Of a stretch of DNA of 64,000 nucleotides, positions 1 to 64,000 are shown piece after piece; position 1 is the stretch's first letter; the number at the start of each line of letters is the position of its first letter. The DNA is from Mustelus asterias (lineage: Eukaryota): the NCBI RefSeq assembly GCF_964213995.1, contig NC_135811.1:48918001-48982000 (forward strand). The letters are read 5' to 3'. The position numbers were made by a program, and so were the translations under genes. Under the pieces are notes generated by a model, which saw only the letters and a program-made list of their open reading frames with translations, searched no databases and was not told the origin of the DNA.

Positions 1-840
1 TTCCGTACAGGTGCCATCCTCTCTTGAAGACTTCCCAATAATCTATGAATTGGAAACCCTCCCTCTTGCACCAGTCCTTTAGCCATGTGTTCAATTGTAG
101 AATCTCCCTGTTCCGAGCCTCACTTGCACGAGGCACTGGGAGCAGTCCAGAGATTGCGACCCTCGAGGCCTTATTTTTTAGCCTAGCACCCAACTGCCTG
201 AATTGCTCTCGTATGACCCCCCTGCTCTTTCTACCTACGTCATTTTCACCAATGTGTACAATTACATCTGTTTGATTACCTTCCCTTTTCAATATGCTTC
301 CTACCCTCTCGGAGACATCCAGTACCCCGGCACCAGGGAGGCAGACTACTATCCTGGAGTCTCGGTCGCGCCCGCAGAACCGCCTGTCCGTGCCTCTAAC
401 CATCGCATCCCCCACCACTATTTCTCTTCTAATCCCCTTCTGGGCCTCTGAGCCTGTCTCTGTGCAGGCGATCTGGTCCTCGTGGCTTACCCCTGGAGGG
501 TCATCCCCCTCCACAGAATCCAAAACAATATACCTATTTAGGAGGGCAACCACAGGGGATTCCTCCACTGACTGCTCACTCCCTTCCCCTCTCCCATCTG
601 TTGCCCAGCCCTTACTATTATGGGAGACTGCCACTGGGGTACTTTCTGGTACATTACCCTTATGACTTTTACCCTTCCTAACTGTGACCCACTTGTCTTC
701 CTTCTGAGGCCCCGGTGTGACTACCTGCTTATAACTTCTATCTATTATTTTCTCATTTTCCCTGACTAAACTGAGGTCATCGAGCCGCAGCTCCAGCTCC
801 CTTACACGGTCCCTCAGGAGTAGCAGTTCCATGCATCTGG
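1..840 (-). mobile_element. CR1-clade LINE, ORF1 region (coiled coil plus SGNH-esterase-like domain), 5'-truncated, runs off the window edge
   Basis: Reverse complement reads open from ~836 to 1: CMELLLLRDRVRELELRLDDL...IVVGDAMVRGTDRRFCGRDRDSRIVVCLPGAGVLDVSERV...VIVHIGENDVG...VAISGLLPVP...NTWLKDWCKREGFQFIDYW, typical of vertebrate CR1 ORF1. It is absent from the ORF track because there is no stop in the window. Confidence 0.85.
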
Positions 841-2490
841 AGGAGGGGGAGGTGCTGGAGCAGTGGGAGGTGCTGGAGGAGGGGGAGGTGCTGGAGGAGG
901 GGGAGGTGCTGGAGGAGGGGGAGGTACTGGAGGAGGGGGAGGTGCTGGAGGAGTGGGAGGTGCTGGAGGAGTGGGAGGTGCTGGAGGAGGGGGGAGGTGC
1001 TGGAGGAGTGGGAGGTGCTGGAGGAGGGGGGAGGTGCTGGAGGAGGGGGGAGGTGCTGGAGGAGGGGGAGGTGCTGGAGGAGGGGGGAGGTGCTGGAGGA
1101 GGGGGGAGGTGCTGGAGGAGTGGGAGGTGCTGGAGGAGTGGGAGGTGCTGGAGGAGGGGGAGGTGCTGGAGGAGTGGGAGGTGCTGGAGGAGGCGGAGGT
1201 GCTGGAGGAGGGGCGGAGGTGCTGGAAAAAGGGGGAGGTGCTGGAAACGGGGAGTGGTGCTGGAGGAGCGGGAAGGTGCTGGAGGAGGGGAAGGTGCTGG
1301 AGGATGGGGAGGTGCTGGAGGATGGGGAGGTGCTGGAGGATGGGGAGGTGCTGGAGGATGGGGAGGTGCTGGGGGAGGTGCTGGAGGAGGGGGGAGGTGC
1401 TGGAGGAGGGGGAGGTGCTGGAGGAGGCGGAGGTGATGGAGGAGGTGCTGGAGGAGGGGGGAGGTGCTGGAGGAGGGGGCAGGTGCTGGAGGAGGGGGGA
1501 GGTGCTGGAGGAGGGGGGTGCTGGAGGAGGGGGGGAGGTGCTGTAGGAGGGGGAGGTGCTGGAGGAGGGGAGGTGCTGGAGGAGGGGGGGAGGTGATGGA
1601 GGAGGTGCTGGAGGAGGGGGGGAGGTGCTGGAGGAGGGGGAAGTGCTGGAGGAGGGGGGGAGGTGCTGGAGGAGGGGGAGGTGCTGGAGGAGTGGGAGGT
1701 GCTGGAGGAGGCGGAGGTGCTGGAGGAGGGGTGGAGGTGCTGGAAAAAGGGGGAGGTGCTGGAGACCGGGAGTGGTGCTGGAGGAGCGGGAAGGTGCTGG
1801 AGGAGGGGAAGGTGCTGGAGGATGGGGAGGTGCTGGAGGATGGGGAGGTGCTGGAGGATGGGGAGGTGCTGGAGGATGGGGAGGTGCTGGAGGATGGGGA
1901 GGTGCTGGGGGAGGTGCTGGAGGAGGGGGGCGGTGCTGGAGGAGGGGGAGGTGCTGGAGGAGGCGGAGGTGATGGAGGAGGTGCTGGAGGAGGGGGGAGG
2001 TGCTGGAGGAGGGGGAGGTGCTGGAGGAGGGGAGGTGCTGGAGGAGGGGGGGAGGTGCTGGAGGAGGGGAGGTGCTGGAGGAGGGGAGGTGCTGGAGGAG
2101 GGGGGGAGGTGCTGGAGGAGGGGGAGGTGCTGGAGGAGGGGAGGTGCTGGAGGAGGGGGAGGTGCTGGAGGAGGGGAGGTGCTGGAGGAGGGGGGGAGGT
2201 GATGGAGGAGGGGGGGAGGTGATGGAGGAGGTGCTGGAGGAGGGGGGAGGTGCTGGAGGAGCGGGGGAGGTGCTGGAGGAGGGGGGAAGTGCTGGAGGAG
2301 GGGGAGGTGCTGGAGGAGGGGGAGGTGCTGGAGGAGGGGAGGTGCTGGAGGAGGGGGGAAAGGTGCTGGAGGAGGGGGGGATGCGATGGTGGAGGGGTGC
2401 TGGAGGAGGCATGGAGGTGCTGGTGGAGACTGGGAGGTGCTGGAGGAGGGAAGTGCTGGAGGAGGGGGGAGGTGCTGGAAGAATGGGAAG
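837..2490 (+). repeat. G-rich minisatellite, 17-20 bp unit GGAGGTGCTGGAGGAGGG(G), with a higher-order duplication
   Basis: Direct tandem repeats. The variant block containing GCTGGAAAAAGGGGG...GGGAGTGGTGCTGGAGGAGCGGGAAGG...(GGATGGGGAGGTGCTGGA)n occurs near 1190-1450 and again near 1710-1990. Confidence 0.97.
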
Positions 2491-2805
2491 CTATTGGCGG
2501 AGCTATGGGGGCTCTATAGAAGACCAGTGATTGTTGGTGGCAAAGGAGAGATTGACTAAGATGCCGTGGGCAATAAGACAAAGGGACTGTAAATGGTGGT
2601 GATCGTGGCGAAGAAGGGTAAGAAGATCGTGGCACATTAAGAGATCAGAAGGTGTAAATGGCAGTGGGATCTTGCACTGTGCAAATTGACCGCTGGATTT
2701 AAAAACAATTCATTCAGCATGAAGTACTTCAGCATTTGTGATAAGCGCTATATAAATGCAACCTCGTTGTTCCGAATCACGTTCGGCAGATTAATTTGAG
2801 ATATG

Positions 2806-2931
2806 GGGTGAATTTTCCCAGCCCGCTCGTCGCGGGAATCGGAGCGGGCGAGGGGCGGACCATGGAAAGATCTGTTGACCTTGGGTGGGATTTTCCGGTT
2901 TCGGGGTGAGCGTGGCTGTAAAATGCCGCCC
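2806..2931. mobile_element. Short (~125 bp) PIF/Harbinger-type MITE
   Basis: Ends GGGGTGAATTTT...AAAATGCCGCCC. Related copies lie at ~5885-6012, ~9840-9972, ~28782-28905 and ~32146-32290. Confidence 0.65.
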
Positions 2932-4081
2932 ATAGTGATTTATATCGGCAAATAGGCAAACTTTACCGACAGCAGCGAGCCCTCTTCAATTCTCATTAAA
3001 AGTCAAATGAAGCGATGCATTCAGGAATTAAGATCAAATCACCACCAGAGCTCAAACTGGCTTCCGACACATAGTTAAACTTAACTTTTGGGAGCAGTCT
3101 GTGTAGCCAGGTGTTGGGGCACAGCCTGTGCAAGTCAAGAATGGTTAGGCGTGTGTTGCGAAGAAGGTTCAGTTCTTTGCTCGAGTTCTGTGCACAGATG
3201 AGTCATTGGTTGGAGTTGCTAAGGATTGCGATGAAAAGACTGCTGCTACTTGTCTTTGGAAAATGCTGGAATTGCGTTCCAAAATGCCAAGCAGAATGTC
3301 AGCGAGCTACACTGATTGGAAAATCGCAGGTGACAGAACTGGAATTGCTCCCTGTAGGCCATTGAAATAGTTTCAACAGTTAGGAACCCCACCCTCTCCC
3401 CCAGGCCAAAATAATAATTACCAAACTTGTCAAGCAACTTTAAAGAGATGCCACATTTGCATTTTATGGATGCCATAGGGCAGTGTCTACCGTTAGCTAT
3501 TTATCAAGGCATGGGTGTCATTTGCCAATGCGTGGCAGGAATGAGAATGATGCATGGGTGTGGTTAGATTGAATGGGGATGACTTTACCAGCAAAGGTTG
3601 TAGCTTGATGACCTGATCGGCCCTGCGACATAATTGGAATAAACGTCAAGGGGAGTCCAGCACTCACTGCAATCTGACAATGGAACCATAGTGGGAGGAG
3701 CTGGCTGGACAGGGGAGGCCAAGGTAAGTTGTAAGCAGTGACTTTTTAATAGATGCCAACATCTGATTTGGTTTACCTGCTGTCACGGAGCATTGCTGTG
3801 ACAGCTCCAATATCTTTCAGTTTTCAGACACGTTCCTTTCCATTAGGTTGTAGTCCATTTCCGGATTGTTTATCCCCGTTCCTCCAGATTAAACTTCATC
3901 TGCCAAATTCCCCAAAATATTGAAGTCCTCCTGTAGCTGATCCAGTGATTGCTATCACTTACCAATCCGCTGTTTCCGTTGGAACTAGGTCACTTTCTGA
4001 ACTGTGGTGTCACCTCTGAAAGCCACTGTGGGTGGCTCAGATGGTCCCCACTGCAAGGCCACCACTCGCCTTTCTGAGGGA

Positions 4082-4392
4082 AGTTAAAAGTTAAAGTTTA
4101 TTTATTAGTGTCACAAGTAGGCTTACATTAACACTGCAATGAAGTTACTGTGAAAATCCCCCAGTCGCCACACTCCGGTGCCTGTTTGGGTACGCTGAGG
4201 GAGAATTTAGCATTGGCCAATCCACCTAACCAGCACGTCTTTCGGACTGTGGGAGGAAACTGGAGCACCCGCAAGAAACCCACGCAGACAAGGGGAGAAC
4301 GTGCAGACTCTGCACAGACAGTGACCCAAGCTGGGAATCGAACCTGGGTCCCTTGCACTGTGAGACAGCAGTGCTAACCACCATGCCACCAC
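4082..4392 (-). mobile_element. HE1-like tRNA-derived V-SINE (tail type B)
   Basis: Head GTGGCATGGTGGTTAGCACTGCTG..GGTTCGATTCC, V-domain GGGTTTC...CCCACAGTCC, tail CACAGTAACTTCATTGCAGTGTTAATGTAAGCCTACTTGTGACACTAATAAATAAAC. Confidence 0.9.
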
Positions 4393-4689
4393 AAATACTC
4401 CTGAAATACTCCTGTCGGGGTGGGAGATGCTAGCAGGCCTGGAGAATTCAGTCCCGGGCCCGCTAATCAGATTTAAATTACATTAAAAATAGATTTAGAT
4501 CACTTACCTGGTGTTCCCGCCGGTTTCCATTGGATTCTAAAGAATTAGTGCAGCGGAATGGGAGAATGACCCCAAAGTTTTTAGAAATTGGCCACCTTTT
4601 TAAAGGAACACCCCCCCCCCCCCCCGACACAGATAAAAGGAAAGAAATTGAGACTGTGGCCAGAAGTTTGGCAGCTGTAAAATCAATGG

Positions 4690-5010
4690 GCTGCACGATG
4701 GCACATTGGTTAGCAATGCTGCCTCACAACGCCAGGGACTGGGGTTCAATTCCAGCCTTGGGTGTCTGTGTGGAGTTCGTAAGTTCTCCCCATGTCTGCG
4801 TGGGTTTCCTCTGGGTGCCCTGCTTTCCTCCCACACTCCAAAGATGTGTAGGTTAGGTTGATTGACCGTGCTAAATTGCCCCCTTAGAGTCAGGTGGATT
4901 AGCAACGTAAATACATGGGGTTACGGGATTATGTCCTGGGTAGGTTTGTTGTCGGTGCAAGCTCGATGGGGCTGAATGGCCTCCTCCAGCACTGTAGGGA
5001 TTCTAGGATC
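4690..5010 (+). mobile_element. HE1-like V-SINE (tail type A, CR1/HER1-like 3' end)
   Basis: Same head and core; tail GATGGGGCTGAATGGCCTCCTCCAGCACTGTAGGGATTCTA. Confidence 0.88.
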
Positions 5011-5884
5011 AGAAAACAAAGTGTGATACTTAACCTCCCACTTTCACGCAGTTGTTTGCTGCATTCAAACTGGGTTGGAAGAATTTTGAAGATCACATTA
5101 AGTTCAGCAACTTTCAGTCATGCACTTATTTCACTTGAAAAAGGTGTTGGGTTACTCAAATATTCAACATGGGTGGAATTGGAGAGATTTGAAAGGTAAA
5201 ATGCTGGTACAAATGGGTAGAGTTCTTCGCTGTGCAGGTTCAGGCGAGTTATAGCAGCTTTTGACCAGCCGACCTGGCATTCCTTAAAGGTCCAAGAAAT
5301 TTGGAATTTTATTCTTGTGGTCGCAGAGTTCTTTCCGAACCTACATACATAAAAAGCTTCTATCGCCACGTGGACCCTGCTGATTTAAGATGTTGCCTGC
5401 TTCACCTTGAATTCCGGGAAGAGATGTGATTTCTTTATTGTTTGCCTGTTTCGCTAAGGATGATATCATCGTTATCTGTAAAAGCCATTCTTGTTTATTT
5501 ATAAATCTATATACATCTCAGTATCCTCCATGGGTTTGTACTTTGCTTCCCTCCAGATCTTGGTTACTTATTCCATTATAGTTACTTTACTGGTAACATC
5601 AGTATTGGGTGCTGTTGTTTAACCCTTTACTCTTCATCTCCCCACCATGCTTCTATCCCATTGAAATACATCCTCCTGCATCTCTGCCAGAATCTTAGAC
5701 TTTGCGGGGTTAGTCTTTGAGGTGCCTTGACCAATCTCTCCGATCTGATCCTGATTTCATTTTGAGCCTGGGAATCAACTGGACTTTCTCGTCTTGCGAT
5801 TGGGTTGTCTTCCATCTGCGTAGTTGTAGAGTTTCTATTTGATTTTGGTTCCCTGTGTCCATCAAGACCTGGTAAAAAGTCTAA

Positions 5885-6012
5885 GGGTGGGATCTTCTGG
5901 CCACACTTGCCCCAAGGTCGGAAAAACTTGCCCTGAGGTCAATGGACCTTTGTATGGTCCATGTCCCGCCCGCTACAATTCCTGTGGCGGGCGGAATGGT
6001 AAAATTCCACCC
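5885..6012. mobile_element. Short PIF/Harbinger-type MITE with TAA target duplication
   Basis: TAA|GGGTGGGATCTT...AAAATTCCACCC|TAA. Confidence 0.75.
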
Positions 6013-6144
6013 TAAGTCTCAATTACTTTCCTTCCAAATGATATCAGGGCTTTTTGCTCCCTTCTCATTTTTCCTTGGTCCCTTTTGATTCTATATGATC
6101 TCAGCTATGGAGATCTTGCTATTACTGTGTCTTCATTCTATTGA

Positions 6145-6446
6145 TCTGGGAACATGAGTTCGAATCCCACCACGGCAGCTGGTGGAATTTGAATTCAATA
6201 AAATGTATCTGGAATTAAGAATCTACCGATGACCATGAAACCATTGTCGATTGTCAGAAAAACCCATCTGGTTCACTAATGTCCCTTAGAGAAGAAAATC
6301 TGCCGGCCTTACCTGATCTGGCCTACATATGATTCCTGAGCCACAGCAATTTGTGGTAGACTCTCAACTGCGCTTGCGCAACTAGGGGTGGGCAATAAAT
6401 GTTGGCCAGCCAGCGACACCCATGTCTCACGAATGAATAAAAATAA
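6145..6446 (+). mobile_element. Shark SINE (SacSINE-like) with LINE-derived tail
   Basis: B-box GAGTTCGAATCCC, core AAACCCATCTGGTTCACTAATGTCC, tail GGGCAATAAATGTTGGCCAGCCAGCGACACCCATGTC..AATGAATAAAAA. Related pieces at ~33400-33980, ~31730-31800 and ~58518-58782. Confidence 0.7.
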
Positions 6447-6805
6447 ATTTCCAGTCCACATTCTTTCCCTGGGCTGTAGCACTTTGAAGACTTGTTTCCT
6501 GTACCTGGAGTTGAAATTTCGAGCGCGCCGTCTCTTTGTTGCTCTTTCTGACTCTCATGACCATCTGAGGTAATGTTCTGTTGTGGGTTTGGTTGTAGAA
6601 CTGGAAGTTGTGTTCACATCCATTTTCCCATCAATAGTTCTGATGATGTGAACCTGTGTTTTAGTGCTTTATTTAAATGTGCATACATTATTCGTATCAA
6701 TTTTGCCTGACGAAGCTATTTTGTTAATGTATTATGTATAATCCAGCCCACGGTTTTATTTTTTATTGACTCTTCATACTTGCATGATCTAAGTCGCAGC
6801 AGAGA

Positions 6806-7060
6806 CACGGCGGCACAGTGGTTAGCACTGCTGCCTCACAGAGCCAGGAACCTGGGTTCAATTTTTTGGATCGCTGTCTGTGTGGAGTTTGCACCCACAG
6901 TCCAAAGATGTGCAGATTAGGTGGATTGGCCATGCTAAATTCTCCTTCAGTGTACCCAAACAGTCGTTGGAGTATGGCGACTAGGGGATTTTCACAGTAA
7001 CTTCATTGCAGTGTGAATGTAAGCCTACTTGTGACACTAATAAATAAACTTTACTTTAAT
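6806..7060 (+). mobile_element. HE1-like V-SINE (type B, internally deleted)
   Basis: Head CACGGCGGCACAGTGGTTAGCACTGCTGCCTCACAG and type B tail. Confidence 0.88.
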
Positions 7061-7807
7061 TCCTTGATTATTCAAACTCCTCTTTCTGCTTCTCCACTCA
7101 ACTGAGGCTATCTAGACGAACAAGTCACATACCATGCTCCTATACAAAGTAGTAGCACAGCTGGTTAGCAACCTGAGGACCGTTGAGAGACATCGCAACA
7201 TCTGGATGGCATGTGTGGTGAAGATTCTTTTTAGTGATGTAATGACTGCCTCCATCATGGTGCTATATCAGTCCATTCACTTCACATCTGGGGCAGAAAT
7301 CGATATCAATGATGAAAACTGTGCCTTTAACTTCAATTAAATCCAATTCCAGGCACTGCCATGGCCTCAGAGGCAAAGTGGAGGATGCAGTGATCTGTCC
7401 TGCCGTTGGCTATTCAATGTACATGCATGGCAAATTAACTCAAGATTAGCTCTTCAATGGGATAGCTAATGCTTGGCCACCAGGTTGGCTGCTGGGCTCT
7501 TGCTCAGCATTTAAACTTAAAGTTTATTTATTAGTCACATGTAGGCTTATATTAACACTGCAATTTAGTTACTGTGCAATTCCCCTCGTCGCCAAAGTCC
7601 AGCGCCTGTTCGGGTCAATGCACTTAACCAGCACGTCTTTCAGAATTTCACTCTCCCCTTGTGACCTTGCTGGATTTTCTGGAGAATTTCAGGTTAAATT
7701 ATTTTTAAGGATGATTAGCCTGTCGTTTTTGAGATCGTTTCTCTGTTTGAAGTATTAGGTTGTTATGAGTATAATCCAGTCATCCATTCTGGTAATACTT
7801 AAGATGC

Positions 7808-8110
7808 TACGGTGGCACAATGATTAGCATTGCTGCCTCACAATGCCAGGGACTCGGATTCAATTCCCAGCTTGGGCCACTGTCTGTGTGGAGTTTGCAC
7901 CTTCTCCCCGTGTCTGGGTGGGTTTCCTCTGGGTGCTCTGGTTTCCTCCCACAATCCGAAAGGCGTGTGCTGGTTAGGTGAATTGGCCATACTAAATTCT
8001 CCCTCAGTGTACCCGAAAAGGCGTCGGAGTGTGGGGACTAGGGGATTTTCACAGTAGCTTCATTGTAGTGTGAATGTAAGACTATTTTTGACACTAATCA
8101 ATAATCTAAA
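7808..8110 (+). mobile_element. HE1-like V-SINE (type B)
   Basis: Head, core and type B tail as in the other copies. Confidence 0.88.
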
Positions 8111-9356
8111 TTCAAACTATGCATTAGCCATGCTGCTGTTGTGGTTGCTTTATCTCCTGTAATCTCTTTTCCGTGTCTGATATTTCTTTAGTAATGAGCG
8201 AAGTATGCACTTCCACATCCTCAGTGAAATTAATATCTTCCAGTTAGATTCCCTCCACTGGTCTTCTTGATAATACATCTGTTTTCACCTGATACTTCCC
8301 TTGACTGTACTTGCTAACTCAATCGTACCTCAAGAGTCTCAGTAAGCCATTGAATTCTGGGCAGCACTTTTGCAATTTCCTTTAGATTAAAAAGAGCAAC
8401 CAAAGATTTACAGACAGTTTCAACTTGAAACCTTAATCCCATCACATAACCAGAGAACTGCTCAAAGGCCCATCTGGCTGCTAATGCTTCTTTCTCAGTG
8501 AGCTGTACACCTATTCTCTGCCCATGAGAGGTCTTGTCCATCTTTTTGCACTTGAAACAGCACCAAGCCCAAATATGTAGGTGATATACAATTTTAAGAA
8601 GTTGTATAAAAAGTGTTATAATGACCAAAATGAGACGGTATAGCTTTATGAAATTTTGATGTTATTTGCCTTTGATTACGACCAACCCACAGCTTGAAGG
8701 ATAAAACGCAGGGAAATAGTTGGGGAGCAGGAATGGTGAGTCAGGAGGAGCTGGCTGGAGAGCTAATCACTGATATTGTCTTGTTCGTTGCAGCTTTGAA
8801 ACACGCAATTGCCATGGGCGAATAAATGTTATTCAGTGTGCTTAGCTATCTACTGGATCCTGAGCCTGCTTCAGCTTGTTGCAAATAATAACCTTTTGGC
8901 AGATATTGAGAGAATAAACTTTGTGTGTACTGCACTAACTTGGGGCCATTTGCAAATTTGAGATCTTGCTGGAGTTGGATTTGTATAAAAGGTAGATGAG
9001 GAAATATGGGGGATTAAACAATCTGTTTAAAATTCCTACTTTATTATTAAGGTCTTTTGATCTGGTCTTTGGTAAAATGACATTTTTTGAATCTTTTGCA
9101 GCAATACGGAGAGGCATTTTAGAAAATTGCAAGAAATTTGTCTCATTTTTAATCATGCCTGTGTGACTTTTGCCCAAACCCATCCTGTGTGTTTTATTTT
9201 TTTACAGATGGTTAATGCAAATCATTTACAAGAGCACATTCCAGGCCTCTATGTGCGGTCGTTCTGAACTGACCTCTGCTGGACTGAAGAGCAGATTTGT
9301 CACTCTATTCGAACCGGGGAGTAGTGCGAATCTCGAGAAGCAGTGGAGCCACTGCG

Positions 9357-9466
9357 ATGCCTCGGCACTCAAACGTTCCACTAATGGAAGCCCCAGATGG
9401 AGGATGGGGCTGGATGATTGTGATCAGCTGCTTCCTAGTGACTGTTTGCACGAGGGCCGTGTCCAG
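9357..9466 (+). CDS. SLC16A12: SLC16A12/MCT12 coding exon 1
   Basis: [37 protein letters not shown] matches the MCT12 N-terminus ([25 protein letters not shown]). In-frame TGA upstream at 9285. Acceptor TTTTTACAG ends at 9207; donor AG|GTTTGT at 9466/9467. Confidence 0.92.
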
Positions 9467-10114
9467 GTTTGTCACTCCAACCCTTCGTGATCACCATACT
9501 CTGCTCAGATTAAGCATCAGCTTTGCCTTGAGCTTGGCAGCCTTTTGATTGATCTGTCACCTGCATTGATGTTCACTGTTGCATTTGCGACATTTGTTTG
9601 TATGTTAGGTGCACGTTTTAAACATTCTTCCTCTCATCTTGTCTGCACGCTGTTCCCGGTCCTCGAATAGTACAGCAGGTGCCGAGCTCCGAGGCATTCG
9701 TCACTGTTGCTCCTCAATGTGTTGACTCAATACCTGCCTTTTATTCCTTCAGTCAAGCAGACAGAATGCATATCGTCTGGTTCAATTGTGAGTTCATGGT
9801 ACGGGGAACCATGATCCAATCCTGCTAAGGAGTAGTGGCCGGAATGTTACCACCGTTCACGCCGGTGGGATTTTCCTATCCCGCTTCGGTGGATGGAGAT
9901 TTGGCTGGGTGCCAACTTCTCCGACCTCGCTGCTGTATGACCGTGGCATGAATGGCCGGTAAGATCACGCCCAGTGTGACAAAATCCAGGGAGATATTCC
10001 AAGAATGTCTTTGAGTTCTGGAACACTTGGAGCAGGGCTCCAGAACACTGGAAATAATGGTTACAGATTTTATAGTATCGTTTCTGCTTAACCAGTATAA
10101 ACTGGTTATCTTGT

Positions 10115-11510
10115 CTTACTGTGCTTACCCCAGTCCAATGCCGGCATCTCCACATCATGGCTAACCAGTATAAACAGAGTAAGGAGTCTAACAACACCAG
10201 GTTAAAGTCCAACAGGTTTATTTGGTAGCAAACGCCACTAGCTTTCGGAGCGCTGCTCCTTCGTCAGATGGAGTGGGAGATCTGCTCATAAACAGCAAAC
10301 AGGGCATATAAAGACACAAACTCAATTTACAGAATAATGAATAATGATTGGAATGCGAGTCTTTACAACTAATGAAGTCTTAAAGGTACAGACAATGTGA
10401 GTGGAGAGAGCATTAGCACAGGTTAAAGAGATGTGTATTGTCTCCAGACAGGACAGCCAGTGAGACTTTGCAAGTCCAGGCAAGTTGTGGGGGTTACAGA
10501 TAGTGTGACATGAACCCAAGGTCCCGGTTGAGGCCGTCCTCATGTGTGCGGAACTTGGCTATCAGTCTCTGCACAGCGACTCTGCGCTGTCGTGTGTCGT
10601 GAAGGCCGCCTTGGAGAACGCTTACCCGAATATCAGAGGCCGAATGCCCGTGATCGCTGAAGTGCTCCCCAACAGGAAGAGAACAGTCATGCCTGGTGAT
10701 TGTCGAGCGGTGTTCATTCATCCGTTGTCGCAGCGTCTGCATGGTTTCCCCAATGTACCATGCCTCGGGACATCCTTTCCTGCAGCATATCAGGTGGACA
10801 ATGTTGGCCGAGTTGCAAGAGCATGTACGGTGTACCTGGTGGATGGTGTTCTCACGTGAGATGATGGCATCCGTGTCGATGATCCGGCACGTCTTGCAGC
10901 GGTTGCTGTGGCAGGATTGTGTGGTGTCGTGGTCACTGTTCTCCTGAAGGCTGGGTAGTTTGTTGGGGAGCTCCCCTGTTGGGGAGCACTTCAGCGGTCC
11001 TGGGTGTTCGGCCTTTGATATTCGGGTAAGCATTCTCCAAGGTGGCCTTCACGATACACGACAGCGCAGAGTTGCTGAGCAGAGACGGATAGCCAGGTTC
11101 TGCACACATGAGGACGGCCTCAACCGGGACCTTGGGTTCATGTCACACTATCGGTAACCCCCACAACTTGCCTGGACTTGCAAAGTCTCACTGGCTGTCC
11201 TGTCTGGAGACAATACACATCTCTTTAACCTGTGCTAATGCTCTCTCCACTCACATTGTCTGTACCTTTAAGACTTGATTAGTTGTAAAGACTCGCATTC
11301 CAATCATTATTCATTATTCTGTAAATTGAGTTTGTGTCTTTATATGCCCTGTTTGCTGTTTATGAGCAGATCTCCCACTCACCTGACGAAGGAGCAGCGC
11401 TCCGAGAGCTAGTGGAGTTTGCTACCAAATAAACCTGTTGGACTTTAACCTGGTGTTGTTAGACTCCTTACTGTGTTTACCCCAGTCCAACGCCGGCATC
11501 TCCACATCAT
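10115..11510 (-). mobile_element. Penelope-like retroelement, 5'-truncated, GIY-YIG endonuclease domain, with an inverted copy of its 3' end
   Basis: ORF 10494-11033(-): CHSNRCKTC...CSCNSANIVHLICCRKGCPEAWYIGETMQTLRQRMNEH...PVGEHF...GLNRD. Region ~10175-10680 is mirrored at ~10972-11474. Flanking repeat AACCAGTATAA. Confidence 0.92.
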
Positions 11511-11804
11511 AACCAGTATAAGTCCAGGGTTACTCTTTAAAATTATGTGATTTTTTGAAACCTCAGTGAACAATGGTTTCATGGTCATCAGAATTTTTTT
11601 TCTTGAATTCAACTTCTACCATCTGCCGTGGTTGGGATTTGAACCCGGGTCACCAGAACATTAGTTGAGTTTCTGGATTAGTAGTCTAGTGGTAATACCA
11701 CCAGGCCAGCGTCTCCTTCCAGCTGTGATATCTGTGGTGGATTTTGAACCCTTTTCTCTTTTTACCTCACCTAACTGCTTTCACGTATTTTTTCAAATTT
11801 CTAG

Positions 11805-11908
11805 ATGCTTCTCCATATTTTTTGTGGAGTTCCAGAATTACTTTGCTCAGGATTACGCCATGACGGCATGGATACACTCCACTGTCGACTGCACTACAAT
11901 GGTCTTCG
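11805..11908 (+). CDS. SLC16A12: SLC16A12 coding exon 2
   Basis: TTTCTAG|A; [34 protein letters not shown]; G|GTGAGT; splice phases are consistent. Confidence 0.95.
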
Positions 11909-12662
11909 GTGAGTGCGTTGAATTTATAAGTGACATACTCCCAAAGTACAACCGGGGGAAGCCTTCTTCCCAATGGGATCAGGTATTCCTTTGCAATGTG
12001 TTTTGAACTGCGGTGCCTTAACTGTTGCACTGATGCCATGGAAGTTGGAGCATAATCATTGGCGGCACCATTAATATTAGAACTGAGCACGGGCCTTAAG
12101 ATTCTGTGAGAAGAAAGTGTTGTAAATGAAAGAAAAACAATTTAACTTATTTTGTTCTTGAATCTCCTGCTTGAACTCATCACTTGCCAATACAGTGAAT
12201 CACGGTCCAAGTCTCTCTGTTCTTTGACAACACTCTGAAAATTCTTTGTGTGTGTATGGGCAATATTTTAGTTGTATATCCCTTTTACATTTACATTTGC
12301 GGGAGGTGCGGGGGGGCGGGGAGGGGGGAGTAACCTGGAACTTGTGGAATGGGAGCACAAAGAAAGGTGATTTTTAAAAAAAAGCCCTTTTATTGGGAGC
12401 TATCCAATTTGTCCTTTTGAACCCTCAACTCTTCATCTATGAGCTAGAATAGAACCACTGCTGAAGCCATTGAAAATCCTTTACTGCAAGGAGAGTGCAG
12501 CAATGGACTCCAGCAGTGCGAGGTCACTAATGACCTCACACTATCACACAAGATGAGAATAAGGGGCTAATAAGACCAAGGACAAATTGCTGTGCCAACC
12601 CTCACAACACAACAAAACCAACCCAATTCGATTTGCCCGCTGAGTCGGTGTGAAGTCCCAGG

Positions 12663-13160
12663 TAAAAAAGCAAATTACTGCGGATGCTGGAATCTGAAAC
12701 CAAAAGAGAAAATGCTGGAAAATCTCAGCAGGTCTGACAGCATCTGTAAGGAGAGAAAAGAACTGACGTTTCAAGACCAGATGACCCTTTGTCAAAGCTG
12801 AAAGGTATTGAAAGTGGGAAATATTTATACTGTAGGGTGGGGGAATGAAAGATGAGTTATAGCCACAAAAACAATGGGAAAGGCTGCTAATGGCTGTCCA
12901 TAGAGATAATAGAAGATGTGAATGGCCAAACGGCAGAGAAGCTGAAATCAGAGGGTAAACTGTGACAGATGAAGATGTGGGGGAAGGGGGGAGATGAGTG
13001 GGAGAGAGGTAAAATTGAGTAAAAGGGAGAGAAAAGGTAAGAAAAGGGGAGATAAAAAAGGGGGAAAGAGTGGGAAGGAAGAAAAATAAAGACAATAAAG
13101 AAATAAAAGGTAGAGAACAGTTAAAAATTAAATAAAGTGAAAACAAAGGGTTCGAGATGG
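12663..13160 (-). mobile_element. 3' part of a second PLE-related repeat family (degenerate hammerhead-like motif, pyrimidine-rich tract)
   Basis: Reverse strand TTGACAAAGGGTCATCTGGTCTTGAAACGTCAG...CCTGCTGAGATTTTCCAGCATTTTCTC..GATTCCAGCATCCGCAGT. Related fragments at ~30990-31110, ~31650-31720 and ~31990-32110. Confidence 0.6.
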
Positions 13161-14595
13161 GAAAGTCCCAGGTTCTCTGCTCAAGCTGCCATGGCAACAT
13201 CAGAGTCAGGTGGGAGGTTTGTAATTAAGTAGTTGACTTAACTTGGCTTCAACCCATTCACAAATTGGGGACTAAAATGTCACAGTCAGCACTTAACTGT
13301 TTTGCACTGAACTTAGTGAGTGCGGAACAGTCCGCTCTACTTAATTCATTTGCAAGTTGGAGAAAATTTTGCCCTGCAGCTTTCACGTTGCTGGAGCAAG
13401 TTCTCCTTTTCGACTGTGAGTGAATGATTCTGTAGTTTGTGGTGCAGGCCGTTGTTTCACAACCTTAAATTGGTTTCTGGAATCTGGAGTGAAATATTAT
13501 ACTCTAGCGATCAGGAGGTAGTTACTAATTAGTCTGTTACTAATTATCGTTGGCCCAAAACCACTCAGGAACTGGATCGGAGTGCAGTGACTACACCTTA
13601 AATAAAACCTGGCCACAAATGGAACATTAATTCAGAACAATCTGGGCACACCTTCTTGGCAGTTTCGAATGCCGTTCTCCGTATCTAAGGAGCAGCTTCA
13701 AGTGTTGAGAAATCACAATTTGGATTCTGAATTGATTCGACTTACAAATCCTTCCATACATCCAAGAAACCTGTCGAGGTCAGTCTCCTGACAGCCCGTT
13801 TTCCTGCTATAATCATCCGGAGCATTTCTGGATATTTCTGATTTATTTTCTTGAGAGAAGAATGGGTGTGAAACTCTTGGTGGCATCAGGAAACGTAGGA
13901 CTCTGTGCAGTACTGCAAGCAAAGGAACTCTACAGACCTCTTTTAGTTTGAACTCTTAGAGCGATGGGCTGGAGAGGGCTTGGGGGAGGGGGGGAGAGGG
14001 TGGGTGGGAGGGGGAGTTAAGGGGTGGGATGATATGAGGCACTATGGCAGCAGAGATCTTCAACTGGTTTACCAGCTGCTTGCCAACCGACTGAGCAGCA
14101 AGTTGGCGGGAAGTAGTTGCTCATTGCTAAATCTGGGTAGCAGCAGACTCAGGGAGCTAGGATATGGTCCCTGACCCCTGGTAAGTAGATCAATGGAGCT
14201 CAACAGGAAAAAACACAGGCCTGGCAAGGAAGGGGAAAGCTCAGCTTAAGTGGGGGGGGGGGGGGGGGCAAAACAGCCTTCTAGGACCCAAATGATTACT
14301 CCTGCTCCTGAGGAAGGAATTAAAAATATTAAAATCACCTTGCCACACTTCATTGTGAACCTGTCAGTTGTCCCTGGCAGGTTTGGCCTTGCTGAAGGAG
14401 GGGGTGGTCAGGAGGCTGGGTGGGTTTCATCACTGCTCTTCTGCTCAGAACCCTATTTAAAATAACAGATCCAGCCATAATTGTGCAATTAAAATGCAAC
14501 AAATGCTAAAGGAGACCCTGGCGACCTCTGTCAGATCCGAATCTTTAAAATCACAGTAGGTTGGATCTGGGCAGGAAAGGGGTGAAATTAATTAT

Positions 14596-14761
14596 GAGGT
14601 GGAGATGCCGGCGTTGGACTGGGGTAAACACAGTAAGAAGTCTCACAACACCAGGTTAAAGTCCAACAGGTTTATTTGGTAGCAAAAGCTACCAAAAGCT
14701 CCTGGCTTTTGCTCCCAAATAAACCTGTTGGACTTTAACCTGGTGTTGTGAGACTTCTTAC
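14596..14761 (-). mobile_element. Hairpin mini-PLE insertion
   Basis: Tail plus inverted arms CAGTAAGAAGTCTCACAACACCAGG.../...CCTGGTGTTGTGAGACTTCTTACTG; TSD TGAAATTAATTAT. Confidence 0.88.
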
Positions 14762-14803
14762 TGAAATTAATTATAACAGCCCCTCTCTGCCTGATCTCTA
14801 AAG

Positions 14804-15030
14804 ACAGTAAGAAGTTTAACAACACCAGGTTAAAGTCCAACAGGTTTATTTGGTAGCAAAAGCCACACAAGCTTTCGGAGCTCTAAGCCCCTTCTTCACC
14901 TGAAGAAGGGGCTTAGAGCTCCGAAAGCTTGTGTGGCTTTTGCTACCAAATAAACCTGTTGGACTTTAACCTGGTGTTGTTAAACTTCTTACTGTGTTTA
15001 CCCCAGTCCAACGCCGGCATCTCCACATCA
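14804..15030 (+). mobile_element. Hairpin mini-PLE: perfect 95-bp inverted repeat, 35-nt tail, hammerhead-like motif
   Basis: Arms 14804-14898 and 14901-14995; tail 14996-15030; TSD TGATCTCTAAAG; CTGAAGA-A-GGGGC-TTAGA-GCTCC-GAAAGCTT at 14900-14930. Confidence 0.9.
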
Positions 15031-16164
15031 TGATCTCTAAAGGTCAGTAGGGAGTAGGGGTGTGGTGATGTGGGGAGGGGGATTGGGGGGTGGGGCGGGA
15101 TTGGGGTGAGGACTGAGGAGAGGGGAAACTAGAATCAAAGCAGTGAAGATATGAAAATCTACCGGGTAGATATGGTTGGTAAAAATCTGGAAGAGGTTTT
15201 GAATTGTAGTTTAGCACAATGCTACATTGTAGTTGGAACGGATCAGACAGCAAAGCTGAAGATGTTTTGATGCAGTCATCTTAAGATTTTCTACAAATGA
15301 GGTGAAGGAAGGTATAACATTGCAAGCAGCTGCCAAAGGAGTATTTTCTTCAAGATGTGAAATTATCAGTAGAAATTCAAATACTTCTAATGGTGGCCAC
15401 AGTGAAAAAAAGATCAAGTTGGATGATGTGATTATGGAGAGTAACCACGTTCTGGCAAACTTGGAATGACACCAGGAAAGTTAAAACAAGACATTCTGAT
15501 AATGCACCGTGTGGCTATTAAGTATTAACATATGTGGATAGGTCCCAAATGAAGATGTGTCATTACCTCTGGTGCAGACCACTGAATAACAATTATGGAA
15601 TAAGCTTGAAGTCCTGTTGCAGGTTGCCAGGCTTGGAATTTGCTTTGTTCATTCTGCAGTGTGACCGAAACTACTGAAGGCACAGCTGACAGCATGCCGG
15701 TCTCCACCCACTACTTCCTCGTGATCAGACTATTATGACTTGTTCCAGAAGAATGTGTATGTGGCATTTAATTATGCTTAAATGACTTTAAACAAATTAT
15801 TGAATTCCAGCATGTGCTTTGGTAAATGGGAGAACATTTTTCACAGCCATTTGAAAGCATAATTGCTTACAACCTGCAGGATATTACTGCTATCTGATAT
15901 GCTTCCGGCGCCTAAAAGATACTTCCAATTATGTCCATTGAATTGGAGTCCCTAGTGACTGCTCAGTTCCTTCAGTCAATAAGGTATGATTTCAGAGTTG
16001 GTGAACATAATTTTATTTGTGGTTTCCTAACTTACTCTTCCAAGTTGCACTAATTTTCTTCCAATTCTGTTTTTCAGGGAAAGTGAAGACTCAATGCTAA
16101 AATTCCAATTGACCCCAAAACAGAGCTTGGCGATCATGGCAAATAACTAATCCACATCCGTTCA

Positions 16165-16615
16165 CAGTAATGCAGGCAGCAGGCAACTTTTGTACTACCT
16201 GTTAACCCATATTTTAAAATTTTTAATTTCTAAACTTTTTAAATTAAACTTTTAATTTTTTAAAATTAAAATTAAAATGTAAAATTTTAATTTTTCAATT
16301 TTAATTTGTGCCACATGTTAAACCACATCTGTACATAGTAATGCAGGCAGCAGGCAACTTTTTGTTCTACCTGTTAACCCATATTTTAAAATTTTTAATT
16401 TCTAAACTTTTTAAATTAAACTTCTAATTTTTATAAATTGAAATTTAAAATTTAAACTTCAAATTTTAATTTGTCAATTTTAATTTGTGCTGCATGTTAA
16501 ACCATATCTGTACATAGTAATACAGATAGCAGGCAACTTTTGTGCTACCTGTTAACCCATATTTAAAATTTCTAAATTTTTAATTTAAAAAAATTAAATG
16601 TTTAATTTTTAAAAA
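16165..16615. repeat. AT-rich tandem repeat, ~170-180 bp unit, about 2.5 copies
   Basis: AGTAATGCAGGCAGCAGGCAACTTTTGT..CTACCTGTTAACCCATATTT followed by TTTTAA-rich tracts recurs at ~16166, ~16337 and ~16516. Confidence 0.9.
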
Positions 16616-17951
16616 TGCGTTGAGTGGGCAGCAGCCAGGTGGTGGTGGTGGTGGTTCCCTGCAGGTTGAGGGCTGACCTCAGTTATGCCGCAGAGGGCTC
16701 TGATGCGGGATTCAGTGGGGGAGTGTGCAGAAATGCATTGAGGGCCGCGCTTAGTACATTGGGCAGCCCTGTTACAGAGCTTATTTCCACTACCAAGGTA
16801 CAGGGAAGAGTCAGGCACCAACATGGCACGGCCCTTATCACTACACAGTGCCTTTCCAGTTGATCCATGAGGCACAGAGATTTATGTTGTATTTTATTTG
16901 ATTTTTTTTTCATTTGCGCAGAGCTTGGATCCCATTCTTCTGCGTGTGGGAATGGTGGCTAACTTCATGAGAGCACCTGACAATGATTATTACAGGGTCT
17001 GATGGCCCAGGTCTCAGCTTCCTTCTCAGAGCAAGCTGAAACCACCCAACGTCTGAGCGTTCCACTGAAAGCTCCGACTGGGATCGCCCTCAGCCTCCCT
17101 GTTCCTCTGAGACCTGAGCTTACTGCCATGCCGGCTCATACTGCTGCTGCCATGGTGACAGATACCAGTGCTCAAAGAGGTTTTCGGGATCTTACAGCAG
17201 TCCAGCAATCTGCTCTCCAGCAGGTTACTGGGATTGCTGAGACACCACCCCCAAGGGGCTGTGGCGGTGCCTCCGTGGAGCCTGAACCCGCTGTCCACTG
17301 CTTGGTTCTTCCACTGTCACCCCGCCAGCGCCCCCGGTGATGCCTTGTCAGCCATCCAGATTTCTGCCATCTGTGCCAAGATGGTGCAGCATGAAGCCGG
17401 GCCTTCTAGGCCTTGGGCTGCATGAGAGTGTGCTACATGTCCACCAGCAGTCTTCCCCAGTGACAGTAGGCAGCCACTCTACAGCTGCTGGGGTGTTACT
17501 GCATAGGAGCAGTGGAGCAGGCCTTCACCAAGGAAATGAGCAAGGATGATTAATTGCTTTGTGTCTATTATTAGAAGTTTAATTGAATAAGGTTGGCTTG
17601 GGTTGTTATATTCTGGTAGCTTTTATTTCGGTGTTCTGACCAAGCAGGTGCTGTGGTAATCCCGACCAAGTGTGGGTATAATGGAGGTATAATGGAGATT
17701 TTGAGTTCTGTTCATAGGTTCTGTAGAGGTATTGGTGACACAGCAGAGGAGGAACTTGGTGCTTATTAACACAAGGAGGATAAAATGTGTTACTTGTTTT
17801 ACTTGGTTTGACAATAATACTGGGAAGAGGGGTTGCAGAATTTTAAATTGTGGAGGGTATCCCTGGATAGAACAATATGGAGTCTGAGAGCATTGATGGA
17901 CGGGTACAGGTATCTAACAACAATGGGACAAGGGATGTCTGGCAGAATAAG

Positions 17952-18247
17952 TTTAAGTTTTATTTATTAGTGTCACAAGTAGGCTTCCATTATCGCTGCA
18001 ATGAAGTTACTGTGAAAATCCCCTAGTCGCCGCACTCTGGCGCCTGTTCGGGCATACTGAGAGAGAATTTAGCATGGCCAATGCACCTAACCAGCATGTC
18101 TTTCGGACTGTGGGAGGAAACCGGAGCACCCGGAGGAGACCCACACAGACACAGGGAGAATGTGCAAACTCCACCCATGCCGGGAATTGAACCCAGGCTC
18201 CTGGTGCTGTGAGGCAGCAGTGCTAACCACTGTGCCACTGTGCCGCC
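17952..18247 (-). mobile_element. HE1-like V-SINE (type B)
   Basis: Full head, core and tail on the reverse strand. Confidence 0.9.
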
Positions 18248-18511
18248 TGAATAAGGATCTAGAATGTGGCCTAACAAAAGGGGGATGAGTGGGATTAGAT
18301 TGCACATGGATGAAGATTTAGTTGCACTGTGTGAAGATTTTAATCGCACTTATCACCACAAATCGCACTTATCTCCAGTTGCCCCGTGAGGCTTAGAGAT
18401 TTATGTTGTGTTTTATTAGATTTTTTTGCATTTGTATATTGGGCAAAAGTAGGGGAAGGTTACAGTGTCATCAAATCATTTTCACAATGTTTGTCCTGCT
18501 GTTCTCTTTAG

Positions 18512-18655
18512 CACCTGTTGGGAGTATTATTAGCAATCGCTATTCCACAAGAGTGGCGGTGATTCTTGGAGGGGTGTTGGCTTCTGCTGGCCTCATTCTC
18601 AGCTCATTCGCTACTTGCCTGGAGTACCTCTATCTATCGCTGGGAGTCCTGACAG
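18512..18655 (+). CDS. SLC16A12: SLC16A12 coding exon 3
   Basis: CTCTTTAG|CA; [48 protein letters not shown]; G|GTAGGA. Confidence 0.95.
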
Positions 18656-18983
18656 GTAGGAATTATAACTGCTGTATAAATTTGGTTGACTGCTGCAAAG
18701 CCTTCAGAGGCACTCTTAGATCGGGAAAGGTTGGAAAAGCAGAGACAATGGGAACAGCACTTACAAAGTTGAAGAGCTATCGAGGTAACTTCCTGCCTTG
18801 CACCATGAGGTGAAATGGTGAGTGTTCCCTTGTATCTTGAAAATTTTGATCAAATCACCCCTTAACTTTCTAAATCACAGCAAATGCAGCCCTGGTTTGT
18901 GTAATCCCTCGCAATTTAATAATTGCAGTTCGGTATGCATTCTGGTAAATCTATACTGAGCTCTCTCCACAGCCAACAAATAT

Positions 18984-20008
18984 GGGGGCGATTCTCCCAG
19001 CAGACCAGTGCAACCGGCCGGGAGACATAAGCAGAGGCCGTGTAGAGAGCTTCCTGTTGGGCGCCAAGGCCTTCGTGTGCCTCCGCCCGCCGGATTTCCA
19101 GCGTCGTCAGCTCTGTGCCAATCGACGCGGAGCTGCTGTAAATATTTAAATTCAAATTTGAATGTGATTAGTGGGCCCGGGACTGAAGTTCTTGGGACCG
19201 CTATCCACCCCCGCCCAGCCCCAGTCCCAGCGAGGAGTGTTTCTCTCCAGTGGGGTTTACAACAGCTCCCCACTAGCAGGGGGCTGGCAGTCCGACCCCG
19301 CTGGAGTGAAGGAAGGCCATGGAGGCCCCCAGGAGGTTGGGGTAAGGGAGGGGTGCCACCTGGGCATTATCAGCCTGGCAGCGCCAGCCTGGCCCCCTGA
19401 CACTGCCCAAGGGGCAAAGTGGCGATGCCCAGGGGGCACCTTGGCACTGCCCACCAGGCATTCGGCAGTGCCAAAGCGGGCGGGGCCAGAGGGGCGGGTT
19501 TAATGGAGGGGCAGGGCTTCTGGGGGGGAGATTGGTGGGGGTGGGGGGGGGTCCCACCGCCACTCTGCATTTGGGATTAGTGACTGAGGGAGGGAAGGGG
19601 TGATTGGGGCTGGCCATCGGGGTGGCGGGGGAGGGGGAGTGGTCAGCATGCGGGGGAGGGGGGTCGGGACTGCGGGGGAGTCAGCGATCAGGGGGTGGAG
19701 GGGCACGATAGGGGGTCATGGGGCTGCCCAGCGATCGGGCGGCTGGCAGTGTGGGGCTACTGCACATGTGCCGATCTCCGCTATGACGGATTGATGCATG
19801 CGCAGTGGCCCGCTCAGCGCTATGCTGCCAGCCTCTGGGGCAGGAATGGGTTCCATCCACTGATTTCTAACAGGATTCACACTAGGGCTTTCTGTGATAC
19901 ACAGTGTGGGAGATTCATTTTGAAAATCCTGCTGAAAAAAAGCAGCGTAATTTACTCCAGTTTTTACGTGAATTCGGCATTTGGAATATTTTTGGGAGAG
20001 TTCCACCC
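18984..20008. mobile_element. ~1 kb non-autonomous PIF/Harbinger-type element
   Basis: TAT|GGGGGCGATTCTCCCA...TGGGAGAGTTCCACCC|TAT with a GC-rich interior. Related sequence lies at ~37330-38050 and ~40700-41930. Confidence 0.7.
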
Positions 20009-20506
20009 TATGGGCCCGATTTTACCAAAACCTCCGGGAGCGCAATCGCGATAAAGTTGGGCGTCGGGCCTATACTGCGATCTGCACCCGATTCCGAGCA
20101 GATCCTGTCTTCACCGATACCCAATCAGGCGGCCCGACGATTTAAATGCATTAGCATGCATTTAAATCGACTTAATGAACCGCGTGCCCAACCCTACCGC
20201 CAAATCCCACTTTACCGTCTTCTGGCCCGTTCCGAATCCGCGCTTTTAGCGAACTGCCGAATAAAAGTCTGAAGCGGGTTTCTATTCTGCAGGGGAACCT
20301 CCGAAGCCCTCTCTGCCCTTGTGAAGTCACCATCCTCCTTGACCATCCTTCGTGGACCCCCCTGCTAACCACCCCGGCAGACCACCCCCCACTCCGGATC
20401 AGACCCCCCTGGGAGGCAGGGCCCCCTCGGCAGAGCACACCCCCAACCAACCTCGATCGCTGGTCTCCCTCCCCATCCTTCCGTTAGCAAGATAAGCTGT
20501 ATGTTC

Positions 20507-20633
20507 CTCAGCTAGATCCACTTTGGTCAACACAAAGATGGTCCTTCTGCCTTGTGGGTCCATCTGGCTCACCAAGTCAGTTACAATACTGTGTTCAGCA
20601 TCTACTGAACCATCTTGGATACAAGGGATAATG
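20507..20633 (-). pseudogene. OPA1: OPA1 (dynamin-like GTPase) processed fragment, inverted segment
   Basis: Reverse strand [42 protein letters not shown] matches the OPA1 G-domain, including the G4 TKVD motif. Confidence 0.9.
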
Positions 20634-20634
20634 A

Positions 20635-20824
20635 ATGGTACTGGTCGATCTTCCTGGTGCTATCAGTACTGTAACACCAGGAATGGCTGCCGACACCAAG
20701 GATATAAGTTTTAGCATAAGCAAGGCTTACATGCAGAACCCTGATGCCATTATCCTTTGTATCCAAGATGGTTCAGTAGATGCTGAACGCAGTATTGTAA
20801 CTGACTTGGTGAGCCGGATGGACC
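20635..20824 (+). pseudogene. OPA1: OPA1 processed fragment, forward segment
   Basis: [63 protein letters not shown] versus human [63 protein letters not shown] (recalled); contains G3 DLPG. Confidence 0.93.
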
Positions 20825-21585
20825 GTCACACCCCCTCTCCTTCCCCCGCCCTCCCCCCCGCCCCACCAGAAGGTGATCTGGGTCCTGCCCCCTCTCCTCC
20901 TTCCACCCTCCCCCCCCCAACCCCCGTGATGATCTGGGTCAGAGAGCTGCTCTCTTGTTTTTTTCTCCCTGCCCGGGCGCGCTGCTTCGGATTTTTTTCC
21001 AACTGCGCATGCGCAGTTCAGAGCTCTGATCATCCCGACAGCGCTAAGCCCCGCCCACAGCACGAATCGGACCGGAGCCGGTAAAACGCGTATGGGCGCA
21101 CTGGAAAGAGGATTCCAGGTGCGGACCTATTTGATGTCCAGATTCGGCACTTGGACTCAAAATGGTAAAATCAGGCCCTATATCTTTCCTAAGGTGTGGT
21201 GCCCAAAATTGCTCTAAGTATGACCTAAATGCATTTTATGTAACTATAGCATGATTTCTATCGCTTTGTATTGGAGATATAAAAACCAGCATTCCATTAG
21301 CCTCTCTGGTTACTTGCTCTACGTATTCATGTTTTTTTATAATGATGTGTATACCTGGAACAACCCAAAGATCTTTTGGAACCTTTGCTGTTTCCAGCTT
21401 TTCTCTACTTCACAAAGGCCCTGTTTAATCCTCTTTAGGTGCAGAGTGCATGATGCCACATTTGCCTGCATTGGGATCAATTATACCTGAAATCATATTT
21501 GAAAAGGCTAAGCAATTAGTGACACTCCCTTTATCGATCCCCGCTACCTTGCATTTTTTTTTACATTTCAAATGTAAATTGAATA

Positions 21586-21919
21586 TCATAGAATCCATAG
21601 AATAGAAGAGAATTCTGACAGTACAGGAGGGCATTCGGCCCATCGAACCTGCACCGACAACAATCCCACCCAGGCCCTATCCCCGTAACCCCATGTATTT
21701 ACCCTGCTAATCCCTCTGACACTAAGGAGCAATTTAGCATAGCCAACCAACTTAAGCTGCTCATCTTTGAACTGTGGGAGGAAACCGGAGCACCCGGAGG
21801 AAACCCACACAGACATGGGGAGAACGTGCAAACTCCACACAGTCACCCAAGGCCGGAATTGAACCTGGGTCCATGGCACTGTGAGGCAGCAGTGCTAACC
21901 ACTGTGCCACCGTGCCGCC
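21586..21919 (-). mobile_element. HE1-like V-SINE (type A)
   Basis: Full head, core and ATTCTATG tail on the reverse strand. Confidence 0.9.
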
Positions 21920-22014
21920 AATCCAGCCAACATGGATGGCTTAGCACAAGGGTAAAGAAGAGTTGAAAGGAGGGCATGCGCTACCGTAGTGGCCTCAATG
22001 CTGACAAACTCGGG

Positions 22015-22295
22015 TGGGGTGGCACGGTGGTTAGCACTGCTGCTTCACAGCGCCAGGGACCCGGATTCAATTCCTGGCTTGAGTCTCTGTCTGTGTGGAG
22101 TTTGCACATTCTCCCCGTGTCTGCGTGGGTTTCCTCCGGTTGCTCCGGTTTCCTCCCACATTCTGAAAGATGTGCTGGTTAGGTGCATTGACCTGAACAG
22201 GCGCCGGACTGTGGCGACTTGGGGAATATCACAGTAACTACATTGCAGTGTTAATGTAAGCCTTACTTGTGACGAATAAGTAAACTTTTTTTTAA
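22015..22295 (+). mobile_element. HE1-like V-SINE (type B)
   Basis: Head GGGGTGGCACGGTGGTTAGCACTG and type B tail. Confidence 0.9.
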
Positions 22296-22813
22296 ACTCC
22301 TGGTTCTCCCCACCCTCAACATAGGCATTAATGCCCCTGAAGAGAGGTGATGACTCCCACTGTTTGGTTTAATAGTTAAAGGGATTGAGCGATTTGTGCA
22401 CAGAATTGGGTTGGATCAAAAAAAAGGACACTTATTTAAATGCTGTTGTAAAAGTCATTGACATGCAAAGAAACTTGTGCACCTTGTACAACTAGTGTCC
22501 AGTGATCAGGATCTGAACTGACTGTGCATGCAGTCTTTGCACCATTGGACTGCTCCACTTACCTCACTGTATTGGTGGACAATCCAACTAGCAGACCCCT
22601 GAAGTTTCTTGTGGACTCCTACATGACCTCTATTTGAGAACCCCCTGCTTAGGTTACTGGTGGTGGAAAGCTGAAAGTGAAAGCACCTGGATAAAGGAGT
22701 AGGTATTGTGAATTATAAAATAATTGAGTATTTAATTGTGTTCAGGGAGTGGACAGTAACTGGGGATTTACTTTGGGGATTCGCTTGTGCTTCTCTATAT
22801 TTAAGTAATTACC

Positions 22814-23098
22814 AGGGGGCACAGGTTTAAGGTGTGAGGAGCAAGGTTTAAAGGGGATGTACAAGGCAAGTTTTTTACACAGAGGGTGGTGGGTGCCTGG
22901 AACTCGCTGCCGGGGGAGGTAGTGGAAGCAGATACGATAGTGACTTTTAAGGGGCATCTTGACAAATACATGAATAGGATGGGAATAGAGGGATCTGGTC
23001 CCTGGAAGGGTAGGGGTTTTTTAGTTCAGTGGGGCAGCATGGTTGGTGCAAGCTTGGAGGGCTGAAGGGCCTGTTCCTGTGCTGTAATTTTCTTTGTT
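22814..23098 (+). mobile_element. CR1/HER1-type LINE 3' end
   Basis: GHRFKV...FFTQRVVGAWNSLPGEVVEA-like coding remnant, followed by GGGCTGAAGGGCCTGTTCCTGTGCTGT tail. Confidence 0.88.
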
Positions 23099-23268
23099 CT
23101 AAATTGCTGCCGGGTTGTTGGGTTAGAAGTTACAGGTTCGTAATGTATATTTCGGTAACTCAAACCTATGAAGTGTGTAAAGATTAGGCTGTAGCTTTTT
23201 TTCTTTATCACCTGGCTTCTGGAGTGAAACATGCCGCTTAATAAAAAAATAATTGTTCCCTGTTGCAG

Positions 23269-23893
23269 GTTGCGGATGTGCTTTGGCTTATTCTCCAGCC
23301 ATATCAATCGTGGGGAAGTACTTCTGTAAGAGGAAAGCTATGGCATATGGATTGGCCATGTCAGGAGGTGGAATTGGAACTTTTGTTTTAGCCCCAGTGG
23401 TTCAGCTGCTGATTGAACAGTACTCTTGGCGTGGGGCATTACTGATCCTCGGAGGCCTCGTAGCTAATATATGTGTCTGTGGTGCTTTGCTGCGGCCTCT
23501 CACTCTAATAGAGGAACTATCCAGTTCCGCCATCAGTAATATTGCTGGCAGAAAAATCTCGGAGGAGGGCAGCTATAAAACACAATGTGACGAGCCGCAA
23601 CTACCCAGCCCTTCTGCAGATTCAAGTTTCATCGGAAAGGAGAGTGCTAACAAGCAACCCTGTAGCTGTTGTCCATCTTATAAAGAATACGCCTTCCTGC
23701 TGACTCCGGACTTCCTGGTATTTGCTGTATCGCTGCTGTTCTTAGCCTATGGCTGCAGCACTCCTTTTGTGCACCTTGTACCGTACGCGGTAAGCGCTGG
23801 GGTCAGCCAGCAGCAAGCAGCCTTCTTAATGTCAATTCTAGGCATCGTAAACATTGTGGGCAACATTTCATTTGGCTGGCTATCGGACAGAAG
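23269..23893 (+). CDS. SLC16A12: SLC16A12 coding exon 4
   Basis: TGTTGCAG|GT; [63 protein letters not shown]...[26 protein letters not shown]; AG|GTAAGG. Confidence 0.96.
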
Positions 23894-24415
23894 GTAAGGA
23901 TAGACACGTTTTTGATGTTATTCTGCACTAGAATGATCAGACTCATGGGCTTGAGGATAAATTGCAGCATCAGTGACGCCAAAATCACTGTCAGTGGTAT
24001 GAAGACTTGAGGTCTCAGCCCCAGGACTCAATGGCACAGGGCAGAATTGTCTGCTCAACCTCTACTGAATTCTCTGTTCAACCTACACTGAGTTTGATGC
24101 GTAACTTCTCTGGGCTCGGATAGGGAATGCCTTCTGTCATCTCCCTACCACTTCCAGAATATACCACCGTGGACATAAACGACACCAGTCTCTGTCGGTG
24201 AGCACATTATAATGACGTGCAAGGGCAGAAATCAGTCACCCCTATCCCACCACTTCTGCCAATCCGAAGAATCCCTAGGAAGGATTGAACCCATTAACTG
24301 TAAACCACGAATGAACTAAAAACATTTTCAATAACTTAAATAATTCATCTTATTCCATTGGTCCATAGGGCTTCATTTTGCCTCCTTTTTTAACCATTCT
24401 CTCAATTTTTATTTT

Positions 24416-24761
24416 CATAGAATCATAGAATCATAGAAACCCTACAGTGCAGAAGGAGGCCATTCGGCCCATCGAGTCTGCACCGACCACAATCCCACCC
24501 AGGCCCTACCCCCACATATTTACCCGCTAATCCCTCTAACCTACACATCCCAGGACTCTAAGGGGCAATTTTTAACCTGGCCAATCAACCTAACCCGCAC
24601 ATCTTTGGACTGTGGGAGGAAACCGGAGCACCCGGAGGAAACCCACGCAGACACGAAGAGAATGTGCAAACTCCACACAGACAGTGACCTGAGCCGGGAA
24701 TTGAACCTGGGACCCTGGAGCTGTGAAGCAGCAGTGCTAACCACTGTGCTACCGTGCCGCC
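24416..24761 (-). mobile_element. HE1-like V-SINE (type A), well preserved
   Basis: (ATAGAATC)n tail plus full core and head. Confidence 0.92.
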
Positions 24762-25223
24762 CTGGCCTATCATTTTCTGGCCTATCATTTTGATACCATG
24801 TTTGCAAAAAAAAAAATGAACACCCTGAGTGTATGTCCTTCATTCTTTGCCATTTCCACTTGTTTATCATCAGGACATAAACATTAGGATCTTAAATGGC
24901 TTAAATATATCCCTAAGGCCCATTTGTCCAAACTAATCAGAAGTGGATGGTGTAAAGATTGAGATGGATTTAGTAATAGATGTTGGCCATGTCGATAGCA
25001 TCAGACTGAGAGAATACATGCACAGATCAGGAAGAATTGAGAGAGTGGAGAGAGCTTTTATTGTGTGCCGGGGAGTACTAAATGATGTCCTTGGATGCCT
25101 GGAAGACCCACTCCTCAGTGTAGATGTCCGTGAAACGTATACAAGCCAAAGAGTTTCAAAATGTTTTGTGAATCCCCCATTGAAATGTTTGGAGCAAGGT
25201 AATGATTCCGAGGGATAAACATA

Positions 25224-26036
25224 CATAGAACATAGAACAGTACAGCACAGAACAGGCCCTTCGGCCCACGATGTTGTGCCGAACCTTTTCCGAAACCAAG
25301 ATCAAGCTATCCCACTCCCTATCATTCTAGTGTGCTCCATGTGCCTATCCAATAACCGCTTGAAAGTTCCTAAAGTATCCGACTCCACTATCACAGCAGG
25401 CAGTCCATTCCACACCCCAACCACTCTCTGAGTAAAGAACCTACCTTGTACATCCCTCCTGTTTCTTCCACCACAAACCTTATAGTTATGCCCCCTAGTA
25501 ACAGCTACATCCACCCGAGGAAATAGTCTCTGAACGTCTACTCTTTCTATCCCCCTCATCATCTTATAAACCTCTATTAAGTCGCCTCTCAACCTCCTCC
25601 GCTCTAAAGAGAAAAGCCCTAGCTCCCTCAACCTTTCCTCATAAGACCTACCCTCCAAACCAGGCAGCATCCTGGTAAATCTCCTTTGCACTCTTTCCAG
25701 TGCTTCCACATCCTTCTTATAGTGAGATGACCAGAACTGCACACAATATTCCAAATGTGGTCTCACCAAGGTCCTGTACAGTTGCAGCATAACCCCACGG
25801 CTCTAAATCTCAAACCCCCTGTTAATAAACGCTAACACACTATAGGCCTTCTTCACAGCTCTATCCACTTGAGTGGCAACCCCTTCAGAGATCTGTGGAT
25901 ATGGACCCCAAGATCTCTCTGTTCCTCCACATTCCTCAGAACCCTACCTTTGACCTTGTAATCCGCATTCAATTTTGTCCTACCAAAATGAATCACCTCG
26001 CACTTATCAGGGTTAAACTCCATCTGCCATTTTTCG
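25224..26036 (-). mobile_element. CR1/HER1-type LINE 3' fragment
   Basis: ORF 25302-25790: LYRTLVRPHLEYCVQFWS...RLRGDLIEVYK...FFTQRVVGVWNGLP; (TTCTATG)n tail; same subfamily as 62515-63625. Confidence 0.95.
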
Positions 26037-26569
26037 GATGATGGATATCTTTTTGTTATTGTTGAAGTAGGCTGTAATAATTAACAGTGACGAAGTAAGG
26101 AATCTGCCATAGGCCACAAAGCATTGCAAAACTAAAATAAAATCACCAAGTGTTGGCAACACTCGGCAGATCAGCACCATGTCTGGAGATAGGAACAGAG
26201 TTCATGTTTCGTTACGTAGGAATTCTGGCAGAATCAGAAACAGACCATTCAGCCCAACAAGGCTATACTGGCATTTATACTCCACTCAAGCCGCCTCCCA
26301 TTTTTTGTCATCTAAATCGATCATCATTTCCCTACTCCTTCATAGGCTTGTCTAGCTTTCCCTTAAACTCATCGATACTATTCACTTCAACACTCTGTGC
26401 TAGTGAGTTCCACATTCCCGCCACTCTTTGGATGAAGATGTTTTTTCTGGATTTCCTAATGATACCTTTCTTCCATCAATATTATATTGATGGTCCCTAG
26501 TTATAGTCTTCCCTGCAAGAGGAAACGTTCTCTCCAGATGTCCTCTCGCAATACCTTTCATAATCGACC

Positions 26570-27337
26570 AAATCTAGACCCCCCTCTAGTTGCCTAGAAG
26601 AATACCGGGGAAGATCAAACAGAAAAAGGAATGACAGGCACAAAGAACTAAGCACTGCAGATAGCTCAGATTAATATAGGAAGTGCAGGGACGAAGTAAA
26701 AAAGGAAATAAGGAACTCAAAGAGAGGGCATGAAAAAAGATTGGCAAGTAAAGTTAAAGAAAAGCCAAAGATGTCCTACCAATATATTAATGGTACAAGG
26801 TTGGTTAAGGAAAAAGTAATTAAAGATGAAGAGAACTTGTGTGCAGAGGCTGTGAGAAGGGTTTTAAATGATATTTGTCTCCATGTTTATAAAGGAAAGA
26901 GATGATGCAGACTTAGTAGTCTAGGAGGAAGATTGTGAGATATTGGACGGGGTAATCATAAAGAGAGGGGAAATTCCCGAAGGCTGGGAACCCTTGAAAT
27001 TTGATAAATTGCCAGAGTTAGATAGATTGTTTCTGAGGTTGCTGAAGGAGGTCAGGGAGAAAATAGCAGATGCTCTGAGGATGATTTTCCAATCCTCACT
27101 AAATACAGGGGAGGAACCTGAGGACTGGAGAAATGCAAACGGAGTTCCATTGTTGGATAAAAGGAAATGCCGAACAATTATAGGCCAGTTAGTCTTACAT
27201 TGGTGGTGGGCAAATTAGTAGAATCGATCCTGAGAGATAGGATTAGCTGTCACGTAGAGAGGCATGGACCTGTCAGGGATGGTCAGCATGGATTTGTCAA
27301 AGGAAGGTCTTGCCTCACAAACTTGATTGAATTCTTC
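26570..27337 (+). mobile_element. Degenerate CR1 ORF2 fragment (N-terminal part of RT)
   Basis: PEDWRNANGVPL...NYRPVSLTLVVGKLVESILRDRI...QHGFVKGRSCLTNLIEFFE, frameshifted. Confidence 0.9.
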
Positions 27338-27640
27338 GAGCCTGCTCCGCCATTCATTTTGATCATAGCTGATCATCAAATTCAATGTCCTGATCCCTCT
27401 TTCCACCCATATCCCTTGTTCCCTTTAGCTCCAAGATCTATATCTAATTCCTTCTTGAAATCAGACAATGTTTTGGCCTCAACTACTTTCTGTGGTAGTG
27501 AATTCCACTCATTCACCACCCTCTGAGTGAAGAAATTTCTCCTCACCTCAGTTCTAAAAGGTTTACCCCTTTTCCTCAAACTATCACCCCCCAGTTCTGG
27601 ACTCCCCCACCATCAGGAACATTCTTTCTGAATCTACCCT
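27338..27640 (-). mobile_element. CR1 3' fragment of another subfamily
   Basis: RGKPFRTEVRRNFFTQRVVNEWNSLPQKVVEA; matches the 3' end of the element at 38724. Confidence 0.88.
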
Positions 27641-27789
27641 GTTTTGAGACGTTAAAGTCACAATACGAATGCATGTTGTTTGAACTAAAATATGTTTTAA
27701 AATTTTAAAAAGATGTTGCTACTAGACTGATGAAGTTATTATAGTTAAAAACCCTCGATACAATTCCTGACGCCACAATGCCTTTTTAT

Positions 27790-28740
27790 AAGATCGGTAA
27801 AAGGAGCAGGAGTAGGCCATTTGGACCACTGAGCCAGCTCCACCATTCAATAGAGCAGGGCTGAACTGATTGTGAATTCCACTTTCTTGCATAACTCCAT
27901 AACTCTTGACAAATCAAAAATCTGTATAACTTAGCCTTGAATCTATTCAATGACTGGGCCTCCACTGCTCTCTGGGGAAGAGAATTCCAAAATTTAACAA
28001 CCCTTTGAGAGAAAAAAAAAAGCCTCATCATCTCCTCAACATCTCCATCACGGGGTGGCACAGTGGTTAACACAGCTACCTCACAGCGCCAGAGACCCAG
28101 GTTCAATTCCTGGTTTGCGTAACTGTGCAGAGTCTGCACGCCCTCCTCATGTCTACATAGATTTCCTCCGGGTGCTCTGGTTTCCTCCCATCGTCTGAAA
28201 GACGTGTTGGTTAGGTGCATTGGGCCATGCTAAATTCTCCCTCAGTGTGCCCCAACAGGCGCCAGAGTGTGACGACTAGGGGATTTTAACAGTAACTTCA
28301 CCGTAGTGTTAAGTCTACTTGTGACACTAATACTTAAACTTAAAAAAATTTTTTAAATGGGAGATCACTTATTTTTAAACTGTGCCACCTAGTTCTCGAC
28401 TGCCCCAGGAGGGTAAAGATTCTGCCAGCTTCTACCCTGTGTCATGCCCTCTCACAATCTGATACGTTTCAATAAGATCACCCCTCAGTCTTCTAAACTC
28501 CAATCACATACTTTCAACTGTTCCTCACAAGACAGCCCCTTCACCTCAGGAATCATCCCAGCCTACTGAACCTTCTCTGGACTGCTTCCAATGCAAGTAT
28601 ATTCCTCTCTAAGTAAGGAGACTAAAACTGTACACAGTACTCCAGGTGCACTCTCGCCAAGGCCTGTACAGTTGCAGTTATCCTTTCCTAATGAATATTC
28701 CATTCCTCCCCTCACAATAAATGTCAACATTCCATTTTCT
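27790..28740 (-). mobile_element. Old CR1 3' fragment interrupted by a + strand type B V-SINE (~28051-28345)
   Basis: FFSQRVVKFWNSLPQRAVEA remnant; CR1 similarity resumes after the SINE tail. Confidence 0.8.
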
Positions 28741-29386
28741 GACTCACCCAGTTACGAGTCATTTTTAATGATTTCAGAGCAGTGGCCAGAATTTAACCGG
28801 CCCGCCCGCCAGGAGCAGGCGAGGAGCGGACAATGGGAAGGCCCGTTGATCTCAGGCAGGATTTAACGGTTTCCGGACGAGTGTGAGGCCGTAAAGTCCT
28901 GCCCACCGTCTTTCTTTTATTCTAGTGCGTGTGTGCATGTTTATTTTAAACCTTTTTTAGTTTAAAATTTTTACGACTCTCTAGTTCTGTACTTTTCATA
29001 GAATAATTTGATATTTTAAGGGGCACAGAATTAAAATACTTCCACTTAAAATAAAATCATTGCACCTTGCTGCAGATGTCTTCGTCCATGGATTAATACC
29101 TTCTTCTTCAGTTCTCTGCCTGAAGGCAGATCCAACCCAGAGCAGCGCAACCTCCACCCCGGGTAGGGCAAGGAAGTAGATCTGAATTCACCGCAGGGAT
29201 CGAACATCGAATGAGCCATCGAGCCCCCCGCCAAGGCGTTACAATCTCTGTGGCACTATGTAGTCTTACATACAGTCATGAGTAGTGATGGGAGAGGGGC
29301 TTCAACTTTCTTTCCATCACACGGTCGATCAGGAATCTCTCCTACTGTTACTGCCTGTCATTGGCATAGTCAGAAGGATTTACAGG

Positions 29387-30276
29387 GGCAGCACGGTGGC
29401 ACAGTGGTTAGCAAAGAACAAAGAAAATTACAGCACAGGAACAGGCCCTTTGATCCTCCAAGCCTGCACTGACCATGCTGCCCGTGTGAACTAAAATCCC
29501 CTACCCTTCCGGGGACCATATGCCTCTATTCCCATCCTATTCATGTATTCAGACGCCCCTTAAAAGTCACTATCGTATCTGCTTCCACTACCTCTCCCTG
29601 GCAGCGTGGTCCAGGCACCCAACACCCTCTGTGTAAAAAGCTTGTCTCGTACATCTCCTTTAACCCTTGCCCCTCGCACCTTAAAGCTATGCCCCCTAGT
29701 AATTGACTCTTCCACCCTGGGAAAAAGCTTCAGACTATCCACTCTGTCCATGCCCCTCATATTCTTGTAGACTTCTATCAGGTCGCCCCTCAACCTCCAT
29801 AATTCCAGTGAGAACAAACTAAGTTTCTCCAAGCACTGCTGCCTCACAGCACCAGGGACCTGGGCTTGAATCACTGTGTGGAGTTCTCCCTGTTCTGCGT
29901 GGGTTTCCTCCGGGTGCTCTGGTTTCCTTCCACAGTCATGATGTGGAGATGCAGGCGTTGGACTGGGGTAAACACAGTAAGAAGTTTAACAACACCAGGT
30001 TAAATTCCAACAGGTTTATTTGGTAGCAAAAGCCACTTTTGCTACCAAATAAACCTGTTGGACTTTAACTTGGTGTTGTTAAACTTCTTACTGTGTTCCT
30101 TCGACAGTCCAAAGATGGATTAGGTGGATTGGCCATGCTAAATTGCCCCTTAACATCCCAGAATGCGTAGGCTGGGGGTATTAGCCATGGTAAGTGTGTG
30201 GGATTGTGTAGATAGAGCGGGAGTCCGTGCAGACCCGATGGCTGAATGGCCTCTTTCTGCACTGTGGGGATTCTAT
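29387..30276 (+). mobile_element. Type A V-SINE interrupted by a CR1 3' fragment (29413-29832, - strand) and a hairpin mini-PLE (29938-30095)
   Basis: SINE head ...GGTTAGCA|CR1|AGCACTGCTGCCTC; PLE flanked by TTCCTTC(C/G)ACAGTC duplication. Confidence 0.88.
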
Positions 30277-30589
30277 GTTGATACTCAATCTGTTTGGCCA
30301 CATTATGCATGCACATTTCAAAGGCATTGCGTCCTGGAATGGGACTTGAACTTCAAGCTTCTGGCTCAGAGGCAGAGACTCTACCATCATGCCATGAGAT
30401 CTCCTACAGATTAATGATATCATCCCCAAATTATTGACCCAGCTAAACAAAACACTTATAAATACTTTACACATTGTCCAAAAGGCTACAAAGTTAATTA
30501 TTTTTGATTCACAGTTACTAATGCGGGCTAGCACAGCAACATTAAGATCTCATAAAATGGCACTGACTAGTTGGCCTTCTTTTGGAGTT

Positions 30590-30790
30590 GCTGGATAAGG
30601 GGTGAGGAGGACACAGGAACTTTGCCTTTCAACAGAGTGCCATGGAATCTTTCACTTTCACTTTCATGGCAGTTGCAACCTCAATAACACCTCACCTGAG
30701 AGATAGTAGTTTGGGCAATGCAACAGTCCCTCAGTGCTGCACTGCGATGTCAGTCTATGTATGATGTGCTCAAGTCTCCCAACTCTACTG
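30590..30790 (-). mobile_element. Ancient Deu-domain-type SINE remnant
   Basis: GCAACAGTCCCTCAGTGCTGCACTG..TGTCAGTCTA..TGATGTGCTCAAGTCTC resembles the AmnSINE1/SacSINE Deu core; related head piece at ~30335-30400. Confidence 0.55.
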
Positions 30791-31115
30791 CCTCCTTCTA
30801 AAGAGCCATAGACATGACTGGTCCAGTACACCCATCGTTTCAGCTTGACCTTGCTCATGGAACTTATTTCTTCCTATCTTGAGTCTGTATTTTCTTCCCT
30901 TCTGCATTCTTATCCCGCCTCCATCTGTGACTCGTCAACTAACCTTTGGCACTTTAACGCTATCCAATTTCTGAATCCAACCATCTCCATTTTATCATCT
31001 CCTGGGAGAGAAAGAGTTAACATTTTGAGTCCTTTGACTCTTTGTCAGAACAGGAATCAAAGGACTCGAAATGTTATCCCCTTCTGTTTGTCTCCAAGTA
31101 GCTGCTGGTAGACAA

Positions 31116-31647
31116 GGACAAAGAACAAAGAACAGTACAGCACAGGAACAGGCCCTTCAGCCCTCCAAGCGTGCGCCAATCATGATGCCTATCTAAGCTA
31201 AAACCATATGCACTTACAGAGTCCGTATCCTTCCATTCCCATCCTATTCATGTATTTATCTAGGTGCCCCATAAATGCTGCTATCGTACCTGCTCCCACT
31301 ATCTCCCCAGGCAGCGCATTCCAGATATTCACCACCCTTTGTGTAAAAAACGTGGCTCGTACATCTCTAAACTGTTCCCCACGCATCTTAAAACTATGTC
31401 CCCTAGAACTTGACTTTTCTACCCGAGGAAAGAGCATCTGACTATCCACCCTGTCCATGCCATTCATAATCTTGTAAACCTCTAGCAGGTCATCCTTCAA
31501 TGTCCGTCGTTCCAGTGGGAACAAACCGAGTTTATCCAACCTCTCCTCCTAGCTTTTACCCTGCAGACCAGGTAACATACTGGTAAACCTCTTCTGCACC
31601 CACTCCAAAGCATCCACATCCTTCTGGTAGTGTGGCGTCCAGAATTG
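31116..31647 (-). mobile_element. CR1/HER1-type LINE 3' fragment
   Basis: ORF 31198-31539: LGLFPLERR...FFTQRVVNIWNALP; (AAAGAAC)n tail. Confidence 0.92.
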
Positions 31648-32599
31648 TACCTGCTGAGTTTTTCTGGCATCCTCTGTTCTTGTTTCTGATTCCAGCATCT
31701 GCAGGATTTTGTTTATTTTTCTGTTTCATCAAGGGCAACTAGGGAGGGGCTATAAATGCTGGCTGGCCAGCGATGCCCATGTCCCACAAATAAATATTTT
31801 AAAAAGACGATGTCTGATCTCTTTACATCTCTGTCAACCTTTATGACCTTCTGGGTTCAGGACATTCTAACCTCTGCCTCATTTTTCTTTTGAAAACCAA
31901 GTGCTGGTAATGTTTCTACTTTGGTCATTTTCAGCTCATATTCTGTTGTACCATCATGCCTTTTGCGGTTTCATCTCTTCCTGCCTACAGCCCTTCAGAG
32001 GCCTCACCCTGCCTCTTTCCTGTTTTGACCTGAAACGTTAACTTTGTCTCTGTCCCCACAGCTGTGGCCCAACTCGCTGAGCACTTCCCAGCATGCTCTG
32101 TTTTTATTTCCAAGTAACTGATAAGCTTTAAGTGGAGAAAAACATGGGGGGAATTTTCCTGTCCCGTCCCACCTGCCACAGGAATTGTGGGGGGGGGGGG
32201 GGATTTGGGGGGCGGAACCATGCAAAGTTCAATTGACCTCAGGCAGGATTTTCCGGTTTTGGGGTGTGCGTGGCTGGAAAATCCCACCCCATGAGTGTAA
32301 TTGAATTGGATTATTATTGTACCATGGGTTCAAAGTCTCCACTTGAATGGTGTTTTATTTCATTTGAAGGGAAATGTTTAGTTGTTTGGAGGTTTGTATC
32401 AGTCAAATGTATTGTATCTCGGTTCTAAATGATCTAAATCAGTTCTAAACAGGGAGGAATGGCCATCAATAGTGCTGCAATTGTCCATTTTGAGTGTACT
32501 GAAATATGCCCAAGCATTAGGAACTTGCTTGTTGGCCACGTTATTCAGACTGAATATTAATATTTTTATTCTAGCAATGCTCTCTCTTTAAATCTGCAG

Positions 32600-32859
32600 G
32601 TTTTTGAAGAAGTACCGCAAATACTGTTACATTTTGACAATTGGGCTGGATGGTCTCTGCTCTCTGTTCATTCCCATTCTGAGATCTTTCCCACTCCTTG
32701 TTCCCTATGCAGTTCTTTATGGATACTTTGATGGGGCTTATGTTGCTCTTATCCCAGTTGTAACCTCAGATATAGCAGGAAACGCTTTCCTCCCCTCTGC
32801 TCTGGGAATAGTTTACTTTATTCACGGGATACCTTACCTGATCGGACCACCAATAGCAG
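32600..32859 (+). CDS. SLC16A12: SLC16A12 coding exon 5
   Basis: TCTGCAG|G; [20 protein letters not shown]...[16 protein letters not shown]...[21 protein letters not shown]; G|GTCAGT. Confidence 0.95.
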
Positions 32860-34561
32860 GTCAGTAATACATTACATTATCTATCCTTCTCTGTCTTTTG
32901 AGTCTCAAAGTCCTTGCCAATTAATTACCAAACCATGGCAAAGTGTTGTGTTTTTTTTGACTACAGGTAGGGCGAGGAGGCAGACCCCAAGTCTACCTCA
33001 GCCGGGATGGGAATTGAACCCGGTGCTGTTGCCGTTAATCATATCCAGCCGCTGCCCCCCCTCCCCCATAATCTCTTAAGGATCTTTTTATTGAAAGTGT
33101 ATTTTGAATTTTTCACTGGTTTGATTTATTCATTATTCTGTTTCAGCTAGTACCAGTTAAACTGCACTCTTGTGATGGGCAGCAGTCCAATATAAAGATT
33201 CCACAGCTCTCATTTGAAGGTGCAATCACCCAGTTTAAGGCACGGTTTTTGCACTGAATTCTTACCCCTTAGCAGGATGGCAGTAAACGCACTGTGGAGC
33301 TATTAGGCCAATCATATATGGGCAATGAGTGACATAGACAAAGGAAGCTAAATGGACTCTTCCTGTGCTGCCAAACCTCCATTTTTTAAAAGTCATATAA
33401 AATATCTGGAATTAAGAGTCTACAAAAGGTCGTAAACGAAGCCCAATCCATCACACAAACCAGCCTCCCATCCATTGACTCTGTCTACACTTCCCGCTGC
33501 CTCGGCAAAGCAGCCAGCATAATTAAGGACCCCACGCACCCTGGACACTCTCTGTTCCACCTTCTTCCATCGGGAAAAAGATACAAAAGTCTGAGGTCAC
33601 GTACCAACCAACTCAGGAACAGCTTCTTCCCTACTGCCATCAGATATTTGAATGGACCTACCTCACATTAAGTTGATCTTTCTCTACACCCTAGCTATGA
33701 CTGTAACACTATATTCTGCACTCTCTCGTTTCCTTCTCTATGAACGGCATGCTAATACATGTAACAATAATAATTCGAATCAAATCAATTGTCGGAAAAA
33801 CCCATCTGGTTCATTAATGTCCTTTAGAGAAGGAAATCTGCCATCCTTACCTGGCCTGACCTACACGTGACTCCGCAGCCATATCAATGTGGTTGACTCT
33901 CAACTGCCCTTGAGCAACTAGGGATGGGCAATAGATGCTGGCCAGCCAGAAATGCCCATGTTCCATGAATTAATAAAAAAAATGATAATTTTACGATTAA
34001 CATATTTGCTATTCTCTGCCCAAAACTTTGATGCGTGTGCCAATCATTCCCCATGCTTCCAACATGGAGCCCATGTCCCAGAGGAACCTTTACCCAACAA
34101 GCTTCAGCCAAACTATTCATCACGACCACAAGTAGTGTATGATTGGGTGCAGAACTCTCTTTTGCAACAGTGACTGTTCCAAAAAGAGAGAGGGAGAGTG
34201 AGTACACTTTCAGTGCATTTTAACCACAGTCTCTCAAAAGCAATAACTGGCTGGGAATTTGACAGCTGACTCACTCGTGAGCTTGATGGTTTTAATAGTA
34301 GGAGGATTGTGTTATACTTCGGTAGGTTATTGCTGCCAGAACTGCTATCCAAACTGACTTGCATGTCTGACTTAGTTCCCACCTAAGCTTGCACCAGTTA
34401 TATGGTCAGCATTACTGTTGGTGCCTGCACATGTTACATATGTCACGCCAACAGGGTGTGACAGTGGCTGTGGGAGTGGTAAATGCTTTTTGAAATGATT
34501 GTAATAGGGCGCCTGTAGCTAAGCACTGATTTTAATTCAGGAATCCTCTTTTCCCCTGCAG

Positions 34562-34758
34562 GTTGGTTGGTTGATACGACAGCAAGTTATACGGCAGCGT
34601 TCCTCGTCAGTGGGTTGTCCATGATAGTCAGTTCCATGTTGGTCATTTCTGCCGACTTGATAAGGAAATGCAGAAATTCAGTTGACCTTCAAACAGCCGT
34701 CATAGAGACAGAACCTGGCACTACAACGTTTCATACTGCAACACTTGATCCAATATAA
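34562..34758 (+). CDS. SLC16A12: SLC16A12 coding exon 6 (terminal); spliced CDS 1440 nt = 479 aa plus stop
   Basis: CCCCTGCAG|GT; GWLVDTTASYTAAFLVSGLSMIVSSML...LDPI*. Exon lengths 110+104+144+625+260+197 = 1440. Confidence 0.93.
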
Positions 34759-35074
34759 AAAGAACAGTTCACAAAGCACTGTTATGATAAGAAAATACAA
34801 GCACAAAATCTCTGGCATTTAGAAAAGCCCTCAAAACATGGAAACATTATAAAATAGGCAATCTTTATACTTGAGCAGCTATTGGTAAATATTTTGTCAA
34901 TTCTTTCAAGGCCAAAGTATTTTGATAAATGTATATATAATTGTTTTTAAAAAATCTTTTCAGTTCCCATTGACTTGCTGACTGCACCACCAACTACGCC
35001 TTTGATAACACCTATTTTTCAATTAAAAAGGGCCTATGTGTGGACATGTGACTCCTGTAAATGTATCTGATTTA

Positions 35075-36370
35075 TTGATAGGTGATAGTCAGCATGGTTT
35101 TGTGGCAGGTAGGTCGTGCCTTACTAACCTTATTGAGTTTTTTGAGAAAGTGACCAAGGAGGTGGATGGGGGCAAGGCAGTGGACGTGGTATATATGGAT
35201 TTTAGTAAGGCGTTTGATAAGGTTCACCATGGTAGGCTTCTGCAGAAAATGCAGATGTATGGGATTGGGGGTGATCTAGGAAATTGGATCAGGAATTGGC
35301 TAGCGGATAGGAAACAGAGGGTGGTGGTTGATAGTAAATATTCATCATGGAGTGCGGTTACAAGTGGTGTACCTCAGGGATCTGTTTTGGGGCCACTGCT
35401 GTTTGTAATATTTATTAATGATCTGGATGAGGGTATAGTTGGGTGGATTAGCAAATTTGCTGATGACACCAAAGTCGGTGGTGTGGTAGACAGTGAGGAA
35501 GGGTGTCGTAGTTTGCAGGAAGACTTAGACAGGTTGCAAAGTTGGGCCGAGAGGTGGCGGATGGAGTTTAATGCGGAGAAGTGTGAGGTAATTCACTTTG
35601 GTAGGAATAACAGATGTGTTGAGTATAGGGCTAACGGGAGGACTTTGAATAGTGTGGAGGAGCAGAGGGATCTAGGTGTATGTGTGCATAGATCCCTGAA
35701 AGTTGGGAATCAAGTAGATAAGGTTGTTAAGAAGGCATATGGTGTCTTGGCGTTTATTGGTAGGGGGATTGAATTTAGGAGTCGTAGCGTTATGTTGCAA
35801 CTGTACACAACTCTGGTGCGGCCGCACTTGGAGTACTGTGTGCAGTTCTGGTCCCCACATTACAGGAAGGATGTGGAGGCTTTGGAGAGGGTGCAGAGGA
35901 GGTTTACCAGGATGTTGCCTGGTATGGAGGGGAGATCCTATGAGGAGAGGCTGAGGGATTTGGGATTGTTTTCGCTGGAAAGGCGGCGGCTAAGAGGGGA
36001 TCTTATTGAAACATATAAGATGATTAGAGGTTTAGATAGGGTGGATAGTGATAGCCTTTTTCCTCTGATGGAGAAATCCAGCACGAGGGGGCATGGCTTT
36101 AAATTGAGGGGGGGTAGTTATAGAACCGATGTCAGGGGTAGGTTCTTTACCCAGAGGGTGGTGAGGGATTGGAATGCCCTGCCAGCATCAGTAGTAAATG
36201 CGCCTAGTTTGGGGGCGTTTAAGAGATCCGTAGATAGGTTCATGGACGAAAAGAAATTGGTTTAGGTTGGAGGGTCACAGTTTTTTTTTTTTTTAACTGG
36301 TCGGTGCAACATCGTGGGCCGAAGGGCCTGTTCTGCGCTGTAATGTTCTATGTTCTATGTTCTATGTTCT
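35075..36370 (+). mobile_element. Young CR1/HER1-type LINE, 5'-truncated, RT domain with open frame
   Basis: ORF 35036-36265: QHGF..RSCLTNL..DFSKAFDKV..SGVPQGSVLGPLLF..FADDTK..YCVQFWSP; (TTCTATG)n tail. Confidence 0.97.
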
Positions 36371-36519
36371 ATAAGTGATCGTATATCTGTCCAGTATCAG
36401 TTTCAATTCTCATACCTCATGTTGATGCTGGGTCAGTGGAAATTTTTAAGACTGTGATCGATAGATTTTTGTTAGATTTGTTTATCAAGGGATATGGAGC
36501 TATTGTTTGTATAGATTTG

Positions 36520-36797
36520 AGGCATGATTGGCACTGTTGCCTCACAGTCCCAGGGAACCGGGTTCAATTCCGGCCTCGGGTCACTGTCTGTGTGGAGTTT
36601 GCACGTTCTCGCCGTGTCTGCGTGGGTTTCCTCCGGGTGCTCCGGTTTCCTCTCACACTCCAAAGATGTGCGGGTTAGGTGGATTGGCCATGCTAAATTG
36701 CCCCTTCGTTTCAGAGGAATTAGCAGGGTAAATATGTGGGGTTACAGGGAGAGGGTTTGAGTGGGATTCTGCACTGTAGGGATTCTGTGATTCTGTG
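36520..36797 (+). mobile_element. HE1-like V-SINE (type A)
   Basis: Core plus CTGCACTGTAGGGATTCT tail. Confidence 0.85.
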
Positions 36798-36799
36798 AC

Positions 36800-36910
36800 C
36801 AGTAAGAAGTCTCACAACACCAGGTTAAAGTCCAACAGGTTTATCTGGTAGCAAAAGCCACACTAACTTTCGGAGCGCTCGCTGCTCCTTCGTCAGGTCA
36901 GTGGGAGTCA
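36800..36910 (-). mobile_element. Single-arm mini-PLE with hammerhead-like motif
   Basis: CAGTAAGAAGTCTCACAACACCAGG...; reverse strand CTGACGA-A-GGAGC..GCTCC-GAAAG. Confidence 0.8.
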
Positions 36911-38723
36911 GTGGGATTTAACTGGATGGACGGATAAGATGGAGGGACTGAAGACCTATCTATTCCTGTTCCAATACCAAAGCCTTCTGTGGATTGACTT
37001 GCTATGAATCAATTTGTGTTTGGCTTTTAAATTGCCTGTTCTGATTTACTTTTGGCAAGAACTTTAACTCGTTATGTATAATGTTAAAAAAAATGTAATA
37101 CATACGGACCTCTGAGGCTTAGGGTGGAATCATACAAGCATGAAAAGGAAGAGCTTGATTCTTTTCTGTTAAGATGGTTGCAAGTTATTCCTGTTAGAGT
37201 AGGAGTATGATTTATTAGAACAGATCCAAGTGCTGCCTTTCTGGAATTTTTCAGAGTAACTTTTAATCTTGACTTTCACCTCAAGTGTGGTCTTTTGTAA
37301 TGATGGAGAAAATAAGGCATCAGAATGCTGGAATGATAGAGCACAGAAAGAGGCCATTTCACCCATTATACGTATGGCCGATAGACTTATCCAAAAAATT
37401 CCACTCCCTTTCTCCTTCTCCATGCACAGTAGCCCCGCACTGTCGGCCTCCCAATCACTGGCCGGCTTCATTGCTCGATCGCTGCCCCCGCCCCACCCCC
37501 TCCCCCCACATCCCCAGACATGTCCGGGCCAGCCTTGACACCCCCCCCGTCCACCCCCGGCTTGTCTCAAACCTCGCCCCCCCAGCTGTCCTGATCCCCC
37601 CCCCCCCACCACCATCACCCCCCCCCCCCCCCCCCCCCCCGCCAACCCCGGCAGTCATGATCTTACACCTCCCTCACCCCACACCAGCAGCCCCGATTTC
37701 CCCTCCTCCCAGCAGACCCGACCCCCCACCCCGATCCCGGCCCCATCCCCTTGGCACAGCCCGATGCCGGGGCCTTGAGGGCCTCCCTTCACTTTAGCGG
37801 GTTCTGGCCACCGCGAGTGGGGAGCTGTTATAAAGCCCTCTGGAGTAAAACACTCTTGGTGAGGGGGAGACACTAATGGGCCCGGAGACCTCAGTGCCAG
37901 GCCCGCTAATGATATGCTAATAGTTATTTAAATAATTCATTCAGCACCGCACCGATTTCTAGCTTGGAGCTGGCGATGCCGGAAATCCGGAATCTCCGGC
38001 TGGAGATGCGCGGAGGCCATGGCGCCCAGCGGGAAGGCTGCTACATGGTCTCCGTTAATGTCTCCCGGCCCGCTGCGCTGCCACCCCAGGCTTCCTGAGT
38101 CACTGCTGTTTGGTCATGTTGAAGTGGATTGACGTCACAATCTTCCTGCTGTGCACATTTTGGTCTCATTAGGAGCACCCCAATACCCTCATTGGAAATA
38201 GGTGTGCATGCCGTGGGCACCGCTTGGGATGCCCAGGGCATTGTTCCTAAACAATGAGTGCTGGGCAGCTGAATGTTGTGGCAATACTGCAGAAAATTAT
38301 CAGCTGATGGAATAAAACATGACGATGATTGAAATACACACAGATTTACTTATCATCTGTATTCAAGGAAGGACAGAGTGTGACATTTGAGGTGTCCACA
38401 CTTCAGAGGACTAAAGCATTCACACTTCAAATGCTTATCTCCCATCCTGCAAGGACTGAATAATCAGTGTACAGCCAGAGTTTCTTGTTTTGCTTTCTGA
38501 TTTACAATCTTTCATTGATCTGCTTTGATGGTGTTGGCTGGGAGAGGAATTTCCTGCTTTAGATATTCTCTTGCTGGCTCAGTTCAGGATTATTCCAAAT
38601 CCATGCCGGGTATAAGCAGGTTAGCGATTTGAGTGACAATGCTAATTGTTAGCTGCTTGCACTGGGCATGGATTTTGGCAGGCCCACTAAGTATTTACTG
38701 TTCTAATTTAATGTTTTGCATTC

Positions 38724-40462
38724 CATAGAAACATAGAAACTAGAAGCAGGAGTAGGCCATTTGGCCCTTCGAGCTGCTCCACCATTCATTTTCATCATGA
38801 CTGATCATCGAATTCAATATCCTGATTTCCCCCCCATATCCCTTGATCCCTTTAGCCCCAAGAGCTATATCTAATTTCTTCTTGAAATCAGACAACGTTT
38901 TGGACCCAACTACTTTCTATGGTAGTGAATTCTACACATTCACCACCCTCTGGGTGAAGAAATTTCTCCTCACCGCAGTTCTAAAAGGTTTACCCCTTAT
39001 CCTCAATGTATGACCCCCAGTTCTGGACTCCCCCACCATTGGCTACATTCTTTCTGAATCTACCCTGTCTAATCCTGTTAGAATTGTATAAGTTTCTATG
39101 AGATACCCACTCATTCTTCTAAACTCCTGTGGATACAATCCTAACTGAGTTAGCCTCTCTTCATATGACAGACCTGCCATCCCAGGAATCAGCCTGGTAA
39201 ACTTTCGCTGTACTCCCTATAAAGCAAGGACATCCTTCCATGGATAAGGACACCAAACCTGCACACAATACTCCAGATCTGGCCTCACCAATGCCTTATA
39301 CAATTTCAACAAAACATCCCTATCCCTATACTCAAATCCTCTTGCTATGAAGGCCAATTTACCATTTGCCTTCTTTACTGCCTGCTGTACCTGTGCACTA
39401 ACTTTCAGCGACTGATGCTCGAGGACTCCAAGGTCTCGCTGAGTATCCACCTCACTCAATTTACACTCATTCAAGTAATAATCTGTCTTCCCATTATTGC
39501 TACCAAAGTGGATAACCTCACATTTATCCACATTATACTGCATCTGCTATGCAGATACCCACACACTCAGCCTGTCCAAACCATGCTGAAGCATCTCTGC
39601 ATCCTCCTTACAGCTCACTCTCCCACCCAACTTTGTATCATCTGCAAATTTGGAGATAATACATAGTTCCCTCTTCCAAATCATTAATATATAATGTGAA
39701 CAGTTGGGGTCTGAGCACAGATCCCTGCGGAATCCCACTAGTCACTGACTGCTAATCAGAAAAAGACCCTTTATGCCAATTCTTTGCTTCCTATCTGTTA
39801 ACCAGGTTTCTATCCATCTCAAGACATTACCTGCAATCCCATGTGCTTTAACTTTACATAGTAGTCTGCAATGTGAGACCTTGTCAAAAGCCTTCTGAAA
39901 GTTTAAATAAACAACATTCACTGGTTCTCCTTGGTCAACTCCACTAGTTACATCCTCAAAGAATTCCAATAGATTTGTCAAAGATGATTTTCCTTTTGTA
40001 AATCCATGCCGATTATACTACTGCCTTCCAAATGCTGAGTTATGAAATCCTTAATAATGGACTCTAGCAACTTCCCCAGTACTGACGTTAGGCTCACTGG
40101 TCTATAGTTCCCTGTTTTCTCTCTACCTCCCTTTTTGAATAGCGGGCTTACATTAGCCTCCAATCTGTAGGAACCAGTCCAGAGTCTAAAGAATTTTGGA
40201 AAATAACCACCAGTGGATCTACTATTTCCAGGACCACTTCCTTAAGTACTGTGGGATGAAGATTATCAGGACCTGGAGATTTATCCACCTTCAATCGCAT
40301 CAATTTCCCCAAAACCATTTCTCTACTAAAGCTGATTTCCTTCAGCTCCTCACTAAAACTTGGTTTCTCTCAGAACTTCTGGTACATTATTCATGTCTTC
40401 CTTTGTGGAAGCTGAATCAAAGTTCGAATTTAATTCCTCGACCATTTCTTTATTCCCCATTA
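38724..40462 (-). mobile_element. Degenerate CR1 LINE (RT region)
   Basis: Frameshifted pieces NVSPLFKKGGREKTGNYRPVSLTS / FQKAFDKV / [11 protein letters not shown] / LVRPDLEYCVQ; (ATAGAAAC)n tail. Confidence 0.95.
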
Positions 40463-40900
40463 TGACGGGGATGTAATGTAACGTAATCCAGTTGACAGGT
40501 CTTGCACCCTGGAGCTGGTGTAGTATCTACTGACTAACTGATGGCTGTCTGAATGTTACTACCATATGTTTGTTTTGTATACTTCCCTGCGATTGTATCA
40601 TTATTCTTCAGGAATCTCTTGGTTAACAAGTTCTCAAGGAGAGAATCACTCTGGAGGGGACTGTACAGCTGATTGGTAAATAAGGGTAGGCATTGTGACT
40701 CATCGGGTGAGTTTTTGACCTTGCTGCGTGCGGACCTAAAAATTGGTTCCGTGCCCAGCGCCAAACAGTTTGCAATTGCCCTGGCCGCTTTCTCCTGGCA
40801 CAAACAGAATCGTGCCCAGAAAGGGCGCAAGGCCGATTAGCATGAGACTGATTGGATTGCAGTCTCATTAATGAGTGTTGCACATGATCGTTTCCTCACA

Positions 40901-40931
<31 letters not shown>

Positions 40932-43900
40932 AATGTTTTCACCTCTCTGACGGGATGTCACACGCGCGTGAATCGGTACTGGTCTCCACTAGCAGAGATA
41001 GGATGCTCGGAGGTCATTGAAGCGTCCAGGTGGTCAGGGGCATGGCCTGGTAATGCCCATTGGGGCAATGCCTATTGGGTAGTGCCCACTGGACACCCTG
41101 GCAGTACCAGTGGGAACTACCGGTGTGCCAGGGCAGTATCAAGAGAGTGGAGTCTGAGTGTGTTGGGGCCTAAGTGGAGGTTATCAATAGAAGGGGGGTT
41201 ATGACAGTGGAGTCTACGATGGCGGGGGGGGGGGCGCTGCTATGCAGAGGGGACTATAATGGGGGGGCTACGAGTGGGAGCCAATGATGGGGGGCTAATC
41301 AGGGGGGACTAGGATAGGGGGGCTATGCAGGGGGGACTATGATGGGGGGGCTATGCAGGGGAGGTCATGCAGGAGTGGATCATTAAGGGGATCTTGATTG
41401 GGCGGCATGTTGTGGGTCCTGATGGGGGAAGGGGCATGTCAGGGGTCATGTAGGAGATCCACTGGGAGGGCCCCACTGCCCTGATGCTGGTGACCCATTT
41501 CAGAGAGGAGATTGGGGGAACATGCTATGCTGATGAGGGTCCCAATGTCTGTGGGGGAAGGCGGGGGGGGGGGGGGGCAGTACACTGTGAGATTGGGGGG
41601 GGGGTGCCCCCAGTACACTGAGATTGGGGCGCCCTTATGAAATGGTGCCCGAGCGCTCTGCAGTGGTGTTTTTAGCCCCACCCCACCCCCACCCCCACCC
41701 CACCTCACCCCACCCCACCCCACCCCACCCCACCCCCACCTCACCCCACCCCACCCCACCCCACCCCACCCCCAGTACTGGCATGCAGCTCACCACTCTC
41801 CGAAAAAGTGAGTGAGTGTGGGACGATTGCAGTCTGGAGCGCGCCTTATGGAATGGCACTGGTCGCTCTGGTATTCTCGCCACTTCATTTTTTGGGGGGG
41901 TTGGGCGGGGGAGTGGTGAATTCCGTCCACTGTTTTAGCCTTTTAGAATTCTCTACCTCAGAAGCTTGTGGATTTATTATGGTGATGGAGAGATGTTTGG
42001 TCTCTCAGAGGCGTGAGGAAAATGGGGGGCGGACAGAAAGATGAGTTTAGGTTGAAGATGAGCCACGACCGTAGTGAGTGTTGGAGCAGCCAGGAAGGGC
42101 TCTATCTGCTCTTGCTCCTATTCCTTAATGTCGGTGACAAAAACACACTTTGTTTTCAGCATTCCCATCGGGAAGGACGCTCTTCAAATTCAGGATTAAC
42201 AAAAGACAAAAAGGATTACGAGACCCTGACCTGGTGGTGGGGCCCTCATACAGCCAGCAGCTCTCTCAGGGTGGTGGGTGACACCTCCCTTGACTCTGCC
42301 GCCCTGCTGGCTGAGAGCATGGCCACTGCCCACAGCACTGAGTGTGGCAAAATACATCACATGGTGTGAGTCACATGTCTGCCACAGGACCAACTTCCTA
42401 TCAACAGGAAGTTGGCCCTGCGGCCCTGAGTGCACATGCAGCCTGCTACAGTTGCAAATAGCAAGTCTGAAGGTAAACTAGTGTTCAGAGGAGATTGAAG
42501 AGAACATGGTGAACGACACTTCCTGTCAGGAGGTGCACCTTCGTTATTGTTTTAATTTAATGTTTGATACTGTGTTCCAAAGAATTATATCCTGTAAAAT
42601 GTCTTGCGTTTCAAAACTGGTACAACATCATTGAATGATGATAATTTTGTTTGGTTCCGATCATTTATAGAATAGAATATTATACATATGAGAATGTTGC
42701 AGTTTCTACGTAACCAGATCTTGTGACACTAAACTTACCAAACAGTAAGGTTTATTTTCCTCAGTGTGTAAAGTTGAAGAAGAATTCGCTCACTGTTGTA
42801 TTGAAAGCTTAAATTGATTTGTAACAAGGCACATTGTGTATCCTGTGGAATATATTCTGCCCGATGGGCATTACTAGCAGTGTAACCAGCCCGCATTGGT
42901 TCGTTCATCTCAATGTGCATGTGGACTTCAGCTGGACAAAAAGCTTGACATTTTTTCCGAAAATAATTGTGAAAGTGCGAGGAATTTTTTTTTTTAAGAT
43001 CAAGGTGCACAGTGTTCAATAACGGGGCCTCACTGGACCTTTCTTTATAATGCCTGGGGAACCAATGACTACATCAGACCAGTCATGATCTCATTGAATG
43101 GCGGAGCAGACTCGATGGGCCGAACGGCCTACTTCTGCTCATACGTCTTATAACTTTCTTGGGCTGCAGCTCTCTCAATGTGAGGCCGGCGGAATCTCGG
43201 TAATTTGTATATGGAATGCTGGAAGGTGACCAGCAATTTGTGCCACGTGTTAGTGAACCGATCTGCTGTAATTTGGTTGTTCAAATGCAAAATGGTTCCT
43301 CCAGGGTGCTGAAATTGGGTCTGTTAGAGGTGAGAAGCCAAGGCGCCTATGAAGCTAAAGTCCCAGACAACACAAGGCAACAATGAGAGAATTCATGATC
43401 AATAATTCGAAGGGCTTTAGATATACTCCCAATGTTGCCTCATTTTTCCTGCTGGAGGACGGCAGATCTGGTGGATGGTCATTAATAATGTGAAGTGAGA
43501 AGTGGATTTGTTCTGCAGTTAGCATCCAATCCTCCAGGGCGCTTGACTTTCCCTCTAAAAACTGGAGAAAGTGTTCAGATACCACATTGATTTTCAGTGC
43601 TGGGCCCATGAGGCCCCCTGCAGCAAAGACAAGTTGGATCTGATGGTATTCTGCAGATTCTTGCTCCTCTCTCGCGCCCTTGCCTGTCATTAGTACCTAC
43701 CTCAAACTGAGAAATCCTCACCGTCCAGGCTGGATGAACTTGGCATGGATGGAGTGAGTGCTGTGGAAAGGTTGAATTACGGTCTCCAATTCACCTTTCG
43801 GGCAAGAAGATATGTTAGAAACATGGCTGCGTAGGAACCTCTCAAACAGCGAATATAGCTTACATCAGCAACAGCGGTTTGCTTTATTATAAGGATGAGA

Positions 43901-45224
43901 ATGAGTGATGGGAGGAAAAACACAAGAAAAGAATAGTTCTGTCTCTGTGCTGTGAGGAGATCGCTAACATCACCATGCTCCACTCTCTGTATGTTCTCAG
44001 CTACATTATGGCTCTTCATATAGCTCAGGGCTCTATAACGAGGGGAATTCTGATTCTGGTGAAATGTTTTGCACTGCAAGTACAGAAATAATGTTATAAA
44101 TGTAAAGAGCAAAAAACTGGCAATTGGTCACTCAATACGTAGACCAGCATGCTTCATGCTTATTGTGGTGTAGGAAGCTTTCTTTACAGTTTGAAATGGC
44201 AGCCATGAAATGTTCTCTGATGCAACGTGTCTGTGCCAGCAGGAAAGGTTGAGAAAACGGTTGAGCACAACTCCCAAGCAGGCTGTAATCAGGTGAGAGG
44301 AGTTAGTGATCTCTCTCTGTGACATAGCACAGTGCTGGCTTGCCTTACCTTGGTGAACGCACTGAAACCTTTGTAACCTCATCTGCTCCACGCTGCCTGG
44401 ACACTGGATGGTGCACTACCTCTGACAGCTAGTTCCTGCATGTTCTGGATTTTTCTTTACTGAGGCCAATGAGGAGAATTCTCCTTTTCCTGTGCTGCTG
44501 CTCCAAAAAACCTGGTGAACTGGCGACGGGCTGTACTCTTTGCCCAGCCCTTTTTTACGTGGAAACTGAAGAACCACTGGCCCTTTAAATAGCAACTGCA
44601 TCTGTTAGGAGCTTCAGCCACATCTAATCCCGGGCCCTGCTGTCTGGAATGTTTACCGTGCTGCTTCTGTGAAATGGAGATAACCTTTAGAGTTTGAAAT
44701 TGTTTCAAATGATTTTGTTGGGGTGTGAATCTGCCTCGATGAAGTGAATGATAGAGTTATATCTCAATTAACGATCATTCATATCACACACAACATCATG
44801 TCATGCGTGACATCCTTCATATCAAATTGATACAAATGCTCCCATGAGGACTTAGTCATTACTGTGAGACAAAATATGACTGGAAGAGGATTTAATGCTA
44901 ATTTATACAGTACTTACACAAAGGGTACACACTAGAAATTGCTTTTAAAATTTATGATATCATTTTAACCAAAAAATATCCAAGAATTGTATACAGTTCT
45001 AAGACATTTCTAAAAAATTATCAATTGTTTTTCACCTGGAGAATAATTGCTTTGAAACCTTGTTTTTGCCTTTGTTGTATAATATATATATATATCTGCT
45101 CTTCTGAAGGAATAAATTCTCTTTTCAAAGATTAATTCATTTCCTAAGTTTGCCTTTTACTAGCTGAAACCTGCGCTCTTTCACCACTTGATATAAAAAA
45201 AAATTTCAGACTCATACATCATTC

Positions 45225-45520
45225 GGGTGGCATGATGGCACAGTGGTTAGCACTGCTGTCTCACAGCGCCAGGGACCCGGGTTTGATTCCTGGCTTGGGT
45301 CACTGTCTGCGTGGAGTTTGCGCGTTCACTGCGTGTCTTTCCTCCCACAGTCCAAAGATGAGGAGGTTAGGTGGATTGGCCATGCTAAATTGCCCCTTAG
45401 TGTCAGGGGGACTAGCTAGGGGTAAATGCATGGGGTTATGGGGATAGGGCCTGGGTAGGATTGTGGTCAGTGCAGGCTCGATAGGCCGAATGGCCTCCTT
45501 CTGAACTGTAGGATTCTATG
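45225..45520 (+). mobile_element. HE1-like V-SINE (type A); a partial copy follows at ~45880-46105
   Basis: Head, core and type A tail. Confidence 0.88.
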
Positions 45521-47734
45521 GTGATCCCTGTTAAAATGGTGAGATACTCCATTATTATTACATGGGAAAAGGAGGCAATCCAGCCACAATGCAGTGTAGT
45601 GTGGCTGAGGGAGGAACTCAAAGCTACAGATGGAGTAACTGCTGATTTTGTGCATGTTCTGGACAGCAGAATAGGACCCGCAATGTTTTGCGGGATCACA
45701 TTCCACGGAGATATGCTCATTCATTGGTTCCAGTGTTTTTCCAGGATTTCTGTGGATCTTGCGTCAAGGTAATGGACGCTCATTCCCTGTGTTAAACTGT
45801 CAGCATTGGGAATATTAAATACCTGTCCTCTGCATCTCCCTATTTCAGTTTCTGACTGAATTGACCAGAAACAGAGCAGGGAGTGTAGAGTTTGCACATT
45901 CTCCCCGTGTCTGCGTGGGTTTCCTCTGGGAGCTCCGATTTCCTTCCATAGTCCTAAAATGTGTGGGTTAGATGGTTTGGCCATGGGAAATGTGTGGGGT
46001 TATGGCATAGGCTGGGGGAGAGGGCCTGGGTTAGATACTCTGTCAGAGAGTCGGTGTAGACTCGGTGGGCCGAATGGCCTCTTCTGCACTGTAGGGATTC
46101 TATGACTCCCGACGATAATGGAACACCCACCTCTCCCACCCATACACCACAATCCTTTGAGATTTTACATTTTAAAATTAACTTGGATGTTTCCAGCCCA
46201 TTTGTTTCTCCACCAGGGTGTGCTCTTGTACTGAAAAATCAGGTGGAATTTTCTTTTTTGGTTTGAACAGATTTGAGAGGAATAAAAGATGGAATTTGCG
46301 AAGGAAATGATTCCAATGCAAATTGTTCCATTCAGGAACAATACCCCTGAGTGCGAGCTACAGTGTCCCACGGCAATCAGCGAATCTTTCAAATTGGGAT
46401 TGGCAATGAGTGACAGCAGGTTCCTGCTGGTCCTCTGACACCACCCCTTCTTATCCGCACATTGTGACGCCCCTGATCACACACCCTCATCAAGATGATC
46501 TGCACCCTCTCAGAATGGGTGATGGTGCTGGTAATTGCAAACCATCAGGGCAAGGGGTGTGCTGTGGCTAGGTAGGTGAAGAAGGGGCACTGGCAGTGCC
46601 ACCAGATCTAACCATACCATGCCAAGGAAGGTGCCAACACCATGGATCAGATCTTGTTCAACACGATATTAACTGTGTGTGATGCTTGTGAGGTTGGATG
46701 GCGCTACGTCAAAAGACGAACCAGGTGCACCAGTGAGCCGTTACTAGTCCTGTGTTATGGTTTAGCCTCAGCCTCCACTATTCTCTATGCAATCCTATCT
46801 CCAGAGCATTTAGTGTCCTGAGCTGTAAGCCCGTTCAGATCTGTTCCATCCCGTGCAGTCAGAGAAGGTGTTTTACGGAGATACGTTGAAGGAGCATACA
46901 CACATGTTGCCAGGCCATCAAACCTCAGCCCCGAGGATACCTCGGATGAGGAATCTGAGGGGAACCACATTGATGAGCTGTCACAGTGCTCACCCAGATC
47001 CTTCACCAGCGCAGGAACACGACATCTCGGTGGGACCAAATTCCAGAGTAACCTTAGGGCCACAACCTGGTGACCACCGCACACTGTCTGATCCACAGCA
47101 GGGGGGTCACAGGGACATCCTAGGTTGTCAACACTTGGTGGACAGCTGGAGGCCAGGTATCTGCTGGGTCTGAGTCAGAAGACAAGCCAATGGACTTGGC
47201 CCAAAAATCAGATGGTGGAGCTTCAGCGACAGTCATCAGAGAGCCAGCAAGGGATGTCAGCTGCGCTCCTCAGATTGTAACACACCATGGAGGAATCATC
47301 TACCTTCGGTCTGAGGTGATAGTACATTGGCATGCTGGCACTGAGGTTGATATTGGCAGCTGGGGAGACTTTTGTCCAGGGCCATTGGTCCTGCACTGCT
47401 GCCATTGGTGTAGTCACTGTAGTCATTGTCACAGGTGGGTGCCACCAATGTCAGAGGGCTGCAGGACATCTTGATCTCATTCCAGCCGCCCTACTCAAGG
47501 AGTCAGTCAGGGGCCCTTAGTCACCTATAGGGAGGATAACCAGAGCTGGCCACCCAGGTGACTCTGCGAGTGTCCGGCAGCTCCCAATCCTCTCTTCCTT
47601 TGACCACGTCGGATCCACAGGTTGGGGAAGCTGCAACTGGCTCACGGCAAGACCCCAAAAGCAGGATGGGGCCCCCCAGGTCTCGACTTTACAGAAGATG
47701 CCCACCAAAGTCACCACAAACAGCAGGGCATTAC

Positions 47735-48252
47735 AGTCATAGAGTCATAGAGGTTTACAGCATGGAAACAGGCCCCTCAGCCCAACTTATCCATGCCGCC
47801 CAGTTTTTACCATTAAGCTAGTCCCAATTGCCCACGTTTGGCCCATACCTCTCTATACTCATGTAACTGTCCAACTACTTTATAAAAGACAAAATTGTAC
47901 CCACCTCTACTACTGCCTCTGGCAGCTCGTTCCAGACACTCACCATCCTCTGTGTGAAAAAATTGCTCCTCTGTCCCCTTTTGTATGTCTCCCCTTAAAC
48001 CAAATCCCTCTAATTTTAGACTTCCCATAGAGGGGATCTCTGCCCCTTATTATTTTATAGACCTCTATAAGATCACCCTTAAGCCTCCTATATTCCAGGG
48101 AAAGAAGTCCCAGTCTACCAGCCTCTCCTTATAACTCAAACCATCAAGTCCCGGTCGCATCTTAGTAAATCTTTTCTGCACTCTTTCTAGTTTAATAATA
48201 TCCTTTCTATAATCGGGTGAGTATTCCAAGTGTGGCCTTACAACTTCAACAA
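47735..48252 (-). mobile_element. Degenerate CR1 3' fragment
   Basis: (CATAGAGT)n tail, GAAACAGGCCCCTCAGCCCA stem and C-terminal ORF2 remnant. Confidence 0.85.
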
Positions 48253-49216
48253 GTCAGCAGGCTGCCTCCATCTCCACCATGGATGTCTACGGAGAACCAA
48301 GATGGAGCAGCAGGGTAAGGAAAGTGGATGTAGTTGCATAATGTGGGCATGGTTGGTAAACACTTGTACATAATGTTCACCAATGTAAATACACCCCCAG
48401 ACATTTCATGCCTCCTTGCGAATGCTTTTGATGAGCTGTGCTCATGTCAATCAGGTGTGAAAGCTTGGTTCCTGTAAACACGAAAGGTAATTGTCGGTAT
48501 CCTGGGCTTCTCATCTGTGCAGTATGTTACTTTCTGACCATAGTGCGTTTCCTGTTTCAGCGTCACTCTCCAGATCAGCAATGCCTGCACCTTAATGCAA
48601 AGTCTGATTGCTGCAAGAATCTCATACACCATTGTCGCAGGGTGCCATGATGCGCTGTGTTGACTCTGTACCATTGAGATGGAGGTGTCCCCCTATCTTG
48701 TCTGCATTCTTGAGAGCTGAAGGGATGCTGTTGAAAGGAACAGGTGATGACGCTTGCAGAAGACCCATGTACTCTGACACTCCACATGCCTGCTGTCTCT
48801 CAGCTGGATCTCCATGCGATGAGCCTCTGCACGGAGATTATGGACTCTGTCCTCAGCCAGACAAAGTGTCAGACAGGTTGATGAGGGAATGGCACATTGT
48901 GTGCAGGCACTGAAATATCCAACCTCGAATGTCTACAACTCTGAAGTTGGGACCATTGCGGGGAGAATGGTATCTTCACAAAGTTGGTTGGCAGCAATGT
49001 TCATCCCATCACCTTTACTCTCCAGCAAGTTGGAAATGGTGATCTCTGAGGGCCACATTGGCATTTAGGCCCACACATTTAGGCCAATGTGAAAGGATCA
49101 AGTGTGCAATAAGCCAGAACGGGGCTCCCCATTAGTCAAGACATGACCCTTAAGGGATTCATGTTTTATCATATTGGATTTTGCAAGGACAAGGTCTGTC
49201 CATGAGCACGCGCTTA

Positions 49217-49540
49217 GGGCGGCACAGTGGCACAGTGGTTAGCACTGCTGCCTCACGGCGCCAGGGACCTGGGTTTGATTCCCGGCTTGGTGACTGTCTG
49301 TGCAGAGTTTGCACATTCTCCCCATGTCTACGTGGGTTTCCTCCAGGTGCTCCAGCTTCCTCCCACAGCCCAAAAGACGAGCTGGTTAGGTGCATTGGCC
49401 ATGCTAAATTCTCCCTCAGTGTACCCGAACAGGTGCTGGAGAATGGCAACTACGGGATTTTCACAGTAACTTCATTGCAGTGTTAATGTAAACCCACTTG
49501 TGACACTAACAAATAAACACAAAATAAATAAAAATAAACT
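49217..49540 (+). mobile_element. HE1-like V-SINE (type B); a partial type A copy lies at ~49778-49988
   Basis: Head GGGCGGCACAGTGGCACAGTGGTTAGC and type B tail. Confidence 0.9.
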
Positions 49541-50216
49541 TGTATGTCAGAGGAAGCAGCTCAATGTCATGTAGCCAAGTGCCTTTGTCACTCTCCACTG
49601 TACCACTTCCATTCTTGTGTTGCGATCAATGGAACTATTCAACTTGAACTGAAACTGACAATGAGAGCGTCATTTCAGGGAGGGTGCCAAAACCCACTGA
49701 GTCGCCTGTCAGTGCTGTCACACCAAAGGCATTTCACTGGGTCCCTTGTCCCAAGTGTAATGTTTCTCTCTCACCAATTTCCTCCCACAGTCCAAAGATG
49801 TGCGGGGTAGGTTGATTGGCCATGCTAAAATTGCCCTTAGTGTCCTGAGATGTGTAGGTTAGAGGGATTAGTGGGTAAATATGTAGGGATATGGGGGTAG
49901 GGCCTGGGCGGGATTGTGGTCGGTGCAGACTCGATGGGCCGAATGGCCTCTTTCTGTACAGTAGGGATTCTATGATTCTATGATTCTAATGCGGTAACAC
50001 ATTGGGCGCGGCTGCCTTGGTCAAGATGAATCTCACTGAGAAGCCTTGCCAGGATAAAGCCATACAGAAATGATCATAATTATGATTGTCCAAATAGCTG
50101 TTCATCTTTTAGGGTGGTGCTGTTACTGGGACGCTTGATGAACGTGTGAGGATGTAGCAGATTCTGATGTCTAAAGACAGAAGGACTTCTTCCAGGTAGC
50201 ACTGCATCTCAGGACT

Positions 50217-50425
50217 GATGTGGAGTTGCCAGCATTGGACTGGGGTGGGCACAGTAAGTAGTCTCACAACACCAGGTTAAATTCCAACAGGTTTATTTGG
50301 TAGTATGAGCTTTCGGAGCACTGCCCCTTCATCAGGTGAGTCCTGATAAAGGGGCAACGCTCCGAAAGCTTGTGCTACCAAATAAACCTGTTGGACTTTA
50401 ACCTGGTGTTGTGAGATTACTTATG
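50217..50425 (-). mobile_element. Hairpin mini-PLE with complete hammerhead-like core
   Basis: Tail plus inverted arms; TSD TCTCAGGACTGATG; reverse strand CTGATGA-A-GGGGC-AGT-GCTCC-GAAA-GC-TC at 50335-50307. Confidence 0.85.
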
Positions 50426-50699
50426 TCTCAGGACTGATGCATGCCCTTGAGGCAGCCTAATCCTTCATAGCACCGGGGTAATGTGAGCAATCCATGTAAC
50501 ATTGCAGTGTCATCAAGTAACTCGTGTGAAATTTAAATTGTGTGAAATATGTGAAGCAGCAATGTTGGTGTTGATGCTGGCCCATGGTGGAGGAGACGTA
50601 TCCAGCAGTGTCCTCACTGCATCTTATCGTCCTCCTCCTGAGGGCCTCACATCTGGCCAGCACAATGGCCTCTTCCCCTCTTCCTCAGCTTCCAGGACC

Positions 50700-51030
50700 C
50701 CATCACCCTCATGCCCTCATCAGAGGAGAGGTACAGCTCTTCCATCTCATCAGCCAATGCCTCCTCTCCCCTTTTGTAGCACATAGCAAACACTAATGGC
50801 GCATGACACCCTCTGGGGAGTGTACTGGAGTGTTCCGCCAGATCTGTCCACGCACCAAAACCGCACTTTTTTGGATCCCTATGGTGCGTTGCACTAATTC
50901 CAGCTTGCAACAAGTGTTGTACCTTTCTCAGCAGGTGTCTGAGGCTGCCACGTGGGAGATATCGGCCACGTCCTTTCTGGGTAGCTCTTGAACCCTGAGG
51001 AGCAAACCTGGCATCATAAGTCTTTCCTGG
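50700..51030 (-). mobile_element. PIF/Harbinger DDE transposase relic (C-terminal part, frameshifted)
   Basis: Reverse-strand pieces GFKSYPERTWPISPTWQPQTPAEK..YN / QRTIGIQK / RFWCVDRSGGTLQYTPQR match the HARBI1-like motifs GD.GYPL..WLMTP...YN and E.TIG.LK.RFRCLD.SGG.LQY.P. Confidence 0.75.
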
Positions 51031-51822
51031 AAGATGTCAGGGATATAAGACCTACTGAAGATGCAGAAGTCATAGATGATTCTCGGCATCTAGTGAAAAC
51101 CTGCGTGATACATGGTCACAGAACTAGCTAAACCTGGAAGGAATGGAAGCCTTTGCAGTTTTCTCCATTATTAATGCAGTTCAAAACAAAAAGCTCTTCA
51201 TCCTCCTGCACCATGCTGGTCAGGTGATTTCTTTGAAAAGGCGTTGTCCTTCAACAGCAGAAACTCAAGCACTTGAAACCCCTTAACATGTGAAACTAAA
51301 TACTGTGCAAATGACAGCAAATGATAAGAGAACCAGAGTTATACATCAATTAATCTTTTCTCTGGGGCTCAGGTGTTTTCGTACTCTAATGGATGGCTGG
51401 GATCTTAGCCAAGAATACAGAAAGTGGCTTGGGTGAAAGCCTAGAAATCCATTAGCCTGTCTGCGTTCCAGGAAGCAATTACAATCATCATATATGACGT
51501 CTGTTGATAAAACCTGTGTCCACATTCACAAAGTTTTAATTATTTTGAACCTCCTTACATCATCTTCGTGTTCCTTCTTCTCCAGTGTCTTCATTTATCC
51601 AAAATGGCATCAGTCTCCATAAAATGGATTTCCAGCTGATGCCCAAGTTGTGTTTATCAGAATGAAATCTGTGAAATGTAATTCATCAAAATGATTATCA
51701 CTGGCTGGAAACATGACTGACCATCAGAAATTATCTTGCAGATTTTATCACGATAATATTTTGCATCTTGTTAATTCTTCTTAATTACACAAATCAACAA
51801 CACAAACAAAATCTGAGCCACA

Positions 51823-52262
51823 GGGCCCGATTTTACCATTTGGATTCTAAGTGCTGAATATGGACACAATTCAGATCCGACTTGGAAACCTGCTCTCAGG
51901 CGTCCCCATACGCATTCAGCCTGAAAAAAAATCACGGGTCTGAATCGTGCTGTGGGCGGGGCTTATCGCGCCCAAAACGCTGCTGCTCCGATCGGAGCCT
52001 CGAACTGCGCACGCGCGGTGAAAACAAATTTGAAAAACACGCCCCTGTCACATCACTCCCAGGCCACAGAAAGCAGATAAAGCGGCCCGGGAGCGAAAGG
52101 CGGGAGCGATGGCCCCCACAGATATCGCCCCACCCCCACAACATAACTGTCGCCCTCATCCACCCACCCCCCCCACTCCGCTACCCAGATCAATCGCAAC
52201 CCTCTGCCCCCCTTTTCCCCCACCAATCGCCCGCAGGGTGCCAGCGGTTCCCCCCCCCTCCC

Positions 52263-52296
<34 letters not shown>

Positions 52297-52793
52297 CAAC
52301 CCCCCACCAGAAATCCATCTGGTCTTCCTTTCCCTCCTCCTCCCCTCCCGCACCAGAGAAACATCTGACCGGCCTCCCTCCTCCCTCCCCCCCACCAGAG
52401 AATGATCTGGCCCGCCTCCCTCCATCACCCCCACCACGGATCTGAGTGAGAGAGCCGTTGGAAGCTCTGAACTTACCTCTTCAGAAGCTGGAGTGCCCGA
52501 AACAGACCTTTCCGAGCGTGTCCGTTTCGCGCCGAATCTGGACGCACGAACGCGATGGTAAAGTGGGAAATGCTGGTAAAGTTGGGCGGGCAGCCTATTA
52601 AATCAATTTAAATGCATGCAAATGCATTTAAATCGCTGTTGCGCCCTTTCGGGTGCGGTTCGGATCGTGGCCATTTTTGGGCCCTGGTAACGTGGGCATC
52701 TGCTTGGGCGCGGATCGCACTAATCGCCTCACACCTGACTTTACCAAGTTTTCCGCCCGAAAATGGGCACGACGCAATGGTAAAATCGGGCCC
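51823..52793. mobile_element. Non-autonomous PIF/Harbinger-type element (relative of 20012-21178 without the OPA1 insert)
   Basis: Perfect TIR GGGCCCGATTTTACCATT...AATGGTAAAATCGGGCCC. Confidence 0.88.
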
Positions 52794-53671
52794 ATTGATT
52801 CATTTATTGGATATTTTAGAATACAATCTCTGAATATACAATTACAATTGAAATCACTGTTTATAAAATCAGTATCTGCAACCATTGTGTTTTATTATTT
52901 TTAACCCAATTTAACCCATTTTTATATCCTTTAACCTTTCCCCATTTACTGCTTCCCCCTTCAGTGAGATGGTGACAGTCGGTAGAAAATGGTCTTTCCC
53001 GGGTATTGTCCGAGCTGCTCTGTGTTGGCCAGTGAGAGTCTGGGATGGTTTGATGAAGAGTTGGTGAAGCTGACAAGTTACAGGACAGGGAGACTCCCAG
53101 TGACAGAGACTGAGATCTGAATGAACGCTCTGGATGGGAGTCTGATCGTCTGTCAGCAAATCCTCAGAGCAACAGAATCAAGAGTTGCTTTATCTGAAGG
53201 GGCTGCACTGACTGTTGGCCCTTTCTCCAGTGTCACATGTGGAAAGCCTTTCACCCAATGGGCAACTTTCCTGAGAAGAGGCAGCAAGTGAGAGATCGGG
53301 TGGCAGAGTGGTTTTATTATACCCACTACAGGTTGGATTGGATATTGTTATTACACTGTCATTACCATCAGCAGAGTATAAATCACACAGAGTTCACTGA
53401 AGCTTAAAATACCAGCTCGAATATTTTCCTATTAAAATCACAAAACAAATGAAGATCCAAACAAAACATACTTTAATCTATATTTGGCCATCAGTTTATA
53501 TCTATCTCCCAGTTATCTAGGTTACGTTAGAATTTGATGGAGGTGATTTTAAATCTCCCCACTTGGTGATAACTGTGTGAAACTGCTCACCCAAAGTGGG
53601 CGGGGTCCTCATTAACATACACGGACTGGGCTCCAGTATCAGAGACATCAATACATTTTCCAAAAATGTGT

Positions 53672-56402
53672 TTAGTTTTCATTGGGAGAGTGATTGTCAT
53701 CCTCGATGGAAAGGCGTAATTCACAAAGAGCACTTAGATATGTTTCATTGTCAGGATCAAACTCCAAAGCCTTTTCAAAGCATTTAATAGCTTCACATCT
53801 CTCCCCATCCAGCTGGTGCAGGAACCCATAAACACCAAGGGCCTTGCTTTCTCTCGGATTCCGGCGAAGGTGTCTTGCTGCTATCATCTCCAGGTTTTCT
53901 CGACACTTTTTCTGTTCTATTGAGTCATAATTGACTTTCATTCCTTCCAGAAAATGGGCGATAGCATTTGATTCTGATTTAATGTGATTTAGTTCAAATA
54001 ACCCAGCCTGTAAACATATTGCCTGTTTATTCTCTGGACGTATACCCTTCAGTGTCAGTAAGTGGTTATAGATCTCTTTTGCTTTGCGATATTCTTCATT
54101 TAATGAACAGATTCCTACAAAAACCAGGTGTGCCTTAATAGATGTTAATGGTCGGTTTTCAAAAGCTTTTTGAAAATGAAACTTGCACAGTTTGATCAGT
54201 TCAGCTCTTTGTTGAAGAGCAGCATTGCGAGGACCTTTGCTGTCTGGATATTTCATCAGTTCGTCCAATTTTGTTCTGTAACACACACCTACTTGATGGT
54301 GTAAGAAGGTAGAGTTTGGGGTCATTTCTAATCCTTTCTTCACCAATTCCATCGATTTTTCCATATCTCCTTTTTTCCTGTAAAAAATTGCTGCATAACG
54401 AAGCACAAATGAAAGATCAGGGGATTTCTGCAACGCTTCTTCAACTAACTTAACTCCTTCTTCCTTCTGATTGAACTGTTGTAGTTTTAGAGCCAGCAGC
54501 ACCATGGCTACAGTGTGATCTGGATCAAGCTCCAGCACACGTCTCCACTGCTTCACTGATTCAACTGGTCAACAATTTTCTAGAGTTCCAGGAAATTGCT
54601 CCAGGCGAAACAGAGCAGTCGCGTATTCAACATTCCAATCAATATTATCCGTATCTTCCTCCAGAGCCTTTATAAAACATTCCTTTGCTTCTTCATAATA
54701 TTGAGCTGCCATTTTCAGCAGTGACCAACCCTTCTCCCCGTACACTTCAGGTATCATTGCTGTATACCGAGAGGCATCAGGAAATTGTTGACAGATCCTC
54801 TCCAGTTTGTCGAGGTAGGACTGAGCCTCTGTCAGTTGTGTCCCATGCGATAATTGACCCAGGCACGGTTTCCATAGGTGACGATGATTCTTTTTTCAAA
54901 TTCATCTTCATGATTCTCCCTCAGAATCTTTTCAGCTTCCTGTAAGTTTTGGATCGCCTCCTCACAGTTTCCTTGCAGACAGTTTACAAAAGCGAGTTGG
55001 TTGTAAGACGTGGCTCAATATATCACATCAAGCTGTATTGAATCTTCTAATCTTTGCTTCATATCATCCAAGTCAATGTTTTCTTTCTGTGGCGCCCACG
55101 TGAAGTGACATTGAAGCTGATCGAGCTTCACTTTCAACAAATCCTTCTCTTGGTCACTGCAAGAGAAAGAAAAATCATCAAAACCCATCTCAGACTAACT
55201 GAAACAGGCTCTTCTCCCTCAATCCATTTTTTTTAGCTAATAACTGTTACTGACTCCTGGATTCAATGGCCATGAACCCTCTAGTCGAGGAACGATGGTT
55301 TCTGCACATGAAGCTCCAAAAGGAAATTGATTTCTCAATTCAGCTTTCTGTTGAAAAGCAGGATTGTGAGGATCTTCACTGCCTAGATCAGTTTTTTTCA
55401 TTTTGGTCCTGTAACACTGACCTATTTGTCCATATGGTGTAAGAAGGTGGAGTGTGAGCTAATTTCCGATTTTAATTTGCGCCCTTGGCTATTCAGTTCA
55501 AACTACAACCACTGTCCTTTTGCGTCAGTTTACGTCAGTTTTCTTACCCTCTACAGTCATTTTCATTTTCAGCAAGTCATTTTCCTTCTCTTACCCATTT
55601 TAACTGGAATTCCTAATCTAAGTCCCATAATACAATCCCTATAACATTGAGCCAGGGACCCAGGTTCGACTCCCGGCTTGGATCACTGTCTGCGCAGAGT
55701 CTGCATGTTCTCTCCGTGTCTGCGTGGGTTTCCTCCGGGTGCTCGGGTTTCCTCCCACAGTCTAAATACGTGCTGTTTAGGTACATTGGCCATGCTACAT
55801 TCTCCCCCAGTGTACCCGAACAGGAACTGGAACGTGGTGCCTCGGGGATTTTCACAGTAACTTCATTGCAGTGTTAATGAAAGCCTACTTGTGACACTAA
55901 TAAATAAACTTTTAACTTTTAACATTCACTCCTGTCCAACACAGTTCATGCTGTGCTCTCCCTTTAACTTTATGTTTCTGATTGCTTTCTGTTATGTGTA
56001 CATAAGTGCTGAAAATCACAATTTCACATGAGTAAACCCTATCCAGATTACCTTGGACTGGAAATTATTTGTTTCCCTTCACAGACTGCAAACGAGCAGA
56101 GGGCACTGACAGGACACAAGTATAAGATCTGATCTTGTACATCAATGGAGATCAAATGGCAACCTTTTAATTTGAATTTGAATGGTTAACCAGTATAAAG
56201 AAACGAACAAATCTGTTTCCTGATCGTCGCTAATCTTGGCCCAGCATCACACCTTCTCGCTGTCAATGAATAATTCCAGCTTTACACATTTTGACTGCTT
56301 TGCGATTGCATGCTAATTTCTTTCTGAAAGCCAGCTCCTCACTCAAGAGCCTGCACACAAATATCAATACCAAAGAAGTTCCCATCATCCTTACCTCATC
56401 AT
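53672..56402 (-). pseudogene. IFIT-family (IFIT5/IFIT1-like TPR) pseudogene, copy 1: exon 1 ATGATGAG (56402-56395), exon 2 55156-53672
   Basis: ATGAG|GTAAGG micro-exon and TTGCAG|T acceptor; SDQEKDLLKVKLDQLQCHFTW...YNQLAFV...VTYGNRAWVNY...EVYGEKGWSLLK...LELDPDH...VLRYAA.FYR..G...LHHQVGVCYR. Lesions: TGA 55017-55015, 2-nt insertion ~54839-54840, TGA 54571-54569. Confidence 0.92.
55650..55922 (+). mobile_element. HE1-like V-SINE (type B) in the IFIT copy 1 intron
   Basis: B-box GGTTCGACTCCC, core and type B tail. Confidence 0.88.
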
Positions 56403-56535
56403 GCTGATCAGATGGGAGATGGTTTGGATTCCTGTTTCAGCTTCAGCTCCACTTGCAACGGTGAGTTGGTCGCGAAGGGTGTTTGGTTTGTTGTTTCTCA
56501 GCTTTCTTTTGTAATCAGTCCCGTGGTGAATCGCT

Positions 56536-56612
56536 TGACGTCATTTCCTGAATGTGAATCGGAACCTAACCAAGGAAATATAACTGAAAAACAACATTTC
56601 CCTCCAGGAAAC
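56536..56612 (-). promoter_or_regulatory. IFIT copy 1 proximal promoter: perfect CRE, degenerate IRF site, STAT-like motifs
   Basis: TGACGTCA at 56536-56543; TTCCTGAA; GAATCGGAACCT where copy 2 has GAATCGAAACTG; CTCCAGGAA. Confidence 0.45.
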
Positions 56613-57353
56613 AGTGCTGTCTGCTCAGTGACCGTTGTGTGTTCAAACAGAAGTCCATGGAGCCACCGAGCCATGGGAAATGCCCATGAGGAAAATATCT
56701 CAAACAGCCCAAAAGCCTTTGATGCTCTCCACTTGCCCTCCTCCGACACACTTATACCATGTGCTTCAAAGCAATCTCATGTTGATTTGCCATGTGCATG
56801 TGGAATATTAATGTTCAATTTGATCATCTGGTCAAATACATATCGAACTTCTTTAAAAGGATTTTGTATAGCTTGCAAAGACCTTGTCTTAAGATGGCTG
56901 CCACAGGTCACCTGGCACATCTGTTATTACAAATTGATTACAAGTTGCTGGAAGTTTCCACCGTGTTGAGACCCTGCCAAGGCAAATTTCCTATGAAATT
57001 TAGCACCTGCTGAATTCAAGAATTACTTCAAAATGAACTGAAACTTGTGACTGGTTCTTGTCACTTGCATTTCTATAAAACTTCCTTTGAGGCAGAAACA
57101 GAAGATCTGCTGGAACATGACTGAGAGAGGTCCTGTGACCAGAATCAACATTTTGAAATGCCTTTCTGGACAACATTCTCTTTGCTTTGGGCAGTCAAGA
57201 AAAAGAAGTCTGCAAATTGATAACACCACCTTCTCCCTTCTTTCTCAAGTTTGGAGCCCTACCTCTGATACATTTTGGAATCCTGCACAGAGCTGGAGAT
57301 GTTCAATTGAAATGAACCTCAGCTATAATAGCACCATCCTTCGTAAAAGCAAA

Positions 57354-59885
57354 TTATGAACAGATCTCTGCAAAAAGCAAGTGTGGTTTAATAGATGTTA
57401 ATGGTCGGCTTTCAAAAGCTTTTTGAAAATGAAACTTGCATAGTTTGATCAGTTCAGCTCTTTGTTGAAGAGCAGCATTGCAAGGACCTTTGCTGTCTGG
57501 ATATTTCATCAGTTCATACAACCTGGTTCTGTAGCACAGACCTATTTGATGGTGTAAGAAGGTAGAGTTTGGGGTAATTTCTAATCCTTTCTTCAACAGA
57601 TCCACAGCTTTTTCCACATCTCCTTTTGTTCTGTAAAACTTTGCAGCATAACGAAGCACGTATGGAAGATCAGGGGATTTCTGCAACGCTTCCTCAATGA
57701 ATTTCAGTGCTTCTTCCTTCTGATAGAACTGTTGTAGTTTTAGAGCCAGCAGCACCATGGCTACAGTGTGATCTGGATCAAGCTCCAGCACACGTCTCAA
57801 CTGCTTCATTGCTTCACTGGGCCCACGACTCTCTGGGGTACCAGAAAACCATTCCAGACGAAACAGAACAGTCGCATATCCAACATTCCATTCCGTGTTA
57901 TCCGGATCTTCCTCCAGAGCCTTTTTAAAACATTCCATTGCATCTTCATAATATTGACTCGTACAATTCAGCAGTGACCAACCCTTCTCCCCGTACACTT
58001 CAGGTATCATTGCTGTATACCGAGAGGCATCAGGAAATTGTTGACAGATCCTCTCCAGTTTGTCGAGGTAGGACTGAGCCTCTGTCAGTTGTCCCATGTG
58101 ATAATTGACCCAGGCACGATTTCCATAGGTGACGATGATTCTTTTTTCAAATTCATCTTCATTATTCTCCCTCAGAATCTCTTCAGTTCCCTGTAAGTTT
58201 TGAATCGCCTCCTCACAGTTTCCTTGCAGACAGTTTACAAAAGCGAGTTGGTTGTAAGACGTGGCTCAATATATCACATCAAGCTGTATTGAATCTTCTA
58301 ATCTTTGCTTCATATCATCCAAGTCAATGTTTTCTTTCTGTGGCGCTCACGTGAAATGACATTGAAGCCAATCGAGCTTCACTTTCAACAAATCCTTCTC
58401 TTGGTCACTGCAAGAGAAAAAAAATCATCAAAACCCATCTCAGACTAACTGAGACACCTCCTCCCATTTGGTTTTTGAAGCATTCTCCTGATTCCTGGAC
58501 TCAGTAAATACTCTGGTCACAAGAGATGGTCTCTGCACACCACCTGCAAGTTCTCCTCCAAGACATTCACTATCCTGACCTGGAAATATATTGGCCGTTC
58601 TTTTGCAGTCGCTGGGTCAAAATCCTGGAATTCCCTTCCTAACGGCATTTGGGTCAAACCATAGCACATGGGCTGCAGCATTTCAAGAAGGCTGGTCACC
58701 GCCACCTTCTCAAGGGCAACCAGGGATGGGCAATAAATGCTGGCCAGCCAGCGACACCCATGTCCCACCAATGAATAAAAAGATAGGAAATGTGAGGACT
58801 ACACCGCTTCCTCATATTTCCTTCATGGTGACTGTTGTATTAGCTCCTGGTCTGTTAGTCACTGTTCAGTAACACCACAACCACCTCCTCTCACAATGAC
58901 ATGAACAGGAGCATTATCTGAATTTCTGTCTTACATTTGCCCAGTGCATCTCCCTGTTTTTCTTGCATTCTAATCTGCAATAAGAGCATCCTCACTACAT
59001 TGTGCATGTTAATTCTAAAACACTTCCCCTTTCATTCCCAGTCCGCAGGGAAGCCTCAAGACCAGGAAGTCCGCTTTGCAGACAAAGGTGACAAGGGGTG
59101 GATTGGGGCTTGTGGATGAGATGATGGAGGGTGATTGATCCAAAAGAGGGGGAAATTCAGGCTTGGACATGTGACTACAAAACAGGATTAACTTAGTGAT
59201 CGGGACAATTTATTGGCAAAATGCAAAGACCCCTTGAATTTGCATTGCAAGTGTAGATTGTTGTATGTATATTGTTTTTACAGAAGCTATGTGACTTGTA
59301 TATGCTGTATCCAATCAAAACAATCCACCAACATGGAGGGTGAGGCTGAATGGCCTATTTCTGTCTTGCACGTACCATGCAATCAATTCTGCCTCCTGTG
59401 CTGTCAATATAATTTCTCCTTTCCAGTGTTGCCTTGGGCAGGCATCCTTAAATATTCACATGCAAGTCACATATAAGCTGCTAGTTACTGTACTTGAACT
59501 GGGAGTGAATTGCTAGCCTTTATTCAATGTGTAATGTAACACCACACAATCTGTGTTGTTAGTAATTCATTTGCCTTCTGAATAATAGTTACCAATAAAA
59601 TAGCTTTGGAAAGTGAGTAGGTGCGTGCTTCATTGAGATTCGAACTAATTCATTGATTTGAATTATTAATCAATAACAATTAAAAAAATATCTTCCTATT
59701 GTTTTATGCTTTACAACAATCAGTGGCCTTGGTAAGCAAAACACCCTCTCACAGCGAATAAATAATTCCTGGTCTGTGTTCCAACTGCTTTGTAAAAGTA
59801 TGCTAGTTTCTGAAAACAAGCTCTGGGTTCAGTCGTCTACACACCGGTGTCAATACTAAAGCAATTCTGATGAGCTTTACCTCAT
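57354..59885 (-). pseudogene. IFIT-family pseudogene, copy 2, 3'-truncated: exon 1 ATGAG (59885-59881), exon 2 58407-57354
   Basis: ATGAG|GTAAAG; acceptor equivalent to copy 1; CHFT* (TGG>TGA 58349-58347); TGA 58268-58266. ORF 58097-57354 is TPR-rich, and similarity to copy 1 ends abruptly at ...EICS*. Confidence 0.92.
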
Positions 59886-60038
59886 AATGTTGATCAAATG
59901 GGGAATGGGTCGAGTTCCTGTCTCAGCTTCACCCCTGCTTGAAGTGATGAGTTGATCGAGGACAGTGTTGGGTTTGTTACACTCTTTAGCTCATTAATTG
60001 ATCCAGTCATGAATTGCTTGAGATCATTTCCTAAATGT

Positions 60039-60075
60039 GAATCGAAACTGAAGCGACGCAATGAAAAACAGAAAC
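60039..60075. promoter_or_regulatory. ISRE/IRF-like elements of IFIT copy 2
   Basis: GAATCGAAACTGAAG (60039-60053) and GAAAAACAGAAAC (60063-60075) contain AANNGAAA cores 155-190 bp upstream of the ATG, as expected for an IFIT promoter. Confidence 0.6.
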
Positions 60076-60086
60076 AGATTTTCTAT

Positions 60087-60569
60087 TGAAGAAGGGAACG
60101 GGTTAATGAACTTTGTAATACTTAAAGATTTGTGCACCCCTGTAACCTTGTATGCCCAGTTAACTTGTTTGTGCAAGTTTGTAATCTTGTATGCTGGCTA
60201 AACAAACCACAGGTGTCGAGATGCGATAACGGCTAATCACTAAAGAAGACCAATATTGTGACAATAGAGGAACAGAACAGAGACAGTCGCGGCCTTGAGA
60301 CAGCTACGATTACACGGACTACGCAAAGGACGAAACTGCTGCAGCAGCAATAACTACATGATGGAGGACGAACCATGACAGACATCTTGGAGAACTGCGG
60401 ACGTGACTCAGGGCGGGAACTGGGATGTATAAAAATCTACTCTTATTTGTGTTCGGGGAGAAGTCTGGTGAACCGCTTTAGGAACCAGGCTTCTCCCAAA
60501 AGTTTTTGCAATAAAGCCACTGTACTTTGACTCACTGATAGTCTCAGAGGTATTATTTTACCGACAACA
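60087..60569 (+). mobile_element. Solo LTR (483 bp), ERV-like, 4-bp TSD
   Basis: CTAT|TGAAG...ACAACA|CTAT; internal GGGCGG, TATAAAA (~60428) and AATAAA (~60510) in U3-R-U5 order. Confidence 0.85.
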
Positions 60570-60955
60570 CTATCCAGGAAAGAAAATGGAACTGTAAACC
60601 ATTCTTCCCATTCGCAAAAGCGCGATGCCAATTATGTTTGAGATGGATCTCCATGGAACTAATTCTAAACAAAGGCCAGTTTATAGCGTTAGATAAAAGA
60701 TCACGGCTCAAATGCCTCTACCTCATCCATCAGTTACCTCTTGTGGTCTTTTGGACACACACAATTTGCTTCAATGGAGAGCACTGGATGTGGATCAGAC
60801 CAATGTCATGTGACACCATCCCACTCATGCTTGAGGTGGTCTCCTCCATTCTCTCCTCCATCATGCTCCATGTGTTTGGAAAGTTTATAAATCGCATTGT
60901 ACATTCTCTGCTGCTCCTCAGGGATTAGCTTTCTCATCAATAGCTCCAGGGCTTC

Positions 60956-61248
60956 TTAAAAGTTTACAGTTTATTTATTAGTCACAAGTAAGGCTTACAT
61001 TAACACTGCAATGAAGTTACCGTGAAATTCTCCTAGTCGCCACTTTCTGGTGCCTGTTTGGGTCAATGCACCTAACCAACCCATCTTTCAGACTGTGGGA
61101 GGAAACCGGAGCACCCGGAGGAAACCCACGCAGACACAGGGAAGAATATGCACACTCCACACAGACAGTGACCCAAGCCGGGAATTGAACCCGGGCCCTG
61201 GCGCTGAGGGGCAGCAGTGCTGAGGGGCACTGTGCCACCGTGCCGCCC
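60956..61248 (-). mobile_element. HE1-like V-SINE (type B)
   Basis: Full head, core and tail on the reverse strand. Confidence 0.9.
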
Positions 61249-61329
61249 TTGGCAACTTGGTGATGGCTTCCTGATATACTGACTTTATATCACTGACTTT
61301 TAAAATCCCACTCACTTCCAAACCTATCA

Positions 61330-62510
61330 AGGGTTAACATCAGGAACACCTAATACTGATGTAACTTCTGATGTAACTATGATGCAGTGTCAAAAGATTA
61401 GGTAACTGTGATCCAGAGGGAAAGAGAAGAACAACCTCGTGTAGAATTACTGAGCTGTGCAGAGACCTGTAGCTATAATAAAAATGGTTTTTACCAACCA
61501 GCCTCAAGTAGCTTTCTCAGGGGAACAGAAATATCCTAAAATATCCCATCCAGACCCCAATCACAAGATGAAACATGGTGGTAGCCAACAGTGAGTAAAA
61601 ACTCCAGAAAAACTTCTGGCCTGCAGACCGGATAGACCTACACATCCTTGGAAACAGAAAAAGAGGACAATTGATTGAAGACTCAGCTGAGAATTCAGAG
61701 AATTGTGGGTGTGGTAGTTAAAGTTAATTTATTAGTGTCACAAGTGGGCTTACATTAACACTGCAATGAAGTTACTGTGAAATTCCCTGAGTCGCCACAG
61801 TCCGGCACCTGTTGAGGTCAATGCACCTAACCAGCACGACTTTCAGAATGTGGGAGGAAACCGGAGCACCTGGAGGAAATCCACGCAGACATGGGGAGAA
61901 CGTGCAAACTCCGAACATATAATGACCCAAGCCGGGAATCGAACTCAGGACTCTGGCGCTGTGAGGCAGCAGTGCTAACCACTGTGCCGCTGTGCCACCC
62001 ATTGAGCAACCATTATTCTAGAAGATGAAAGAAAAACAGAGTGAATGCATGGATCAATATATAAATAGTCTGTACAGGCTAGCATAAAATTGTGAATATA
62101 GGATCCTCAGAGATTGAGCAATACATGCTCACATAATAGTTGGACCCTTAGATAAAACTGTATTAGATCTCTTACAAATAAGGGAAGGTTTAATTCTCAC
62201 CAAAGCAGTAAAGTTGATGAACAGACTGAGCTTAGAATGTAAAATTGAGCAGTCGCTCATGGGGAAAAGAATGAGTGAGACCATTCATTAAGTTGTACAG
62301 AAAAGAGAAAGCTTGTTGAAACATGAGCCTATTAAAGTGGGGAAAGTTGAACTAACCGCCATCTTGGAATGCTCTTGGTGTGGTGGGAAAGCCCTGCTTA
62401 AGCGGAAAGAATGCTTGGTAGAGGAGCAGAGTTCCATGCCTGTGGAAAGATAGGATATACAATTTAGATGACATGGTGATCTAAAGTACAAGTAGCCCTC
62501 AACAAGAAAG
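61330..62510 (+). mobile_element. Degenerate Ty3/Gypsy fragment (LTR end, PBS, gag), interrupted by a V-SINE at ~61717-62000
   Basis: AATAAA...AACA|TGGTGG(T)AGC PBS-like; gag remnant MDQYINSLYRLA*NCEY..LRD..I..HIIVG..D....LQ....L.LTKAV; knuckle remnant CSWCGG. Confidence 0.65.
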
Positions 62511-62514
62511 AGAA

Positions 62515-63625
62515 AACATAGAACATAGAACATAGAACAGTACAGCACAGAAGAGGCCCTTCGGCCCACGATGTTGTGCCGAGCTTTATCTGAAACCAAG
62601 ATCAAGCTATCCCACTCCCTATCATCCTGGTGTGCTCCATGTGCCTATCCAATAACTGCTTAAATGTTCCTAAAGTGTCTGACTCCACTATCACTGCAGG
62701 CAGTCCATTCCACACCCCAACCACTCTCTGCGTAAAGAACCTACCTCTGATATCCTTCCTGTATCTCCCACCACGAACCCTATAGTTATGCCCCCTTGTA
62801 ATAGCTCCATCCACCCGAGGAAATAGTCTTTGAACGTTCACTCTATCCATCCCCTTCATCATTTTATACACCTCTATTAAGTCTCCCCTCATCCTCCTCC
62901 GCTCCAGAGAGAACAGCCCTCGCTCCCGCAACCTTTCCTCATTAGACCTACCCTCCAAACCAGGCAGCATCCTGGTAAATCTCCTCTGCACTCTTTCCAG
63001 CGCTTCCACATCCTTCCTATAGTGAGGTGACCAGAACTGCACACAATACACCAAGGTCCTGTACAGTTGCAGCATAACCCCACGGCTCTTAAACTCCAAC
63101 CCCCTGTTAATAAAAGCTAACACACTATAGGCCTTCTTCACAGCTCTATCCACTTGAGTGGCAACCTTTAGAGATCTGTGGATATGAACCCCAAGATCTC
63201 TCTGTTCCTCCACAGTCTTCTGAACCCTACCTTTGACCCTGTAATCCACATTTAAATTAGTCCTACCAAAATGAATCACCTCACATTTATCAGGGGTAAA
63301 CTCCATTTGCCATTTTTCAGCCCAGCTTTGCATCCTATCTATGTCTCTTTGCAGCCTACAACAGCCCTCCACCTCATCCACTACTCCACCAATCTTAGTG
63401 TCATCAGCAAATTTACTGATCCACCCTTCAGCCCCCTCCTCTAAGTCATTAATAAAAATCACAAAGAGCAGAGGACCAAGCACTGATCCCTGCGGCACTC
63501 CGCTAGCAACCTGCCTCTAATCCGAAAATTTTCCATCCACCACCACCCTCTGTCTTCGATCAGACAGCCAGTTACCTATCCAATCGGCCAACTTTCCCTC
63601 TATCCCACACCTCCTCACTTTCATC
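62515..63625 (-). mobile_element. CR1/HER1-type LINE, 5'-truncated RT
   Basis: ORF 62602-63498: [33 protein letters not shown]; (ACATAGA)n tail. Confidence 0.96.
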
Positions 63626-64000
63626 AAAGAACAAAGAACAAAGAACAATACAGCACAGGAACAGGCCCTTCGGCCCTCCAAGCCCGCGCCGCTCCCCGGT
63701 CCAGGATTGAATCCTGAATCCAGGATCCCCGCCCAATTTTCCAGCCTATCTACATACCAATATCCTATCCACCGAGCTGTCCCTCACAGCTACGATGCTT
63801 TTGTTCATTACAACCTATTAACTTACCCCCACCCCCCCATTCCAGACCATGTGATCTCCAGGGAGAGGCGAAAACCCAGAGTGAAAAACCCCAGGGCCAA
63901 TATGGGGAAAGAAAATCTGGGAAATTCCTCTCCGACCCCCTGAGGCGATCGAAACGAGTCCAGGAGATCACAATGGCCCCGATCGGAAAATGCTTCCCAA
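63626..64000 (-). mobile_element. 3' UTR of another CR1 subfamily with an extended structured region
   Basis: (AAAGAAC)n tail plus ACAGCACAGGAACAGGCCCTTCGGCCC terminal stem; nested inverted repeats at 63851-63971. Confidence 0.75.

Follow-up and report, generated by a model that had tools for sequence, protein, structure and literature searches.

In the genome of the shark Mustelus asterias, a cut-and-paste transposon has multiplied a gene sequence derived from RNA some 500-fold, here in a vertebrate. The cargo comes from the mitochondrial gene OPA1, and both its spliced origin and the family status of its carriers are near certain. The copy from which the family is described lies in the window, the whole stretch of 64,000 nt analysed here. 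It sits in an intron of an MFS-type transporter gene, possibly SLC16A12, downstream of an exon near 9393 whose product has a PDGGWGW motif and ahead of the exon at 23253..23894.

The 16-bp ends of the window copy (20012-20027 and 21163-21178) are complementary at 15 of 16 positions and have TAT on both sides, in agreement with a preliminary description of the window as holding an inverted-repeat element with TAT duplications. That description also reported about 320 bp of OPA1 in two divergent segments; the segments are there, but they extend over about 340 bp and are the remnant of a 2.9-kb cargo. The translation of 20635-20823 is OPA1 and aligns with residues 394-456 of human OPA1 (E 5e-28), and the forward piece matches Dynamin_N. 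Leaving aside one fusion record from an invertebrate, which ranks first, the cargo protein is closest to the OPA1 proteins of sharks (87%, against a decayed copy).

The join between the reverse arm (20504..20633) and its outer tip (20482..20510) marks a deletion of ~980 nt, and the remaining 1.5 kb of the forward arm is deleted as well. The 77-nt arms left in the cargo are 96% complementary, with a predicted RNA fold of -196 kcal/mol (z -16.9). The element has no coding sequence of its own.

Table 1. Features of the window copy and its surroundings (window positions; cargo positions count along the forward OPA1 arm)
Feature	Position	Strand	Remark
Left target duplication, TAT	20009..20011		abuts left end
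Left 16-bp terminal inverted repeat	20012..20027	+	transposase-coding elements have the same end
Left transposon arm	20012..20481	+	last 70 bp 86-87% identical to transposase-coding Harbinger elements
Outer tip of ancestral reverse OPA1 arm	20482..20510	-	cargo 1229-1257; gene exon C3:37293385-37293413
Reverse OPA1 arm	20504..20633	-	cargo 116-245; one intron spliced out
Forward OPA1 arm	20634..20824	+	cargo 1-193; two introns spliced out
77-bp inverted repeat	20557-20633 / 20748-20824		114-nt loop; remnant of 1.14-kb fold-back
Right transposon arm	20825..21178	+	C-rich minisatellite and subterminal motifs
Right 16-bp terminal inverted repeat	21163..21178	-	near-perfect complement of left end
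Right target duplication, TAT	21179..21181		abuts right end
MFS_1-matching open frame	23253..23894	+	next exon of host transporter gene
Distant Harbinger-type relative without OPA1	51823..52793	-	not an empty site

The parent OPA1 gene was located with an acceptor-anchored pattern that has one genomic match, and the 200 kb around it contain the whole gene on the minus strand (G000:C3, 37350320-37261211). Three separate exons of this gene correspond to the forward piece. The two introns that part them measure 561 and 1418 nt, both with GT-AG borders, and the second is crossed by the reverse piece too. The tip at 20482-20510 is identical (29/29) to part of an exon that lies some 30 kb farther on in the gene. 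Since these introns are present in the gene and missing from the cargo, the template was spliced. The preliminary description had placed introns at both positions and proposed an mRNA or cDNA template, while allowing that shark OPA1 might lack them; both are found. In the forward arm of the longest cargo, 16 introns totalling about 62 kb are absent.

The fold-back and the deletion each leave a chimeric junction by which the family can be counted. Exact matches in the genome number 334 for the 19-nt centre junction and 312 for the 20-nt deletion junction of the short form, while the reversed patterns have none. The 348-nt cargo as query gave 567 first-look candidates, and 40 of 40 scored were near full length at 97–100%. 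The exact centre is also present at 44 of 70 short-form places (contigs C1-C5), and a rough estimate for the genome is ~530 centre-bearing copies.

Both ends are present in 44 of 57 short loci, which comprise the 20 best matches to the window copy and 37 from the junction lists. Exact 3-bp duplications flank 30 of the 44, against a mean of 3.7 and a maximum of 11 after shuffled pairing; in a subset of 29, duplications number 20 at 3 bp, none at 4 bp and two at 2 bp. The duplicated triplets are A/T only in 24 of 30 and TAA or TTA in eight. The short copies have a median length of 1250 bp and unrelated flanks, except for four pairs located in other repeats. Hundreds of copies thus share junctions but have different flanks and 3-bp duplications of their own, which bears out the mobility and the multiple copies suspected earlier. 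Three short copies (L011, L144 and L158) have left flanks 97-98% identical, which suggests a compound element that was mobile as a whole.

Chimeric junctions are also bridged in contigs of four runs, with four organism labels from two studies. Bridging meant at least 31 letters on each side, and among the pieces listed every run has at least one junction: the left edge in X1, the short-form deletion in both X2 and X11, and the centre in X4. The contigs of X4 and X11 additionally show the long-form continuation, and X1 may be the assembled species itself.

An OPA1_C profile search gave at least 120 matches (117 scored of 157 candidates), and these look like separate retrocopies. Read by domain search alone, the family would appear as dozens of them. 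Repeated, separate retrotransposition of OPA1 mRNA, or an artefact of assembly, would nevertheless have to produce identical internal junctions at more than 300 places, inverted ends with 3-bp duplications and a divergence between copies and consensus of about 2%, and an artefact would have to recur in the bridging contigs of four runs from two studies. The shared junctions refute such an origin, to which we give practically no weight. All examined loci fit one single capture.

About 74 loci, the parent gene aside, keep longer OPA1 pieces. Structure was read in 20 of them, mostly top matches, and in 40 further loci, and a transposon arm or end stands beside the cargo in all 20 and all 40. Of the 20 long loci, 15 have both ends, and 11 of these 15 have exact duplications, one at an outer nested element. 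The two fullest copies (L051, about 3.7 kb, and L061) run from the left arm through reverse OPA1 1257 to 116 and forward OPA1 1 to 1719 into the right arm. Their inverted OPA1 arms measure 1141 and 1130 bp at 96-97% identity, so that the ancestral cargo of 2.9 kb includes a 1.14-kb inverted duplication.

The forward arm begins at the Met of MVLVDLPG and stops about 14 nt past the stop codon. None of the 60 loci exceeds the limits of forward 1-1719 and reverse 1257-116, apart from flips of the centre; these occur in L052 and L059, as expected from crossover between the arms. The short form differs by two deletions, one joining reverse 245 to 1229 and the other forward 193 to the right arm. The window copy is a double-deletion derivative of the ~3.7-kb ancestor. 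In a right-arm tree of 76 of 92 sequences, the long copies mostly cluster together, although about 200 bp is too short for a firm order.

The most gene-like cargo is that of L048, which keeps the base of the gene at 9 of 14 diagnostic sites. This locus (L048:2560-5500) is nested or recombinant, with three right ends, older-type ends and a third, unrelated interior of 600 bp. The ancestor, many intermediates, the parent gene and coding relatives all survive in one genome, in which the capture route, the decay of the palindrome and conversion between its arms can be studied directly.

In its ends, 3-bp target duplications and coding relatives, the carrier fits a non-autonomous Harbinger-type (PIF/Harbinger) DNA transposon; that only eight of the 30 duplications are TAA or TTA counts against it. 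A DDE_Tnp_4 search gave 10689 candidates, of which 150 were scored, and 20 of 25 DDE loci have similarity to the arms of the window element or of its window relative within 1.5 kb. In three transposase-coding loci (L110, L113 and L116), both ends are present and the 3-bp duplications agree. The coding relatives reach 132-140 bits for Pfam DDE_Tnp_4, and one frame tested for Myb/SANT gave 19.6 bits (cut-off 21.7). The 70 bp just left of the cargo are common to L110-L113 at 86-87%.

The relative at 51823-52793 has no OPA1 insert, as stated in the preliminary description, but it is a poor comparator for the element. Its ends are only 74-80% alike and its flanks (ACA and ATT) form no matching duplication. 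An empty version of the element was considered and rejected for it, because it belongs to a distant family with similarity at the ends only.

Two further groups were noted. A sister subfamily with the same ends (L062:6036-6730; L073-L084) has a different, AT-rich cargo of 700 bp in at least 40 copies (191 candidates). Both ends are present in 7 of 12 of its loci, four of them with exact duplications; its cargo has no long open frame, and a source locus for it was not found. A very young Harbinger transposase family (L085-L088, L092 and L105; L114:1498-2742) is 98-100% identical, with open frames of 411-435 aa, mostly on small contigs.

The three junctions of the cargo bear on how it was captured. 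At the left one, transposon sequence that continues in the relatives is missing, and 2 nt overlap with OPA1. The centre shares 1 nt, with a 5-nt motif on both sides within a few bases and 4 nt doubled. At the right one, OPA1 similarity ends beside a candidate splice donor, with ~17 nt following it. These 17 nt have no convincing match in the 150 kb downstream of the last coding OPA1 exon, and a 20-nt match of the right edge falls in an unrelated, decayed LINE-like stretch. They were rejected as the next OPA1 exon; an acceptor-anchored pattern for them matched once, at a family copy.

Comparison of the cargo edges suggests a deletion rather than a target duplication around the insert, as judged on relatives 65-87% alike. 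One strict gapped pattern for a cargo-free parent with the same two arms gave no match. No poly(A) follows the forward arm in any of the 20 long loci, in line with the earlier remark on an RNA-derived cargo without such a tail.

The family has multiplied to hundreds of copies, and we consider it probable that its cargo was acquired a single time, when a break in the element was patched with reverse-transcribed OPA1 sequence. In the germline, such a break would be repaired on OPA1 mRNA as template, using the reverse transcriptase of a retroelement, with priming just past the stop codon and not at the poly(A). After 1.72 kb, the cDNA end would fold back on the 5-nt microhomology and copy 1.14 kb of itself, and the folded cDNA would then join the other break end with loss of some transposon sequence. 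The Harbinger transposase of related coding elements could move the resulting 3.7-kb chimera. Various deletions would then remove parts of the unstable palindrome, and one double-deletion form of ~1.25 kb would become dominant.

The short loop weakly favours one self-primed cDNA over two independent cDNAs. In the latter case, both broken or nicked ends of the element would prime on OPA1 mRNA and the two cDNAs would be joined head to head. Both arms do face outward, each with its 3′ end against transposon sequence; two cDNA ends could anneal through the complementary 5-nt motifs at the centre, and the microhomology there is explained just as well by two cDNAs, one primed from each end. Yet the same 1.14 kb would have to be copied twice, and both cDNAs would have to stop within 115 nt while ~1.3 kb of coding mRNA was still upstream. 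Usual twin priming, moreover, leaves a small overlap and one arm with a poly(A) end, which counts against it here. We regard this origin as rather unlikely.

The cargo could also derive from an ordinary retrocopy made elsewhere, which the element would have taken up as DNA. On this Pack-TIR route, gap repair or template switching would bring in the sequence and create the fold-back, and the donor would since have been lost or been missed. This would account for the missing poly(A). The sister subfamily puts a second, non-coding-looking cargo in the same backbone and L048 a third, which points to repeated capture of DNA. Against it, no free-standing OPA1 retrocopy was found among the 60 loci fetched for structure (which include 20 of the ~74 long ones), and the 132 OPA1 residues upstream of the cargo, as query, found the gene's own exons only (4 of 12 scored candidates matched).

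The base differences from the gene bear on the same question. The cargo consensus differs from the gene by about ten silent, four missense and 13 element-private missense changes, and at the four missense sites outgroup sharks side with the cargo or vary towards it. The gene's base is kept in some copy at 12 of the 13 private sites, although a few single reversions to it may be back-mutation. Hence, at the onset of amplification, the cargo still differed little from the mRNA, with at most one or two private missense changes fixed in 1.7 kb. This leaves little neutral time and argues against a long-lived retrocopy as the donor; a short-lived one captured as DNA would leave nearly the same trace. 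On the whole, we hold uptake at the DNA level to be quite unlikely. Of the two origins offered in the preliminary description, a cDNA patch and a landed retrocopy, the evidence leans to the patch without fully separating them.

A short-form copy (L032) lies inside OPA1's own intron (G000:C3:37294840-37295990), some 1.4 kb ahead of the exon at which the reverse arm terminates. This copy is without the left end and has an older-type right tip. Assuming uniform insertion, the chance of any family copy falling within the 89-kb gene is about 1.3%. L032 was rejected as the founder: it is short-form, has no left end and is of the older type only in its last ~90 bp, which makes it a recombinant.

The copies diverge from their consensus by 2.2% (38 short and 20 long), the window copy by 1.7%, so the burst is old. 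At the slow rates of sharks, its age comes to tens of millions of years. In the forward frame, the copies have 481 missense, 33 stop and 165 silent mutations (vs 4026 and 1077 possible changes), a spectrum near neutral expectation, and decay neutrally. A protein-coding role was rejected: the consensus is open for 567 codons, but all 12 full-coverage copies have stops and/or deletions and the spectrum is near neutral.

Of 132 private variants in the reverse arms of long copies, 45 recur in the copy's own forward arm, against 1.7% in other elements; in the short copies, 0 of 44 do (Fisher P 4e-7). This suggests conversion between the long arms, which polishing of palindromes could mimic. A>G looks enriched in the pooled mutation counts. 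A-to-I editing of the template was rejected, with no enrichment among single-copy changes (forward, 63 A>G on 563 A and 34 T>C on 418 T; reverse, 21 and 22).

Most likely, the cargo is a passenger. A bolder and improbable proposal is that Harbinger elements of sharks recurrently repair internal breaks with reverse-transcribed mRNA and that the OPA1 hairpins, read through in host introns at many sites, yield small RNAs 96-98% matching OPA1, an essential mitochondrial gene, a cost that favoured the reduction of the hairpin from 1.14 kb to 77 bp. Gene-derived inverted duplications yield small RNAs in maize Mu killer and in the pseudogene hairpins of mouse oocytes. Like these, the shark element has a long hairpin with almost the same sequence as a host mRNA; unlike them, most of its copies have cut the hairpin to 77 bp. 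A processed pseudogene made by LINEs has the intron loss in common with the cargo, but no poly(A) or LINE tail was found in the latter in the 20 long loci.

Among the sources covered, the closest precedent is the amplification of retrogenes by Helitrons in Myotis bats. According to the main text of that report, nested retrogenes were amplified in four cases to 118 copies in all, which its authors called the first report for any DNA transposon; these four inserts have poly(A) and duplications of their own, and other captured retrogenes are without duplications (Thomas et al. 2014, PMC4224331). Common to both systems is a DNA transposon that contains host sequence from spliced RNA and amplifies it. 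The bat carriers are rolling-circle elements, whereas the shark carrier is cut-and-paste with inverted ends, and its cargo has no poly(A), a long fold-back and one family of about 500 copies.

The element works like a Pack-TIR; what is new is an RNA-derived cargo multiplied by a cut-and-paste element. By the main text of the animal Pack-TIR survey (Tan et al. 2021, PMC8277862), intronless cargo of multi-exon parents was discarded by design, only five multicopy families are described, those given as examples having three or four copies, a retrogene present once (ARF6 in MER20) is noted as an ambiguous case, and the words "Harbinger" and "shark" are absent. The class of RNA-derived cargo was thus filtered out by the main survey, as its text presents the method. 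Pack-TIRs as given there and the shark element alike have host sequence between inverted ends and short microhomology at breakpoints, and the multicopy ones likewise share one chimeric structure with distinct target duplications. The survey's text defines Pack-TIRs by duplication at the DNA level, whereas the shark element has lost 16 introns.

Pack-PIF elements of maize and rice carry gene fragments in clusters of >100 copies with 3-bp duplications, and the model given for their capture is uptake of the DNA that lies between neighbouring insertions, with the words "intron" and "retro" absent from the main text (Gisby and Catoni 2022, PMC8903248). In that account, they are PIF/Harbinger elements with gene fragments, as is the shark element, but of plants. 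PIF/Harbinger (PHIS) elements are characterised, in the texts consulted, by short inverted ends, a 3-bp AT-rich duplication and relatives with DDE transposase (PMC4482050, PMC2836001); the target preference of the shark element looks looser than the TWA given for them. A VGP preprint, in the text consulted, filters repeat-masked candidates in its retrocopy method and does not name OPA1 (PMC13320880). In the literature covered, with most subscription journals and the repeat databases outside its scope, nothing was found on this OPA1 family or on cDNA cargo in Harbinger.

The window has other features besides. An open frame of 881 aa on the minus strand at 2-2644, with a GDSL/OSK-like domain at its C-terminus, is possibly a retroelement ORF1, we presume. 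Two TPR-rich open frames, also on the minus strand (53675-54568 and 57357-58265), we take to be likely IFIT-type genes, going by their synteny with SLC16 genes. Near-palindromic repeats of one family (10171-11479, 14591-15034, 29936-30112 and 50216-50428) include a 506-bp inverted pair at 96%.
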